Origin: Fibrobacteria bacterium
Lineage (GTDB): Bacteria > Fibrobacterota > Fibrobacteria > UBA11236
Reading direction: 5' to 3'
DNA: 64,000 bases
Assembly: GCA_041746255.1 (NCBI GenBank)
Contig: JBGTHM010000067.1
Coordinates: 11,254-75,253 of the forward strand
A model generated the notes under the pieces. The model did no database searches. It saw only the letters and a program-made list of their open reading frames with translations, and had not been told where the DNA came from. Positions within the stretch are counted from its first letter, which is position 1. Every line of letters starts with the position of its first letter. Positions 1-64,000 of this stretch are shown piece after piece. The position numbers and the translations under genes are program-made.

Positions 1-388
1 GAATGGATTGCATGGCGACATAGTCCTCCCCTCCCTGGGAATGAAAACCGAACCCGTGGGCCTCCCGTAAATCCGGAACATCTATCGCGTGAACGAGTTT
101 TATGGAGCGTGGGTTGGAGATGTCGTAGAAGGCTATTCCTCCTCCCGGCTTTCCGGAATCCTCCCCGTAAACGACGAATAGATACCCCTTGTGCATAGCC
201 GCGGAATTCAAGCCCTTCGCGGCGGAAGGGTTTTTTACCGAAAACTGCCTGATGGTGGACAGTGTCTTGAAGAGCTCGGATTGTTTATAGGTAAGATTGG
301 GAAGGCCCGGCCCTATCTGAGCGGAAACTAAAACCGGGAATAGGAGCAGGGCGAGAGCGGGGGCAAGGAAAAATTTCCCATATTTCAT
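1..388 (-). CDS. Secreted protein with LVIVD-like repeat (partial, runs off the left edge; absent from the ORF track)
   Basis: Manual translation from ATG at 388: MKYGKFFLAPALALLLFPVLVSAQ (signal peptide)...YLFVVYGEDSGKPGGGIAFYDISNPRSIKLV (LVIVD-like propeller repeat). Open to the window edge. Confidence 0.75.
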   Translation of the reverse strand, partial: MKYGKFFLAPALALLLFPVLVSAQIGPGLPNLTYKQSELFKTLSTIRQFSVKNPSAAKGLNSAAMHKGYLFVVYGEDSGKPGGGIAFYDISNPRSIKLVHAIDVPDLREAHGFGFHSQGGEDYVAMQSI

Positions 389-667
389 TATCTTCTCCAG
401 AATCCGTTGGGCGGCAGGCAAATACGATGATCAGAGGATTAATATAAGCTTTTTCCCCGGTAATCGCTTGTCAATAAAAAGCTGCGGCGCATCCCAACTT
501 TAGGACGCCTAAATATTAAAACAAGCCTATGTTACTATTAGAGATTCAAATTTACACTTCGATTTCCTAAAGCCAACGTTCGTGAGGTTGACCAAATGGA
601 CCTGCATAAACATTCGTTGCAATTTCGGGATTTACTATACGCTCCTCTAGAAAAAGAGACGGGAATT

Positions 668-1987
668 ATGCTGCTCCATCGATGCTTCCCGGTAATAGGC
701 CTTCCCGTCCTGATCACATCCTTTGTCTCCTTAGTATCTCTGCTCCTCCTTCCGGTTCGGATTCAAGCCCAACCCGGTCCCGACCTCCTTCCAATCGCAG
801 GAAAACCCCTCTTCGCAAACGGCATCAACGCCGCCTGGAATCATTTCGGCACCGATGTCGGGCGCCATGCTTCGTGGGGCGTACTTTACGACTCTGCGTT
901 TTTCGACGATATGTTCCGCGAAGTGGCGAAGGCCGGCGGCAACTCCGTGCGTTGGTGGCTGCATTGCGATGGACGCTCAACACCGGAATTCGACTCCCAT
1001 GGCATCGTTACCGGACTGGACGTCGAATTTTTCGATCATTTCGATGCGATTTTACGCGCGGCCGTCCGGCATACCGTCAAAGTCATGCCCGTGCTCTGGT
1101 CTTTCGACATGGCCAATGATGTAACGGCCAACGCCGGGCCCTATGGAGGCAAGCATATCAAACTCATTACCGATACGTCCGCCACCCAAGCGTATATCCA
1201 CCATGTATTGACTCCCCTGATTCGTCGCTATAAAGGGCATGCGGGAATTCTCGCTTGGGAAATCTGCAATGAACCGGAATGGATGTTGGAAGGCGACGGC
1301 AGCACCCTGCAACGTGCCAGCGCGCTGGAACTACAACGGTGGCACGGACTCTTGGCCGGCGCCATTCATCGCGAAGACCCTACGGCGCTGGTCACAACCG
1401 GATCAGCTTCCTTCAAATGGAATTGGGATAATCCCACAGGAAGCGAGCGGAATCTGTGGTCGGATTCGGCTTTGATCGCGGCCTCGGGCGATCCGAAAGG
1501 TTTTCTGGATTTTTACCAAGTGCATTATTACTCCTGGATGCGCGGTAACACTTGGACTTACAGTCCTTTCGACAAACCCGCCTCCTTTTGGAAGTTGGAC
1601 AAACCCGTAATGGTCGGAGAGTTTCCTGCGCTGGGAGAAACCGGATATAAAACCTCGGTGGAAATGCACCGGTGGTTGGCCGACCAGGGTTATACCGGTT
1701 CTTTTTCGTGGACCTATAAAGGCAATGACGAATACGGCAAATGGTCCGATGCCAAGCCAGGTGTGGAGTCGATAGCTATCGCCTATCCCCAAGCGGTGCG
1801 ACCGGAAGGGACTTCGCTGCGCTGGCCGATGCCCCTAGTCCGACAGACTCCCCATTGGCAAGCAATCTGGCTGCCGCAGCAAAACGGCATGCTGGTAATA
1901 AGGGAAGCGGGCGAGGGAAGGAGATTCATCCTCACCGGCAGAAAGGTGGATAAGGTTTTCCCCTCACGCTATAATCCGGGGGAATAA
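668..1987 (+). CDS. Secreted GH5 glycoside hydrolase, endo-beta-1,4-mannanase-like (GH5_10-like)
   Basis: GGNSVRWWLHCDGRSTPEFD, WEICNEPEW (acid/base), LDFYQVHYY, VMVGEFP (nucleophile), SFSWTY. Signal peptide ends IQA-Q. ORF is open from 596; ATG 668 preferred. Confidence 0.85.
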   Translation: MLLHRCFPVIGLPVLITSFVSLVSLLLLPVRIQAQPGPDLLPIAGKPLFANGINAAWNHFGTDVGRHASWGVLYDSAFFDDMFREVAKAGGNSVRWWLHCDGRSTPEFDSHGIVTGLDVEFFDHFDAILRAAVRHTVKVMPVLWSFDMANDVTANAGPYGGKHIKLITDTSATQAYIHHVLTPLIRRYKGHAGILAWEICNEPEWMLEGDGSTLQRASALELQRWHGLLAGAIHREDPTALVTTGSASFKWNWDNPTGSERNLWSDSALIAASGDPKGFLDFYQVHYYSWMRGNTWTYSPFDKPASFWKLDKPVMVGEFPALGETGYKTSVEMHRWLADQGYTGSFSWTYKGNDEYGKWSDAKPGVESIAIAYPQAVRPEGTSLRWPMPLVRQTPHWQAIWLPQQNGMLVIREAGEGRRFILTGRKVDKVFPSRYNPGE

Positions 1988-2016
1988 ACCCCCTGTAGCT
2001 TCGCATGAAACTCTTC
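1969..2016 (-). repeat. Displaced duplicate of the asnB 3' end (direct repeat copy 1)
   Basis: 1975-2013 matches 3366-3404 at 34/39 nt. Minus strand reads EEFHAKLQGVYSPGL* versus asnB QEFHAKPQGVYSPGP*, with TAG in the same position. Confidence 0.9.
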
Positions 2017-2036
2017 CTAGCCGCGATTCCCGTGGC

Positions 2037-3236
2037 TTAACGGATAATTTTCCCGGCCCACAGGCGGCCTAAAAATTCTTTCCAGGGCAACACATCCACT
2101 TCCCCCGATCTTCGCGGCTCCGGCTCATTACATACCATAATACTCATGCGGGGACTCGCATCCTGGCGAAAATCTTCCAGGCCTTTGAAATCACTTCGGT
2201 CCAGACGCGAACTTCCCTTTACTTCCACGGCGACTTCGCCTTCTCCTAAAATGAAATCGACTTCAAGGCCGGTTTTGGTGCGCCAATAGCGGATAGAAAA
2301 CTCTCCCTCGGTATAGGACCTATAGGCCAGCAGCTCCATGAATATCCAATGTTCAAAGGCGCGTCCGAACTCCGGCCCCTTGGCCTCCTCAATCCGGCGC
2401 TTGCAGAGCACTCCCGCAACTCCGACATCGAACAAATAAAATTTGGGCGCTTTAGACAAAACGTCACGGCGATGTGTATGCGTATACGGGCGGACGAAAT
2501 GTCCTAAAAGGGTATCTTCCAATATGTGAAAATATTCTTGGATGGTCTTCGACGACACGCCCGAGTCACGGGCAATATTGGAATAGTTCACCATTTCGCC
2601 ATGGCTGAAAGCTACCACGTCCAAAAACTTGGAAAAGGCAGGAACATTGCGTGCCAACCCTTCCGCCAGTATTTCTTCCTTCAAGTAATCATAGACATAA
2701 GCCTGTACTGATTTCCGGTACGCATCTTCCAGATAATGGGAGGGTACCAATCCATGATTTAACACCCGCAGTAGATCAATTTCATGGCCGGATGCTTGCA
2801 GCTCTTCGCTGGTAAGCGGGTGCAGATGATACTTCCATGCGCGGCCACCTAACAGGTTCGCTTGCCCTTTTTTCAGTTTGCGGGCACTCGACCCGCAGAG
2901 AATGAAACTGAGGCCATGGTTTTCGATTAGATAATGTACCTCGTCCAGCACCTGCGGAATTTTCTGCACTTCGTCCAAAATAATGGGGTGGCGCAACAAA
3001 TCCGTGTGTTGTGCCAAAAGGCGCTCGCGTAAAAGCGCGGGACGTTTGGAAATTTCGAAGAATAAATCGGTTTGCAAAAAATCGTAGCGAAGGCTTTGTG
3101 GAAAATGTTCCCGCAAATAAGTTGATTTACCGGATTTGCGGGGACCCCATAAAAAGGCGCTTTTCCCTGGGGGAAGGTGCATCTGGAGCTGCCGGGAAAT
3201 TCTAACTAATTTGGAGTACACTCCATAATAGTACAA
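2037..3236 (-). CDS. AAA+ ATPase (AAA_14) with C-terminal DUF4143 / PD-(D/E)XK-like nuclease domain
   Basis: Walker A GPRKSGKS, Walker B IILDEVQK, LCGSS, LLGGRA, KFYLFDVG, YWRTKTGLEVDFIL...AVEVK. True start uncertain (GTG at 3221 is plausible). Confidence 0.9.
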   Translation of the reverse strand: MYYYGVYSKLVRISRQLQMHLPPGKSAFLWGPRKSGKSTYLREHFPQSLRYDFLQTDLFFEISKRPALLRERLLAQHTDLLRHPIILDEVQKIPQVLDEVHYLIENHGLSFILCGSSARKLKKGQANLLGGRAWKYHLHPLTSEELQASGHEIDLLRVLNHGLVPSHYLEDAYRKSVQAYVYDYLKEEILAEGLARNVPAFSKFLDVVAFSHGEMVNYSNIARDSGVSSKTIQEYFHILEDTLLGHFVRPYTHTHRRDVLSKAPKFYLFDVGVAGVLCKRRIEEAKGPEFGRAFEHWIFMELLAYRSYTEGEFSIRYWRTKTGLEVDFILGEGEVAVEVKGSSRLDRSDFKGLEDFRQDASPRMSIMVCNEPEPRRSGEVDVLPWKEFLGRLWAGKIIR

Positions 3237-3269
3237 CTATTTTAACCTAAGGGTCAAAATAGTTGTACT
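3230..3269. promoter_or_regulatory. 18-bp inverted repeat, probable operator at the 5' end of the AAA+/DUF4143 gene
   Basis: AGTACAACTATTTTAACC-TAAG-GGTCAAAATAGTTGTACT, 17/18 complementary. AT-rich, no U-tract. Confidence 0.6.
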
Positions 3270-3359
3270 TACCCCCCTATTTCCGCTAAAATCGACCCAT
3301 TTTGCGATTTACCCCTAACCGACTTTTTTAACCCAAATAATAATCAGGCGGCAGGAACA

Positions 3360-3407
3360 CTAGGGTCCAGGGGAATAAACCCCCTGTGGTTTTGCATGAA
3401 ATTCCTG
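3360..3407 (-). repeat. asnB 3' end (direct repeat copy 2)
   Basis: Matches 1969-2016 at an offset of 1391 nt. Confidence 0.9.
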
Positions 3408-5318
3408 TATCCAGACGGAGAGCACATAGGCCGACCATAAGAAGGCGGCATGCTTCGTATCGCCCGCCAAAAACCCTCTCCAAATTTCGCGAAGCCTATC
3501 CATGTCGAGATAGGCTTCCAGCGGGGAAGATCGTGAGGATGTATTCGAGGAAGTGTTTGCGCCGAACAATTGCGCTGTGACCCGGGCGCGCCACTTATCA
3601 CGCATATAGGCATCCACGGGGATGGCGAAGCCGGTTTTGGGTTGGGTCAGCAGCGACGGCTCCACCTTTTTTTCCGCCAAGCGACGCAGCAGGTATTTGC
3701 ATTCGCCGCGGCTAATCTTGAGCGCCGCCGGCAAAGTGAAGGCATAGGAAACCAAATCCTGATCGAGCAAGGGGCTGCGCAATTCCAAGGAGTTGGCCAT
3801 GCTCATGCGATCGGCCTTGACCAACACGTTTTCGCACATGTAAAGCCGTGTATCCACGTATAGCGCGCGATTGAGTTCATCCCAGCCTTGGGTACGTTGG
3901 TAAAGAGCGCGCATGATATCCAGAGCCGGGTCCGCGCCCATGCGGAGGGCAGGGTTTAGCGCCGCTTCGCCGCAGCGCAGGGGCGACTGGTCTAGGTAGA
4001 AAGCCTTTATGGAGTCGGAGGCGAGATTACGCAGCACGGTTTTAAGCCGCAAGGGACGCGGCAGCGATTGCGAGTCGGGCCAGAGCGCATGCAATCCCGA
4101 GGCCATGGGGGAAAGGAGAGCTTCGGGAAGCAGTCGGCGCAGACGCTGCTCCATCAAATAGGGGAGGTAACGCGCAGAATACCCCCCGAAAGGCTCGTCA
4201 CCTCCGTCTCCGGTCAAGGCTACCGTGACCTCGCGGCGAGCCGCGCGGCAGATGAGATAGGTAGGCAGGATGGAGGAGTCGGCCAGAGGTTCTCCCAAGG
4301 GATGCATCAGTCTCGGCAGGAGATCGTCTTCGGCCTCGTCCAGGTCGAGCACTTGATGTTGCGCGCCATAATAGGCCGCCGCCTTAATCGCCGCCTGGCG
4401 CTCGTCGCCGATACCGGACATTCTCCCCTGCGATTTGAAGCCCACGGTAAAGGCGCGCACCGGGTCTTGCGAGACGCGCGCCATCGATGCCACCACCAGA
4501 TTGCTGTCTATGCCTCCGGATAGGAATGCCCCCAAGGGCACTTCGCTGATAAGCCGACGCGCCACTCCCTGATCGAGCAGGCCGGACAGCTTTTCCAGCG
4601 CCTCGTTTTCGCTCACCGCCACGCTTCCGGGCGCCGCCTCGGGTTGTATGTCCCAGAATTGCCAATGGCGTATTCCCTCTACCGAAATGCGCAGAGCATG
4701 GCCGGCTTCCAGTTTGCGCACGCCGGCATAAATGCAATGGGGCGCGGGAACGTAACCCAGGGAGAAGTACAGTCGCAAGGCTTCCGGCGAGAGCTTATCC
4801 GGCATAAGACCGCAAGCGCGCAAGGCGTTCACGTCGCTGGCGAAATGGAAGGTACCGGAATTTTCGAAATAGTAAAAGGGCTTTTTACCGATGGGATCGC
4901 GCGCGGCGAAAAGGGTGCGCTTATCGGCATCGTAAAGCGCGAAGGCGAACATGCCCCGCAGGCGCTCCAACAACCCTTCGCCCCAAGCGCGATAGCCATG
5001 CAATAAGACTTCGGTGTCGCTGCGGGTTTTAAAGCGATGGCCTAAGGCTTCCAGTTCTTTACGCAAGGGGCCGAAGTTGTAGATTTCCCCGTTGAACACC
5101 ACCGCGAGTCGGTTGTCGACGGTGCGCATGGGCTGGTCGCCTCCAGCCCGGTCGATAATGCTGAGGCGCCGGTGACCCAGTACCACCCCCTGGTTTTCAT
5201 ACACTCCGTCATCGTCCGGGCCGCGGTAGGCCATGGCCAGGTTCATGCTTTGCGCGCGCGCGCGGGCTTCCGAGGGGAGGTTCGAGTTGGGGGAGAAAAG
5301 GCCGCTGATACCGCACAT
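3360..5318 (-). CDS. asnB: Asparagine synthase (glutamine-hydrolysing) family amidotransferase, polysaccharide-locus type
   Basis: N-terminal MCGI, RGPD, LGHRRLSIID, FNGEIYN, LSGGIDS, LTGDGGDE, KADRMSMANSLELRSPLLD. Confidence 0.95.
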   Translation of the reverse strand: MCGISGLFSPNSNLPSEARARAQSMNLAMAYRGPDDDGVYENQGVVLGHRRLSIIDRAGGDQPMRTVDNRLAVVFNGEIYNFGPLRKELEALGHRFKTRSDTEVLLHGYRAWGEGLLERLRGMFAFALYDADKRTLFAARDPIGKKPFYYFENSGTFHFASDVNALRACGLMPDKLSPEALRLYFSLGYVPAPHCIYAGVRKLEAGHALRISVEGIRHWQFWDIQPEAAPGSVAVSENEALEKLSGLLDQGVARRLISEVPLGAFLSGGIDSNLVVASMARVSQDPVRAFTVGFKSQGRMSGIGDERQAAIKAAAYYGAQHQVLDLDEAEDDLLPRLMHPLGEPLADSSILPTYLICRAARREVTVALTGDGGDEPFGGYSARYLPYLMEQRLRRLLPEALLSPMASGLHALWPDSQSLPRPLRLKTVLRNLASDSIKAFYLDQSPLRCGEAALNPALRMGADPALDIMRALYQRTQGWDELNRALYVDTRLYMCENVLVKADRMSMANSLELRSPLLDQDLVSYAFTLPAALKISRGECKYLLRRLAEKKVEPSLLTQPKTGFAIPVDAYMRDKWRARVTAQLFGANTSSNTSSRSSPLEAYLDMDRLREIWRGFLAGDTKHAAFLWSAYVLSVWIQEFHAKPQGVYSPGP

Positions 5319-5398
5319 AATCCGGAAAAGGTAACCCCTTTTTCATAGGAAATAAGGGCGACGCCGCACGCATGGCTGCCGGACCTTTTCGCTATCCG

Positions 5399-8155
5399 TC
5401 AAAAATCGGTGGCGACCTGAATATCCCGGTTGACTTCGGTAAGAAAATTCTTCCAATGGAATTTGCCGATGCCGGGATGGATCAAGGGAAATTCCTGATA
5501 ATGATCCACCACGGGCAATAAATTTTCCCAATGGGTCTTGGCTTTTTTTATCGCTGTAATCGCACTGGTTTTGTCTCCGGCCGATTTTTTAACCCGATAG
5601 GTTTCCAGAAAAACCGCCGCCCTCAGTTTATCCGCGAAGTAGAGTGAGAGATGGCTCCAAGCCTTCACATCCATGACTTCGCATTCCAATTGCGGCGATC
5701 CGCCGGACACGGCTGATATCAGGCTAAGCGCATTTTCACCGGTGCGCTGCAATTCGTCCGCCAATCCAAGGGGAGTTATTTTTCCGGCCGGGAGAGTTCC
5801 GGCCTGAGCGCGGCTGACATATTCTTTCACCGATAAATATTTGGGGTCATAAACCGGGTGGTCCATCAATTCGCGCAAGGAAATGAAACGCGATTTTCCA
5901 TCATCGAATCCCGATTTGATGAGGGGAGCCAGAAAGCCCTCGGCATGCAGGGTATAGTCCGACCCATACAGGAAATACGAAGCCAACCTCAAGGGCATTT
6001 TGGAAGCGTCGGCATATGCCTTAACCAGGGATGCCCCGGCCTGCGTATTGAATTTTTCCTTAAAGGCATTTTCAAATACGGCATCCGGGGTGGCGGGATT
6101 ATATAACAATCGGCCCCATTGCATATAAAACAACCACTGCCGTTCGTACGAGTAGGTCCAGTTTTTATGGGTGTGGGGAGTCTTGTGAATGTAAGCTTTG
6201 GCCGGAATATAGGTTTCGGATCCGATGTTATATCCGGAAATATACTCCTGGGTGTTCTTACTGATATGCTCGCGAATCCAACCGGGTTCGCCCCAGCGCA
6301 AGGCGAAAAAATCTTCGTTGCGGATGGTCCACACCACGGAATAATTTTTGGGGGGAGGATTCCAATAGGTATCGGTAAGCTCGCCTCCGTGAACATAGAC
6401 AAGATCGGTGGCCGAATGTCCGTGGGACCAATTGTATTTGAAGGAAACCAGGACCGGGCCTTCAATATTGGATGCTTCCAGGTTGAGGCCTTCAAGATAG
6501 TTTCGGGTGAGGACCTCGGTTTCGACGCTGGTGGAGCCGTTAGGAAGCGTATCGCTGGACAAGGGAGCCCGATGCCAGAATTTGGCTTTGCGATTAGCCG
6601 CCTTCATGCCGTCGACAAAGGTCCGGGAAATCCAATCCTTGCGCTCGGCGGGCGTCATTCCCCCCATGCCTTCGCCCAAAGTGATTCCCAGACCGGTTAA
6701 ATCGGGGTATTCATTGATTACTTGGGTAATGGATTCCCGGTGGTAGGTTTCGATGACTTTGCTTTTGCCTCCGTCTCCATGCGAGGATGAAAAGTCGTCG
6801 AGCACATTTTTATCATAATTGTTTTTAAAACCTTGGGTAACGAAAATATTCCAGTTGATGAGATAGGTTTCAATCCCCCGGCTTTTGGCCAATGCGAAAA
6901 GCGATTTCCAGAAATCCTGTTTGGCTTTGAGTTCGGCATCGTTGAAAGGAGAAGCCTTCGGGAAATTTTTGGGCCGAATCAGGTAGGGAAAGGGATGCAG
7001 CGACCACAAGGAAAGGGTATTGAACCGGTTTTCGGCCATCATGTCGATAAAGCCTTTCCAATATTCGATATCCCAAAAAGTATCGGTGTGCAGTTGCAGG
7101 GATTCGTGACGACGGTAGGATGAAAACGGGGTATTGAATTTGATGCTGCGCACCGAGTATTGGGGATTCACCGTTTTCGCCTGAACATTGGCCAAGCCTT
7201 GCATGGAGAGCATTTCCGCCACTTCCAAACCGCCATACATCAATCCCGATTCATCCAATGCTTCCACCATGATTTGTGCGCCCGTTTTCCGGATGGCAAA
7301 ACCCTCTTTTTGCAGGGAGGGGTTGGCCTGGGCGGCGATCAGGCTGAAGGAAATACCCTCCGCCCCGGCTAGGGGTGTTGCGGTGAGCGCCGGTTTTCGG
7401 TTGAGGCGCCTTAACTTTTCCGAGATTTTTCCCGCTGCGAACAATTGGTGCGAGGATTGCAAATTAAGGCTGATTGGGAAGGGCGCACCCACCACCTCGG
7501 GCATTAGGACGACGTCCCCCAAGTCGACCGTTCCCAAAGTAACGGTTACGATCCGGGGCTGATAGGAAGCATGACTGAAATGAATGGAATCCAAAACCCC
7601 GGCATTTAGGTTGGTTTTAGCCAGGCTCATCGGCGGAGCCTGCTTAATCGAAAGGGATGCATCATGGGGTGATGCCCGGCCCATCATCGGAGTAAAGCGG
7701 AAGGTGCGGGCAAAATCAGGTGACTTTACCTGCACAAAAAAAATGCCGGTCTGGGCCGGAGCGATAAGGCGATCCAGATTCCAATGATATTGGCCGGGTT
7801 CGAGGGTTTCGGTGAACTTGTGGATACGTTGCCCTCCCAAGGATGACACCGTTACTTCAATAGGGTTACTGGCGGCGAGAGTGAATTGCAACCGGTTGGC
7901 ATTCACTTGCAAGGTGTTGCGGAAAAGGACGTCGCCGGAAAGGCCGATTCCCACCGCATTGCCCGAAAAGGAAAACTTCCCCAGGGCATCGGTCGTTTGT
8001 TTCTGCCCGTATTTCGGAAACGCTACCGTTACTCCGGGTAGAACTTGTTTTTTATCATCGATGGCTCTTCCGGTTATGTTCAGAGAAACGGTTTGCGATT
8101 GGGTGACTGAAAGCGTCCCGCATAAAACCAGAAGAATCGTTCCTATCATTTTCAT
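5399..8155 (-). CDS. Secreted GH-like protein: carboxypeptidase-regulatory-like N-domain, GH20/67/115-type alpha/beta domain, TIM barrel, helical tail (paralogue A)
   Basis: Signal peptide MKMIGTILLVLCG; EGFAI...DESGLMYGGLEVAE; IKFNTP, MAENRFNTLSLWSLHPFP, GLGITLGEGMG, WTIRNEDFF..RWG, WGRLLYNP. Confidence 0.75.
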   Translation of the reverse strand: MKMIGTILLVLCGTLSVTQSQTVSLNITGRAIDDKKQVLPGVTVAFPKYGQKQTTDALGKFSFSGNAVGIGLSGDVLFRNTLQVNANRLQFTLAASNPIEVTVSSLGGQRIHKFTETLEPGQYHWNLDRLIAPAQTGIFFVQVKSPDFARTFRFTPMMGRASPHDASLSIKQAPPMSLAKTNLNAGVLDSIHFSHASYQPRIVTVTLGTVDLGDVVLMPEVVGAPFPISLNLQSSHQLFAAGKISEKLRRLNRKPALTATPLAGAEGISFSLIAAQANPSLQKEGFAIRKTGAQIMVEALDESGLMYGGLEVAEMLSMQGLANVQAKTVNPQYSVRSIKFNTPFSSYRRHESLQLHTDTFWDIEYWKGFIDMMAENRFNTLSLWSLHPFPYLIRPKNFPKASPFNDAELKAKQDFWKSLFALAKSRGIETYLINWNIFVTQGFKNNYDKNVLDDFSSSHGDGGKSKVIETYHRESITQVINEYPDLTGLGITLGEGMGGMTPAERKDWISRTFVDGMKAANRKAKFWHRAPLSSDTLPNGSTSVETEVLTRNYLEGLNLEASNIEGPVLVSFKYNWSHGHSATDLVYVHGGELTDTYWNPPPKNYSVVWTIRNEDFFALRWGEPGWIREHISKNTQEYISGYNIGSETYIPAKAYIHKTPHTHKNWTYSYERQWLFYMQWGRLLYNPATPDAVFENAFKEKFNTQAGASLVKAYADASKMPLRLASYFLYGSDYTLHAEGFLAPLIKSGFDDGKSRFISLRELMDHPVYDPKYLSVKEYVSRAQAGTLPAGKITPLGLADELQRTGENALSLISAVSGGSPQLECEVMDVKAWSHLSLYFADKLRAAVFLETYRVKKSAGDKTSAITAIKKAKTHWENLLPVVDHYQEFPLIHPGIGKFHWKNFLTEVNRDIQVATDF

Positions 8156-8169
8156 ACGATGGTACCTGC

Positions 8170-9897
8170 CTAATCTCGAATGATTACCCGTAACACTCCG
8201 CCCTCCGTAAAAGACGGTAAAGCGAGGACTTGGGGTTGATCCGATTTCGTAACCGGGGCGCTCCACACCTTGCGTCCGCCCAGATTCCAAAGCTCCACCG
8301 AACCCGCTCCTGCCGGTAGGGTCAGGGCTTTGGCGCCGGGGTATACCATATCAGTTGAAAATGGAAGCTTGTTTCGGTTCATTTTCGCGAGTGAGACCGC
8401 GCTACCCACACAGGGAATGGGCCTTTCCGCCTTACTATCATAATCCGAAAATCCGGGATCCGTGCATCCCGAACGGCGAGGCAGCATCCCTGGGTGCTCT
8501 ATGCGGTAGATTTCGTGGAAACTGGCACCCTTATACCAGGAAACGAATACCCCGTATAAATACCCATACGAGTCCATTCCCAGATTGACTATTCCATCAT
8601 GTCCGTCACTATTACCCATGACTTCATCGCCGATTTTTTCGGCGGATTGTCCCAGATATTTCGGCCCCACGCCTTCGATGGTTAGATTGGGTCCGTTCCA
8701 TTTGTATGTCGCGCGGTTTTTCGTGGAAGCGATGGCGTACATCTTGTTCCAGCGGGTGTCGGCGAAAATATACTGTCCGTAAAGCGGCGATTCCTTGCTG
8801 CCCAGGAAAGTACGCCCTCCCATTACGCAGCTCATGGATATGTAATTTGAATTGTCGTTGATGGTTCCCGTATGTACCGCGACTCCCCCTTTCGGATCGG
8901 TGATTCGCGACCCGCGGGGAAAGGCCCAGAAGGGATCTTCGAATTGGTCGCAGTTTTTGGTGTTGCCGGGATGGCAGGGACCGCTGAAGCCCTGTCCATA
9001 ATGGTTTCTGCCGCCGCCTGGATTGGTTATTCCGTTACCGCCGTCGGCCCATCCGCCATTGGTGGCTTTCTTTATCAGGTTGATCTCCTCCCATTGCTCT
9101 TGGCCTATCTCAGCCGTGAGAATTTCGCCGGTGATGGCGTGGGAATGGATCCCCCAGACGTTGCGGATGCCGTACGACCAAATTTCCGGGTGGGTTCCGT
9201 CGGTGCGGCCGACGAAGGGGTTATCGGATGGAACGGCGTATTCTTTACCGGGGTCCTTGCGGTCCACGTCTATCCTGAGCACTTTCCGTCCCATGGTTTT
9301 CAAATCATGTCCATCGACACCATAATCCGAATTGGCGATGTAAAGGAACCCGTCGTCTTTTCCGAATGTCATCGACGCGACCCCATATGCCAATTTGTGA
9401 TTGTACGTCCATATGGTTCGGGTCTTCTTGAGTATCTCGTTTTTATCCCCGCTGGCAACCCATTCTTCCACCGTGGTCAAGGCCTTGTCGGATCGGTTTC
9501 CCCAGGGTCCGCCGTTAGGATCGATGAAAATGATGTAAAACTTTTTGTTCTCCAGAAATTTGGGATGGAAGGATATACCCCATGCGCCCCACTCGGCGCT
9601 GATGGCCTGGGAACACCTCGCGCTGAAATCGGCGATTTTTTCCGAAGTATAGGGATTGATGGCCTTGGGATCCGTAACCGGTTTTTCCGGATACAGGGAG
9701 TAAATGAAACCCGATTGATCCAATACCCAAAAATGCTGCGGCATCCCCGGCACTTCATCCATCCAAATCGTCTTGGCTTTCATAGCCCGGAAGCTGACCT
9801 TTTTGAAATCGTAAAATTGCTTGAATTGCAACCCTTGTCCGAAACCCAAGCCGGCAAAGACTAGAACTGAAAGAATACCGCCTTTAAAAAACCGCAT
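8170..9897 (-). CDS. Secreted PQQ-dependent sugar dehydrogenase-like (GSDH) beta-propeller with C-terminal sorting tail
   Basis: WGISFHPKF, FGKDDGFLYI, KVLRIDVD...YAVPSDNPFV, PEIWSYGIRN, GQEQWEEINLI; tail VELWNLGGRKVW; SD AGGAG before ATG 9897. Confidence 0.8.
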   Translation of the reverse strand: MRFFKGGILSVLVFAGLGFGQGLQFKQFYDFKKVSFRAMKAKTIWMDEVPGMPQHFWVLDQSGFIYSLYPEKPVTDPKAINPYTSEKIADFSARCSQAISAEWGAWGISFHPKFLENKKFYIIFIDPNGGPWGNRSDKALTTVEEWVASGDKNEILKKTRTIWTYNHKLAYGVASMTFGKDDGFLYIANSDYGVDGHDLKTMGRKVLRIDVDRKDPGKEYAVPSDNPFVGRTDGTHPEIWSYGIRNVWGIHSHAITGEILTAEIGQEQWEEINLIKKATNGGWADGGNGITNPGGGRNHYGQGFSGPCHPGNTKNCDQFEDPFWAFPRGSRITDPKGGVAVHTGTINDNSNYISMSCVMGGRTFLGSKESPLYGQYIFADTRWNKMYAIASTKNRATYKWNGPNLTIEGVGPKYLGQSAEKIGDEVMGNSDGHDGIVNLGMDSYGYLYGVFVSWYKGASFHEIYRIEHPGMLPRRSGCTDPGFSDYDSKAERPIPCVGSAVSLAKMNRNKLPFSTDMVYPGAKALTLPAGAGSVELWNLGGRKVWSAPVTKSDQPQVLALPSFTEGGVLRVIIRD

Positions 9898-10230
9898 AAG
9901 CATCTCCTGAAGTTGGCTTATTAATCGTCACGTTGTTCCGTTTTATTTATGTCACGGTTGGAAGATAATTTGCCAGGCATAATCAGGTCTAGACTCATTT
10001 CCGTGGGAAATCGTAAACTTCCGATAACTTTAATTCGCCTCCAAAAGAATACATCCACACCTGTTTACTGAGGGGGAGTCGTTCAGCCCACGCGTTTCCA
10101 GCGGGAAACAATTCCCAGGGTAGGAGGGTGGAATAGTCAGCCTCTCAAGATTCGGACTACTAAATTGCACATTTATCATTATACTGATTCCGGTATGGGG
10201 TGCACTGCGTGAACGGCAACATAGGGTGTT

Positions 10231-13164
10231 ATGAAGATTAAATCAGCAAATTTCCACGGCATAGGGTGGCTTTTGTGCTTCGGGTTATGGGCGGCTCCTG
10301 GTTTTGGGGCAACAGTAAATTTGATGCTGGACTCGGGTAATCCCTCGCTTCAATTTGCCGCTGACGAAATAAAAAAATCCCTCAAAGCAAGCGGTCATGA
10401 GCCGGTCGAGCGAACCTATCAGGACATCCAATTAGAAGATGAGGGAACCGGCCCCATTATCCAAATCGTTCTCGGGTTGCTGTCCAACCAACAACTCGTG
10501 AGTGCTATGCAGGGATCGGGAGGGGGGAGTGGGCCCCTAGGCCTGAAAGCGGAGGGGTTTGCCATCAGCATCACATCTACCGACGGAATTCTCACCTATT
10601 GGATCTTGGGTCAAGACTACGCCGGCGCCATGTATGGCGGCTTGGAAGCGGCGGAAATTATCCTGACTTCCGGCCTCTCAAGTATCCAGGACGATGAGCA
10701 AAACCCGTATTTCAGCAAACGGGGAGTCAAATTCAATATTCCTCTCGACTTGCGCACGCCCAGTTATTCGGATATGTCGGATGCGGCCCAAAATAATATC
10801 AAGGAAATGTGGAACCTGGATTTCTGGACCGAATACATAGACCTGATGGCCCGCTTCCGCTACAACCATATTTCCTTGTGGAATATGCACCCCTTTCCCT
10901 CTTTGGTGAAAGTGCCGGGCTATGAAAATGTCGCGCTCAACGATGTCTGGCGATCCACCGGCAAATTCGACGAAAATTACAGCGTTCAGGGCATGGGCAT
11001 TGTAACCGACGAAATGTTGAACAATAAAGTGGTGGAATTACAAATGACCATCGACGAAAAAATCGCCTTCTGGCGCAAGGTGATGAAATATGGCCGGGAA
11101 CGCAATGTGGAATTCTGGTTTATCACCTGGAACATCTTCACCTATGGGGCCACGGGTAAATACGGCATCAATGACGACGGCAAAAACACCACCACCATTG
11201 ACTATTTCCGAAAAAGCGTCAAAGCGCTGATTACCACCTATCCCGATTTGGGCGGAATAGGACTTACCACCGGCGAAAACATGGGGGTTTTGAAAACCTC
11301 CCAGGAAAAAGAGGATTGGGCCTTTAAAACCTATGGTCTAGGAGCTCTGGATGCGGTCAAGGAAATTCCTGTCGACAGGAAGCTGATGTTCGTACACCGC
11401 CAGCACCAGACCGGTGCTACAGACATTAAAAACACTTTTACGCAAGTTATCAATAACCAAAATATCGAATTCATCCTCAGTTTCAAATACGCCCAAGCCC
11501 ATGTGATGGCCGCCACCAAATGGGATTACCACACGGAATTCGTGAAAGATATTCAAGGGGAGGGGCTTAAAACCACGTGGACGTTGCGCAACGACGACAA
11601 CTATTATTTCCGATGGGGGGCTCCCGATTTCGTGCGGGAATTCATCAAGAACATTCCCTACGATGTTACCCGCGGGTTTTATTATGGTTCCGATCAATAC
11701 ATCTGGGGTCGGGAATTTCTGGATAAAGAACCGGAATCGCCCCGGCAACTCGAAGTGGACAAACACTGGTATCATTGGATGATGTGGGGCCGGCTCAGTT
11801 ACAATCCCGCCCTGCCCAACGAACGCTTTGAAAAAATCCTTTCGAATCGCTTTCCCGGAACCAACGCCTCGGATCTGTTTACAGCCTGGCAAGAAGCCTC
11901 CATGATTTACCCGAAAACCACCAGTGTCCATTGGGGGCAATTGGACGTGAACTGGTATATCGAATGTTGCCGGGATCGGCAGGGCTTTCACGGCCTGGAC
12001 GGTTGGTTGAACCCCAAGGTGGATCCCAGACCCGCATTCGGCACGCAGTCGGTAAGGGCTTATGGCGAAAATCCCGCCATGACGGGCCGCACTCCCATCG
12101 TCGTCTCGAACGAAATCCATGCCCATGCCGACAAGGCCCTGCAAATGGTGGCGAACATGCCGCACGGGGGGAATAAGGAGCTACGCAAGACCTTGCTGGA
12201 TATTCGCACCATGGCGACCCTGGGAAAATATTACGGCCATAAAATGGCGGGCGCATCCTATTATGCCGCTCGGGCGAAAGGGGGAGCATACCCAAGTAAA
12301 GCGGTGGATGAATTGCAACAAGCCGCCCGTTACTGGAGGCAATACACCGCCTTGGCCACCAGTCAATACACGAACCCTCTCTGGCTCAACCGGGTTGGGA
12401 TTTGCGATTGGCGCAAGCAAATGCAGGGCGTGTTGGCCGATATCAAACAAGCGGGTGGAAGCGAGGTCATGCCATCGGTTCCTCCCACTCTTGGCGGCAC
12501 TCTTCTTGAAGCGGAAACCGCGTCCCTGCAAGGTGTGTCTGTCGCCACGGCGAATACGGGTTTTACCGGGGCCGGTTATGCGGATTTCAACGCTTCCGCG
12601 GGCAAAGGGTCGTTGGAGTGGACTTTTACAGCGCCCGAGGAGGCCCAATACACCTTGGAATTCCGCTATGCCCTGGACGAAGGCGAGAAGGATGCATTGA
12701 TTGAAGTAAATGGCAATAAAGCCGGTAACCTCAAACTTTGGACCACCGTGGATGTGAAAACCTGGGCCTTTGACCAGATAACCGTTCCCTTAAAACAGGG
12801 GAGCAATACCATTAAAATGACACCCGGGATTCAAGCGAACATTGATCACCTCAATATTTTACACGCAGGAAGTTCGGTATCCATTGCTCAAGCGGGTTTG
12901 CTGGGAAAGCTGAAAGCGCCGCTGGCCGGAACGCTTTTCAGCAACGGCTTGATGGTTCATGTGCGATCTTCGGTCCCCGTTACGGTGGAAATTTTCAATG
13001 TCAGGGGCGAGGTTCTTAAGGCACGGAAAACCGGGATTTTGTCCTCCGGCTTACAATTCGTGGAATTTACCGGTAATCCCCTGTCTCATGGCGTTTACTA
13101 TGTCCGGCTATCCTCGGAAAAGTATTCCAAGACCGAAAAAAGGATGGCGCTGGGTAGACATTAA
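10231..13164 (+). CDS. Secreted GH-like protein with CBM35/CBM6-like module and T9SS-like C-terminal domain (paralogue B)
   Basis: Same core motifs as 5399-8155 (GVKFNIP, ISLWNMHPFP, GIGLTTGENMG, WTLRNDD..RWG, WGRLSYNP); LEAETA...GFTGAGYADF...NIDHL (CBM35-like); EIFNVRGEVL...LSHGVYYVRL. Confidence 0.8.
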   Translation: MKIKSANFHGIGWLLCFGLWAAPGFGATVNLMLDSGNPSLQFAADEIKKSLKASGHEPVERTYQDIQLEDEGTGPIIQIVLGLLSNQQLVSAMQGSGGGSGPLGLKAEGFAISITSTDGILTYWILGQDYAGAMYGGLEAAEIILTSGLSSIQDDEQNPYFSKRGVKFNIPLDLRTPSYSDMSDAAQNNIKEMWNLDFWTEYIDLMARFRYNHISLWNMHPFPSLVKVPGYENVALNDVWRSTGKFDENYSVQGMGIVTDEMLNNKVVELQMTIDEKIAFWRKVMKYGRERNVEFWFITWNIFTYGATGKYGINDDGKNTTTIDYFRKSVKALITTYPDLGGIGLTTGENMGVLKTSQEKEDWAFKTYGLGALDAVKEIPVDRKLMFVHRQHQTGATDIKNTFTQVINNQNIEFILSFKYAQAHVMAATKWDYHTEFVKDIQGEGLKTTWTLRNDDNYYFRWGAPDFVREFIKNIPYDVTRGFYYGSDQYIWGREFLDKEPESPRQLEVDKHWYHWMMWGRLSYNPALPNERFEKILSNRFPGTNASDLFTAWQEASMIYPKTTSVHWGQLDVNWYIECCRDRQGFHGLDGWLNPKVDPRPAFGTQSVRAYGENPAMTGRTPIVVSNEIHAHADKALQMVANMPHGGNKELRKTLLDIRTMATLGKYYGHKMAGASYYAARAKGGAYPSKAVDELQQAARYWRQYTALATSQYTNPLWLNRVGICDWRKQMQGVLADIKQAGGSEVMPSVPPTLGGTLLEAETASLQGVSVATANTGFTGAGYADFNASAGKGSLEWTFTAPEEAQYTLEFRYALDEGEKDALIEVNGNKAGNLKLWTTVDVKTWAFDQITVPLKQGSNTIKMTPGIQANIDHLNILHAGSSVSIAQAGLLGKLKAPLAGTLFSNGLMVHVRSSVPVTVEIFNVRGEVLKARKTGILSSGLQFVEFTGNPLSHGVYYVRLSSEKYSKTEKRMALGRH

Positions 13165-13197
13165 TCCGCGATGCCCCGGTTGCTCAGGCCGCCCCGG

Positions 13198-16065
13198 TCA
13201 CTTCTTAGCCGTGGCGATATCCGCCGCCACCTCTTTGCGATAATCCTCCCAATGGAATTTCGCTCCGCGCAAATGCATCATGGGAGTGGGGGCCAGATGG
13301 GGTTTGGTCACCGCTATGAGGTCTTCCCAATTCGCCTGAGCTTTTTCAAGAAAATCGACGGCCTGGTTTTTATCGGCAATTTGTTTTTGCAAGCGATACA
13401 CTTGCAGCGAAACCGCTCCCCGCAATTTATTGGCGAAATACAAGCCCAAATGGCCCCAGGCTTTCACATCCTCCACCTCGCACGCCAGGGTCGGATGGCC
13501 CGAAGTGTTGATGCCGGAGGCTATTTGCAAAGCCTTTTGGCTTTCCTGTTCCAGGCTGTCGGCGACCACTAAGGGTGAGGTCTTGCCTCCTACAATGGCT
13601 TTATTATTGACGAGCGCGGCAGCCGCTTCTTTTACCGTGGCATAACTGGAGCTCAAGGTATTGGAATTGATGATATCTTCCAGGGTAATGAATTCGGCGC
13701 CCGAGAGCAGGCTCGCGGAATGCAGAGACATATCCCCCTTGGAGTAATAGAAGGAGGCGATTCGCAAGGGCGTGTTGCTGGCGAATTCCATGGCTTCTTT
13801 GATTTGCTTTCCCGCGGGGCTGCCATACCTTTGGCTATAGCTGTTTACGAAAACGTCGTCAGGCAGGTTGGGATTGTAAAGCAGCCGTCCCCATTGCTCC
13901 CAATAAGCCCATTGGCGTTGAAACTCATATTGCCAGGTGACGTGGGGTGAACCTTTGACATGGATATACTCGCGGGCCGGAATAAAGGTTTCGGCGCCGA
14001 CGATATAGCCACGGGCGAAACTGGTGCCGTTGAGCGCGATATGTTCACGGATAAACCCGGGCTTGCCCCAGCGCAGCATGAAAAAATCCTCGTTGCGCAC
14101 CGTCCAGACGATGGAGTAATTTTTCGGCGCCGGCTTCCAGTAAGAGTCGGTGATAATCCCACCGTGGGTTTGCTCCAAAACCGGCGTGCTGTGGCCGTGA
14201 GACCAATTGAATTTGACTTCCACCCAGATGGTGCCTTCCACTCCGGTGATGCTTTCAATGGCTTCGCGTGTCATCTTCTCGGTGGCGGTATTGGTGGATC
14301 CCGAAGAACCCGTACCGGCGGACAAGGGCACCCGGTGAATCAATTTGGCGGGACGGTTGGCCTCTTTAATCCCCGCGATAATGGTGCGATTGGCCCAGCT
14401 TTGCCGCTGCTGGGGCGTCATCCCTCCCATGACTTCACCCAAGGTCAGGCCTATGCCGGTGAGGTCGGGGTATTCATTCAAAACCTGGGTGACGGATTGC
14501 TTGGTATAGGCATCGATAGTGGGGCTGGGGGAACCGTTTTCATTCACCGCCGTATCCAGATTTACGGAGGCGTCATAATTGTCACGAAAGCCTCGGGATG
14601 CGACGATATTCCAATGCACGAGATAGGTTTCGATGCCGCGCTCTTTCGCGAGCCGGAACAAAGCGGTCCAGAAAGTCCGCCACTCCGCGAGTTCGGCGTC
14701 TGAAAAGGAAGTGGCCTTGGGATAGTTTTTCGCCCGGATGAGAAAAGGATAAGGGTGCATATTCCATAAGGTCAGCGCATTAAAACGGTTTTCCGCCATG
14801 TTATCCAAAAATTTGACCCAAAAGTTGATGTCCCGGACGGTATCGAAATGTTGGTCGATATACGCGCCGGTACGGTAACTGGACCAGGGTAGATTGAATT
14901 TGACCGCCCTGAATTCGGTCTTCGGATTGACTTGCCGGGCGGATAATCCCGCGAGTCCTTTGTTCATCTGGATCATTTCCGCGAATTCAAGCAGGCCGTA
15001 CATGGCTCCGGAGGTGTCCCGTGCCTGAAGCAGCCATTTCAAACTTCCCCCGGTTAAGAGCTGGCGTAAATGAAACCCTTCCTTTTGCAGGGCACCCGCC
15101 AACTCGGGTATTTCCGGAAAGGCCGTGGACAAATGCTGATTGAGGCCGATTTGAACTATTAAGTCGGAGGAGGCGTCTTGAAGGGCGATGTCCCTGTGCG
15201 TAACCGAGGTACCGATTGCTTTCAAGGCTTGATCCAATTTTCCCGCGCCAAGCTGCAATGCGGAAGACCCAAGGTCATACGAGAGGGTGAAATTGGCATT
15301 GGGCTCTGCGGACTCGAGTTGGATGACGCCTAAATCTCCTTGCTGCACAACCAGGGGAATGGCTTTGGTGGTAAACCCCGCTGCCGAAACATAGAGCGAG
15401 TCCGTTTTCTGCACCCTGGCTGAAGGGGCTTCAGCGCCTTTTATTAATGGCATCGGTTGGGGCGCGGATGGCCCCGAGTAATTCCGCCACTGGTCTGGGG
15501 AAAGAGGGAAAGTTTTCACCAGTTGCTTGTCGAGGTATAGCAATAGGTACAAACGGGTGAAACCGGGTCTTTTTTTAACAATACGGTCTACGGGTAGCTG
15601 AAAGACTCCTTCGCCCAAATCATTCGAAAAAAATTCACCGACGGAATTTCCCATGGCATCGATGATTTTGACCCTGGCCTCGGCATAGCCCCGTGAGGCG
15701 AAGGAAAGTGTTCCTCCGGAAATACCGGGCCGAAAGAAACCGTCGCCGATACGGGGCAAGTTGGATAAAACACCAGGATTTATAGTAAAGATCCCATCCG
15801 GCCCGGAAATGGCCAGCCGACCCAATCGGGGGGCGCTTACCCAGGCTCCCGCAACCGGAGTGGCCGCGTCGGAGGCGACTACTCTCCCCGTCAAAGGCAG
15901 CGCTTGAGCATGGGGTTTTTTAAGTGACAGCAAACCCAGCAATAGAATCGGTAAAAATCTTGGGGTCAACTTTAAGGCCGGGGCTATGACTTTATGAAGT
16001 TGGGGACATTGTTCACTGGGATTGAACCGGAGAAGCGGGTCGAAAAGGCCGGGAAGCTGCATCAA
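13198..16065 (-). CDS. Secreted GH-like protein (paralogue C, same architecture as A)
   Basis: EGFHL...DTSGAMYGLLEFAE, VKFNLPWSSYR, MAENRFNALTLWNMHPYP, GIGLTLGEVMGG, KFNWSHGHS, WTVRNEDFF..RWG, WGRLLYNP; GGAGG SD upstream. Confidence 0.75.
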   Translation of the reverse strand: MMQLPGLFDPLLRFNPSEQCPQLHKVIAPALKLTPRFLPILLLGLLSLKKPHAQALPLTGRVVASDAATPVAGAWVSAPRLGRLAISGPDGIFTINPGVLSNLPRIGDGFFRPGISGGTLSFASRGYAEARVKIIDAMGNSVGEFFSNDLGEGVFQLPVDRIVKKRPGFTRLYLLLYLDKQLVKTFPLSPDQWRNYSGPSAPQPMPLIKGAEAPSARVQKTDSLYVSAAGFTTKAIPLVVQQGDLGVIQLESAEPNANFTLSYDLGSSALQLGAGKLDQALKAIGTSVTHRDIALQDASSDLIVQIGLNQHLSTAFPEIPELAGALQKEGFHLRQLLTGGSLKWLLQARDTSGAMYGLLEFAEMIQMNKGLAGLSARQVNPKTEFRAVKFNLPWSSYRTGAYIDQHFDTVRDINFWVKFLDNMAENRFNALTLWNMHPYPFLIRAKNYPKATSFSDAELAEWRTFWTALFRLAKERGIETYLVHWNIVASRGFRDNYDASVNLDTAVNENGSPSPTIDAYTKQSVTQVLNEYPDLTGIGLTLGEVMGGMTPQQRQSWANRTIIAGIKEANRPAKLIHRVPLSAGTGSSGSTNTATEKMTREAIESITGVEGTIWVEVKFNWSHGHSTPVLEQTHGGIITDSYWKPAPKNYSIVWTVRNEDFFMLRWGKPGFIREHIALNGTSFARGYIVGAETFIPAREYIHVKGSPHVTWQYEFQRQWAYWEQWGRLLYNPNLPDDVFVNSYSQRYGSPAGKQIKEAMEFASNTPLRIASFYYSKGDMSLHSASLLSGAEFITLEDIINSNTLSSSYATVKEAAAALVNNKAIVGGKTSPLVVADSLEQESQKALQIASGINTSGHPTLACEVEDVKAWGHLGLYFANKLRGAVSLQVYRLQKQIADKNQAVDFLEKAQANWEDLIAVTKPHLAPTPMMHLRGAKFHWEDYRKEVAADIATAKK

Positions 16066-16264
16066 TCTGTCCTCCGTCCTGAAATATAGTCACGCAAATA
16101 TGTGAAAGCCGGGTGAAGGAATGGCTGCATTCCCGCCCTCTGGCCATGGCGACTTGCGAATGACTTTATCCATTAAATGAGTTTCGAGGAATTGGGCAAG
16201 AGTCGCCGAATTTGGCTACTTTTACACTTTTGAACCCGCCCTCTGTATAATGGGACTCACTTCC

Positions 16265-17500
16265 ATGAAGCCGCCGCTCCTCTTTATCAGCCAACAATTG
16301 CCCTATCCGTTAACGGATGGCGGAAATGTCCGTACTTTCAAAATTCTGGAAGCGCTGGCATCGCGCTATGCCGTTACCCTGGTGGCCTGCCTGCGCAAGG
16401 ATGCGAATAGGCAAAAGGACAAACAAAAAGCCCTGGATGCGATAAGCCCGCTCCTGCGGGAAATCATCTGCGTTGAGGACGTAAAATCCCAAAACCCGTT
16501 TTTTCTCTTGAGGGTAATTGCGCGCGCGCTGCTTAAGGGCTTGCCTTTTTCCATATCCTACAACTTCAATCCGCATATCGCCCGCGCCGTAAGCGGGCAA
16601 TTACGCACCGGAAAGTTTCGTTTCGTTCATTGCAATCACCTCGATGCCGTGCAGCATTTAACCCCGGGCCTATCCGGTTTCCGTAAAACCCTGGACACGC
16701 ATAATCTGCTTTACGAGCTGTATGAAAAAGCCGCGCACTTTGAAAATTCCGGATTCAAGCGATGGTTGAAAAGGTTCGAAGCCGTGCGTCTGCGCACCTA
16801 TGAGAAAAAAACCTTCTCGAAAATGGATAGCCTTCTCGTTTGCTCCCGCCGTGAAGCCGAATTGGCCGGGGGCTGGGGCTACGCCAAGCGCCTGCAAGTC
16901 ATTCCCAATGGCGTGGACTGCGACTTTTTCGTCCCCCCTCCGAAAAACTACACGGACAATCCGCCCGTGCTGGTGTTCACCGGCGCCATGGGCTATGGCC
17001 CCAATGCCGACGCCGCGCTGCATTTTATCCGCGACACCATGCCGCTGTTACGGCCCAGGGTTCCGGGCGTCCGCTTTTTGGTAGTGGGGAAAAATCCCAC
17101 CGCCGAACTTCTGATCTCAGCCAAGGATAACTCCGATGTTACGGTAACCGGGATGGTGGAGGATGTGCGCGAATACGTGTACGGGGCGCGGATATTCGTC
17201 GTTCCCATCCGTATGGGCGCGGGCACCCGCCTCAAGGTGCTGGAGGCTTTCGCCCTGGGCATTCCCGCCGTGTCCACCCCGGTCGGTGCGGAAGGCATCG
17301 CCTACGAAGACGAACGCCATTTGTTGATTGCCGAAAGCGCGCAAGACATGGCCGATGCCGTGTGCCGGCTCCTAAATCAAACCGACCTTTATCTCAACAT
17401 GGCGACTGAGGCGCGTGCCTTGGCCGTAGCGCGCTACGATTGGAAAGCCGTTGGCGCTACGCTATTGGAAGCCTACGAAGCCAAGGAGGCCCAACCTTGA
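16265..17500 (+). CDS. GT4 glycosyltransferase, similar to PEP-CTERM/EpsH-locus sugar transferases
   Basis: LPYPLTDGGNVR, IPNGVD, LVFTGAMGYGPNADA, GAGTRLKVLEAFALGIP. Confidence 0.9.
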   Translation: MKPPLLFISQQLPYPLTDGGNVRTFKILEALASRYAVTLVACLRKDANRQKDKQKALDAISPLLREIICVEDVKSQNPFFLLRVIARALLKGLPFSISYNFNPHIARAVSGQLRTGKFRFVHCNHLDAVQHLTPGLSGFRKTLDTHNLLYELYEKAAHFENSGFKRWLKRFEAVRLRTYEKKTFSKMDSLLVCSRREAELAGGWGYAKRLQVIPNGVDCDFFVPPPKNYTDNPPVLVFTGAMGYGPNADAALHFIRDTMPLLRPRVPGVRFLVVGKNPTAELLISAKDNSDVTVTGMVEDVREYVYGARIFVVPIRMGAGTRLKVLEAFALGIPAVSTPVGAEGIAYEDERHLLIAESAQDMADAVCRLLNQTDLYLNMATEARALAVARYDWKAVGATLLEAYEAKEAQP

Positions 17501-18744
17501 CCTCCGCTCCGCAACCCGATAAACCGATGCAGGTGCTTTCCATTACCACCATGTTTCCCAATCCCCGCATGCCGGTGCATGCGCAATTCGTCAAACAAAG
17601 ACTCGACGCGTTAAGCCGTCACGTTAACCTCACCGTGGTAAGCCCCATACCCTGGTTTCCCTTCGAAAAACTTATTCCCCGCTATCGCAACCGAAGCGCG
17701 GTTCCCTATACCCTAATCGACAACCCCTATCCGGTTTTCTACCCCAAGTTCCTGTCCGTACCGGTTATACTAAAACCCCTGGACGGTTTTTTTCTGGCCC
17801 TGTCGGTTCTGCTCTTTCTGCGAAAGCACGCACTCACCCAAAGGTTTCATCTTCTCGATTGCCACCTGGCTTTCCCGGAAGGTTTCGCCGGATCGCTTTT
17901 GAGCCGATTCTGTAAAATTCCCTACGTGGTCACTTTACGCGGCCATGACATCAACGATTTACACCGTTTTCCCGTGCGGAAAAGGCAGGTTGTCTACGCG
18001 TTACGCCATTGCCAACGTTATTTCGGAGTAGCCCAAGCCCTGGTCGACGGCGCGGTAAAAATGGGGGCTCCCGCAGAGAAGGGTTTTCGTTCGGCCAATG
18101 GAGTCAACTCGCAGCGCTTTCGACCCGATGACCGCCGCGAAGCCCGCCGTAAACTGGGCCTTTCCATAACCGGGCGCTATTTCCTATCCGTTTCCCATCT
18201 GGTACCGCGCAAAGGTTTGCCCTTGTTGATAGAAGCCCTGGCGCACTTGCGACCTTCCTATCCGGACCTACGGTATATCATCGTGGGCAAAGGCGGTGAA
18301 GAGGGGGATAGCGAACCCGGACTGCGACGCCTAGCCGAGTCGCTGGGAGTGGCTGACGCCCTTGTATGGGCGGGCGCCGTGCTCAACGAAAACCTGCATA
18401 CCTATTATTCGGCGGCCGACCTGTTCTGCCTGGCCAGCGAAAAAGAAGGGTGGCCCAATGTGGTTTTGGAGGCGCTGGCCTGCGGAACCCCGGTTGTCGC
18501 CGCGGCCACCTGGGGGGTGCCGGAAATCCTGACCTCTCCCGACCTCGGTTTGCTCGTTAAAGATCGGACTCCCGAGGCCTACTCGACAGCTATCGGGCGC
18601 GCCCTGGAAAACCGCTGGGACCGGGAAAGTATTCGTGAGTATGCCGCCTCGCGTAGCTGGGAAAAAGTAGCGGACGATTTAGCGGTGCAATTCCGTGAGG
18701 TATTGGCGACATCCAAAAATGCGTCCGGTAAACGCGTACCGTGA
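17497..18744 (+). CDS. GT4 glycosyltransferase (TuaC-like)
   Basis: TMFPNP, SPIPWFP, TLRGHD, EGWPNVVLEALACGTPVV; TTG start after AGGAGG, overlapping the upstream stop. Confidence 0.9.
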   Translation: MTSAPQPDKPMQVLSITTMFPNPRMPVHAQFVKQRLDALSRHVNLTVVSPIPWFPFEKLIPRYRNRSAVPYTLIDNPYPVFYPKFLSVPVILKPLDGFFLALSVLLFLRKHALTQRFHLLDCHLAFPEGFAGSLLSRFCKIPYVVTLRGHDINDLHRFPVRKRQVVYALRHCQRYFGVAQALVDGAVKMGAPAEKGFRSANGVNSQRFRPDDRREARRKLGLSITGRYFLSVSHLVPRKGLPLLIEALAHLRPSYPDLRYIIVGKGGEEGDSEPGLRRLAESLGVADALVWAGAVLNENLHTYYSAADLFCLASEKEGWPNVVLEALACGTPVVAAATWGVPEILTSPDLGLLVKDRTPEAYSTAIGRALENRWDRESIREYAASRSWEKVADDLAVQFREVLATSKNASGKRVP

Positions 18745-18748
18745 TCGA

Positions 18749-19852
18749 TTAGCGCTCCCAATCGGGAACCGGTTTTTCATAGAAGACCAGGTATTTTCGT
18801 CCAAAAAAATTGAGCAGCAATCCCATGGCCGAGGCCGCCATTTTAGCGGAGGGTTCACTCCAACCCGAAGTAATGAGGTAATCGGTGGAACCGAGGTCGA
18901 AGAGGGCCACGGCGCATATCAAACCCAGGTATACGGATATCTCAAGCGGCTTTTTCCACAACGCGCCGCTACGAAAAAGCAGCCGCGTCGAAAGCCAATA
19001 ATTCACCGCCGCGGCCGCAAAAAAGGCCGTCAAGGTGGCAGGCCATAAGGCAACTTCCACCCCCCGCAATCCAACGAAGAAAACCAGATTGGCCAGCGCA
19101 GCGATTCCGCCGATTAGCACATACAGGGCGAATTGCACCGGCAGGGGAGCCTTAGGCATATTGTATTTGAAAATGCAATAAAGCGCACGAAACCCGTCTT
19201 GCATACCGATTTTTTTGCCTTGCGCAAAGGTGCGCCCGTCGTAACGGATTCCCATTTCATAAATCCGCAGCCGCATCGCCGCCACTTTCGCCGTTATCTC
19301 CGGCTCGAAGCCGAAGCGGTTCTCTTCGATGGGGATATTGCGAATGATGTCTCCGCGAAAGACCTTGTAACAGGTTTCCATGTCGGTCAAATTCAAGTCG
19401 GTCAACATATTGCTCAGCAGGGTGAGCAGGCGATTTCCCAGGGAGTGCCAGAAATACAGAACGCGATGCGCTTCCATCGCCATGAATCGCGAACCGAATA
19501 CCACATCGGCTTTTCCGTCGCGCAGGGGCTGCAATAAGCGGAGCAAATCCGCGGGATCATATTCCAAATCGGCATCCTGCACGGCCACGAAATCACCCGT
19601 GGTGTGGGAGATCCCCGTACGTAGGGCAGCGCCCTTACCTTGATTGGAGGGGTGCTGGAAAAGACGCACCTCAGGATACCGCTGCACCAATTCTTCCGAG
19701 ACCTTTACGCTGGAGTCTTGGGAACCGTCGTCTACGATTACCACCTCGAGTTCCAGCTCATTACTCTGAAGCGCAAGGACCCTATCGACGCAAACCCGGA
19801 GGGTATTTTCTTCGTTATAACAAGGGATAACCAGACTAAGCTTCAAATTCAT
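18749..19852 (-). CDS. GT2 polyprenol-phosphate glycosyltransferase fused to a GtrA-like flippase domain
   Basis: SLVIPCYNEE, VDDGS, NQGKG, QDADLEYDP, TDMETCYK, RFGFEPEIT; C-terminal 4-TM GtrA pattern (FALYVLIGGIAALANL...NYWLS...NFFGRKYLVF). Confidence 0.9.
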   Translation of the reverse strand: MNLKLSLVIPCYNEENTLRVCVDRVLALQSNELELEVVIVDDGSQDSSVKVSEELVQRYPEVRLFQHPSNQGKGAALRTGISHTTGDFVAVQDADLEYDPADLLRLLQPLRDGKADVVFGSRFMAMEAHRVLYFWHSLGNRLLTLLSNMLTDLNLTDMETCYKVFRGDIIRNIPIEENRFGFEPEITAKVAAMRLRIYEMGIRYDGRTFAQGKKIGMQDGFRALYCIFKYNMPKAPLPVQFALYVLIGGIAALANLVFFVGLRGVEVALWPATLTAFFAAAAVNYWLSTRLLFRSGALWKKPLEISVYLGLICAVALFDLGSTDYLITSGWSEPSAKMAASAMGLLLNFFGRKYLVFYEKPVPDWER

Positions 19853-20057
19853 GACTCCAAGGGAAAGGCCACCCCCGTCCCATACAGAGTATAGACTCCA
19901 TATCGGACCCGGTTCCAGACCCAGGTTACCATAATTGCCAGTCCGGTCGCCAAACCAATCCCGGAATTGGTGAAGGTCGCAATCCGGATTTAATTTTAAA
20001 GGGGGGGAATTGCGCGGCGACATTTGGAGAGTTAGTTTTTACTTCCTCAGCAAAACT

Positions 20058-21515
20058 ATGATTTCAACAACCACTTCCGCCCGCATCGCATCAACTAAGT
20101 CATCCCATCAGACATATGGTATTATCCTCATCCTATTTCTGGTCCTGGCCGTCGTCACCCGTTTTTTCGGACTCTGGCAATGGGCATATGAACTAGATGA
20201 AATTTTCACATTACAAGACTCCCTTAGCGGTGGGTATTCGGGAAGCACCCACCCGGCCATGTATTTCTTGGTCGACATCAGCCTTGCCATTTTCGGTGCT
20301 ACGGAATTTGCGGCGCGACTTCCGGCAGCGCTGTTTGGAGTGGCTGGCATTATCGGCTTTTTCCTGCTGAGCCGATCCTTACTGGGCCATTGGGCGGCAG
20401 TAACCGGTACGCTATTTCTGGTATTAAACGCCTGGCATTTGGAACAATCCCAATTCGCCCGTTTTTATTCGGCGTTGTTTTTTTTCGCCACTTGCGCCTA
20501 TTTTTTGCATTTCAGGGCCTTGAAGCAGGGTAGCCTGAAACTTCTTTTCGTTACGCTGGCCGTTTGCGCAGTGGGGCTCTCATTTCACACCACTTTTCTG
20601 ATTGTTCCCTTTACCTTGTTCGTCTTTTCAGTCTTGGCATTTTTTATACCGGAATTTCGGCCTTCGGAACGATCCCAAGCAGTCGCCAAAGTGCACATGT
20701 TCATCGGCTTGGGCGGCGCTATTCTTATCGGATTGCCGCTGGCATATATCGTGTTAAGCAATTGGGTTTCCCATTCACAAGGCGAAATCGGAGGGTGGGG
20801 CGAAGGACCATTCCACCAAGTACTGGCGCTTAGTAAAAATGTCGGTTTTTCGCTTTTCATCGCAGCCATTGCCGGCATGGTCCTCTTGTTCCGAAGCTAT
20901 AAAGTCTTGGGTTATTACTTCGCCATTAACTTCGGAATTGCCCTGGTATTTCTGACCGTGGGCTCGCTCTTCATGGATATGCGGCCCGGTTATATTTTTT
21001 TCAGCCTGCCTTTAATCATGGCTGCGGCCGGGTTTCTGGGAAGTGAATTTATCCGGGGCCTATCCTCCCCCCGATTGGTGGGATTTCTCCCCAGCCTAAT
21101 AATCGCCGCTTCGCTGCTACCCGAATTCACCTCATTTTATACTTCGAAAATGACCTTGGACATACGCGACTCTGTCCGCTTTTTACAGGAAAATTACCAG
21201 CCCGGCGACCGTATTTTGGCTTTCAATCCAGAAGTGCATCATTACCTGAAACAAAACGAGAGAGACTACGCTACCGTACCCTGGATGGGCGGAGACTTCA
21301 CCGAAAATTGGGACGAAAAGCTGGCGCCCTATGCCGACGGAAATGAGCGCCTGTGGATCGTTATCCTCCAACATCGCAGCCGGCCTTCCGAAAGTTTGCA
21401 AACATGGCTTTTTAACAATTCCGCTCTGGTTTTCGAGAAACAATCCCGACGTTTCGATTACGGTGTGGACCAAATCCGTATTTTCCGCCAACTCGCCCCA
21501 GCCTTTACCCCATAA
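20058..21515 (+). CDS. GT-C membrane glycosyltransferase (PMT_2/ArnT-like)
   Basis: ELDE in the first loop, HPAMY, EFAARLPAALFG, SQFARFYS; many TM segments plus a soluble C-terminal domain. Confidence 0.85.
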   Translation: MISTTTSARIASTKSSHQTYGIILILFLVLAVVTRFFGLWQWAYELDEIFTLQDSLSGGYSGSTHPAMYFLVDISLAIFGATEFAARLPAALFGVAGIIGFFLLSRSLLGHWAAVTGTLFLVLNAWHLEQSQFARFYSALFFFATCAYFLHFRALKQGSLKLLFVTLAVCAVGLSFHTTFLIVPFTLFVFSVLAFFIPEFRPSERSQAVAKVHMFIGLGGAILIGLPLAYIVLSNWVSHSQGEIGGWGEGPFHQVLALSKNVGFSLFIAAIAGMVLLFRSYKVLGYYFAINFGIALVFLTVGSLFMDMRPGYIFFSLPLIMAAAGFLGSEFIRGLSSPRLVGFLPSLIIAASLLPEFTSFYTSKMTLDIRDSVRFLQENYQPGDRILAFNPEVHHYLKQNERDYATVPWMGGDFTENWDEKLAPYADGNERLWIVILQHRSRPSESLQTWLFNNSALVFEKQSRRFDYGVDQIRIFRQLAPAFTP

Positions 21516-21668
21516 GGCCTGACGGCCATTAGGCTCCACCTTGGCCATAAAACAGGTCAAGGAACACATATATTCCCCAATATCCACAAACACATGGCAA
21601 TTTGCGCCGTCTTCCCCTAGAATCAAGGGGTGAAACCACCCCCAAACCGGAAGCAAGAGGGCTTTTCC

Positions 21669-24062
21669 ATGAAAAATCCGTTTGGATCCGGTTGGAGCAT
21701 CTGTGCCGTACTTTTAGCGGTAGGGTTCGCTTCGGCGGAACGACTCCAGCCTTCGGACCTGGAATATCTCGGCGCCTTTCGCGTTCCCAGTCAATCCGGG
21801 TGGGATTTCGGTGGAGAAGCTTTCACCTATTATCCGCACGGCGATTCCAAAGGACCTGACGATGGTTTTCCGGGATCGCTATACGCGTCGGGACGGGACG
21901 GTATCATTACCGAATTCACCATTCCCGCTCCAGTCAAATCGCCGGGTAAAAATCTCGACGCCTTGCCGCGCGCGCAAACCCTGCAAGGCTTTCAGAACCT
22001 GCGGCCCTTCGAGCTGCCCTACGGAGATCCACGGCTCGATCTCGAATACTTGCCCAAGCAAGGCTCGCAAACCACCGACAAGCTCTATTATTGCTGGGGT
22101 AGCCACTATTCTTTCGGATCCGAATCGGGTCCGTCCATGGCTTGGTCCGAACTCAACCTCTCCACCCCGAAAATAGCGGGGGGATGGTATTTACACAATG
22201 GCGGTGAAACCCAACTGACCACTTTTCATATTTCCGACTATTTGTTTAGTTCTCCCGAAGCTTGGGCACAGCAAAATACTCCCGGCAAGTTGCTCATCTC
22301 GGGGCGCTTTCGCGATGGTGGGGTAGCGGGAAAGGGGCCTACCATGTATGCCTTCGGCCCCTGGAACGATGGCAATCCACCTGCATCGGGCGCTAAATTG
22401 AAATACACGCCCCTGCTGCATTATACGGATTCCCACCCATTTGTGGGTTACTCGGATGATGACGCTTGGAAGGGCGGCGCTTTTCTGACTACCGGTGAAA
22501 AGTCGGCGATCGTACTGGTCGGCACCAAGTCCATCGGAAAAACCTGGTATGGCGAAAACCCTGTATGCGGTGGAAGCAAAGGTTTTTGGTCGGATAAAAC
22601 CCAGGGGCAGATCATTTTTTACGACACCGACGAAATCGGCCAAGTCGCCAAGGGACAGAAAAAGCCCCATGAACCTCAGCCCTATGCGACATTGAATATC
22701 GATCCCTTTCTTTGGAAAGAATATTGCACCAACGAGCATAATCACACGGATGCAATGGCATATGACCGTAAAAGCGGACATATTTTCATTTTCGAGCCGG
22801 TGGTCGAGCCCAACTTCAATCCCATCGTGCATGTTTTCCGTCTCCAAACCGATAATACGCCTCCCTCGAAGGTGATGGGGCTCAAGACCACCATTGAAGA
22901 AACCTCTGTGACTTTAAGCTGGAATGCGGCTACGGACGCCGAGTCCGGAATCTCGGGCTATGAAATTTTCCGGGGCGATTCGCCTTCCGCGATGCCATCG
23001 CTGGCACGGGTATTCAACACGCAAAGCTATGTGGATAAAACGGGATTGGAGGACGCCCGCCTCTATTATGCCGTCAAAGCGATAAACGGTGCGGGACTGA
23101 CCAGCGCCCAACCCAGCGAGACGGTGAGTGTGGTTACCGGCGGCGACGTGAATCCTCCCACGGTGGAGTCGGTGCAGTCGGCGGGAAACCAGAACACGCT
23201 CATGGTCTTTTTTTCCGAAAAAGTGGACCCTGCTTCGGCTACGATTCCCCTCAACTATGCCATCGACAATGGCGTTACCGTTCACAGTGCCAAGTTACAA
23301 GAAGATGGACGTACCGTGCTTTTATCCACCTCGGAGCATAAGGAAAATAGCCAATACCATCTCACGGTTAAAAATGTTGCCGATTTGTCGAAACGCCGAA
23401 ACGCCATCGCACAAAAACCCATCGCTTATAGGGTAACGAACAAACTGGATCTGCAAATCGTGCGACCCACGGGTTATCAGGCGGCCCTCGGCAAATTGAA
23501 TACCGGGGAGCCGGTTTACGGCGATCGGGATTTTAAATTGGCAAAAACCTTCGACGGTTATCAACCGGAAAACTTCCACTCGGTAAAAACTTTCAATGAC
23601 GATAAAGGAGTCTCGACGCCCGAATTTTTGGTGATGGAATCGAATCTCAACGTCGAGGTTTTGGTGGGGGTCGCCAACGCGCAGAAGAAACTTTCGGGCG
23701 AAAGCCCCCTGCAATGGATGAAAGGTTGGATAAACACCGGCCATGAAGCCGTGCGTGAGCCTATCAATTTCGGCAGCTTCGTCGAGGAAATCCGTTATAC
23801 CTTCTATTCGAAATCCTATCCCAAGGGTAAGGTCGTACTGGGAGGCAATTACGGCCAAGCCGATAATATGTATGTGGTTCTGGTACAACCCTATCAAGGT
23901 TTGGTGGGGATCGACAAGGAAAGCGCTCCCCAACGCAACTCCGGAAATCAAGGCGCCAAACCTACGATTTCCGGAAACAAATTTCGTCTGGAAGTAAAGT
24001 TCGACGGGGCCTTAAATCCGACCATGCGCGTTTACGACGTCAACGGCGCCTTGGTGAAATAG
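21669..24062 (+). CDS. Secreted modular protein: unknown N-terminal domain, FN3, Ig-like, unnamed module, short sorting tail
   Basis: Signal peptide ...GFASA-E; LSWNAATDAESGISGYEIFR...YYAVKAINGAG (FN3); VFFSEKVD (Big_5-like); C-terminus MRVYDVNGALVK. Confidence 0.75.
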   Translation: MKNPFGSGWSICAVLLAVGFASAERLQPSDLEYLGAFRVPSQSGWDFGGEAFTYYPHGDSKGPDDGFPGSLYASGRDGIITEFTIPAPVKSPGKNLDALPRAQTLQGFQNLRPFELPYGDPRLDLEYLPKQGSQTTDKLYYCWGSHYSFGSESGPSMAWSELNLSTPKIAGGWYLHNGGETQLTTFHISDYLFSSPEAWAQQNTPGKLLISGRFRDGGVAGKGPTMYAFGPWNDGNPPASGAKLKYTPLLHYTDSHPFVGYSDDDAWKGGAFLTTGEKSAIVLVGTKSIGKTWYGENPVCGGSKGFWSDKTQGQIIFYDTDEIGQVAKGQKKPHEPQPYATLNIDPFLWKEYCTNEHNHTDAMAYDRKSGHIFIFEPVVEPNFNPIVHVFRLQTDNTPPSKVMGLKTTIEETSVTLSWNAATDAESGISGYEIFRGDSPSAMPSLARVFNTQSYVDKTGLEDARLYYAVKAINGAGLTSAQPSETVSVVTGGDVNPPTVESVQSAGNQNTLMVFFSEKVDPASATIPLNYAIDNGVTVHSAKLQEDGRTVLLSTSEHKENSQYHLTVKNVADLSKRRNAIAQKPIAYRVTNKLDLQIVRPTGYQAALGKLNTGEPVYGDRDFKLAKTFDGYQPENFHSVKTFNDDKGVSTPEFLVMESNLNVEVLVGVANAQKKLSGESPLQWMKGWINTGHEAVREPINFGSFVEEIRYTFYSKSYPKGKVVLGGNYGQADNMYVVLVQPYQGLVGIDKESAPQRNSGNQGAKPTISGNKFRLEVKFDGALNPTMRVYDVNGALVK

Positions 24063-24112
24063 TCCCGTCCGAATCCCCGCGTCTTGCTACGGCTACCCAA
24101 TCATCGCCGTGC

Positions 24113-24140
24113 TTGCCCTGTAGTCTCAAAGCGGTATAAT
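24113..24140 (+). promoter_or_regulatory. Sigma70-like promoter upstream of wzx
   Basis: TTGCCC-N16-TATAAT, ~76 nt before the wzx start. Confidence 0.55.
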
Positions 24141-24216
24141 CTACCTTAATCGCCCGGGGCCCCGCTGAATTCCTTCATCGGAGGCCTAGCGAACCAACCC
24201 ATGGAGCATCGGCCCT

Positions 24217-25737
24217 TTGCGTGGCAGCCATAAAGTCCTTTTGCTGAGTCTTCTCGGTCTTTTTTCCCAGGCAACTTCCATTCTGCTGGGTATTGTTCTT
24301 GTGCGCCTATATCTGCCGGCGGAATACGGAACCTTTCGTCAGGCATTTTTTCTCGTTGAAACCGTGGCCTATATTTGCACCATAGCCCTGCCGGCCAGTC
24401 TCCTGTATTTTTTGCCGGGCATGAGCCCCGAGCGCCAAAAGGGTATGGTGCTGCAAACCATGCTGTCGCTGGCGGCCTTGGGTTTGGTGGGTTCAGTGGT
24501 ATTGCGGCTGTTTTCGGCGCAATTTTCCGAATTGTTCAACAACCCCGAATTGGCGGAAATCCTGCCTTACTTCAGCTTCTATCCCTTTCTCCATGCCACC
24601 GTGCAACATGTAGGGGCGATGTACATGGGGCTCGATAGGTATAAAACCGCCTCGTTAGTCCAGGCCCTTGTCAACCTCACCAAATTCCTGGTCATCATCG
24701 CCGGATCCCTCTATGGACTGAGCGTACCCGATCTCATGCGACTGGTATTGATTTACATGGCCGCACAATTGGGGGTGGTCATCGTGATTTCCCTGCGTCC
24801 CTATCAACGCATCAAGGCTTTTTACAGCTACGAATTGCTGATTAGCCAGCTTCAATATGCCATCCCCCTGGGAATTTCCGGCATCGTCTGGTTTTTGGGC
24901 AAAGAAATCGACAAATATTTCGTGGCGGCTTTCGTACCTCCCGCCCTCTATGCAATTTACGCCGTGGGCGCGCTCGAAATTCCCGTATTCCATGAAATCA
25001 GTATCGCCATCAGTTCGGTATTGGTTCCTAAAATCGCCGAAAGCCATAAACGCCGCGACCCTTTCGCCATTGCCCGCTTGTGGAGCGAGGTCATCCGCAA
25101 GTCCGCGCTGATTTTCGTGCCTTCTTTCGGCTTGCTTTTTTTACTGGCCGAGCCCCTTATCGCGATTTTATACACTTCGAAATACCTTCCGGCCGTGCTG
25201 GTTTTCCAAGCCTACTTGGGGCTCATATTGCTGCGCATATTCAACCCCAATATGATTTTGCAGGGAATCGGAAAAACCCAGACCGTGCTGGTCAGCTCCG
25301 TCCTTTTCATCTCGGTGAATGCGGGGCTCAATTATCTGGCCTTGAAAGTGCTGGATATGGGCATCATCGGTCCCGCTCTGGCGACGTTGGCCGCGTTCGC
25401 TTTTATGAACCTTTGGTCCACCCTGGCCGCCGCCCGACATTTGGGAGTGCGCCCTTCCGAATTCCTGCCTTTCGGTTATCTCTTCCGTATCTCAGCAGTT
25501 ACTCTCGCCGCTTATGGCTTGCCCGCCTTCGCCTTCTTCCGCCTCGAGAGCTACTGGCTGCAAGGTATTTTTACCGGCCTTTCCTTCGCGGCGATTTTCG
25601 CCTTGGGTGCCAAAGGCGGCAAGCTTTACACGCAAGACGATTTGCAACTTATATTGGGAAGGTTTCGTAAACCGACATCCGCTCCCAAATCGGAGGAAAC
25701 TGATGCCGACGGTATCCGTAATCATCCCGGCTTATAA
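24217..25737 (+). CDS. wzx: Wzx-type oligosaccharide flippase
   Basis: About 14 hydrophobic segments; EYGTFRQ, YAIPLG, IDKYFV, AIYAVGA, PLIAILYTSKY. Confidence 0.85.
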   Translation: MRGSHKVLLLSLLGLFSQATSILLGIVLVRLYLPAEYGTFRQAFFLVETVAYICTIALPASLLYFLPGMSPERQKGMVLQTMLSLAALGLVGSVVLRLFSAQFSELFNNPELAEILPYFSFYPFLHATVQHVGAMYMGLDRYKTASLVQALVNLTKFLVIIAGSLYGLSVPDLMRLVLIYMAAQLGVVIVISLRPYQRIKAFYSYELLISQLQYAIPLGISGIVWFLGKEIDKYFVAAFVPPALYAIYAVGALEIPVFHEISIAISSVLVPKIAESHKRRDPFAIARLWSEVIRKSALIFVPSFGLLFLLAEPLIAILYTSKYLPAVLVFQAYLGLILLRIFNPNMILQGIGKTQTVLVSSVLFISVNAGLNYLALKVLDMGIIGPALATLAAFAFMNLWSTLAAARHLGVRPSEFLPFGYLFRISAVTLAAYGLPAFAFFRLESYWLQGIFTGLSFAAIFALGAKGGKLYTQDDLQLILGRFRKPTSAPKSEETDADGIRNHPGL

Positions 25738-26671
25738 TGCGGAGCGCTTTTTGGCCGCCACGGTCGCAAGCGTACTGGCCCAAACATTCGACGATTTCGA
25801 GTTAATTATCGTCAACGATGGCTCCAGCGACGGCACCGGCGCTTTGGCCGATGCGCTGGCCGCCGCCCACCCGGAAAAAATCCGCTGCCTGCACCAGGAA
25901 AACCGGGGCGTGGGCGTAGCCCGTAACGTCGGCGCCCAAGCCGCTTCGGGAATGTTCCTGGGCTTCCTCGACGCCGACGATTTATGGTTACCGGACAAGT
26001 TGGCGGTGCAAACCGCTTATTTGCGGGATCATGCCGAATGCGGTTTGGTCTTCGCCGATGTACTCACCCTGGATGAAACCGGACGCGCCGGTACGAATCT
26101 GATGCGCCACAAAAACCCTCGATCGGGTGACATCTTTCCCTATCTTCTCCAAGAGAACTTCGTCTCCATTCCCTCGACTCTGCTGCGACGCGAGTGCTTC
26201 CAATCCGCGGGCGGGTTTTTGGAAGACCGTGATTTCATGGCGGTGGAGGATTATCATTTCTGGCTGAAAGTAACCCGCCATCATCGCGGTGCCTTTCTTA
26301 ATCTTCCGCTGGCTCGCTATCGCATTCACGCCACCAGCCTGAGTAGTTCCAAGGTAGCCATGTGGGAAAAGACTTTGCGCATGCTCGATTTGTTGGCGGC
26401 CGAAGATCCCGGCATCCTAAGCGAACACCGTTCCGCCTTTCGTAAGGGCAAAGCCAACAACTGGTATGAGATGGGCTTCCATTTTTATCGCGAGGGCGAC
26501 ATTGCCCAGGCCGGGCGGGCTTATTTACGGGGGTTGGAGCTGGATAAAAGTCAGACTCGCATCTGGAAGGGGTTGTTGATCTGCGCTTTGGTTCCCGACG
26601 CTTGGTTACAGAGTCGGAACAACGCTATTCCCAAGGATGAAATCGGGATTTTCCCCACTCGCCAAAACTAG
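25703..26671 (+). CDS. GT2 glycosyltransferase
   Basis: VSVIIPAYN, VNDGS, ARNVG, FLDADDLW, EDYHFW; GGAGG SD before ATG 25703. Confidence 0.92.
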   Translation: MPTVSVIIPAYNAERFLAATVASVLAQTFDDFELIIVNDGSSDGTGALADALAAAHPEKIRCLHQENRGVGVARNVGAQAASGMFLGFLDADDLWLPDKLAVQTAYLRDHAECGLVFADVLTLDETGRAGTNLMRHKNPRSGDIFPYLLQENFVSIPSTLLRRECFQSAGGFLEDRDFMAVEDYHFWLKVTRHHRGAFLNLPLARYRIHATSLSSSKVAMWEKTLRMLDLLAAEDPGILSEHRSAFRKGKANNWYEMGFHFYREGDIAQAGRAYLRGLELDKSQTRIWKGLLICALVPDAWLQSRNNAIPKDEIGIFPTRQN

Positions 26672-27861
26672 CGGGACGATTCCAATACTTCCCGGTATAT
26701 AGCCGCATGCTTCCGGGCAGCCTCGTCCCAGGAAAAACCGGCGGCTCTTTCCCAGCCCAATTTCCGTTTCCGGCTCCAAAGCTCATTGTCGGTTAATAAA
26801 CTTTCGATATTTTCCGCAGCGGTGGCGATGTCGCCAGGGTGGCAGCCCATACCCGCATCAGCGGCCAATTCACCCAACGAAGATGCCGTGGAATGCACCA
26901 CGGGCGTTCCCGCGGCCATGGCTTGCAGCATCGGAAATCCGAAGCCTTCGTAATGGGAAAGGAAAAGGAAAACCGCCGCGTCGCGAAACCATTTCACCAG
27001 AGTGTCACGATCGACCCACTTTTCCACCTGCACTTCGTCTTCCAAGCCATGACGGCGAAGCGCTTCCAGTAGCGGCGACTCCTTTACCCCCGAAAAACCG
27101 GCCACCCGCAAAGGAAAACGGCGGCGCAATTCTTCAGGCACCCTGGCCCAAGCCGCAAGCGCGCCCTCGGCGTTTTTCTGAAAGCCGTCGCCCCCTAACA
27201 TTAAGCTGAAAGTACGTGCTTCGCGCGGCAAGGAGGCCTCGAGATCGAAAGTGTAAAAATCCGGATCGAGGCCGTGGTAGACAACGACGATTTTCTTTTC
27301 CGGAACAGGCATATAGCGGGCGATGTCCTGCGCCGAATAATTCGATACAGTGATTATACGTTGGGCGCGGGGAAGCCCGAAGCGATACTGTCCTTTTAAA
27401 TAAGCCCTTTGCCGGTGGAAATAAAATCGCAACTTTGGTCCTGCATGCGCGGGGATGGGAACCAGCTCTTCCAGAAAAAGCTTTTCCATCATGTCATGAA
27501 CGGTAGCCACCACGGGCCTGCCCGGAAAAAAAGGAATGCGATTGCCTGGAAAATGCAACAGGTGGATGCCATGGGCCGAGGCCATGCGCGGCAGAAGGAC
27601 TTGTTCCCAGTAAATTTCGGCAGGGTGGTTTTTATTGATCCATTCCACGTTGGGCTTTCCCCCCAGACTTTTCAGCCTGGGAAGATAGCGGGCTTCCGGC
27701 TCATTATGCTCGAAACCGCGATTGATGAAAAAATAAAACCGGCAATCAGGCATCAAATCCGGCAGGCGTTCGCATAAGCGTAGCACATAAAGAGGCATGC
27801 CCCGCAAGGGTCGTAGCAAAAAGCGGGCGTCGATTCCGATTTTGGTGGTTTCAGCTTTCAA
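26668..27861 (-). CDS. GT4 glycosyltransferase
   Basis: KIGIDAR, TVHD, ITVSNYS, YEGFGFPMLQAMAAGTPV; TTG start at 27861 after GGAG. Confidence 0.9.
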   Translation of the reverse strand: MKAETTKIGIDARFLLRPLRGMPLYVLRLCERLPDLMPDCRFYFFINRGFEHNEPEARYLPRLKSLGGKPNVEWINKNHPAEIYWEQVLLPRMASAHGIHLLHFPGNRIPFFPGRPVVATVHDMMEKLFLEELVPIPAHAGPKLRFYFHRQRAYLKGQYRFGLPRAQRIITVSNYSAQDIARYMPVPEKKIVVVYHGLDPDFYTFDLEASLPREARTFSLMLGGDGFQKNAEGALAAWARVPEELRRRFPLRVAGFSGVKESPLLEALRRHGLEDEVQVEKWVDRDTLVKWFRDAAVFLFLSHYEGFGFPMLQAMAAGTPVVHSTASSLGELAADAGMGCHPGDIATAAENIESLLTDNELWSRKRKLGWERAAGFSWDEAARKHAAIYREVLESSR

Positions 27862-29248
27862 TCTTATCTCCAAACGGAAAGGCGGGTCCCATATATGCCG
27901 GAGCGGGGGCCTGCTTTGCTTCCACCTCAACCACTTCCTCTTCCATGCTTTCCGGTAAAACCGCAAGGTCACCCTGCGGGACTTTCTTACGGTGGGCTTT
28001 ACTTATTTCCCGACGGATCATCGGGGGCATTAAACTGACCAGCCAGACAAAAACCCAAGGCAATTCGAATAAAAGCATGTTCACGAACAGGGATGCGAAA
28101 TTATAACCGATAAGTCCCACCCGTCCCCAAAACGCAAAGGGAATCACCCAAAGCAAATCGGGTACCCACTCCCGATTATTCCGCACCAGAGTGGAAGCCC
28201 GGGTCAAGGCCAGGAAGGCCATCACCATGATGAGGCCATATAGGAAAAGGCCCGGAAATCCGGTCGAAGTCAGAATTTGGAAGGGCGTGCTATGCTCCAC
28301 CTGCGCACCGTCTTGAAAACGCGCCGGAAAATGAACTTGGCAATACTCCATGAAATTGTATAACCCAATGCCGGTAATGGGGTGCTCCAGCCCGATTTTC
28401 CATGCATACTCCCAATAGTCCAACCGATTGGCGGCGGAGGATTCCTCAGTCGGAGCCTTCAAGGTATCCATCCGATCGAAAAGGTCGTTGGGCAGAAAGT
28501 AGAGGCCCACCGCCACCAGTGCAACCATCGCGAAGGTATTGCGCACGGGCTTGGTGGAGGTGGTAGAACCTACCAGAAAAAGGAGCCCCAAGCTCAGGAA
28601 GGCGCCGCGCGACTTGGTATAAAGTATGCAGAGTACGATGAAAAGGAGATACAAGTTGTATCCGAATCGCATCCAAAGTTTGGGCATGACACCCTTGAAC
28701 CCGATTAACGCCCCTAAGGCGAGTATAACGGCGGCGGCAAACGTATTGTTATCGCCCGCGAAGCCGTTGATACGATCGACAATATGCCCTCCGCCCTGCA
28801 AGGATAAAGAGAATCCGGACTTGGAAGCGACCAGACCCAAGCTGAAAACCATGGTGAACAACACCCATTTCAGCTCGCGCATATCACGGATGCTCCACAG
28901 TAGCACCAGTGCCACCGGAGCCGCCGTCACCCAAAAGTGCCGGTAATAGAGAAGGGAAACTTCGGTATTGGTACCCATATGGCAGCAAAGGTAGAGCCAC
29001 GCTGAGAACGCCAGGTACAAGAGAATGATGGGTGTCGGTGCGTTCCGGGCGCGTCCATGGATGACGATGGAAACGATTAATACCCCGAGGGCAATGATGA
29101 AAACCGGCTGATAATTCCAAAAACCCCAGCCGAAATCGTAGGGCTTGAGAAACCAAATGAACATGAGGTTAAGCGTGGCGAAAAACGGCGAATACAAAGC
29201 GGCAATTAATCCGGCGGAGATGGCTAAAGTGATGGCTATGTCGCGCAT
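27851..29248 (-). CDS. O-antigen ligase/Wzy-family protein resembling exosortase-locus O-glycosylation ligases
   Basis: N-terminal MRD..., GDNNTFA, TKSRGAFL, SAANRLDYW, HPITGIG, EHSTPFQ, GFPGL. Confidence 0.85.
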   Translation of the reverse strand: MRDIAITLAISAGLIAALYSPFFATLNLMFIWFLKPYDFGWGFWNYQPVFIIALGVLIVSIVIHGRARNAPTPIILLYLAFSAWLYLCCHMGTNTEVSLLYYRHFWVTAAPVALVLLWSIRDMRELKWVLFTMVFSLGLVASKSGFSLSLQGGGHIVDRINGFAGDNNTFAAAVILALGALIGFKGVMPKLWMRFGYNLYLLFIVLCILYTKSRGAFLSLGLLFLVGSTTSTKPVRNTFAMVALVAVGLYFLPNDLFDRMDTLKAPTEESSAANRLDYWEYAWKIGLEHPITGIGLYNFMEYCQVHFPARFQDGAQVEHSTPFQILTSTGFPGLFLYGLIMVMAFLALTRASTLVRNNREWVPDLLWVIPFAFWGRVGLIGYNFASLFVNMLLFELPWVFVWLVSLMPPMIRREISKAHRKKVPQGDLAVLPESMEEEVVEVEAKQAPAPAYMGPAFPFGDKIES

Positions 29249-29326
29249 GATTTCCCAGATTGGAAAGACACTGAAATTGAAGTAAAATTAACTCGGTTTT
29301 CGCCCTCGGACCGGAAAACACCTCCC

Positions 29327-30355
29327 ATGGTCACATTTGCACCCTCTGCATGGCCTCCTGCACCCAGTTCCTTGGAAGCTGCGGAGCCGCGTTTCGATAT
29401 TTCCATCGTGGTTCCCATGTACAATGAGGAAGAATCCATAGAACCCATGTATCGGGCGATTACCGGCACCCTCGCCAGTATAAACCTAAAGGCCGAAATC
29501 ATTTTCGTAGATGACGGAAGCAAAGACAACACTTTTAAGCGGGCCAAAGAATTGGCTGCCCAAGACGACCGGCTCCGGGTCATCAAATTCCGCAAGAATT
29601 ACGGCCAAACCCCCGCCATGGCCGCCGGAATTGATCATGCCCGAGGCGAGGTTCTCATCACCATGGACGGCGACCTGCAGAACGACCCCCGCGATATCCA
29701 GGCCTTTTTGGAACAAATCGCTCTAGGCTACGATATCGTATGCGGCATCCGGCAAAAACGCCAGGACAAACTGATATCCCGGAAAATCCCTTCCAAAATC
29801 GCCAACTGGTTAATCGGAAAAGTAACCGGCGTCCCTATCAAGGATAATGGATGCTCGCTTAAGGCCTACCGAGCCGTGCTGATTAAAAAGGTGCCGCTGT
29901 ATTCGGAAATGCATCGGTTCATACCCGCCATGGCTTCGTTGGCGGGCGCCCAAGTCACGCAAATTCCGGTCCGCCACCATGCCCGGCAATTCGGACAATC
30001 CAAATACGGTTTGTCCCGCACTTATCGGGTCTTGCTCGATTTATTGACCATCAAAACCATTGTTGCTTATGTTGCCCGGCCCTTATACTGGTTTTCGCTT
30101 ATGTCCTTGCTGGCTTTCGGACTCTCCGCCCTGGCCTTTTTCGCGGGTGTCGTGGAACTGTGGCAGGATCCATCTCATCCCAAAGTGGTAATGTTGGGAC
30201 TCAGCCAGATTTTCGCCATGCTGGGGATTTCCCTGGTTTTTTCCGGCGTACTATGCGAAATGATTTATAAATTCGGCGATCTGAAAATAGAGGCATTGTC
30301 CAAGATCCGAGCGCAGCGGTTCGGCTTCGACAAGGAGGTAAAACATGGCGGATAG
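29327..30355 (+). CDS. GT2 ArnC/GtrB-like polyprenol-phosphate glycosyltransferase (intact motifs)
   Basis: VVPMYNEEE, FVDDGSKD, NYGQT, ITMDGDLQNDP, DNGCSLKAYR, YSEMHRFIP; two C-terminal TM segments. Confidence 0.92.
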   Translation: MVTFAPSAWPPAPSSLEAAEPRFDISIVVPMYNEEESIEPMYRAITGTLASINLKAEIIFVDDGSKDNTFKRAKELAAQDDRLRVIKFRKNYGQTPAMAAGIDHARGEVLITMDGDLQNDPRDIQAFLEQIALGYDIVCGIRQKRQDKLISRKIPSKIANWLIGKVTGVPIKDNGCSLKAYRAVLIKKVPLYSEMHRFIPAMASLAGAQVTQIPVRHHARQFGQSKYGLSRTYRVLLDLLTIKTIVAYVARPLYWFSLMSLLAFGLSALAFFAGVVELWQDPSHPKVVMLGLSQIFAMLGISLVFSGVLCEMIYKFGDLKIEALSKIRAQRFGFDKEVKHGG

Positions 30356-31289
30356 GCCTTTCATTTCCGCGGTGATTCCCATCACGGATGGGCGGTACGA
30401 TGGCATCGAAGAGGTCTATTATGCCTACAAAAAGGCGCTGAACGATCAGAGCCTCGACAGCGAATTCATCTATGTACTCGACGGAGCCTATCCCGAAATT
30501 TTCGCGCAGCTCAAAGCCTTGCGTGAAAACGGTGAAGACGTGAAAATCATCAAGTTTGCCCAATGGTTCGGGGAGTCCGCGGCACTCTCCATGGGATTCG
30601 AAAATGCTTCCGGAGAGATTCTGCTTTCCCTTCCCGCCTATTATCAGGTCGAACCCGAAGAACTCGTGAAAGTGATTGAAGCCCTGGACGAGAACAGCGA
30701 CATGATCATCGGCCGCCGCAATCCCCGCTCCGATTCAATAGTGAAAAGGGCGCAAACCTGGACCTTTCATTTTCTCCTAAGGCTCTTAACCCAATTCCCT
30801 TTCCGTGACCTGGGATGTAGCGTGCGCGCCATCAAGAAAAAGGTGATGGAAGAGGTGCAGATATACGGCGACTTGCACCGCTTTCTGCCCGTATTAGCCT
30901 ACCGGCAGGGTTTCCGGGTCAAGGAAATCGAACTGAAACAATCCCGAAAGAACAGCTCTCCCGTAATCTATGCGCCGGGCATCTACCTGCGGCGTCTGCT
31001 GGATATTCTCACTGTACTATTCGTGGTCAAGTTCACCAAAAAACCGCTGCGCTTCTTCGGACTTCTGGGTACTACGCTTTTCGGAATTGGAGCTCTAACG
31101 GGATTGGCATTACTCGTGCAAAGGGTGTTCTTCCACATGGCCCTGGCCGATAGGCCCATCATTCTGGTGCCCGCCCTGCTTTTGACCCTGGGTGTGCAAT
31201 TTTTTGCCATCGGACTGATCGGAGAAATCCTGATATTTACCCATGCCAACCAAATGAAAGAATACACGGTCGAAGAAATCGTTAACTGA
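30345..31289 (+). CDS. GT2 ArnC-like paralogue with degenerate catalytic motifs
   Basis: Keeps DLGCSVRA, YGDLHRFLP, KPLRFFG and two TMs, but has YVLDGAY and LSLPAYYQVEP in place of VDDGS and MDGDLQNDP. Confidence 0.8.
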   Translation: MADRPFISAVIPITDGRYDGIEEVYYAYKKALNDQSLDSEFIYVLDGAYPEIFAQLKALRENGEDVKIIKFAQWFGESAALSMGFENASGEILLSLPAYYQVEPEELVKVIEALDENSDMIIGRRNPRSDSIVKRAQTWTFHFLLRLLTQFPFRDLGCSVRAIKKKVMEEVQIYGDLHRFLPVLAYRQGFRVKEIELKQSRKNSSPVIYAPGIYLRRLLDILTVLFVVKFTKKPLRFFGLLGTTLFGIGALTGLALLVQRVFFHMALADRPIILVPALLLTLGVQFFAIGLIGEILIFTHANQMKEYTVEEIVN

Positions 31290-31313
31290 ACGCACGCCAG
31301 GTCGAGACTCGCA

Positions 31314-32930
31314 TTGCCATACGAATTCACCATCCATCCGGAAATGATAGCCCAGTTCGCCGCCTTTACCGGCGATTTCAACTCCATGCACTTGGACGAG
31401 GAAATCGCACGGAAGTCACGCTTTCGCGCACGAGTGGCGCATGGAATGCTTTCCTTTTCCTTCCTCAGTTGCATTCAGCAGGATTTTCCGGAAAGTAAAG
31501 TCCGCTTTAAATCGTTGGAGGCGCGATTTTTAAAACCGGTTTTTCCCGGTGACCGCCTGAGCCTTCACTTCGATTACCCCGAGCCCGAAGCCGACACCCG
31601 AAAATTCACGGCGGTATGGTCCGCAATGCCCGGTGGGGACGTCCGTATCAAAGCTTCCGGTACCTTCGCATTGACTGCACCCGCCAAGCAAGCCATCCCT
31701 GGACATGACGCCCCCAAATTGTTTCTCAAGGATCAGCCGGAAGAAGCGGCATTGACACTGAGCGACCTTGAAGGCCGGGAAGCCACGCTCGATTTCAAAC
31801 TGGACTCTGCCTCCCTTTCAACCTTCTCTCACATACTGTCGGATCAAGCGGAGCCCTTTGCCCGATCCACTCCCTTATGTCCCAATCTGGCCGCTACCCT
31901 CTTGCTCTCTACCTTGGTCGGAATGCGTTTGCCGGGTCGCTTCGCCACGTTCACGTCCTTCAAAATCGTCTTCGACCCTAATATCGAAGCCGACATACCC
32001 TATCGCCTTCACGGAGCCGTAAAGAAAGTCTTGCCGGCCAGTGAATCATTGGAATTATCCATAGCCATTCATTCTGAAACGGGTGTGGCCTTCGCCGGCG
32101 GCAACGTAAAGAGCCTGATAAGCCCTCCTCCCCGCACCATGCCGGGATGCGCCGATATCCTGGCCAATTACACCCATTTGGGACTGCGCGACAAGGTGGT
32201 GCTGATCACCGGCGCCAGCCGAGGCATAGGCGAAACTACCGGAAAATTATTCGCCATGCATGGCGCTAAAGTGGTGGTGCATTATTTCAAAGGCAAAAAA
32301 GATGCCGAAGCCATTGTTAAGGATATTCGCGATAACGGTGGAAAGGCCATTTCTCTGGCTTGCGATATACGCAATGAAACGGATGTCGCATCCTTGGTTG
32401 CGGCTGTTTTGGAAAATTTCGGCTCCATCGATGTGCTGGTCAATAATGCCGTCCGCGAGTTCCAACCCAAGAACCTGCTGGATCTCGAATGGAGCGATTA
32501 TCTGGGAGAATTGGAAGTCTCGCTGAAAGGCATGCACAATTGCTGCCGTGAAATAATTCCCCATTTCAAAAAGCAAAAGTCCGGAAAAATCATCAACCTT
32601 TCCAGCCTGGTAGTGGACCATCCGGTTACGGGTCAGAACCAATACATCACGGCGAAAAGCGCGGTGGTCGGTTATACACGCAGCCTCGCCACCGAATTGC
32701 TCAAGCATAACATTCAAGTCAACCTGGTAGCCCCCAACATGGCGGAAACCGATTTGCTGTCATCCATCCCGGCCGAATTCGTCAAGCGCATTGGGCAGGA
32801 AAGAGCCTATGGACGTAATTTATCCCCTATGGAAGTGGCGTTGAGCATTCTTTATTTGGCGTCGCCCTGGACGGACGGCATCACCGGGCAGAAAATTGTT
32901 CTGAATCTCGGAGAGCCGCCTTTTGCCTAA
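31314..32930 (+). CDS. Double hot-dog (MaoC-like) dehydratase fused to an SDR ketoreductase
   Basis: FAAFTGDFNSMH...VAHGML (MaoC); second hot-dog STLVGMRLPG; TGASRGIG, LVNNA, YITAK. Confidence 0.88.
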   Translation: MPYEFTIHPEMIAQFAAFTGDFNSMHLDEEIARKSRFRARVAHGMLSFSFLSCIQQDFPESKVRFKSLEARFLKPVFPGDRLSLHFDYPEPEADTRKFTAVWSAMPGGDVRIKASGTFALTAPAKQAIPGHDAPKLFLKDQPEEAALTLSDLEGREATLDFKLDSASLSTFSHILSDQAEPFARSTPLCPNLAATLLLSTLVGMRLPGRFATFTSFKIVFDPNIEADIPYRLHGAVKKVLPASESLELSIAIHSETGVAFAGGNVKSLISPPPRTMPGCADILANYTHLGLRDKVVLITGASRGIGETTGKLFAMHGAKVVVHYFKGKKDAEAIVKDIRDNGGKAISLACDIRNETDVASLVAAVLENFGSIDVLVNNAVREFQPKNLLDLEWSDYLGELEVSLKGMHNCCREIIPHFKKQKSGKIINLSSLVVDHPVTGQNQYITAKSAVVGYTRSLATELLKHNIQVNLVAPNMAETDLLSSIPAEFVKRIGQERAYGRNLSPMEVALSILYLASPWTDGITGQKIVLNLGEPPFA

Positions 32931-32942
32931 AGCCACAAATCC

Positions 32943-33926
32943 ATGACAATACCTCGATCCGCTGCGCTTGCGCTGAAACTCACCTTCAGCCTGGGTCTTT
33001 TGGTTGTCCTACTTTTACTCGTCGATATTGAGGAAGTTCGCCAGACTCTCAGCGAAGTTATTCCAATTTACATGGTTGGCGCTGTTTTCTTGGTCATGTG
33101 CGATAGACTTTTAGCTGCACTGCGAACCTTTCAATTGCTTAGATCGACGGGTGTCAGCATTCGCTTCCGCGAAATGCTTCGACTAACCTGGATGTGCGAT
33201 TTTCTAAGCATTTTTCTTCCGGGCAGCCTCGCCGGTGATGCGATGCGTATCTACGGAATCTCCAGGGGTTATACCTCCCTTGCACCCGCTATTTCCGTCA
33301 TTGCTTTGGAGAGGTTATTCGGCATATTTACCTTGCTAAGCACCGCCGCCATTGGAGCGCTTCTGGGCTATATAACTGGGTTATTGAGCTTGGACCAATT
33401 TATCTCGATTTCCTTGATTTTTGGCGGTAGTACTGCACTTTTGGCGGTTGCCGCATTAATGGGTCCACGCATTCTGACCAGCCGTTTTTTCGAATTACAT
33501 GCACTGCTTTTGAAATTCCGTTCTTTGCTCAATACCTTATTCGAATTCAGGTCGAAAAAAAGGACACTCACATACACTATTTTGATTTCTTTCGGAATGC
33601 AGGCTACACGCGCCCTTCTGGTAATGGTAATCGCCATTGGCGTCGGTATCCATGTCGATGCGATATACTTCCTGATCATGGTTCCGATTGGCACCCTGAT
33701 TACCATGGTTCCCATATCCGTAGGCGGCTGGGGTGTTCAGGAAGGAGCCTATGTCTTTCTTATGAAAACCGTAGGCGTACCCGGATCCCGGGCCTTCGTA
33801 CTATCCGTGTTGACCACGTTCGCTGGAATCTTGGTCGCCTTGCCGGGCGCACTGATCTATTTAAAATTCGGTTTGAAGAAAAAGCTGCCTGAATTGGAAG
33901 GTGCGGACTGGGAAAAGCTTTCGTAG
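32943..33926 (+). CDS. LPG_synthase_TM / UPF0104-family membrane protein (flippase-like)
   Basis: FLPGSLAGDAMR, ERLFG, VPISVGGWGVQEG; multiple TM segments. Confidence 0.85.
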   Translation: MTIPRSAALALKLTFSLGLLVVLLLLVDIEEVRQTLSEVIPIYMVGAVFLVMCDRLLAALRTFQLLRSTGVSIRFREMLRLTWMCDFLSIFLPGSLAGDAMRIYGISRGYTSLAPAISVIALERLFGIFTLLSTAAIGALLGYITGLLSLDQFISISLIFGGSTALLAVAALMGPRILTSRFFELHALLLKFRSLLNTLFEFRSKKRTLTYTILISFGMQATRALLVMVIAIGVGIHVDAIYFLIMVPIGTLITMVPISVGGWGVQEGAYVFLMKTVGVPGSRAFVLSVLTTFAGILVALPGALIYLKFGLKKKLPELEGADWEKLS

Positions 33927-34023
33927 CAAGTATGATTAGAAGCGCCCATTTTACGAGTGGAACCGAGTAAAAAGCAGGCAAAAGTGGGAATAATTCCTTC
34001 TGCTGACTCTTTCCCCTTGCCTT

Positions 34024-34041
34024 TACATCATTTATGACGTA
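34024..34041. promoter_or_regulatory. Palindromic operator upstream of the TA remnant
   Basis: TACATCAT-TT-ATGACGTA, 7/8 complementary. Confidence 0.5.
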
Positions 34042-34176
34042 TTCGTATTATCGTACGCCTTTACAAAAACTAGCGCTCGGGTTCCGGAAGACCAAATAAA
34101 AAAAGCCCTGAAATGCCGGGAAGATGTAATACGGCGGTTTAAAAAAGGAGAGGATTTGTATGATTCATTTCACTGA
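34042..34176 (+). pseudogene. C-terminal remnant of a RelE/HigB-like toxin
   Basis: Frame reads FVLSYAFTKTSARVPEDQIKKALKCREDVIRRFKKGEDLYDSFH* and overlaps the antitoxin start. In-frame TAA at 33991 with no ATG/GTG/TTG between it and the remnant. Confidence 0.65.
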
Positions 34177-34588
34177 GCATCTTAAGGTGAAGCTCAAAGA
34201 GAAAAAATTCTCGGCGGCTTATGAAAAGGAACTCCATATAGTCCGGTTAGCTGTGGAAGTGGCACAGGCTAGGGAGCGGCAGGGATTGTCACAATCGGTA
34301 TTAGCGGCCCGCGCTGAAATTACGCAGCAACAACTTTCAAAAGTGGAGAATGCCAAAGCCTGCAATGTGGAAACCCTATTGAAAATTGTCGACGCATTGG
34401 GAATGGAATTGACCTTGCGTCCCAGTAAGGCTGCTCGATCACATAAACTTCTAAGGAAGCCGGGAAAGAGGCTGGGAGGACGAACACGCGGCAGTGATAC
34501 CGCGAATGCAATTAGAAAGAATTCGCGAAAGAAGCCAACAGGTGTTTCAAAAAAGTCGGGGCATGGTCGGAGCGCGGTCGCGAAGTAA
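34160..34588 (+). CDS. XRE-family HTH protein, HigA-like antitoxin with a basic tail
   Basis: FSAAYEKE...ARERQGLSQSVLAARAEITQQQLSKVEN...TLLKIVDALG; AAGGAG SD. Confidence 0.85.
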   Translation: MIHFTEHLKVKLKEKKFSAAYEKELHIVRLAVEVAQARERQGLSQSVLAARAEITQQQLSKVENAKACNVETLLKIVDALGMELTLRPSKAARSHKLLRKPGKRLGGRTRGSDTANAIRKNSRKKPTGVSKKSGHGRSAVAK

Positions 34589-34603
34589 TAAATACCCGTA
34601 GAA

Positions 34604-35314
34604 TTATTTTTTCACGGCCTTAATCCCCATAATCACGGGATAATACCCATCGTAACCGTCCAAGCAGGATTTGTCCTTTAAATCTTCCTGGCTCGCTCCC
34701 ATAAGAAAAGCAACCGCCGCGGATAAATTACCGTAGCATTCAAAATACTCCGGCTTCCCGAAAACCCCTTCAATCACCTTTTCCGCCGAACGTGGGGTGA
34801 AACGCCAGAAATCGCCCCATGCCTTGTCGTCATTAGGACTTATTTGGGATATACCTGCAACGGTGATGAGAGCGGTCCCTCCCGGCTTTAAAAGTTTATG
34901 AATCCCCTCTACGGCAGCCTTTAAATCGTAAATGAAATTCAAAGTCTGGGTACAGATAAAACAATCCGCGATTCCGGCTTGGGAGTCGGGAACTTGAGTT
35001 AAGTCGACAATGAGATTTGCGCCTTTAACCTCGGTTGTGGGTGCCAGAATGTATGTCTTATTAATCCTATCGCCCCCGAACCTGCGGATATAGGTATCTT
35101 CGGCAATTTCAATGGCGTCGCCCTTTACGGAAGCGCTTTGGGACTGTAGAAAGGATTCGATGTAATAGCGATCTATCGGGGTTCCCCTTTCCCGTCCGAA
35201 TCTTCGGCTTATGGGTGTAATCGTCTCCAATCCCGTCAATGTCCATGGTTTGAACCGGCGGTAATATCTCCCCCTGGCTTTCCGAGCCCAATTTATCGCC
35301 CATTTGGTTAACAT
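34604..35314 (-). CDS. Class I SAM-dependent methyltransferase (polysaccharide-locus type)
   Basis: PISRRFGRERGTPIDRYYIE, DCFICTQTL, LLKPGG, DFWRFT. Confidence 0.85.
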   Translation of the reverse strand: MLTKWAINWARKARGRYYRRFKPWTLTGLETITPISRRFGRERGTPIDRYYIESFLQSQSASVKGDAIEIAEDTYIRRFGGDRINKTYILAPTTEVKGANLIVDLTQVPDSQAGIADCFICTQTLNFIYDLKAAVEGIHKLLKPGGTALITVAGISQISPNDDKAWGDFWRFTPRSAEKVIEGVFGKPEYFECYGNLSAAVAFLMGASQEDLKDKSCLDGYDGYYPVIMGIKAVKK

Positions 35315-35341
35315 GTGAACCTCATTTTTCTTTCTGCGTAA

Positions 35342-36463
35342 CTAGAGCTGGTCATAAATTTGCGTGTAAGCCCGTGCGGTAGTTTTGATATCATAGGTTT
35401 TGCTGAGCTTGCGGGATTTTTCCGCCAAACCTGAGCGCAGATCAGCGTCTTCCAGCAAGCGGCCCCATTTTTCCGCTAAGTCGCCTGAATCTTGGGAGCG
35501 GAAAAAGAGCGCCGCAGATCCAGGGTCGAGCATGGCCTTCAGCCCTTCGCAATCGGAAGCCAGAATGGCTTTACCCGAAGCCATCGCCTCGCCTGCCGCA
35601 ATCGACATTCCCTCGGAAAGCGAAGCCATGATAAAAACATCCAGCACTTGCAATAAGCGGGGTACGTCGGTACGATGTCCAAGAAAACGAACTTGTCTCT
35701 CAATTCCAAGACTTAAAACCGAATCCTTCAACTCACCCAATAAGGGTCCGTCTCCAATGATGAGCAGCACGGAATCGGGAAAGCGATCCCGAATAGATGG
35801 CATGGCCTCCAGAATAAAACGATGCCCCTTTATCGGATCGAGTCTGCCAATGGCGCCTGATATTAAACTGGATTCGGATATACCCAGCTCCGCCTTCAGT
35901 GCAGTTAGGGCTGCGGGATCCAGCGTGGGAAAGTTTCCTAACGGAACTCCATTGGGAATTACCTGGAGGTTTTCCGGCAACACGCTGCGACGAGCTACCA
36001 TGAACCGTCGTACATTTTCCGATACTGCAATCGCTTGGCCATTGAGTGGGCTGAGCATGCTATCAGCCACCTTTTGATAAAGGGGAGAGGCATCCATAGC
36101 CATGTGTTCTTGCAAAACCACCGGAGTCCCGGTCAAGAAGCCTGCCAAGCGGCCGAAATTCCAGGATGCATAACCATGTAAATGCAGAATCCGAGGTTTT
36201 TCACGGCGAACTATCCGGATTAAACTGAATACCGTAAAAACGTTAAATTTTCCGAGATTGAGACTGACAATGGAAATGTGTTTGGCGGACTCAGGAGGAG
36301 TCACTGGTAAATCACGCCGTAGCCCCACGATTTTAAATGCATAGCTTTCGCGGTCAATTTCGGGAAGGAGATAGAAAAGAATTTGTAAGGCTCCATGGAT
36401 GGATGAGCCTCCCACACTAAACTTATCCATAATATGGATAATCAATTTTTTTTCTTGCCGCAT
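35342..36463 (-). CDS. GT4 glycosyltransferase
   Basis: LHLHG, IAVS, IPNGV, GRLDPIKGH, SLSEGMSIAAGEAMASG. Confidence 0.9.
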   Translation of the reverse strand: MRQEKKLIIHIMDKFSVGGSSIHGALQILFYLLPEIDRESYAFKIVGLRRDLPVTPPESAKHISIVSLNLGKFNVFTVFSLIRIVRREKPRILHLHGYASWNFGRLAGFLTGTPVVLQEHMAMDASPLYQKVADSMLSPLNGQAIAVSENVRRFMVARRSVLPENLQVIPNGVPLGNFPTLDPAALTALKAELGISESSLISGAIGRLDPIKGHRFILEAMPSIRDRFPDSVLLIIGDGPLLGELKDSVLSLGIERQVRFLGHRTDVPRLLQVLDVFIMASLSEGMSIAAGEAMASGKAILASDCEGLKAMLDPGSAALFFRSQDSGDLAEKWGRLLEDADLRSGLAEKSRKLSKTYDIKTTARAYTQIYDQL

Positions 36464-36491
36464 AAATTCAATTGCTTCTATTGCTTAAGCG

Positions 36492-37724
36492 TTATGGGGT
36501 TTCTGCAATTCTTATCTGGTATTTTTCGATTTCTTTATTTTTATTCCCGTACTCGCGAGAAGAAGAGAATTTCCGTTTCAATGTATGGGCAAAACCCTTA
36601 CGATTTTTACCGGGTAACATGGTGAGGTACTCTTCCTGAGAACGAAGCATGAACTTGGGATAGTCTTTATCGGGGTGACAGGCAAACCCGCGCGTAGCGC
36701 CCAGGTGTAAAACCGCATAGCCAAGGGCTTTTGCCCGTACAGCCATGCGCTCCGAACCTATAAACCAGGGGTTACAGAAGTGTCGAACTACTTTTCCGGG
36801 CAAGCGGCTTTCAATACGGACTTTGGATTCGCGTAATTCGAAATCAAGAGCCGCGTCTCTCTGAGCAGGAGTTTCGTAACTATCCTGTAATTTATTTTTC
36901 CGGCTAAAATCGGTGCAAATTTGAAAGAGTCCTTTTTTCCAATCAGGCCTGGAGAAATAGTCAACTCCTCCATTTTCCGATACCCACTTCTCACAAGCCG
37001 CTCGCACCCGTAAATCATCGAAATACCGGGCTCTACCCGCGTAGCGTGACGCGGAAGCATAAATCGGATGACCCGCAATGTTTTCACGGCGGTCTCCTTC
37101 TTCGGTACCATCGCCGTAAAAGGGTATTTGGGAGTTTCCGAAATAATAGATGCCGGATTCAATGCCGACAAAATCAATTATGCGTGGCGAAACACTAACC
37201 AATGGATGATAAAGACCGTGGGATTGAAAATCAATCACGCCGCTGTCGTGCATGTATTTGATTTGCGCCCAGGAGCATAAAGCCACCGTGGTTTTCTCGG
37301 CAGGCAAAGCGGCTTGCTGACGCGAGAGGTCCTTTTCTGTTAATGGCTGCCCCTCCTCTATCAATCCCGGTAAAATGAATGAAATCGCTTTGTACTCATA
37401 TTTTTTGAGCAAAGGAAATGCGACATGCCATAGCGATATCAAGCCATCGTCGAAAGTCAGAACGATTTCTTTTCCGTTATTCCGGTAAGCCGGATCCTGT
37501 AAACGGCTTTCCAACTCCGTGGCATCCAGAGTGATATAACCGTTTGATTTCAAGAACGCAAGTTGCGCCTCAAAGTGGTCCGGCTCGACCGCATGGAAAC
37601 AAAAGTTCGGAATATCCTCGAACCGGTTTTTCCCATAGATGAATTGCGGCATTTTCCCGGTCGCGAAAGCCTGGATCTCCGGAAAATTTTTTTTGAGACT
37701 TCGGCCGAGCTTTTGGAGTAACAT
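36492..37724 (-). CDS. Polysaccharide deacetylase (CE4/NodB-like) with an internal insertion
   Basis: FCFH, IVLTFDDG, FQSHGLYH, RHFCNPW; start uncertain. Confidence 0.8.
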   Translation of the reverse strand: MLLQKLGRSLKKNFPEIQAFATGKMPQFIYGKNRFEDIPNFCFHAVEPDHFEAQLAFLKSNGYITLDATELESRLQDPAYRNNGKEIVLTFDDGLISLWHVAFPLLKKYEYKAISFILPGLIEEGQPLTEKDLSRQQAALPAEKTTVALCSWAQIKYMHDSGVIDFQSHGLYHPLVSVSPRIIDFVGIESGIYYFGNSQIPFYGDGTEEGDRRENIAGHPIYASASRYAGRARYFDDLRVRAACEKWVSENGGVDYFSRPDWKKGLFQICTDFSRKNKLQDSYETPAQRDAALDFELRESKVRIESRLPGKVVRHFCNPWFIGSERMAVRAKALGYAVLHLGATRGFACHPDKDYPKFMLRSQEEYLTMLPGKNRKGFAHTLKRKFSSSREYGNKNKEIEKYQIRIAETP

Positions 37725-37847
37725 TAGCCGAAAATATACCAAACGATTTGGATTTCCCCGATTTCATCCCCTGGCCAACCCCCAATTGGAAAGGGCTTGG
37801 AGATGAAGTAAAATTAACGGCGGTCTCCCTTAAGTACTCAAACAAAT

Positions 37848-39725
37848 ATGGTCGAAAAACCCGGAACTATTTTACCCGATAAAACTCCATGGGAGACTTT
37901 AAAGGGCTGCGCCGATTTTATTGGATTGAAACAATTGCTCAACGATTACGGTGTTGATAACCTCACCCTCCAGCAAATCCAGACCCTGGGGCGCAGAATC
38001 CAGAAAATGGGCGGTAAAGACGTTCTCCGCATTGCCTTCATGGGAAACTTCACCTTGGATTTGTTGCCGGCGGGCGTTACGGTACGTGGCGCTACCGCCG
38101 GATTGCAGGCCAAGCATTACCTGGGCGGATTCAACCAGTATTATCAGGAGATGCTGGATTCCGAATCCGGATTGCGGACTTTCGCCGCCGACTATATCGT
38201 ATTGGCGCTGAGCCTCAGGCTGTTAGAGCCCGACCTCCATTATAATTATGCGGGTTTGGATGAGAAGACCCGTGAGGAAAGGAAGGAGCGTGCCCTCCAC
38301 CATATCCTCGATTGGGTTAAACTTTCGCTGGAAAACACCTCGGCCACCTTATTGATAGCGAATTTTGCTCTGCCTATTCATTTGGCGGCCGGAATCGGAG
38401 ACAAAAAACTTCCCGGTGACGAGACCACCTTCTACCACGACTTGAACAAAAAGTTGGCCGAGGCTTTGCTGAACGAAGACCGCTGCTTTATCCTGGATAT
38501 CGACAACCTCGCCGCCAATTTCGGCAGGAAAAAAGTTTGCGATCCCAAGCTGTTTTTTATGGCCAAAATGGAGTGGAGCGAACCCTTTATGGGGGAAGTT
38601 TCCCGTACCGTATGGAAATTCATTCAATCCATTCAGGGGCTCGGTAAAAAGTGTCTGGTCCTTGATCTCGACAACACCCTGTGGGGCGGAGTAGTGGGGG
38701 AGGATGGCGTCCTTGGCGTTAAAGTGGGTCAGGGAGATCCCACCGCCGAAGCTTTTTTGGAATTTCAGCACTGCATCAAAGGCCTTAAGGCCCGTGGAAT
38801 TCTTCTGGCCCTTTGCAGCAAGAATAACTTGGCGGACGTAGAGGAGATTTTTTCCCTAAGAACGGAAATGCCCCTGAAATGGAGCGACTTCTCCGCTGTC
38901 GCCGTCAATTGGGAGCCCAAACACGAGAATATCCGTCGGATTGCTTCCGAGCTGAATATCGGCACAGATAGTATGGTTTTTCTGGACGATAACCCGGCCG
39001 AATGCTCCCTGGTTCGGCAAATGCTTCCTGAAGTATTGACGGTGCTCCTGCCGGAAGACCCTGCGGCCTATGTCGATGTCTTATCGGAACTGGACGGATT
39101 GGAGCGCGCCGCCATCCTCGCCGACGACCTGCGCAAATCGGAACAATACGGTTTGCAAAAACAAAGAACCGTGCATCGCGCTTCCGTGACCGATATGGAT
39201 GCTTATCTGCGCAGCCTGGAAACGGAGGTCACCATTCGTAGCGCAGCCAAGGAGGATTTGGCGAGAGTCCACCAGCTGTTCAATAAAACCAATCAATTCA
39301 ACCTGACCACCAAACGGTATTCGCTGGGCGAAGTGGAAAGCTTTTTCACCAGCGAAAAGCATGTGCTGGGAACAGTATCCGCCGGAGACCGCTTCGGCGA
39401 CCTGGGACTTATCGGCGTGTTTTTACTGGAGTGGCGGGAAAATGGCGGTGTTCTGGACAGCTTGCTGATGAGCTGCCGGGCCATGGGTCGGGGGATTGAA
39501 AGCGCCATGATGAATCATGTCAAATCCCTCATGGAAAAAAATCCGGGCATGCGGCAATTGGAGGCCGTATATCTGCCCACGCCTAAAAACCAACCCGTGG
39601 AAAATTTCCTTGAAGGGCAAGGGTTTAAGGTGACGGAGGCCCGGGACGACGGATCGAAACATTATCTTTTGGCCTATACGGAGATTCAAGCAATCGACTG
39701 CGCCTGGATCCGGCTGAAAAATTAA
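37848..39725 (+). CDS. FkbH-like HAD-IIIC glyceryl transferase/phosphatase with C-terminal GNAT-like domain
   Basis: KKCLVLDLDNTLWGGVVGEDG, CSKNN, VFLDDNPAE, KTNQFNLTT, DRFGDLG, MSCRAMGRGIE. Confidence 0.95.
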   Translation: MVEKPGTILPDKTPWETLKGCADFIGLKQLLNDYGVDNLTLQQIQTLGRRIQKMGGKDVLRIAFMGNFTLDLLPAGVTVRGATAGLQAKHYLGGFNQYYQEMLDSESGLRTFAADYIVLALSLRLLEPDLHYNYAGLDEKTREERKERALHHILDWVKLSLENTSATLLIANFALPIHLAAGIGDKKLPGDETTFYHDLNKKLAEALLNEDRCFILDIDNLAANFGRKKVCDPKLFFMAKMEWSEPFMGEVSRTVWKFIQSIQGLGKKCLVLDLDNTLWGGVVGEDGVLGVKVGQGDPTAEAFLEFQHCIKGLKARGILLALCSKNNLADVEEIFSLRTEMPLKWSDFSAVAVNWEPKHENIRRIASELNIGTDSMVFLDDNPAECSLVRQMLPEVLTVLLPEDPAAYVDVLSELDGLERAAILADDLRKSEQYGLQKQRTVHRASVTDMDAYLRSLETEVTIRSAAKEDLARVHQLFNKTNQFNLTTKRYSLGEVESFFTSEKHVLGTVSAGDRFGDLGLIGVFLLEWRENGGVLDSLLMSCRAMGRGIESAMMNHVKSLMEKNPGMRQLEAVYLPTPKNQPVENFLEGQGFKVTEARDDGSKHYLLAYTEIQAIDCAWIRLKN

Positions 39726-39733
39726 GGAATAGC

Positions 39734-39961
39734 ATGGAAGACGATATCAAAGAAATCATGGCGGAGATTCTGGATGTGGACTCGGCGGACATTAACGAAA
39801 ATTTCGGTCCGGAAAATACCGATAATTGGGACTCCTTGAGCAACCTCCGCTTGATTTCGGCCTTGGAAGAAAGGTTCTCCATTAAACTGACCATGCAGGA
39901 AATCGGTACCATGACCGATTTCCATCAGATCAAAAAGGTTGTTTCGGGTAAGGCGAAATGA
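39734..39961 (+). CDS. Acyl carrier protein
   Basis: 75 aa, acidic, NWDSL phosphopantetheinylation motif, ALEERFSI. Confidence 0.92.
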   Translation: MEDDIKEIMAEILDVDSADINENFGPENTDNWDSLSNLRLISALEERFSIKLTMQEIGTMTDFHQIKKVVSGKAK

Positions 39962-40485
39962 CTTTACGGAAAATCTTCGCCCGGTTTTTCATGCCGGGTT
40001 CTCTAATCAGCTTGTATTACCTCCGAAAATTCGGATGTCAAATCAGCCCGCGGGCCGAAGTGGAATTGAGCCCGCTATTGACTATCGGCAAAAAAACCGC
40101 GATAAGCTCCTTCACCAAAATCAAAGCGACGGACGGACCCTTGAAAATCGGCGCGCGCGTCCATATCGCCACCAGCTGTTTTATCGCCAGCCACTTCGGC
40201 GGCCTGCAAATCGGCGACGATTGCATGATCAGCCCCAACGTTTCCATTATCGGCAACAACTATCGCTATGATGAATTGGAAACGCCGTTCATGCAGCAAG
40301 GGGTTACTTCCAAAGGCATTGTAATCGGCCGCAATGTCTGGATTGGCAGCGGAGCCTGCATTTTAGATGGAGCCCGTATCGGCAACAATGTGATTATCAC
40401 CCCCAACTCCGTCGTCTCCGCCAAAGTGCCGGACAATACCATTCTCCAAGGCAATCCCGCGAAGGTGATCTTCACTCGGAGATAA
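39958..40485 (+). CDS. Hexapeptide-repeat (LbH) acyltransferase
   Basis: IGKKTAI, IGARVHI, IGDDCMISPNV, IGRNVWIG, GNPAKVI. Confidence 0.9.
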   Translation: MTLRKIFARFFMPGSLISLYYLRKFGCQISPRAEVELSPLLTIGKKTAISSFTKIKATDGPLKIGARVHIATSCFIASHFGGLQIGDDCMISPNVSIIGNNYRYDELETPFMQQGVTSKGIVIGRNVWIGSGACILDGARIGNNVIITPNSVVSAKVPDNTILQGNPAKVIFTRR

Positions 40486-40491
40486 GGCCTA

Positions 40492-41061
40492 ATGCCGTTG
40501 CCTATCGCCCATGCGGCCATTGCCGTTTGCCTGACCCGCATCATTCCGATGGGAAGCCAGATGGGATCCCCTTCCAGGCGACGCCTTTCAGTCTTGGCTT
40601 TGGGGTTTATCGCCGCGGTTTCCCCCGATTTCGATTTTATTCCCGGGCTTTTATCGGGCGAGACCAACCGGTTCCACCAAGGCCCCACGCATAGCCTCTT
40701 CGGAGCGGCCCTGTGCGGACTGCTCGTTTACCTTTTCTTTCTTCCCTTTCTAAAAGGTTTGCCGAAAATTGCCTTAATAATTTATGCCATGCTCGCAGCA
40801 CTTTTCCATCCAGTGCTCGACCTTTTTTCCCGGGATACCCGGCCGCCTATTGGCGTTCCCCTTTTTTGGCCTTTTGCCGAGGGGCATGTCATCTCACCCT
40901 TTCCACTTTTCCGTTCGGTACATCGTTCGAGCGAAGCCGGAGAATTTTTCGCATCCTTGTTCTCCCTGCATAATTTCATGGCTGCGGGCCAGGAACTGAT
41001 ATTCGGCCTAATCCTAATCACCGCGACTTGGGCCTTCACAAAAAAGAGGAAGTCATCATGA
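40492..41061 (+). CDS. YdjM/DUF457-like membrane metal-dependent hydrolase
   Basis: N-terminal PIAH, PDFDF, HQGPTHSL, HPVLD, GVPLFWPF. Confidence 0.85.
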   Translation: MPLPIAHAAIAVCLTRIIPMGSQMGSPSRRRLSVLALGFIAAVSPDFDFIPGLLSGETNRFHQGPTHSLFGAALCGLLVYLFFLPFLKGLPKIALIIYAMLAALFHPVLDLFSRDTRPPIGVPLFWPFAEGHVISPFPLFRSVHRSSEAGEFFASLFSLHNFMAAGQELIFGLILITATWAFTKKRKSS

Positions 41062-42041
41062 AAGTGCTTGTTACCGGAGCCACGGGATTTACCGGAACAG
41101 CTCTGCTAAAACGACTGGTTTCGCAAGGTGCGACCGTACGCGCCATCGCCCGCTCCAGTTCCAACCTGAAACCCTTCGAAGGCATGCCTATCGAATGGAT
41201 ACGCGGAGACGTTTACGATCCGATTACGGTGACCCAGGCGATGGTCGGCATTGAATACGTATTTCATATCGCCGCGGCCTATCGAGAAGCCAAAATCTCC
41301 GACGACATTTATGCCAAGGTGCATGTGGAAAGCACCAAATTACTGGTCCGTGAGGCGATAAGGCAGCCCGCCTTCCAGAGATTCGTCCATGTCTCTACCA
41401 TGGGAGTACATGGGCATGTGGAAAACCCTCCCGGAAATGAAAACTCTCCCTATAGCCCCGGCGATTTGTATCAAGAAACCAAGTTGGAAGCGGAGCTCTG
41501 GATTCGAAAATTTTCCGAAACCAACGGGCTTCCCCTGTCGGTGATACGGCCTTGCGCCATTTATGGACCGGGCGATAAGCGGTTGCTGAAATTATTCAAA
41601 ATGGCCAAGCGCCCCCTGGTCCCAATTCTTGGCTATACCAAGGGCCTGTACCATCTCATTCATGTCGAAGATTTGGTCGAATACATGCTGGAGGCCGCCA
41701 TTTCTCCCAAAGCCCTGGGCGAAGTCTTTCTCTGCGGCAACCCGGAGCCCATGCGGCTGGTGGACTTAATCACCACCATCGGCAACGAATTGGGAAAAAG
41801 CCCTAAATTCGTACGCATCCCAGCCGCCCCATTTTTCGCCTTGGGGTATTTATGCGAAAAAACCTTTCCTCTGTTCAATTTAGAGCCACCGATTTATCGG
41901 CGCAGAGTAGCCTTTTTTACCAAAGATCGTAGTTTCGACACCTCAAAATTGATTAATACGCTCGGGTCCAAGTTCAAATACTCCAATCAGTCCGGTTTAG
42001 CCGCCACCGCCCGCTGGTACTTGGATAAGGGTTGGCTATAA
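41058..42041 (+). CDS. NAD-dependent epimerase/dehydratase (extended SDR)
   Basis: LVTGATGFTG, FHIAA, HVST, YQETK, RPCAIYGPGD. Confidence 0.92.
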   Translation: MKVLVTGATGFTGTALLKRLVSQGATVRAIARSSSNLKPFEGMPIEWIRGDVYDPITVTQAMVGIEYVFHIAAAYREAKISDDIYAKVHVESTKLLVREAIRQPAFQRFVHVSTMGVHGHVENPPGNENSPYSPGDLYQETKLEAELWIRKFSETNGLPLSVIRPCAIYGPGDKRLLKLFKMAKRPLVPILGYTKGLYHLIHVEDLVEYMLEAAISPKALGEVFLCGNPEPMRLVDLITTIGNELGKSPKFVRIPAAPFFALGYLCEKTFPLFNLEPPIYRRRVAFFTKDRSFDTSKLINTLGSKFKYSNQSGLAATARWYLDKGWL

Positions 42042-42080
42042 AGCTGAGACCATTTTTAGGGCGCAATTTGCGGTCAGACT

Positions 42081-42089
42081 TGATATAAT
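42081..42089 (+). promoter_or_regulatory. Extended -10 promoter element
   Basis: TGATATAAT (TGnTATAAT), ~60 nt upstream of ATG 42149. Confidence 0.5.
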
Positions 42090-42148
42090 GGATATTCGAC
42101 GCTCTTGAATCGGACCAAGGGAAAAGGCCGCCCAAGCAGCAGGATTTT

Positions 42149-44968
42149 ATGCAGCAAGCTTCAAGAACTCATACCCAACTCCGGGTTTCACTTCCGCTGG
42201 TTGGGCTTTTGCTCCTTTCCCACCTGCAAGCGCAATCCCTCCATCAACTCGTGGAAGAGCAAATGACTTGGCCCAACCACGGCCTTTCCAATCCCTTTTT
42301 ACAGACTGAACTCGAATTGCAAATCCAAGCTCCTACGGGCCGCTCTCCCAATACTTTCCGGTTTTTCGGATTTCATGATGGCGACGGCAAGGGCGGGCAA
42401 TCGGGAGACGTTTGGAAATTCCGGATTATGTTCGATGCCCCCGGTGATTGGTCGATTACCGCTCGCTTCGTAAACCCCGCGACCGGCCAACCCATGACGG
42501 GCTCTCCCGCGGCCAAGCAATTCCAATATACCGTAAGCGCCACTCCCGCCGCCTCCAACCACGGTCATATTCGTATCGATCCCGATAATAATTCCCGATT
42601 TCGTCATAAGGATGGTACGCCTTTTGTACCCTTTCCCATCCATGCCTCCATGTTGCTGGAGCGTAGCCTCAGTATTTCCCAACAATGGATAGATGCCCAC
42701 GCCGCATTGGGCGTTAATGCCTTGACGGTGCGGTTCCATAGCGAGGCCGGCCCCGCGTTGAGTGAAAACGGGTTTTACCATTTTCTAGGCAAGAACGGCT
42801 CGCGGATATTGAGATGGCCCGGATCCATAAATGATTTTGACTATACCCGCTACGATATTGCGGCCTGGACTCACAATGAAAAAGTCATTCAAATGGCCGA
42901 AGACAAAGGCATCAAGCTTTCCATTTGGTTCGGTATCAGCGGCATTAACGAACAGTATTGGAGTTATGGTCCCAAGGATTTCACGGATAACGTTAAAGTC
43001 GGGCCACAACAAAAACAATTCATCCGCTACCTGCTGGCGCGATGGGCCGCCATGCCGACCTGGTGGCATTGGACGGTGGACAGTGAATATGAAGAAACCG
43101 GCGGTCAGGCGCTGGCTCGGAATCAAAATTACGCCGCGGCCCTTAAAGCCGAAAACCCCTGGTCCACTTTAGTCACCACCCATGTGCTATTGGATTGGAC
43201 ACCGAAGAACGCCCCCGAATTCGACTTCGTCACTCTGCAGCGCATGGTGCCCGATCAAAACAATTTGGTGGGAGCGGTGAAAAGCCTGGTCGAATTCAAT
43301 TCGGGTTACGGAAAACCGGTTTATAATGCCGAAGGAGTTTGGTATTTGGCGAATGCCGATCGCACCCGCATCGCCTTGATGGCCCATATCATGGCCGGTG
43401 GATACGCGCATGTAGCCCATGGCCAATCCGAACACAAGGTTTCTTCCTGGGGTTCCGATTGGAATTTCGTGCAGGCCAGACACAAGGAAGACGCGAAAGT
43501 GGTGGGGAATCTGGCCCAGGCCTTCAATAAAATTCCGGCGCTGGAAATCGGTTCGGCGCGCCCCTCCCATTCCCTGGTTTCGGAAGCTTCCGGTTTAGAG
43601 GCCTTCTGCCTGGCCGCCCCCTCGCAAACCTACCTGGTCTGGCTGCCCTCCGGCGGCCAAGCCTCTTTGGACTTGAAAGGCGTTAGCGGAGAATTTCAAG
43701 TTACCCGTTACCTGGGCAAGGATTTTCAGGATCAGAAAAATCTGGGAACCGTCAATGCCGGGAGTATTATCCAATTGGAAGCCGCGCCCAAAATGGGTTT
43801 CGGAAACGACTACCTCTTCGTAATCCGTAATAAAGGCGCCCTGCAATTGGGAATTTCTACGCCTCCGAAATTGACCGCTTATATAGGCAAGCCCTTTGTA
43901 GAAGTCTTGCAAGCCGCAGGAGGAATTGCTGCCCTGCAATGGAAATTGGAATCGGGCAACCTGCCGAACGGAATTTTGCTGGTCAACAATACCCTGACGG
44001 GGACCCCGCTTACACAAGGAGAAAGTACATTCGAACTGTCCGTAACTGACGGAAACAGCACGGCGAAAAGAAGCTTTACCCTCACCGTCGCCGCAGCTCC
44101 CGAGACCGACCCTCCGGTAATCAGCAATTTCACGGTGCAGAATATCTCCCTGTCCGGAGCCACCGTCGCTTGGACCACCAACGAACCCGCCTCCAGCCGG
44201 GTGCAATGGGGTAACGCCAAAGGTTCGTATACCGGCGAAAGCGGAGTCGTCGCCACCCGCCAAACCGCGCATGCCGTTCCCATAACCGGACCCTTTACCG
44301 CCGACCAACAAGTGTTCGTACTGATAATCACCTCCGATACCGTGGGAAATACCAGCACCTTCGAAGGCGATTTCCAGGTAAAAATCTCGGACCCCGGCCT
44401 TATCGTGAAAGCCTATCATGGCGGGGCGACCCCGCCTCAAATCGTCAAGGGCGGATTGACCGAGGGTGCGAACAGCGCCATGGACAGACAAGACACCTGG
44501 AAGAACGTCCCCAACGAATTGAAAAATCTTCCCTATTTAATGACATCGCGCGATGACAAGGCTCATGCTTTGGACGCCGACGGCATTATGTATGAAATCG
44601 AATCCGGCCTTCCCACGATTGTATTGGCACTGGTAGACGGCTCACCCGCGTGGTTGGAAAAAGACGGGTGGGAGGGGGTTGATTTACCGGGACCGAATAC
44701 CCATGATACCGACTATAAAGTCTACCGGAAACAATTCGCAGCCGGGGTCATTCCCCTAAAACGGTGGAAAGCCGGCGAATCCCAGGGGACAAGTTATTTA
44801 TTCCAATCCCTCGGAGGAGTCGGGTCCCTGAATGCTTCAAAATTCGAGCAATCGAAAGCCTTTTTTTTTCATGGCCTATCGAACGGTGCGTTCCTTTTCC
44901 GTCCCGCTCATCGGGATGGGGATGTTATTGACGCTGCTGGCCGGGTTCGGCGTATACCGCTTCGTTAA
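42149..44968 (+). CDS. Secreted DUF5060/DUF4038 (GH140/apiosidase-like) protein with Ig, FN3 and unnamed modules
   Basis: NPF...FGFHDGDG...WKFRIMFDAPGDW, FRHKDGTPF, IRYLLARW, KPVYNAEG, CLAAPSQTYLVWLPSGG; He_PIG-like LESGNLPNG; WTTNEPASSRVQWG; tail IDAAGRV. Confidence 0.7.
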   Translation: MQQASRTHTQLRVSLPLVGLLLLSHLQAQSLHQLVEEQMTWPNHGLSNPFLQTELELQIQAPTGRSPNTFRFFGFHDGDGKGGQSGDVWKFRIMFDAPGDWSITARFVNPATGQPMTGSPAAKQFQYTVSATPAASNHGHIRIDPDNNSRFRHKDGTPFVPFPIHASMLLERSLSISQQWIDAHAALGVNALTVRFHSEAGPALSENGFYHFLGKNGSRILRWPGSINDFDYTRYDIAAWTHNEKVIQMAEDKGIKLSIWFGISGINEQYWSYGPKDFTDNVKVGPQQKQFIRYLLARWAAMPTWWHWTVDSEYEETGGQALARNQNYAAALKAENPWSTLVTTHVLLDWTPKNAPEFDFVTLQRMVPDQNNLVGAVKSLVEFNSGYGKPVYNAEGVWYLANADRTRIALMAHIMAGGYAHVAHGQSEHKVSSWGSDWNFVQARHKEDAKVVGNLAQAFNKIPALEIGSARPSHSLVSEASGLEAFCLAAPSQTYLVWLPSGGQASLDLKGVSGEFQVTRYLGKDFQDQKNLGTVNAGSIIQLEAAPKMGFGNDYLFVIRNKGALQLGISTPPKLTAYIGKPFVEVLQAAGGIAALQWKLESGNLPNGILLVNNTLTGTPLTQGESTFELSVTDGNSTAKRSFTLTVAAAPETDPPVISNFTVQNISLSGATVAWTTNEPASSRVQWGNAKGSYTGESGVVATRQTAHAVPITGPFTADQQVFVLIITSDTVGNTSTFEGDFQVKISDPGLIVKAYHGGATPPQIVKGGLTEGANSAMDRQDTWKNVPNELKNLPYLMTSRDDKAHALDADGIMYEIESGLPTIVLALVDGSPAWLEKDGWEGVDLPGPNTHDTDYKVYRKQFAAGVIPLKRWKAGESQGTSYLFQSLGGVGSLNASKFEQSKAFFFHGLSNGAFLFRPAHRDGDVIDAAGRVRRIPLR

Positions 44969-46467
44969 GCGGAGAGAACCTCGCCCTTGAGAGTCTGCCT
45001 TACCCTTTGCATTTCTAATTGAAGGCGTTGCGGGTCCCAGGCAAACCTCTCGCCTACGGCCTCGATAATCGGTAAAACGCGAGCCGGATTATCTCCCAAG
45101 CTACAGCGCCTCAACAATAAATCATCCAGATGAAGAACCGATTCTTCCAAGCGAATCTGGTCCAGCGAATCCAGTACCTCGGACGGCGCCAGACTGCCTT
45201 CCCAATCGAGAGGAAATATGCCTCTCTTCCAATCGGGACTCCAGCAAGCATGAAATTCCGAATCCGACATTCTTGGGTGCCCGGGAAAGACCGAAGACAG
45301 TGCCTTATCCGCCACGGCACGTGCGGTGGTGAACTTGACTCCCGATAGGCTATACAGACCCTCCGGCCCACCGTGCCGGGAATGCTTGTAGAGAATATCT
45401 TCCTTACGTAATTCTCCCTTGGCGTTCCCAGGCACAACGCCGGCGAATACCCGGAGGATGTCGGTTTTCTTCAGCTTTAATTCCGGCATTAATCCGTTGA
45501 TATCCTGTATAAAATCACTCAACACGGCTGCTCCAGGCATTTTCACTCCCTGCCGCTCCGTCCAAGGCATCTGGCCCGTGCCAATCAGCATTTTGTCTTT
45601 CCAAGGATGAAGAAAGTAAGCGCCACCCGCCTTGGATTTCGAAAACAAGGCCAGGGCATGGCGGCTCGGCGGAAGTCTATCCACCAGAAGATTCCACATC
45701 AAAACCCCATCGGATGCAATTGCCTTGGATGCAGCATCGAACCTACGCGCTACCTCCCGGCACCACGGGCCCGCCGCGTTGATGATATGGCGGCCCTGAA
45801 AGGTATGAATCTCATCCTTTTCCACATCTCGCGCCCTTACCCGTAACCCACCGGTATCGGAAAGGGACAACGACTCCGCCCGAACATAGTTCAAAGCGTT
45901 TCCACCCTGCGCGCATCCCCATCGCAGAGTCTCCATGAGAATGCGCTGATTTTCCAAGATGGAACCATCGTACCAAATAGCGCCGCCCTTTAATCCTGTA
46001 CCTGAAATCCCCGGCGCCAAGCGCTGGGTTTCTTCCGCGGATACAAGCTTTCCATCCGGCAGCATCTGTCCGGCATCCAAACCCCGGTTACGGCCGGATG
46101 AGAGCAGGTTATTGAGCCCCAGCGCAACTTGGAATATCACCGGGCGCTTTAAACCTTCGCCATACAAAGGCATGAGACAGGGAAGCGGAGTGGTAAAGTT
46201 GGGATAAGTTTTTAGAAACCACTTTCTTTCCTGAACGGATTGCCGGAATCGACCCAAATCAAGGCTTTGCAAATACCGCAAGCCGCCGTGCAAAATGCGA
46301 TGGTGGTGGTAACTCGTTTCACCTCCAAAATCACCCTGTTCCAACAAAAGCCATCGCAGGTTCCGTCGCGAGGCCTCCATGCCCAGCATAATGCCGAATA
46401 CTCCGCCCCCGACGATGACCAAGTCATGGCTTATGCGCGCTAGTTCTTGGGGATCCCGTCTGATCAT
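44965..46467 (-). CDS. FAD-dependent oxidoreductase, glycerol-3-phosphate dehydrogenase (GlpD/GlpA)-like
   Basis: DLVIVGGG, LEQGDFGGETS, LHGGLRYL, INAAGPW, GVKFTTAR, DLLLRR; ATGA-coupled to the upstream gene. Confidence 0.85.
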   Translation of the reverse strand: MIRRDPQELARISHDLVIVGGGVFGIMLGMEASRRNLRWLLLEQGDFGGETSYHHHRILHGGLRYLQSLDLGRFRQSVQERKWFLKTYPNFTTPLPCLMPLYGEGLKRPVIFQVALGLNNLLSSGRNRGLDAGQMLPDGKLVSAEETQRLAPGISGTGLKGGAIWYDGSILENQRILMETLRWGCAQGGNALNYVRAESLSLSDTGGLRVRARDVEKDEIHTFQGRHIINAAGPWCREVARRFDAASKAIASDGVLMWNLLVDRLPPSRHALALFSKSKAGGAYFLHPWKDKMLIGTGQMPWTERQGVKMPGAAVLSDFIQDINGLMPELKLKKTDILRVFAGVVPGNAKGELRKEDILYKHSRHGGPEGLYSLSGVKFTTARAVADKALSSVFPGHPRMSDSEFHACWSPDWKRGIFPLDWEGSLAPSEVLDSLDQIRLEESVLHLDDLLLRRCSLGDNPARVLPIIEAVGERFAWDPQRLQLEMQRVRQTLKGEVLSA

Positions 46468-47306
46468 TGGGAAAGTTTTCCTGCACCTGAAAGGCTCCGG
46501 CGGTTTTGCCATTGGATGGCGAATTGATTTCGGAGGAAAGACAGAAGCCTTTCTCTTTTTCCAAAGGGCTTTAACTCGCTGCGAGCATCACGGATAGCCG
46601 TCAATAACGATTCCGTCGGTCGTTTTTCATCCAATTCCCAGTGTAAATGGAATCCGTTCCGCGCCGCCATGCCCACCTCAGAAGGCAGCGGCAACGGATC
46701 GCTTCCAGGCAATACCTTAAGGCCGGGGTTGCGGGAAAAGTGACGTGGCGTCCCCCAGAAACCCGGCCGACCGCTATTATCTCCCAGAAACAAATGCGGG
46801 AAGGTGGCTTTTTCAATGAGGGCGGTAACCAAAGCGCCGCGACGACCCAGCCATTTACCGACGCCCCAGGGCAGAACGGGAATGGCGCCGCTTTCACGAA
46901 TACTCGCCAGAGTTGCTTCCGCCGATAATCCATCCGGAATAGCCTGGGCGGTCCCCAAAGCCAATACTTCCAGCTTCTCAGCCGTATTGATTTGCAAACC
47001 GGGCAGCAAAAAAATTTTCCCTTTGCCGGGAGATACCGCCCTGAAGGAATCGGCTTCTTCCGTCCGATCAAATTTCCAGCGCTTCTGCGCAGCATTTTCC
47101 TCACATTCAGAACGTACCCGGTGTATGCCTTTGTCTTTGGCGGATTGGGTCAGGAACAGAACATAAGTGCCGGCTCCCTGGTCCGTAAGCTGCCTTGCGG
47201 CGTCCTGGAAATTTTGCAGCGCATGGTCCAGAAAAAGCTCAAGGTCGAACAAGTCGTACAGATGGATATGGCTGTCCACAAATACGGTGTTAAGGGAATG
47301 AGTCAT
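46464..47306 (-). CDS. PHP-like putative metal-dependent phosphoesterase
   Basis: DSHIH, EKLEVLALG, GAIPVLPWGVGKW, PGSD. Confidence 0.6.
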   Translation of the reverse strand: MTHSLNTVFVDSHIHLYDLFDLELFLDHALQNFQDAARQLTDQGAGTYVLFLTQSAKDKGIHRVRSECEENAAQKRWKFDRTEEADSFRAVSPGKGKIFLLPGLQINTAEKLEVLALGTAQAIPDGLSAEATLASIRESGAIPVLPWGVGKWLGRRGALVTALIEKATFPHLFLGDNSGRPGFWGTPRHFSRNPGLKVLPGSDPLPLPSEVGMAARNGFHLHWELDEKRPTESLLTAIRDARSELKPFGKRERLLSFLRNQFAIQWQNRRSLSGAGKLSQ

Positions 47307-47377
47307 TTTTTCTACCTTACCGGTCGGTCTTATCCTACAATATGCAAAACCCGCAAAGGATATAAATCTACCTACCC

Positions 47378-48547
47378 ATGCGCATTTTGGTATTAGCTCC
47401 CCATCCGTTTTTCCAGGACCGCGGCACTCCCATCGATATGCAATTGGTTTTGCGCGGACTTTCGGAACGCGGTGAGCAGGTCGACCTCGTGACCTTCAAT
47501 GAAGGTAGCGACGTGGTTTTGCCGGGCTTAAGCATACACAGAACACCTAATCTTAAATGGCTGCGGGGAATCCGTCCCGGGTTTTCGGGTAAAAAACTGG
47601 TTTGCGATTTTTTCCTCTTCTTTATCGCGCTCCGATTGATTCTGAGGAAAAAGCCGGGGTGCATCCATGCTTGCGAAGAATCCGTTTTTTTCGCCCTATG
47701 TTTCAAATGGATTTTCGGGATTCCCTATATTTACGACCTGGACTCCTCCATCGCCCAGCAAATGGTCGAACAAAAACCCCGGCTTAAACCTTTGGCCCCC
47801 CTTTTCAACTTTATCGAAGGCTTCGCCATTCGCCGGGCACTTATCAATCTCCCCGTATGCAATGCTTTGGGCGACATTTGCGCGAACAACCAATCCCCCT
47901 TCACCATCGTACTCCACGACATTTCCCAATTGGAAAATCCCGACGCCGAAACTTCGGATTATGTGAAAAAAGAACTTGGGATTGAAGGAATTGTTTTTCT
48001 CTATGTCGGCAATCTGGAGCCTTACCAAGGTGTCGACCTATTGTTGGAAGGGTTTGCCAAGGCTTATGCGTCGGTTCCCAAGTCCCATGTGGTGATTGTC
48101 GGGGGTATACCGGCACATATCCAGGCGGCGCGAGAAAAATGCCTTACCCTGGGAATTGCGGAACGTGTTCACTTCCTGGGCCCTCGCCCCTTCTCCGACC
48201 TGGAAAAGGTTTTAGGCGGCGGGGACATCCTGGTTTGCCCCCGGATTCGGGGATTGAATACCCCGATGAAACTTTTCTCTTACTTGCATACGGGAAAGCC
48301 CGTGCTGGCGAGCAAGCTCCCCACCCATACGCAAATATTAAAGGGGGACGAGGCCTATCTCGCCGATCCCACCCCCGAAGAATTCGGTGCGGCGATTATC
48401 GCATTGGCTACCCAACCGGAAGTCCGCTCCCGCATCGGCGCCAAAGGCCGTGAAATGGTGGAGAAGAATCACGTTTATCACGCGTATAAAACCCGGCTTG
48501 ATTCGGCTTACGATTATCTTGCCCGCACCTTAGCCGAGAAGGTCTGA
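47378..48547 (+). CDS. GT4 glycosyltransferase
   Basis: APHPFFQDRGTPI, YVGNLEPYQGVDLL, NTPMKLFSYL. Confidence 0.9.
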   Translation: MRILVLAPHPFFQDRGTPIDMQLVLRGLSERGEQVDLVTFNEGSDVVLPGLSIHRTPNLKWLRGIRPGFSGKKLVCDFFLFFIALRLILRKKPGCIHACEESVFFALCFKWIFGIPYIYDLDSSIAQQMVEQKPRLKPLAPLFNFIEGFAIRRALINLPVCNALGDICANNQSPFTIVLHDISQLENPDAETSDYVKKELGIEGIVFLYVGNLEPYQGVDLLLEGFAKAYASVPKSHVVIVGGIPAHIQAAREKCLTLGIAERVHFLGPRPFSDLEKVLGGGDILVCPRIRGLNTPMKLFSYLHTGKPVLASKLPTHTQILKGDEAYLADPTPEEFGAAIIALATQPEVRSRIGAKGREMVEKNHVYHAYKTRLDSAYDYLARTLAEKV

Positions 48548-48550
48548 AAG

Positions 48551-49534
48551 ATGGAATCCATCGTTTTAATCGGCGGCGCGGGCTATATTGGCTCGCATAC
48601 CGCCAAATACCTTTATGGCCAAGGCTACCAGCCCGTGGTCATCGACAATTTGTCTTTAGGCCATAAAGAAGCCGTGCAATGGGGACCGCTCGAAATCGGC
48701 GATATGACGGATTCCGAATTCCTGCGCCGGGTTTTCCAAACCTATTCCCCTACCGCCGTAATCCACTTTGCCGCTTTCGCCTATGTGGGTGAATCGGTTA
48801 CCGACCCCGCCAAATATTACCGCAACAACGTAGCCGGAACCCTGGTTTTGTTAGACGCCATGCGGGAGGCGGGTATCGATCGGCTCATTTTCTCCTCCAC
48901 CTGCGCAACCTATGGAGTGCCGCAGCGCATCCCCATCGACGAATCAAACCCGCAAAGGCCCATCAACCCCTATGGCAAAACCAAATTGATGGTGGAACAA
49001 ATCCTGGAAGATTACGATTCCGCTTATGGACTCAAATCGGTGGCGCTACGCTATTTCAACGCCGCGGGCGCGGATACTGAAGCCGAAATCGGTGAGGATC
49101 ACGACCCCGAAACCCACTTGATACCCCTGGTGCTGGAAGCCGCGGCCGGAAAGCGCGAACATATTTCTGTTTTTGGAACCGACTATTCCACTCGCGACGG
49201 AACCTGCGTCCGCGACTATATCCACGTCACCGATTTGGCTCAGGCCCACTTTTTGGCTTTGGAATATCTCAAAGAGGGCGGCGCCAGCGATCGTTTCAAT
49301 TTGGGAAACGGTCTCGGGTTTACCGTTAAAGAAGTCATCGAAACCGCCGCCCGCATTACCGGGAAATCCATACAGGTCGATTACGCCCCGAGGCGACCCG
49401 GCGACCCCCCCGAACTGGTAGGCAGCTCAGACAAGGCTCGCAGCGTGCTGGGATGGAACCCGCAATTCCCGTCCCTGGAAGTCATATTGGAATCGGCATG
49501 GCGGTGGTATGTGAAAAAAAATAGTTCCGCTTGA
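48551..49534 (+). CDS. galE: UDP-glucose 4-epimerase
   Basis: GGAGYIGSH, HFAAFAYVGES, FSSTCATYG, NPYGKTK, LRYFNAAGA, DGTCVRDYIHV. Confidence 0.97.
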   Translation: MESIVLIGGAGYIGSHTAKYLYGQGYQPVVIDNLSLGHKEAVQWGPLEIGDMTDSEFLRRVFQTYSPTAVIHFAAFAYVGESVTDPAKYYRNNVAGTLVLLDAMREAGIDRLIFSSTCATYGVPQRIPIDESNPQRPINPYGKTKLMVEQILEDYDSAYGLKSVALRYFNAAGADTEAEIGEDHDPETHLIPLVLEAAAGKREHISVFGTDYSTRDGTCVRDYIHVTDLAQAHFLALEYLKEGGASDRFNLGNGLGFTVKEVIETAARITGKSIQVDYAPRRPGDPPELVGSSDKARSVLGWNPQFPSLEVILESAWRWYVKKNSSA

Positions 49535-49547
49535 AAGACCATTGATT

Positions 49548-50705
49548 TCAAGTTGTTTTCACTTTTGTCAGGTAATAACCCAGAAACAATAAAATCGCGC
49601 AACCCGTAAGGCTGGCCACTTCTTGAAACCAATCGGGCGGCTGTAAGGCAAAGGTGGTGAAGTTGATCAAATAATCGCCGGCAATACCCAGGCAGAAAAT
49701 TTGCAGTGACTTGCTGCCGGAACCTACGATAGGCTTTATCCACAATCGGGGGCGCTCGAATAGCCGACGCGGTAGAAAATAATGGGCGGCGCCGAGCAAG
49801 GCCACGAAATTTAGGGCCACCAAAGGGGAGAAGTAATCTTTGTTGCAAAGCACCTTTATCAAAGGGATGTCGAACCAATACCAACCCCAAGGCTTCAACA
49901 GGAAGTCGTGCCATTTGAACAGGAATATCGCCACGAGAATACCCACGGCTACCCAGGCTTCCCGTTTTCCGATTTTAATCTGGAACTTTCCGCTGCGTAG
50001 GCCATGCGCCACCAACACACCGCCGAAAAAAACCGCTTGCCACGCTAACGGGTGAAAAGGCCACGAACCCTCGAAGAATCCGAATGCTTGCGGAAATAGG
50101 GGGAAACCGGATATTTGCAGAATCTGGGCGGTAAGGTAGCCGAGAGCAACGACTGCCGCCGGTTTTCTCCAATCCCTGTCAACCCATACCATAAATCGCG
50201 GAAGCAACAGTAAAAAAAAGATATACATGGGAAGAATGAAAAAGAACTCCGGTAGATAGCTGAATACCGCGAAGCGCACCATGGCCTGCATGGGGTCCTG
50301 TAGGAGCAATGCGAACTGGTGGCTTCCGGGAGGCATGGCAAACCGATCGAGAAAGGCGGCGAGCGCCAACCCGCAAAACAGAAAAGTCACCCAGTTATAA
50401 ACGTACAGGGTGATGCATCTTCTCACTATTTTTCTTTGCATGGACTTAAGTCCATGCTTCTGATAATCCCGTCCATATACCATACAAGCGACGTAGCCTG
50501 ACAGAAAGAAAAACATCGGCGCCGCGTCCGTGAACCAGAAGAAACCGAGCGTGACATGTTTCATCCAATTGTAATCGATATGGTCGATGAAAATAATCAA
50601 CAGCGCCAAACCCCGGAAAAAATCGATCCGGAAGTCGCGTCGGCTGAGAAGTTCCGGTATGGAATTGGGCGCCGTTTTTGGGTACATATTTAAAGGGGTT
50701 CCCAC
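49548..50705 (-). CDS. OpgC-domain membrane acyltransferase
   Basis: RDFRIDFFRGLAL..IFIDH, DAAPMFFFLSG, ILPMY, FHPLAWQ, GSKSLQIFC. Confidence 0.85.
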   Translation of the reverse strand: MGTPLNMYPKTAPNSIPELLSRRDFRIDFFRGLALLIIFIDHIDYNWMKHVTLGFFWFTDAAPMFFFLSGYVACMVYGRDYQKHGLKSMQRKIVRRCITLYVYNWVTFLFCGLALAAFLDRFAMPPGSHQFALLLQDPMQAMVRFAVFSYLPEFFFILPMYIFFLLLLPRFMVWVDRDWRKPAAVVALGYLTAQILQISGFPLFPQAFGFFEGSWPFHPLAWQAVFFGGVLVAHGLRSGKFQIKIGKREAWVAVGILVAIFLFKWHDFLLKPWGWYWFDIPLIKVLCNKDYFSPLVALNFVALLGAAHYFLPRRLFERPRLWIKPIVGSGSKSLQIFCLGIAGDYLINFTTFALQPPDWFQEVASLTGCAILLFLGYYLTKVKTT

Positions 50706-50903
50706 CCTAACTAGACGAGGTTAAAGACCTGGGTCGAATTATACATTACCGGCGGAATTTCTTGCGCCGCCTTTTCCCAAACCCTTATTTATTTAAGTCC
50801 GGGTTCACCAGTTACAACCCGGCCATGTGAATCCGCATAACCTGCATAGGCCGCCTTGCGCATCTTCAGGATTGGGATATGCGGGCCGGCCGGAGGTTCT
50901 TTT

Positions 50904-52073
50904 ATGCCCCAAGACAATTGCGCGCTTTGCGGCTCCGGCGACCTTTTCACCTTTTTCCGGGTGGAAAACCTACCGGTACATTGCGCCATACTCTGGCGCA
51001 CGCCCGCAGCGGCCCTGGGCTGCCCCAAGGGCAACCTCGCCCTCTATCTTTGCCGCCAATGCGGCCTTATCGGCAACGGTGATTTCCGGCCCGAGCTTTT
51101 GGAATACTCCGAAGAGTATGACAATTCCCTGCATCATTCGCCTTTATACCAGGACTATGCACGCCAGGAAGGCCAAAGACTTATCGATAAATACCGCCTG
51201 CGGGGGAAAACCCTGGTGGAAGTCGGTTGCGGCAAGGGCGACTTTCTCGCGCTGCTTTGTGAATTGGGAGGCGGTACCGGTATCGGTTTCGACCCCAGTT
51301 ATGCCGGGAAGTTCAGTGACCGGGAAAAAACCGGGGAACTCACCTTCATTCGAGATTTTTTTTCACCCCGATATCGGGAGCCGCAAGGCGATTTCGTCTA
51401 TTCGCGGCATGTGCTGGAGCATATTCCGCAACCCGTCCCTTTCCTGGCCCGCTTGCGGGGCGCCATCCGTGAAGGCGGCAGCCTCTACATCGAGGTTCCC
51501 AATTCCGCGCCTATGCTCGAGAACCGCGCCGTTTGGGAAATGCTTTACGAGCATTGCTCGTATTTCACCGAGCTTTCCCTTTCCAATTGCCTGAGGGCGG
51601 CGGGATTCGCACCGCAAAGAATGGAAACCACTTTTGGTGGCATCAACCTGACGGCTGAAGCCCTTCCGGTTGAACGCCCGTTGGAATTGTATCCAGAAGA
51701 CCCCCGACTGCAATCCCTGGAAAATTCGGCTCGCGAACTGGAAGCCGTTTTCGCGGACAAGGCCGACGGACTCAAAATGAAACTGGATCGTTTCACGCGT
51801 GAGGGGAAAAAAGTGGCTGCCTGGGGGGGCGGAGCCCGGGCCACCACCCTTATCAATGTGCTGGGATTACGCCAAGAGCTTTATTGCGTAGTCGATCTCA
51901 ATCCACAGAAACAACGGCGTTTCCTGGGAGGCGGAGGACAGCCCATCGTGGCGCCTGCGTTTCTCAGGGAGTCGCCTCCCGATGCCGTTCTTATCGTGAA
52001 TTCCGTTTATGGCGAGGAGATTGTCGGCTTATTGAACGAAATGGATTTGCATCCGGAGGTGATATACAGCTGA
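50904..52073 (+). CDS. NDP-sugar C-methyltransferase-like protein (Zn-binding, SAM and C-terminal domains)
   Basis: CALC...CRQCG, VEVGCGKG, RHVLEH, YIEVP, YEHCSYF, WGGGARA, VDLNPQKQ; GGAGG SD. Confidence 0.88.
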   Translation: MPQDNCALCGSGDLFTFFRVENLPVHCAILWRTPAAALGCPKGNLALYLCRQCGLIGNGDFRPELLEYSEEYDNSLHHSPLYQDYARQEGQRLIDKYRLRGKTLVEVGCGKGDFLALLCELGGGTGIGFDPSYAGKFSDREKTGELTFIRDFFSPRYREPQGDFVYSRHVLEHIPQPVPFLARLRGAIREGGSLYIEVPNSAPMLENRAVWEMLYEHCSYFTELSLSNCLRAAGFAPQRMETTFGGINLTAEALPVERPLELYPEDPRLQSLENSARELEAVFADKADGLKMKLDRFTREGKKVAAWGGGARATTLINVLGLRQELYCVVDLNPQKQRRFLGGGGQPIVAPAFLRESPPDAVLIVNSVYGEEIVGLLNEMDLHPEVIYS

Positions 52074-52122
52074 AGTGCCGCTTTTTGGCGTATAAACGAT
52101 TTCATTTTTACGGGGGTTGGTT

Positions 52123-52956
52123 ATGAAAGTTGTCATTTTCTGCGGCGGAAGGGGCATGCGCATTCGCGATTATTCCGAATCCGTTCCCAAACCCATGGTT
52201 CCCATCGGCTACCGTCCCATTCTCTGGCATGTGATGAAATACTACGCGCATTTCGGGCATAACGAATTCATTCTTTGCCTGGGATATAAGGCGGATTCCA
52301 TCAAGAATTATTTCCTTTCCTATAACGAATGCCTCTCCAACGACTTCGTATTGCAAAACGGAGGCCGCGACTTACAGCTGCTCAACACCGACATCCAGGA
52401 TTGGAAAATCACCTTCGTGGATACCGGATTGAATGCCAACATCGGGCAGCGACTGAAAGCGGTGGAGCCGTATGTCAAAGACGATGAGATGTTTTTCGCC
52501 AACTATGCGGACGGACTGACCAATTGTCCCCTGCCTACCTTGGTGGATCATTTCCGTGAACATGATGCGGTGGCCTCCTTCATGGCCGTCAAGCCCACCC
52601 AAAGCTTTCACGTGGTTTCGATGGGTGAGGGATCGTCGGTCGCCGATATCTACCATATCGGCCTCAGCAGCTTCCGTATCAATGGAGGCTATTTCGTTTT
52701 GAGTCCCAAGATATTCGACTATATGCGAGCGGGCGAAGAATTGGTGGTTGAACCTTTCCGTCGGCTTATCGAAGAAAAACGACTTTTTTCGCATTCCTAC
52801 GACGGCTTCTGGGCCTGCATGGACACCTTCAAGGACAAGCAGGAATTGGAGGAATTGTATAGCGGAGGCAAAGCCCCCTGGTCGATTTGGAAGGAACCGG
52901 GCACCATCCAGCTCAATTTGAACGGCAAAATCCTGGAAAAAGATTTGGCGATATGA
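52123..52956 (+). CDS. rfbF: Glucose-1-phosphate cytidylyltransferase-like protein
   Basis: KVVIFCGGRG, PKPMVPIG, ILCLGYK, VDTG, NYADG, INGGYF, GFWACMDTFKD. Confidence 0.88.
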   Translation: MKVVIFCGGRGMRIRDYSESVPKPMVPIGYRPILWHVMKYYAHFGHNEFILCLGYKADSIKNYFLSYNECLSNDFVLQNGGRDLQLLNTDIQDWKITFVDTGLNANIGQRLKAVEPYVKDDEMFFANYADGLTNCPLPTLVDHFREHDAVASFMAVKPTQSFHVVSMGEGSSVADIYHIGLSSFRINGGYFVLSPKIFDYMRAGEELVVEPFRRLIEEKRLFSHSYDGFWACMDTFKDKQELEELYSGGKAPWSIWKEPGTIQLNLNGKILEKDLAI

Positions 52957-55900
52957 AATGGATCGGGTCTATCCCTATCTTTTTTTTCCTGGCGCTTTGG
53001 GTGCAAAGCTGCTTGGTTTCCGACCCGGGAACTCCGTCAACCAATCCCTTGGTCTCTTTTTCCCTGGAAAAAATCGGGCAGGGCGAAGTCCATCTCACTC
53101 CCGATGGCCTAAAGGAATACCGCAAAGGAGACGAACTTAAGCTCGAAGCCTTTGCGGCGGACGGCTGGTATCTTTCGGCCTGGGAGGGCGATGCGCAAGG
53201 CGCCAACACCGTGATCCAGGTTAAGCTCGACTCGGACAAAAAAGTGGTCGCGCATTTCAAATTAATTCCCGATACCTTGCCTCCCGTTCTCAAGTTGGAT
53301 TCGGTGGAAGCCGATACAAATGCATTGACCGTAAATTTTTCCTCCGACGAACCCGTTATCGGTACCCTACGCTATGGCCTTTCTTCGGATAAAACGGATG
53401 GGGAAATATCCTTTACGGAATTTTCCGAGGTGCACAAAATTCGCATCCCGAATTTAACACCTTCCACGTTCTACCCTATTCGCATCGTAGCCCGCGACAG
53501 TTCCGAAAATGAAACGATATGGGTATTACCCGTCCAAAAAACCCGGGACTTACCGGTCCCGCCCGAACCAATACCTGAGCCAACGCCTGAACCACCCAAC
53601 CCGCAACCGGAACCGCCGCCCAATCCAACTCCAAAACCGACTCCGGAACCACCCCCTCCTTCTATCGTATCCCTGACAATCGAAAAGGAAGGGCAGGGAG
53701 AAGTGACCGTCACCCCGGAAAAGGCGGAGTACCTCCAGGGAGATACCCTCACCCTGAATGCCATACCGGCATCGGGTTGGAGATTCGTTAGCTGGAAAGG
53801 CGATGCGGAAGGTAATACTCCGGTACTATCCCTTCCACTCGATAAAAACAAAAAAGTGGTCGCCCATTTTGAAATCATTCCCGACACCACCGCTCCCAAG
53901 TTGGATTCCCTTTCCATAACATCCGACACTAACTCGCTTACGGTGAGATTCAGGGCGAACAAATCCGTTTACGGCCTGCTAAGGTATGGAAGCGAGATCC
54001 AGCAAACTGATCAGGAAATCCCCTTTTCCAAACTTTCCCGGGAACATACCATTCACATCCCGAATTTATCGCCATCCACCACCTATTCCATCAACCTTTC
54101 GATGAGCGACAGCTTGGGAAACGATACCGTAGTGGTGCTTGCCGCCACCCGGACGCTAGCACCTCCACCGCCGCCCCTCGTCAAGGTCACGACTCAAATC
54201 GAGGGGCATGGAAATATCGATATCTCTCCCGATAAGGCGGAGTATCGCAAAGGAGAGGTGATTAAATTCCAGGCTTATCCCGCCGAGGGTTGGAGGTTCG
54301 CGGGATGGAAAGGCGGTGCGCAGGGCCAAAACGCGGTAGTAGAAGTCAAGCTCGACAAAGACCTCGAAATCATCGCGCACTTTGAAATCATTCCCGACAC
54401 CATCCCACCCGTTGTGACTCTGCAAGAAGTCGAAGCCGACACCGCGTCTCTTACGGTCCGTTTCCAGTCGGACAAGCCCATTACGGGCAAGCTGCGTTAT
54501 GCCCTTACCGCCGACGGCGCCGGGACGGAAATTCCCTTCTCGAAATTGTCCCAGGAACACATTGTCTTTATTCAGAACTTGCAGCCCTCCACCACCTACC
54601 ATATCCGCCTAACCGCGCAGGATACCTCGGGCAATACCACCGTTGTGAACCTTCCCCCTAAGAAAACGCTCGATCCGCCACCCGAACCGATTGTTTCCGT
54701 AACCACCGCCGTCGAAGGCCAGGGAAACATCATTGTCACTCCTGCCAAGGCGGAGTACCGCCGGGGAGATGAAATCGAGTTCCAGGCGAAAGCTTCCGAG
54801 GGATGGAAATTCGTGCATTGGAAGGGCGATGTGCAAGGCAACCTTTCGCAAATACTGGTCACGCTCGATAAGGACAAGCAAGTTATCGCGGTATTTGCAA
54901 TCCTTCCCGATTCTACGCCTCCGGTGTTGGAATTGCTTTCCGTGGTAGCCGGTACCCATACGCTGAATGTGGGCTTTAAAGCCGATAAACCCGTGAACGG
55001 TACCCTCAATTATGGCCTTACGGCCGGCAATACGAATCAGGAAATCCCTTTCTCCACCTTGGCCAAGGAGCATACGGTTTTTATCAAGGACTTGCAGCCC
55101 AACACCACCTATCACCTCAAGATCACCGCCCGCGATTCACTCAACAATGAAACGGTGCTTATCCTCCCGACCACCAAAACCCTCGCTCCGCAATCCGAAG
55201 CGCCTTTTTCCCTCTGGCACGGCAACGGATCCACCTTTCGGAAAACCGGCGCGCCCCAGCGTTTCATCAACTTACTGGGCCGCGTGCCTACTTCGGGTTT
55301 GACGGGCCTCACCTATGCCTTAAACGGCGGCTCCCCAAAAAATTTGACCGTAGGCGCCAACTTGACGCGACTGGCCCGGCCCGGTGATTTCAATGTGGAG
55401 TTGAACCGGCCGGATTTAAGCCTCGGATCCAACACCATCGCCCTCAAGGCGACCTATTCCGGAGGCTTGACTCGCGATACCCTCATCCACTTCAACTATG
55501 TGGAGGGGGCGAAGCTCAACCTGCCGCGCACGGTTTCGTGGAGCGGAGTCGGAGACATCAATTCACTAGGCCAAGTGGTGGACGGACAGTGGCGCGTACA
55601 GGGAGGTGTGGTACGTACAATGGGCATGGGGTATGACCGGCTCATCGCCATCGGCGACGATACCTGGACCAATTACCAGGTTACGGTTCCCATCACCATC
55701 CATGCCGTCGAAGCGGAGGGCTTCCGTGCCCCCAGCAACGGACCCGCATTGGGTGTCGTCATGCGCTGGACAGGACATTATCTGGACGGGAACCAGCCTT
55801 CGTTGAAATGGTTTCCCCTGGGAAGCATCGGTATGTTGCGTTGGCGGGTTCCCGGCGTGCTGGACCGCGCGCTGCCTACCCTATATGGTTCGCAAGGCGG

Positions 55901-56168
55901 ATCCATCGCCACCGCCGGCTCCCAAATACCCGTGGATTTCGGAACGACGTATGTATTCAAGGTGCGGGTCAGCACCGGCTCCCAAGGACCGGTTTATTCC
56001 ATGAAAATCTGGAAACAATCCGAAAGCGAACCCGCCGCCTGGATGTTGACGGGAGCGGGAGAATCTACCGACACTGGGCGCGGCTCACTCGTGCTCCTGG
56101 CCCACCATGTCGACGCCAGTTTCGGCACGGTACAAATCGAATCCGTCGGAGCATCCTCCGGGCAATAG
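52953..56168 (+). CDS. Surface lipoprotein with 4x [InlB-B-repeat-like + FN3-like] units, a Pro-rich linker and C-terminal beta domains
   Basis: Lipobox LWVQS-C; four ~170-aa units (GQGxV...EY.KG...GW.F..WKG...PDT.PP...RYG...NL.PSTTY...D..GN.T); C-terminal GAPQRFINLLG...RLARPGDFNVEL. Confidence 0.85.
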   Translation: MKWIGSIPIFFFLALWVQSCLVSDPGTPSTNPLVSFSLEKIGQGEVHLTPDGLKEYRKGDELKLEAFAADGWYLSAWEGDAQGANTVIQVKLDSDKKVVAHFKLIPDTLPPVLKLDSVEADTNALTVNFSSDEPVIGTLRYGLSSDKTDGEISFTEFSEVHKIRIPNLTPSTFYPIRIVARDSSENETIWVLPVQKTRDLPVPPEPIPEPTPEPPNPQPEPPPNPTPKPTPEPPPPSIVSLTIEKEGQGEVTVTPEKAEYLQGDTLTLNAIPASGWRFVSWKGDAEGNTPVLSLPLDKNKKVVAHFEIIPDTTAPKLDSLSITSDTNSLTVRFRANKSVYGLLRYGSEIQQTDQEIPFSKLSREHTIHIPNLSPSTTYSINLSMSDSLGNDTVVVLAATRTLAPPPPPLVKVTTQIEGHGNIDISPDKAEYRKGEVIKFQAYPAEGWRFAGWKGGAQGQNAVVEVKLDKDLEIIAHFEIIPDTIPPVVTLQEVEADTASLTVRFQSDKPITGKLRYALTADGAGTEIPFSKLSQEHIVFIQNLQPSTTYHIRLTAQDTSGNTTVVNLPPKKTLDPPPEPIVSVTTAVEGQGNIIVTPAKAEYRRGDEIEFQAKASEGWKFVHWKGDVQGNLSQILVTLDKDKQVIAVFAILPDSTPPVLELLSVVAGTHTLNVGFKADKPVNGTLNYGLTAGNTNQEIPFSTLAKEHTVFIKDLQPNTTYHLKITARDSLNNETVLILPTTKTLAPQSEAPFSLWHGNGSTFRKTGAPQRFINLLGRVPTSGLTGLTYALNGGSPKNLTVGANLTRLARPGDFNVELNRPDLSLGSNTIALKATYSGGLTRDTLIHFNYVEGAKLNLPRTVSWSGVGDINSLGQVVDGQWRVQGGVVRTMGMGYDRLIAIGDDTWTNYQVTVPITIHAVEAEGFRAPSNGPALGVVMRWTGHYLDGNQPSLKWFPLGSIGMLRWRVPGVLDRALPTLYGSQGGSIATAGSQIPVDFGTTYVFKVRVSTGSQGPVYSMKIWKQSESEPAAWMLTGAGESTDTGRGSLVLLAHHVDASFGTVQIESVGASSGQ
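53557..53660 (+). repeat. Low-complexity Pro/Glu/Thr linker
   Basis: Encodes PPEPIPEPTPEPPNPQPEPPPNPTPKPTPEPPPP. Confidence 0.8.
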
Positions 56169-56204
56169 CTGGAATCGGTCGCAAAAGTCCTTCCGGCGTC
56201 GCTG

Positions 56205-57581
56205 CTAAGCTCCTTCGCGGGTCGGGAATAAGCCCCGAAAAGCGGCGTATCCCCGTCCCGCCAAAAAGATTCCGGCGGAACAACCCAGCAAGGCTCCGAT
56301 GACATCCGTAACGTCGGGGTAACGCCCGGCCACGTAGCCTTGCGCGGACTCCAGTCCCAGCGACAGCACCAGGGTGAAAAGCAACCCTCCGCCAACGCTA
56401 AGGAAAAACCAACGGGACTGCGACCGACTCGCCAACATCACCAGAAAGCCGCAGGGAAAATACCGGATCAGGCTTTGCAAAAAATTTCCCGCCGTATCGA
56501 AACCGGTTCTTTCATAATGGGCCCAAAAAGGCAGCCAATTCAGGCTGGCGGGAACCTCAGCCCATCTGAAAGGGTAGAGCGCCTCCACCGTCACCGCAGC
56601 CGTAAAAATAACTGCGAATCCCAAGGCCGCTCCCTTCCGGTCCGCAAAGGTTAATCCCTCCGGAACCGCTTTCACGAGTAGGACTCCCAACAAAGCACCC
56701 AGCAGGATATAGAGCACGTCTTCGCCGGACGGGCTGCGTGAGGCGATGATGAATTGCAGGGCTTCCAGGCCCGTACCGAAAATCCCCGTCGACAGAAATG
56801 CCGTGCGCAGGGGGTATGCGCCGCAAATTTTGACGAGAGTCGGCGGGAAATCGCCTGGCCCCCCCTGCCGACCGATAATGCCACATACCCGGGCCGCGAA
56901 AAAAGCGACCAGGGTAAAGCGTAGCGCCGCCACGAACTCATCCGACGGGAGGGAAAAGCCCCAAGGATGCGCGAGAAAATATTTGACGCCGCTGAACCCG
57001 CTGCCGATATCGAGACTGAAATCAAACGGTTCGCACATTCCCAAAACCGCCACCAGGGTAAAGCACAGGAGCGCATAAAAATCGAACTGCGGCCTAAAAA
57101 CCGGCGTGCGTGGGTGACGGAGATAAGCGCGAACCGCCCTTATCGCGGCGAAGGCCGCCAGCGCCCCCAGCAGCCCACCAATCGTATTGGTGGATAAATC
57201 GGTGGCCGAGGTGACGCGCTTCGGCGTGAGCAATTGTAAAATTTCGATGTTCAAACTGAAAAGAAAGGCCGCTACCGTTGTGATCGCAATGCGCGCCGTT
57301 GCGTTCAAACGGCTTCCCAGCGCGATAAAAGCCAGAAACCCGAAGGGAATGAAAAGGAGTATGTTTTGCACCATGTCCGGAATCGAGGCCAATCCGCCGC
57401 CGGGGTCCACGAAGGGCACTCGATGAGCGCGGCTTAACCGCCGAAGTGCGACCCATCTGCTGAGATGAAAATCGAAGGGTATGGTGGTGCCGTAAAAGAT
57501 GAACGCCGAATAGGCCGCCAGGGCCCAAGCGGAGAAGCGACGACCGCCCGGAAGGAGCGGTCCCCTAGAGGTTTCTTTCAA
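56205..57581 (-). CDS. Membrane protein with three VanZ-like repeats
   Basis: QNILLFIPFGF, EILQ...R..S..D, EALQ...SR.PS..D, ESAQ...GRYPDVTD. Confidence 0.8.
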   Translation of the reverse strand: MKETSRGPLLPGGRRFSAWALAAYSAFIFYGTTIPFDFHLSRWVALRRLSRAHRVPFVDPGGGLASIPDMVQNILLFIPFGFLAFIALGSRLNATARIAITTVAAFLFSLNIEILQLLTPKRVTSATDLSTNTIGGLLGALAAFAAIRAVRAYLRHPRTPVFRPQFDFYALLCFTLVAVLGMCEPFDFSLDIGSGFSGVKYFLAHPWGFSLPSDEFVAALRFTLVAFFAARVCGIIGRQGGPGDFPPTLVKICGAYPLRTAFLSTGIFGTGLEALQFIIASRSPSGEDVLYILLGALLGVLLVKAVPEGLTFADRKGAALGFAVIFTAAVTVEALYPFRWAEVPASLNWLPFWAHYERTGFDTAGNFLQSLIRYFPCGFLVMLASRSQSRWFFLSVGGGLLFTLVLSLGLESAQGYVAGRYPDVTDVIGALLGCSAGIFLAGRGYAAFRGLFPTREGA

Positions 57582-58245
57582 GTATGAATTCGGTGGTTAG
57601 ATAGATGGTGATGATCGAACCGGCTATGCCGATGACATCGCCGGTAATGCCCAGGGTTTCGCGGAACCAATACCAGAAACCCCTGTCATCGGGAATCGGT
57701 ATGATGAAAATATCTCCCGATTGGATGCCGGCGGACGCCAACGACTTACCCTGGGCGAAAGGACCTAACACATCGATTTCCAGCCTTTCCCCATCCCGCA
57801 TGACATGCAACTTTTCCAGGTTTTTTTCACCTGCGGGGCCCCCGGATATTTTCAGGGCCTCCCACACCGTGGCTTTGCGGTCGACATAGTACATGCCGGG
57901 CAGTGTCCAATGGCCCAGCATGGCCAGGCGATAGGCGGGAGTCACCTTGATATGGGTATCCTTCAGGTAATCCACCAGCCGGCGGGCCAGGTAATTCTCC
58001 ACTTCGACTTGCTTGAGGCCATGGACATAAACCCGACCCACAATCGGCAAATCCGCGAAACCCGCGCTGTCAATGGCATAACCTCCCGCAATAATCGACT
58101 CGGAATCCAGAGGAACTTCGATGAAGAAAGCCTGTCCGGCCTCCAACTTCTCCTCGCGATCGGCCAGGCGCAGGTCGGCGCCGAAGGATTGAACGCTGAG
58201 ACAAAACAGCAGCAGGACTGAAAAACGGAAGTAGGCTGGCAGCAT
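57565..58245 (-). CDS. Polysaccharide export Wza-like protein (Poly_export + SLBB)
   Basis: IDSAGFADLPIVGRVYVHGL, LGHWTLPGMY, EALKISGG, IQSGDIFIIP, C-terminal helix. Confidence 0.82.
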   Translation of the reverse strand: MLPAYFRFSVLLLFCLSVQSFGADLRLADREEKLEAGQAFFIEVPLDSESIIAGGYAIDSAGFADLPIVGRVYVHGLKQVEVENYLARRLVDYLKDTHIKVTPAYRLAMLGHWTLPGMYYVDRKATVWEALKISGGPAGEKNLEKLHVMRDGERLEIDVLGPFAQGKSLASAGIQSGDIFIIPIPDDRGFWYWFRETLGITGDVIGIAGSIITIYLTTEFILERNL

Positions 58246-58295
58246 AAGTCCAGGAAATATAATTCCTCCCCGGGGAACCGGGAAACCGGCCCGTT

Positions 58296-59498
58296 TCAAT
58301 TCGATGCCAAACGCAGGTAACGGTCCCGTATTTCGGACCCAATCGCCAGCGATGCCGTGGCGGCCGGAGAAGGTGCGTTGAGCACATGCAAACTGCGTGT
58401 TCCTTCCACAAAATGAAAATCGTCGACCAACGAGCCGTCGCGGCGCATGGCCTGAGCCCGAACCCCCGCTTCGGCGGGAATCAATTCCTCCGCCTTAATG
58501 GCGGGAATCAACCTTTGCAAGGCTTTCACGAAGGCGGTTTTGGAAAGGGAGCGGAAAACTTCCATCAAACCCATGTTCCAGTGACGTAACGCCAATTTAT
58601 GGAAACCCGGATTGGTGAAAACCTCGGCGGCGTCTCTCAAGCTGAAATCGGTTTTACGGTACCCTTCCCTCCGCAAGGCCAAGACCGCGTTGGGCCCGCA
58701 TTCCACCCCCCCAGCTATCATGCGGGTAAAATGCACTCCCAGAAAGGGAAAGGCGGGGTCGGGAACGGGGTAGATGAGATTACGCACCCGTTTTTGCGCC
58801 GGGCCCGTAAGGGTAAAATATTCGCCGCGAAATGGGATGATAGAGACGTCGGACCGCAAACCGTCCAGCCGCGCGAGCCGGTCGCAATGCAACCCCCCGC
58901 AATTGATTAAAAAGCTCCCTTGATATTCTTCCCGGCCGGAGCGCACCACCTTCGCATCCTTGGCCGTGACAATCGCCTCTACCTGGTTGTGAAACTTTAT
59001 TTCACCTCCGGCCGCCTTGATCCTTTGCGCCAGCTTGCGCGACATCTCTACATAGTCCACAATTCCCGTTTGCGGAACCCATAGCCCTTTGACACCACTT
59101 ACTTCCGGCTCCTTTTCGCGCAGCTCTGCTAAATTCAAGTAACGCACTCCCGCCAATTCGTTGGCCCGCGCCCGCTCCTCCAGCGCTTGCAAACGGGGGA
59201 GCTCTTCTGGCGAAACCGCTACGATGACTTTGCCGCAGATTTCATGGGCCACGTTCTCTTCGCGGCAGAATTCGAGCAAGTCGTGGTAACCCGTACGGCA
59301 CAGGCGGGATTTATAGCTGCCGGGTTTATAATAAATGCCCGAATGGATAACCCCGCTGTTACGTCCGGTCTGGTGCATGGCCACGGCCCGCTCTTTTTCC
59401 AGCACCAGGAGGCGCGTATGGGGCCGCTCCTCCAATATGCGCCAGGCCGTGGAAAGGCCCACTATGCCGCCGCCGATGAGAACCACGTCATATTGCAT
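58296..59498 (-). CDS. lhgO: L-2-hydroxyglutarate oxidase family flavoprotein
   Basis: IGGGIVG, HQTGRNSGVIHSGIYY, PFRGEY, YPVPDPAFPFLGVHFT, AGVRAQA, NAPSPAATASL. Confidence 0.93.
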   Translation of the reverse strand: MQYDVVLIGGGIVGLSTAWRILEERPHTRLLVLEKERAVAMHQTGRNSGVIHSGIYYKPGSYKSRLCRTGYHDLLEFCREENVAHEICGKVIVAVSPEELPRLQALEERARANELAGVRYLNLAELREKEPEVSGVKGLWVPQTGIVDYVEMSRKLAQRIKAAGGEIKFHNQVEAIVTAKDAKVVRSGREEYQGSFLINCGGLHCDRLARLDGLRSDVSIIPFRGEYFTLTGPAQKRVRNLIYPVPDPAFPFLGVHFTRMIAGGVECGPNAVLALRREGYRKTDFSLRDAAEVFTNPGFHKLALRHWNMGLMEVFRSLSKTAFVKALQRLIPAIKAEELIPAEAGVRAQAMRRDGSLVDDFHFVEGTRSLHVLNAPSPAATASLAIGSEIRDRYLRLASN

Positions 59499-60824
59499 TC
59501 AGGTAACCCGCTCCTTCAACTCGGTTTCTTCCAGCATGCGTTCGTAGCTGCTCCAACCGCGGCCTCCGGCCAAATGTCCCAAAACCGCGCCTGCCATGGC
59601 TCCCATGACATCGGTAATATCGGCATGCACCCCATGAAAAAAGCCCTGCGCGAATTCCAGGGCAAGCGCCATGGCGCCCGCCACGGCCAGTACGGACGCA
59701 ACCGACGCTCGTGTGGGCTTGAAGAGATAGGCGAAAAGAAATCCTAACGGGAAAAATGCCACGCCCATGTGTAGAAAATAATGGAGCGAAAGAAATCCCG
59801 TTCTATCCTCATAAGCGAAAAACGGAATGAAGTTGAATCCGGTGTAAGCGTCGGCGGGACGGAATGGATGAAGGCTCATCATCGCCGCCGAAGCGAATAT
59901 CAGCGTCGACCAGAGCACGGCCCAAACCCAGGGATAGGCGCGCCAGTTCCTCTGCTTGATCAGCGCAAGGGCCGCAAGCGCGCCCATGCAGGCGGTGAGA
60001 ATGTCCTGGAATTGGGGAGTACGGGATACCACCACCACTTGCCCCAATTCCAGGAATACCGCGAGAAGAGCCGCGTATACTCCTCCCATCCATAACGGAT
60101 GACGCTGTCCCATATCCGCGAGAAACCGATAGAGCGCCAAAGAGAAGATCACATATTGGACGAAAATCAGGCCGTGGTCGCCCGGCCAGGCGAAATCGAA
60201 AAAGTCGCGTACCAACCCTTTCACAATCCATTTGTTATCGCCCCGGACCAGGGAAAAATCGAAGGGCATCCAGGCGCCCACCGTCGTCAGCACCAAAAAG
60301 ACGGCCAGCGGATAGGCTGTTCGTACCTTGAGATAGCGGCGCGTTTTTTCGTCCTGCAAGAACCGCGAAAACACCTTGTAGGTTTTGTACGCGAAGGCTG
60401 CGCCACTCAGCGCGCCCATGGTATTGGTGAGAACGTCGACCGGCGAGGTATGCCTTACCGGTGAATACAATTGCAAAAATTCCACGCCGCAGCTGAGCAA
60501 AAATCCCGCTCCGGTTACCACCGCTATTTTCCAGAGGTTGGTATAACCCTTCCCCATCGATAGGAAACCGAGGAAACCGAAGGGCAAAAACAGCAACACA
60601 TTTTGCAGGATATCCCCCCACATATCCACCTGTTTCATTTCCCTTTCGGTGCGGGGAAACTTCTCCAATGCTTCGAGAGCTTCCATGCCCACCTTGCCAT
60701 GCGCCGACAATTCAAAGTCGAAGGGAATGGTGGTGCCGTACACCACGAACAAAGCGGAAACCATCCACAAGGACCGGATGAAACGCTTAAGGGCCGGGCT
60801 GACGATTACACTGGGAAAGGTCAT
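59499..60824 (-). CDS. Membrane protein with three VanZ-like repeats (paralogue of 56205-57581)
   Basis: YGTTIPFDF, QNVLLFLPFGF, EFLQLYSPVRHTSPVD, ELGQ...SRTPQFQD, EFAQ...DITD. Confidence 0.8.
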   Translation of the reverse strand: MTFPSVIVSPALKRFIRSLWMVSALFVVYGTTIPFDFELSAHGKVGMEALEALEKFPRTEREMKQVDMWGDILQNVLLFLPFGFLGFLSMGKGYTNLWKIAVVTGAGFLLSCGVEFLQLYSPVRHTSPVDVLTNTMGALSGAAFAYKTYKVFSRFLQDEKTRRYLKVRTAYPLAVFLVLTTVGAWMPFDFSLVRGDNKWIVKGLVRDFFDFAWPGDHGLIFVQYVIFSLALYRFLADMGQRHPLWMGGVYAALLAVFLELGQVVVVSRTPQFQDILTACMGALAALALIKQRNWRAYPWVWAVLWSTLIFASAAMMSLHPFRPADAYTGFNFIPFFAYEDRTGFLSLHYFLHMGVAFFPLGFLFAYLFKPTRASVASVLAVAGAMALALEFAQGFFHGVHADITDVMGAMAGAVLGHLAGGRGWSSYERMLEETELKERVT

Positions 60825-60853
60825 GGCGTCTTAGGGAATGCTTACCGCCGGGC

Positions 60854-61885
60854 TCATGCGGCGAGATGGCCGCGAATACGGGGCCCCAGGGCATTGGCCC
60901 ATCCCAGGGGCAAACGGGTCCAGACCTTGGAGGCCAGCTCCATTTTACCGGAAGCCACATGCCCAACCTGATTGAGCAGCCGACCCTGCCGGTCGAATTG
61001 ATACCAACTTAGCGGTTCTTCTTCGGCCAGCCATTGTTTTTTGAATCGATGCGTACCTTCACCCAACGAACTTCGCCCGAAATCGACGCGCTTGACCCCG
61101 CGTGCAAAGGCCGCCATCAGGCTTTCCCAATAAAGGGCATTATTCGGACAATAGATACGATAATCACGTAAGGTCGAAGCCCAGGGGATAATCATTTCGT
61201 CTCGCCAAAACACCCGTACCAGTCCGCCTATGCAAACACCCTCCCGATAGGCCGCGCCCACTTCAGCGCCGGGCACGTGCTCGAGAATAAGCTCGAAGAA
61301 CGATAGCGAATGGACGGGCGATCCCAAATCGCGCATATTCACGCAAAATACCCGGTAAAAATCCTCCAAATATTCCCGTCGGCCCCAGCGGCAGGTTACC
61401 CCCGACTTTTCCGCCTTGCGCACTTGATTGCGTACGCGGGCATCCAGTTTTTTCCAATAGGCCTCTTGCTCGATATGTTCCAGCGCCAAGGCCATCCCCA
61501 CCTTTTCATTTTCTGGAGCAGGGGTATCGACCAATGGGCGACGGCAGCGCAATTCCAAGCCCGCCTGCCGGGCTTGCGCCTCTTCCAAGAGCCTCTGCAA
61601 AAGCGCGGTCTCTGCCACTTCGGTATCGGCTGTGATACCGCCGAAGTCGAGATAGGGCAATGCCACCAATTGACGCCCGAACAGCGGATGCGTCATCACC
61701 GCGCAGGCGGCCGTCCCATCGGTTTGCGCGCCGCTGCGATGCCGGAATAGCAGCACCTCCTTGCCATAGGCTTGCCGGATCACTTCAAGCCAACCGGGTT
61801 CCTGGGCGTAATTCGCCGCGGAGCAAGCCGCGAGAAAGGCGGAGTAATCCGGAAGGTCCGCTTGAGTGATGCTTTCGACGGAGAT
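60854..61885 (-). CDS. FemAB-like GNAT protein of the type found in PEP-CTERM/XrtA polysaccharide loci
   Basis: LVALPYLDFGG, LELR, RNQVRKAEK, NMRDLGSPV, PNNALYW, DFGRS..GEGT..FKKQW. The homologous frame extends to ATC 61885, upstream of the track's GTG 61783. Confidence 0.88.
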   Translation of the reverse strand: MSVESITQADLPDYSAFLAACSAANYAQEPGWLEVIRQAYGKEVLLFRHRSGAQTDGTAACAVMTHPLFGRQLVALPYLDFGGITADTEVAETALLQRLLEEAQARQAGLELRCRRPLVDTPAPENEKVGMALALEHIEQEAYWKKLDARVRNQVRKAEKSGVTCRWGRREYLEDFYRVFCVNMRDLGSPVHSLSFFELILEHVPGAEVGAAYREGVCIGGLVRVFWRDEMIIPWASTLRDYRIYCPNNALYWESLMAAFARGVKRVDFGRSSLGEGTHRFKKQWLAEEEPLSWYQFDRQGRLLNQVGHVASGKMELASKVWTRLPLGWANALGPRIRGHLAA

Positions 61886-62053
61886 AAACTCGCTCCTTTG
61901 CCTTCATGCCGGATTCCGGCACTGAAAGTACACAGGCAATATTGCCATTTTTAGGCTATCGGGCAAGGATACCATGAATTGGACTCTCTTCACAGTTGTT
62001 GCCAACACCGTAAAGCATTATTTTTAAGCGCAACCCGAACCAAGGAAAGCATT

Positions 62054-62659
62054 ATGGCCTATTCACTTCCTCCCTTACCCTATTCCACCGATGCCCTCGA
62101 GCCTTTTTACGACAAAGCCACGCTGGAAATCCACCATGGCAAACACCATCAAGCTTATGTGGATAAGCTCAACGCCGCCCTCAAAGACGAGCCCGGTCTG
62201 GGAGAGCTTCCGGTGGAAAAGCTGATCGGACAACTCGATAAGGTGCCGGAAAAAATCCGCGGCGCCGTGCGGAATAACGGCGGTGGCGTAGCCAATCACA
62301 CCTTTTTCTGGAACATCATGGGACCGAACAAAGGTGGCAACCCAACCGGCGACGTCGCCAAGGCCATCGATTCCGCCTTCGGCAATTTCGACACTTTCAA
62401 GGAACAGTTCACAGCCAATGCCCTCGCGGTTTTTGGAAGCGGTTGGACCTGGCTGGTTGAGAAGCAGGGCAAAGTGGAAATCATGAACACTTCCAATCAG
62501 GACAGCCCTTACAACTCCGGGATCAAGCCTCTGCTCACCATTGATTTATGGGAACATGCCTACTACCTGAAGTTCCAGAACCGTCGTCCCGAATGGATTG
62601 CCACGTGGTGGAATGTGGTGAACTGGGATGCAGTGGCGCAAAACCTGGCGAAGAAATAA
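62054..62659 (+). CDS. sodA: Superoxide dismutase, Mn-type signature
   Basis: [45 protein letters not shown]. Confidence 0.95.
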
Positions 62660-62670
62660 TCTTGCCGGCT

Positions 62671-62706
62671 ATCCGATGAAGGCGTCCTAGTTGACGCCTT
62701 CCGGAT
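62671..62706. terminator. Hairpin between the convergent sodA and M23 genes
   Basis: GAAGGCGTC-ctagtt-GACGCCTTC with outer ATCCG/CGGAT pairing; no clear U-tract. Confidence 0.45.
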
Positions 62707-63810
62707 GGGAAGTCCTGGCCGCCAGACGTTTCCCAGGTGCGGTTTCTTCAATTTCCATCAAAGCGACCAGGTGATCGCGATGCGCCTGAAATTGTTCCAT
62801 TCGGGCTTCAGCAATCCCCTCCTTCGCCTCCATGGCCAAACCGGTGGGGTCCACATATTTCCCATGCACTTCAACCCGATAATCCAAATGCGGTCCCGTC
62901 GCTAATCCCGTAGCGCCGAGATAGCCGATAACGTCGCCTTGCTTGACCCGCATTCCCTGTTTCAGGCCTTTGGCATATCCATTTAAATGCGCGTAATAGG
63001 TGGAGTAAATCCTGTTATGCCTTATTTTCACGGTTTTTCCGTAGCCGCCTACCCATTTCGCATATTCCACGACACCATCGCCGGCCGAAACAATTCGGGT
63101 GCCGACCGGAGCCACGTAATCCACGCCCCAATGGGGTCGGTTGACGCCCAACACGGGATGCAAACGCGAACGGCTGAATCCTGAGGAAATGCGGGTATAT
63201 TTGAGCGGCGCCTTAAGCAGCATTTTTTGCATGCTTTTGCCTTCGAAGTTGTAATAACCCTCTTCAAACAGAACTCCACTAAACTCGTGGTTGCGGGCCT
63301 TGTACTGTGCGCTTAATATGTTTCCATAACCGATGAAGCGATTTCTATCGTCGAAGCGTTTCTCCACCAGGAGGGCGAAAGAGTCGCCGCGCCTGGGGTC
63401 GCGAAAAAAATCGATGTCCCATGCGAAGAGTTCCATAACCTTGTGCACGATTTGAGGGCTTTCCCCCAGCTCCTGAAACACCCCGTATAAACTCGACTCC
63501 AATGTCCCGTTTATGGAAACGGTATCGATGCGCAGGCGAATCTCTTCTTGAGTGAACTTCAAGTCGGCCACCCGCATTCCGTCCTGTTCGGATTCTTCCC
63601 GGTTCAACACGTAGCGTATGGGTTGGTGACGGTCCCGCATTTGAAATCGCTCCACGACTCGATCCGGGCCTTCGCCGCGTAATACCGTGGTGTATTCCTG
63701 TCCTGCATACAACCGGCTGTCGAAATGCTTATGCACGGCGTTGCGTAGCAAAGCGGTTTCCTCTGGGGTCAGCCCCAAGTTATCGACTATTTTCGCATAG
63801 GTTTCGCCGG
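62687..63810 (-). CDS. M23-family peptidoglycan endopeptidase (MepM/Csd3-like); native 5' end not seen
   Basis: FAWDIDFFRD.RRGDSF, RISSGF, HPVLG, HWGVD, AGDGVV, GYGKTVKIRH, YAHL, TGPHLDY. Confidence 0.92.
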
Positions 63811-64000
63811 ATTTTATATTCAGCATACTGATACCAAAATCACTAACAGGTGTAGGAAAATTCAATTCCACATTTCCCTTCTTTTCTCCATGCATTATTG
63901 CGGGAACAATTCCTTCGAACCTCGTATGCTTCAGCAATTCAGCTACATCAATATGCTTTGGTGTAAGTCCGCCACGCAATACATTATCACTATTTGCCAT
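63811..64000 (-). other. manA: Fragment of class I mannose-6-phosphate isomerase, joined in frame to the M23 ORF
   Basis: MANSDNVLRGGLTPKHIDVAELL is the class I PMI internal signature; 72/190 GC (38%). Confidence 0.8.

Follow-up and report, generated by a model that had tools for sequence, protein, structure and literature searches.

Within a 64,000-nucleotide stretch of DNA from a Fibrobacteria bacterium (the window; contig JBGTHM010000067.1 of assembly GCA_041746255.1), the 3' end of an asnB-type asparagine synthase gene is present twice. One tail is joined to the working asnB, and the other lies orphaned beyond a single gene for a predicted ATPase-nuclease, where it supplies the stop codon of a convergent GH5 glycoside hydrolase gene. 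This arrangement raises the question of how a gene end came to be duplicated around a one-gene unit that is not accompanied by a recombinase. A preliminary description, made from the sequence alone, proposed that a cassette of about 1.4 kb had entered asnB and restored its end, either as a minimal mobile unit, perhaps mobilised by its own product, or as the remnant of a larger island.

The flanking repeat

A repeat search of the window revealed an imperfect direct repeat of 48 nt with 81% identity and an offset of 1391 (Table 1), containing an identical core of 18 nt (1978-1995 / 3369-3386) for which the probability of a chance run of this length is 0.086. The repeat comprises the last 15 codons and the stop of asnB. 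Translated in the asnB sense, the working copy reads EFHAKPQGVYSPGP and the orphan copy EFHAKLQGVYSPGL, each followed by TAG at the same offset. Comparison of the 45 coding nucleotides identifies eight differences, distributed 1 / 2 / 5 over codon positions 1 / 2 / 3; four codons differ synonymously and two non-synonymously, and three neighbouring differences all fall in the last codon. The shorter 39-nt version first described (1975-2013 / 3366-3404) withstood recounting, with 34 identical positions, both copies encoding the asnB C-terminus with aligned TAG codons, and four of its five differences being synonymous third-position transitions. The outer edge of the repeat lies no more than 3 nt from the asnB stop codon, and the repeat may reach approximately 2018 / 3406, as read from the sequence, if a 3-nt in-frame indel is allowed. 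The orphan end belongs to no gene, because an in-frame TAG (2018-2020) is located directly upstream. At the junction between the orphan end and the unit, TTCCT is common to both sequences.

The left copy overlaps the end of GH5, as previously noted, and includes the last seven codons of this gene with its stop TAA (1985-1987), so that the duplication leaves both convergent genes intact. The GC hairpin within the identical core scored terminator-like in its right-copy version, and the T-run that, together with the hairpin, would terminate GH5 is present at the asnB-side copy and missing from the copy behind GH5.

Exactly two copies of the repeat are found in the 4.59-Mb genome. The sole match to either copy is its partner (32 nt, 90.6%, E 1.3e-4), the next-best matches being at most 17 nt long with E values of at least 0.49. 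When 300 spans of 1,200 bp were drawn at random from this genome, the 99th percentile of the flank-to-flank score was 25.8 bits, compared with 46.8 bits at the locus. Since the repeat has a single partner genome-wide and scores far above random spans, it represents neither a chance similarity nor a dispersed sequence, and the notion that it might recur throughout the genome as an unrelated element can be set aside.

Table 1. Features of the asnB/GH5 locus in window coordinates (a dot marks features given no strand)
Feature	Position	Strand	Remarks
GH5 glycoside hydrolase gene	596..1987	+	463 aa; ORF; Pfam Cellulase 1.7e-08
Left repeat copy	1966..2013	.	Orphan asnB 3' end, EFHAKLQGVYSPGL then stop in asnB sense; stop 1969-1971
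GC hairpin GGGGG-AATAAA-CCCCC	1977..1992	.	Inside identical core of repeat; GH5 stop in loop; read from sequence
17-nt motif just past the ATPase stop	2017..2033	-	One occurrence near the gene in each genome
AAA_14 + DUF4143 ATPase-nuclease gene	2037..3221	-	394 aa, GTG start; PADLOC PDC-S01
Upstream region of unit alignable with G001	3222..3303	-	Alignment with sister species
Promoter-like site TTGACC-18-TACTAT	3228..3257	-	Consensus match only; ends 7 nt before GTG
Palindrome 3230-3247 / 3252-3269	3230..3269	.	18-nt arms, 94%, 4-nt spacer; overlaps promoter-like site
AT-rich spacer, 53 nt	3304..3356	.	Between G001-shared unit and right repeat copy; no alignment with G001
Right repeat copy	3357..3404	.	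Working asnB 3' end; stop 3360-3362; hairpin and T-run on + strand
asnB-type asparagine synthase gene, polysaccharide gene cluster	3360..5318	-	652 aa; Pfam Asn_synthase 1.4e-80, GATase_7 1.1e-45

The unit between the repeats

The 1,343 bp between the repeat copies contain a single gene with its own putative promoter and operator palindrome; the remaining open reading frames are short and overlap it. The encoded protein possesses AAA_14 and DUF4143 domains (Pfam 1.2e-18 and 1.4e-31, both above cut-off) and matches all seven PADLOC models for PDC-S01, the best being PDLC04790 (2.2e-49, residues 11-347). Its start was set to GTG 3221 by homology to the corresponding gene of the sister species (G001, see below), which corrects the earlier annotation. 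The translation contains GPRKSGKST, which we take to be the Walker A motif, and D...EVK, presumably a motif of the PD-(D/E)XK type. A PDB sequence search with this protein returned no match at E <=0.01. PDC-S01 is reported to rank fourth in frequency among the defence candidates of prokaryotes, its validation being called pending (PMC12988326), and one representative that was tested is not among the four systems that protect E. coli against T4, T5 or T7 in the accessible part of the text (bioRxiv 10.1101/2024.09.26.614923). We regard the gene as a candidate phage-defence gene. Its product is likely to be a passenger with a role in nucleic-acid-directed defence or conflict, probably repressing itself via the operator palindrome. 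The right half of this palindrome corresponds, at this locus, to an operator-like palindrome that the gene family has conserved, with arms of at least 11 matched bases in 25 of 76 relatives versus 4 of 115 control segments.

The ORF list and Pfam searches identified no integrase or transposase between the repeats or beside them, the repeat search detected no terminal inverted repeat at the ends of the unit, and no second copy of the unit is found in the genome. With its single copy, its 48-nt repeat and ends devoid of inverted repeats, the unit falls outside the definition of an insertion sequence or DNA transposon. The content originally assigned to the interval, namely the AAA_14-DUF4143 gene and its palindrome without integrase or transposase, is thus borne out by Pfam, the ORF list and the repeat search. 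Of the two histories offered for it, self-mobilisation by the ATPase-nuclease finds no support in a unit with neither a second copy nor inverted repeats at its ends, and a remnant of a larger island is unlikely, since the gene, its promoter region and the 53-nt spacer account for all 1,343 bp.

The sister species and the age of the unit

The only other species of the genus, G001, carries an orthologous unit (79% amino acid identity) in the same collinear polysaccharide locus, where it sits between a GT2 gene and a gene encoding a 733-aa protein, with no flanking repeat and no integrase. Divergence at 4-fold sites relative to G001 is 0.59 for the unit and 0.61 and 0.53 for its neighbours. Upstream homology stops in G001 at AAAATGGG, abutting the GT2 stop codon, and the counterpart of the 17-nt motif is 16 nt long with one indel, in the same intergenic position on the opposite strand. 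Because G001 holds the orthologue in the same locus with a neighbour-like silent-site divergence, the unit is old in this lineage, and since G001 lacks the repeat, the latter would record a later local recombination and not the first arrival of the unit. The two repeat copies differ at just 19% of positions compared with the 4-fold divergence of 0.59, which suggests that the repeat is younger than the species split or derives from a closer donor. The orthologue thus indicates that first entry of the unit into the lineage preceded the repeat event, and this we believe to be the new element provided by the present comparison. The idea of a cassette that entered asnB and restored its end therefore stands in part: the asnB 3' end is indeed duplicated around a self-contained one-gene unit, but that unit is no newcomer.

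The locus is plastic, as three blocks (28.7, 15.5 and 6.2 kb) present here are missing from G001. Outgroup ATPase loci (at most 53% identical) show no synteny with this region and do not set the polarity of the three differences. The neighbouring genes are also variable: alignment of GH5 with its orthologues in relatives is confined to residues ~42-407, and asnB orthologues show no conservation of the tail, those of G009, G012 and G002 having different convergent neighbours as well as non-conserved tails.

Search for an empty site or a circular form

The preliminary description suggested searching for relatives with asnB abutting GH5 and for a circle of ~1.39 kb. Searches of 40 relatives with the asnB, GH5 and ATPase proteins as queries, and of 31 other genomes of the family with asnB, yielded no allele with an empty site; the best asnB match across both sets is 57% identical, and GH5 in the relatives is at most 64% identical and never adjacent to asnB. 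Metagenome contigs searched with asnB (best match 47%) likewise yielded no empty site. When positions 1-7000 of the window were compared with three sequencing runs in the form of contigs, which drop rare variants, neither a joint skipping 1966-3404 nor any sign of the circle was observed. The occupied form is present in run X1, which is probably the source sample, and run X2 contains short identical pieces, one of which spans the right repeat.

Flanking repeats around other members of the family

Flanking repeats were found at 22 of 104 loci of the gene's relatives versus 10 of 147 shifted controls (p = 0.001). Loci with less than 200 nt of flank were excluded (12/80 in the first set, 2/40 in the second), and duplicate loci (L259 = L070, L267 = L112) were counted once in the final test; in the shifted control the two shifts applied on each side were almost the same, so that the 13 rows (of 206) exceeding the threshold correspond to 7 distinct places. 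The repeats are of mixed kinds, including orphan gene ends, tandem arrays, REP-like repeats and paralogue ends. Within the genome studied here, 15 further DUF4143 genes are present and all lack flanking repeats, so the enrichment anticipated for this gene family is seen among relatives elsewhere and not at home. Members of the family are widely distributed: homologues with 60-71% identity occur in many phyla, 421 plasmid records carry members, and there are 3-25 DUF4143 matches per genome, these being matches and not copy numbers.

The relative L266 possesses a 104-nt orphan 3' end (79% identity) in which the frame is open and the stop is aligned; 12 of its 22 differences fall at third positions. 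Together with our own locus this gives 17 third-position differences out of 30 (p = 0.007 against an expectation of 1/3, p = 0.16 against the ~0.46 expected with one copy under selection). At the closest locus, L035, the sole flanking repeat (22 nt at 86%, 25.7 bits) is not meaningful. Two further candidates for target duplication around the ATPase gene were rejected. At L107, two paralogous genes for peptide precursors share a conserved leader, which constitutes the repeat, and its left copy matches the related genome G080 on both sides. At L038, the repeat corresponds to the 5' end of genes from a multi-copy family, of which the genome contains additional copies. L107 also contains a mazEF-like pair bordered by a 35-nt sequence that duplicates the 3' end of the preceding gene perfectly, and G080 has one copy of this sequence and no mazEF-like cassette. 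This scar argues against catalysis by the ATPase-nuclease.

On Acinetobacter plasmids, conserved flanks next to a BREX system enclose either a distant member of the family (25% identical) or a Fic cassette. The only flanking repeat there is a 22-nt piece of a terminator, and the case represents substitution instead of target duplication.

Origin of the repeat

We tentatively favour the view that the repeat is the scar of a recombinase-free, host-mediated insertion-duplication anchored by homology, to which we would give slightly less than an even chance. Incoming DNA would have carried the ATPase-nuclease unit with a short asnB 3' end from a close relative, either as just that fragment, circularised, or as part of a longer stretch of the polysaccharide locus, and would have recombined with the resident asnB tail via this short homology, by a Campbell-type single crossover or by homology-facilitated illegitimate recombination. 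Such an event would have moved the unit to a new position, or substituted it, at some time after the species split. Both routes are familiar from laboratory constructs and transformation experiments in transformable bacteria, in which one short anchor is duplicated around the incoming DNA in the absence of a dedicated recombinase and the anchor sets the length of the repeat. In contrast to those cases, the process is deduced here from its scar, and the identical core of 18 nt is short for RecA-type recombination. An edge at the asnB stop is to be expected in this mechanism, because only the coding sequence would be homologous between the partners, whereas a staggered cut would place the edge arbitrarily. 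In its favour, frame and stop are kept in both copies, five of the eight differences are at third positions and L266 is alike; the repeat is a unique pair around a one-gene unit without a recombinase, and a comparable scar surrounds the unrelated mazEF-like cassette (L107/G080). The TTCCT common to orphan end and unit at their junction, the different immediate neighbours of the unit in G001 and the plasticity of the locus also speak for it. The confinement of the T-run to the asnB-side copy is as chimeric copies from a crossover would produce, and differences that flank the core, as a crossover of diverged copies would leave, offer weak further support. Against it, the direction and nature of the event are deduced from one genome and one diverged sister, with neither an empty site nor a donor allele found; the codon-position bias is also compatible with simple duplication followed by drift (p = 0.16); selection on the asnB tail may be weak, since it is not conserved among orthologues; and in both relatives compared with other genomes (L107 and L038) the repeats around the ATPase gene are pre-existing paralogue ends. 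A similar order of working end, accessory gene and orphaned older end, with ends that differ like alleles, is known from C-terminal displacement at rhs / CDI loci. The asnB locus shares this order but differs in that asnB is a housekeeping-type enzyme gene and not a polymorphic toxin, with a single orphan and no array.

It is possible, if rather doubtful, that the repeat is instead a true long target duplication, in which the unit entered the overlapping GH5 and asnB ends via staggered breaks ~48 nt apart and the filled-in copies then drifted. Furuta, Abe & Kobayashi 2010 (PMC2853133, citing Nobusato et al. 2000) described insertion of restriction-modification genes with long target duplication, and in the accessible part of that paper the resemblance is considerable: a small accessory unit (insert <20 kb) without a mobility gene is bounded by direct repeats >30 bp that overlap the ends of neighbouring genes and are unique to the site. 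The likeness is one of insertion mode, as the cargo here is one ATPase-nuclease gene with no R and M genes, and in the rows shown of Tables 2 and 3 most repeats are 92-100% identical, compared with 81% here. A duplication of this kind would cover exactly what keeps two overlapping convergent genes intact, and it draws further support from the enrichment of repeats around relatives, from the clean empty-site case of the mazEF-like cassette and from a codon-position pattern compatible with drift. It does not readily explain why the repeat has diverged so far when the unit keeps an intact gene, why the outer edge coincides with the asnB stop or why three adjacent differences fall in the last codon. 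The unit moreover was in the locus before the species split, so that de novo insertion needs an extra local move, and an empty site was encountered in none of the 40 relatives, 31 family genomes, metagenome contigs or three runs.

Enzymatic explanations fare worse. It is very unlikely that the unit is a minimal, transposon-like element set in motion by its own ATPase-nuclease, with long, variable target duplications. For this reading, the predicted protein combines an ATPase with a nuclease domain of the PD-(D/E)XK type, members of the family are very numerous and have been transferred widely, an excess of flanking repeats is seen around them and one end of the unit has a conserved palindrome. 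That palindrome is one-sided and lies on the promoter -10, which fits an operator; there are no inverted repeats at the unit ends, no second copy in the genome and no flanking repeats at its 15 remaining DUF4143 genes. Around relatives the repeats are heterogeneous in kind, the mazEF-like cassette bears the scar with no such enzyme, and the orthologue has not left its locus since the two species diverged. We consider it extremely unlikely that the repeats are attL and attR of a decayed island, brought in by a recombinase with a replacement asnB end and later deleted down to the ATPase gene. The layout does resemble that left when an integrase inserts an element into a tRNA or protein gene at its 3' end, with a duplicated end, an identical core, homology ending at the stop codon and a restored target, but neither an integrase gene or fragment nor a larger element is present in the interval or next to it, no part of the 1,343 bp is left unassigned, G001 has the bare unit likewise without an integrase, and the repeat is absent elsewhere in the genome. 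The age of the unit relative to the repeat, the edge at the stop codon and the allele-like differences together favour recombination by the host, via a short homology at a gene end, over the action of a dedicated enzyme, consistent with the insertion-duplication favoured above.

Implications for the PDC-S01 family

A full-text search of the literature on DUF4143 revealed nothing on mobility, articles on COG1373 or PDC-S01 contained none on insertion, judged by titles and abstracts, and among the papers listed on "long target duplication" the main one treats restriction-modification genes; we found no report in print of a flanking gene-end repeat pattern for the AAA_14/DUF4143 family. It would be a bold generalisation, which we think unlikely, that AAA_14-DUF4143 (PDC-S01) genes spread as recombinase-free one-gene cassettes, carried with a piece of a neighbour's gene end, re-entering by its homology and leaving orphan ends, or alternatively that their own ATPase-nuclease makes long staggered breaks. 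If true, the spread of PDC-S01 cassettes would represent an undescribed general route of gene mobility, common to toxin-antitoxin and restriction-modification cassettes. The asnB/GH5 locus provides a dated example for PDC-S01, whose movement is explained by nothing that we found in print, and if the route is general it would explain why small selfish or defence cassettes often sit right at gene ends with their neighbours unharmed.

A unique direct repeat around the ATPase-nuclease unit

A direct-repeat search of window positions 1500-4000 returned a single outstanding pair of 48 nt, 81% identical and spaced by 1391 nt, that brackets 1,343 bp with one gene carrying the Pfam domains AAA_14 and DUF4143. 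The narrower repeat recognised in the preliminary description falls within this pair, and the TAA stop of the GH5 gene does lie inside the left copy, as stated there. Read in the asnB sense, the right copy encodes EFHAKPQGVYSPGP* and is joined to the 652-aa asnB gene; the left copy encodes an orphan tail, EFHAKLQGVYSPGL*, with its stop at the same offset and an in-frame TAG immediately upstream. Over 45 coding nucleotides the copies show 8 differences (1, 2 and 5 at first, second and third codon positions), synonymous in four codons and non-synonymous in two. A GC hairpin is common to the two copies; the T-run after it, terminator-like on the + strand, is kept only in the right copy, into which no + strand gene reads, and is lost from the copy behind GH5. 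The repeat is no dispersed element: throughout the 4.59-Mb genome each copy matches only the other (E 1.3e-4; next best at most 17 nt). Scored flank to flank the locus reaches 46.8 bits, and among 300 random 1,200-bp spans of the same genome the 99th percentile is 25.8 bits. The repeat is real and unique in its own genome.

All seven PDC-S01 models of PADLOC recognise the encoded protein (best 2.2e-49), and a PDB sequence search found no related solved structure. By homology with the sister-species gene, translation begins at GTG 3221 (394 aa). A promoter-like TTGACC-18-TACTAT ends 7 nt before this codon, its -10 lying at the centre of a palindrome; transcription may thus yield an almost leaderless message. 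G+C content is 48.7% in the insert, 54.5% in GH5 and 59.7% in asnB. An inverted-repeat search at the locus found none at the ends of the unit, and the genome contains no further copy of it. Among the 16 DUF4143 matches of this genome only the present gene has a flanking repeat, the other 15 scoring at most 19.9 bits, so the genome-wide check proposed in the preliminary description shows no enrichment here.

The palindrome is the local form of a feature seen upstream of related genes. Of 80 relatives' loci, 76 had sufficient upstream sequence; within 200 nt upstream of the gene, 25/76 have a palindrome whose arms match at 11 bases or more, compared with 4/115 control segments. These palindromes mostly lie at -66 to -38 and have the common sequence ACTCC-AAATTAGTT / AACTAATTT-GGAGT. 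We regard the palindrome as a putative autoregulatory operator of the ATPase gene, because it overlies the -10. An operator-like palindrome is kept in sequence and position before this AAA_14/DUF4143 clade across phyla (L038, L039, L054, L058, L069, L072, L086 and others).

The unit in the sister species

The genus is represented by one further genome, G001, and this contains the closest homologue of the ATPase gene (L035; 80% aa and 73.7% nt identity). A 53-kb contig of G001 is collinear with contigs C116, C67 (which carries the window) and C37 at 65-85% nt identity, and the order and orientations of galE, a GT2 gene, the ATPase gene and a 733/880-aa gene are equal in both species. G001 is without the 28.7-kb block found here between galE and GT2, the 15.5-kb block (asnB and others) between GT2 and the ATPase gene, and the 6.2-kb block (GH5 and others) between the latter and the 880-aa gene. 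Its unit is squeezed in between GT2 and the 733-aa gene, with a stop codon of each at its edges, and no flanking repeat is present at it. Upstream homology of the two units stops at AAAATGGG, directly after the GT2 stop in G001 (window about 3303). A 17-nt motif occurs just past the ATPase stop in both species on opposite strands and may be what is left of both arms of a former terminator palindrome, or else reflect a small inversion.

At 4-fold sites the ATPase gene has diverged from G001 by 0.59, on a par with its neighbours GT2 (0.61) and the 880-aa gene (0.53); the unit is therefore as old in the polysaccharide locus as they are. Between the repeat copies only 19% of positions differ, so that the repeat either arose after the species split or took one of its copies from a donor closer than G001. 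On either dating the repeat does not record the first arrival of the unit. The preliminary description had taken it as the mark of a ~1.4-kb integrase-less cassette entering the asnB 3' end and restoring asnB, a reading that holds only in part, since the unit is no newcomer: it is already in the same locus of G001 with neighbour-like divergence.

The polysaccharide locus was compared as C67, including 11 kb left of the window, with G001:C3. Further multi-kb blocks along C37 are missing from G001, whose genome is 3.9 Mb versus 4.59 Mb here. In another relative a 39%-identical DUF4143 paralogue (L222, G002:C240) adjoins a 42%-identical homologue of a 601-aa lipoprotein gene that lies two genes from the ATPase unit here.

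Origin of the repeat

No empty site was found through asnB, whose orthologues in 40 relatives and all 31 other family genomes examined are at most 57% identical, with tails not conserved beyond W-x-x-x-H and with other convergent genes downstream. Nor was one found through GH5, whose orthologues (at most 64%) align only over residues about 42-407 and lie on contigs separate from asnB's, or in metagenome contigs, where the best asnB match was 47%. Contigs of three runs of one study held the occupied form alone and no bridging or circular joint, which is not evidence of absence. The empty-site allele proposed earlier was thus seen in none of these sources, nor the ~1.39-kb circle in the contigs of the three runs.

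The final order of GH5, orphan tail, unit, spacer, working tail and asnB would require insertion of the unit into a formerly continuous GH5/asnB overlap; we found no simpler route from a G001-like arrangement. We tentatively prefer a homology-anchored insertion-duplication, judged to have slightly less than an even chance, in which a fragment with the unit and the asnB tail of a close relative would have recombined with the resident asnB tail. It is favoured because the repeat ends at the asnB stop, because both copies keep frame and stop with differences leaning to third positions (L266 likewise), because differences flank the identical core on both sides, because the terminator-like hairpin and T-run that GH5 would use now stand at the asnB-side copy, and because orphan and unit share TTCCT at their junction. 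A true staggered-break duplication followed by drift, which we think rather unlikely, could accommodate the third-position excess (p = 0.16 against a drift model with one copy constrained) and the 18-nt identical run, which has a chance of 0.086. It seems improbable that the ATPase-nuclease mobilises its own gene; homology-anchored recombination is favoured also because a cassette without such an enzyme leaves an equal scar. That the unit is left from a decayed integrase island is very improbable. These four readings together leave some of the probability unassigned. Host recombination appears a likelier agent than the encoded enzyme, on a history drawn from a single, diverged sister genome, no empty site having been found.

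Flanking repeats around relatives of the gene

Among 80 loci of 45-80% identical relatives in genome contigs, 68 had at least 200 nt on both sides, and a direct repeat shared by the flanks exceeded 25.8 bits in 13/68, against 0/68 with randomly paired flanks; 13 of 206 shifted-window rows, representing 7 distinct places, also exceeded it. In a second set, made up of all usable DUF4143 genes from five other genomes (38 out of 40), the same threshold was passed in 11/38, against 3/44 shifted controls. With each locus counted once the two sets give 22/104 versus 10/147 controls (p = 0.001). The enrichment around the family is real and the repeats are of mixed kinds, many of them not simple target duplications; the check proposed in the preliminary description thus gives a mixed result, with flanking repeats enriched among relatives but absent from the 15 other DUF4143 genes here.

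In L266 an orphan sorting-domain tail stands beside the DUF4143 gene, and its upstream side is fused to the truncated N-terminus of an AAA_14 protein (Walker A, VRQAGKTT), which suggests that recombination cut an earlier cassette. The four tRNA 3' ends of L102 (T-arm to end), three in tandem before the family gene and one after, look like serial integrations at one tRNA gene. In L063 a 417-aa gene adjoining the family member lies between the copies of a 111-nt direct repeat (85%); the first part of this repeat recurs ahead of the ATPase gene, so that the locus is an array of two cassettes separated by repeats. Two Acinetobacter plasmids (L270 and L271) carry, at the same site with conserved flanks adjoining a WYL/BREX system, either a distant, 25%-identical family member or a small-ORF and Fic pair, an allelic substitution of cassettes within a defence hot spot. 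In L107 a mazE/mazF-like pair lies between two perfect 35-nt direct copies of the 3' end of the radical-SAM-like gene before it, and relative G080 has one 35-nt copy and no cassette. This comparison makes L107 a clean case of long target duplication, complete with its empty site, around a toxin-antitoxin module and not the ATPase gene.

Features of the window and of fetched loci (L-numbers), mostly around relatives of the ATPase gene
Feature	Locus	Position (nt)	Description
601-aa lipoprotein gene	window	2-421	5' end
GH5 gene	window	596..1987	
Left / right repeat copy	window	1966-2013 / 3357-3404	
Narrower repeat	window	1975-2013 / 3366-3404	34/39 identical; 18-nt identical core
Hairpin region	window	1977-2005 / 3368-3396	left / right copy
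Insert	window	2014-3356	
17-nt motif	window; G001:C3	2017-2033; about 22432	
ATPase gene	window	2037..3221	- strand
Upstream region with operator-like palindrome	window	3222-3269	
Palindrome	window	3230-3269	18-nt arms; overlaps promoter-like site
asnB	window	3360..5318	
Orphan/duplicated gene end	L266	4307-4515	104-nt 3' end of sorting-domain gene, 79%, frame and stop kept; interval is that of the tail with its fused AAA_14 N-terminus
Orphan/duplicated gene end	L265		about 100-nt 3' end
Orphan/duplicated gene end	L250		56-nt 5' end
Repeats between tandem family genes/adjacent cassettes	L039, L063, L106, L256		
417-aa gene	L063	4348-5601	
111-nt repeat	L063	4154-4264 / 5659-5769	
Multi-copy hairpin repeats	L078, L077		L078, 7 copies in locus
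Repeated tRNA 3' ends	L102	2599-2781, 4297-4348	4 copies
Paralogue ends already present	L107, L038		
Short/low-complexity matches	several loci		
mazE/mazF-like ORFs	L107	1897-2136, 2136-2471	
35-nt repeat	L107	1710-1744 / 2506-2540	
Empty-site comparison	L107 vs L215 (G080)	1710-2540 vs 2330-2500	
Plasmid site	L270 vs L271	3531-5574 vs 1501-2958	

Relation to published work

Insertion with long target duplication was defined for restriction-modification genes by Furuta et al. 2010, who cite Nobusato 2000 and leave the mechanism open; their criteria are a repeat >30 bp, an insert <20 kb, no mobile-element gene and an empty-site comparison (PMC2853133). DUF4143 appears in one listing as a PD-(D/E)XK family of unknown function (PMC3424549). 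PDC-S01 is ranked fourth in frequency among defence candidates and described as still awaiting validation (PMC12988326), and one representative was not among four systems reported to protect against T4, T5 or T7 (bioRxiv 10.1101/2024.09.26.614923). Among the matches listed (titles, abstracts and passages) none links the DUF4143/COG1373/PDC-S01 family to long-target-duplication insertions. The ATPase unit and its repeat are a further case of a recurrent, unpublished pattern. New here is evidence for a cassette older than its repeat and for host recombination, rather than the encoded enzyme, as the likelier agent.
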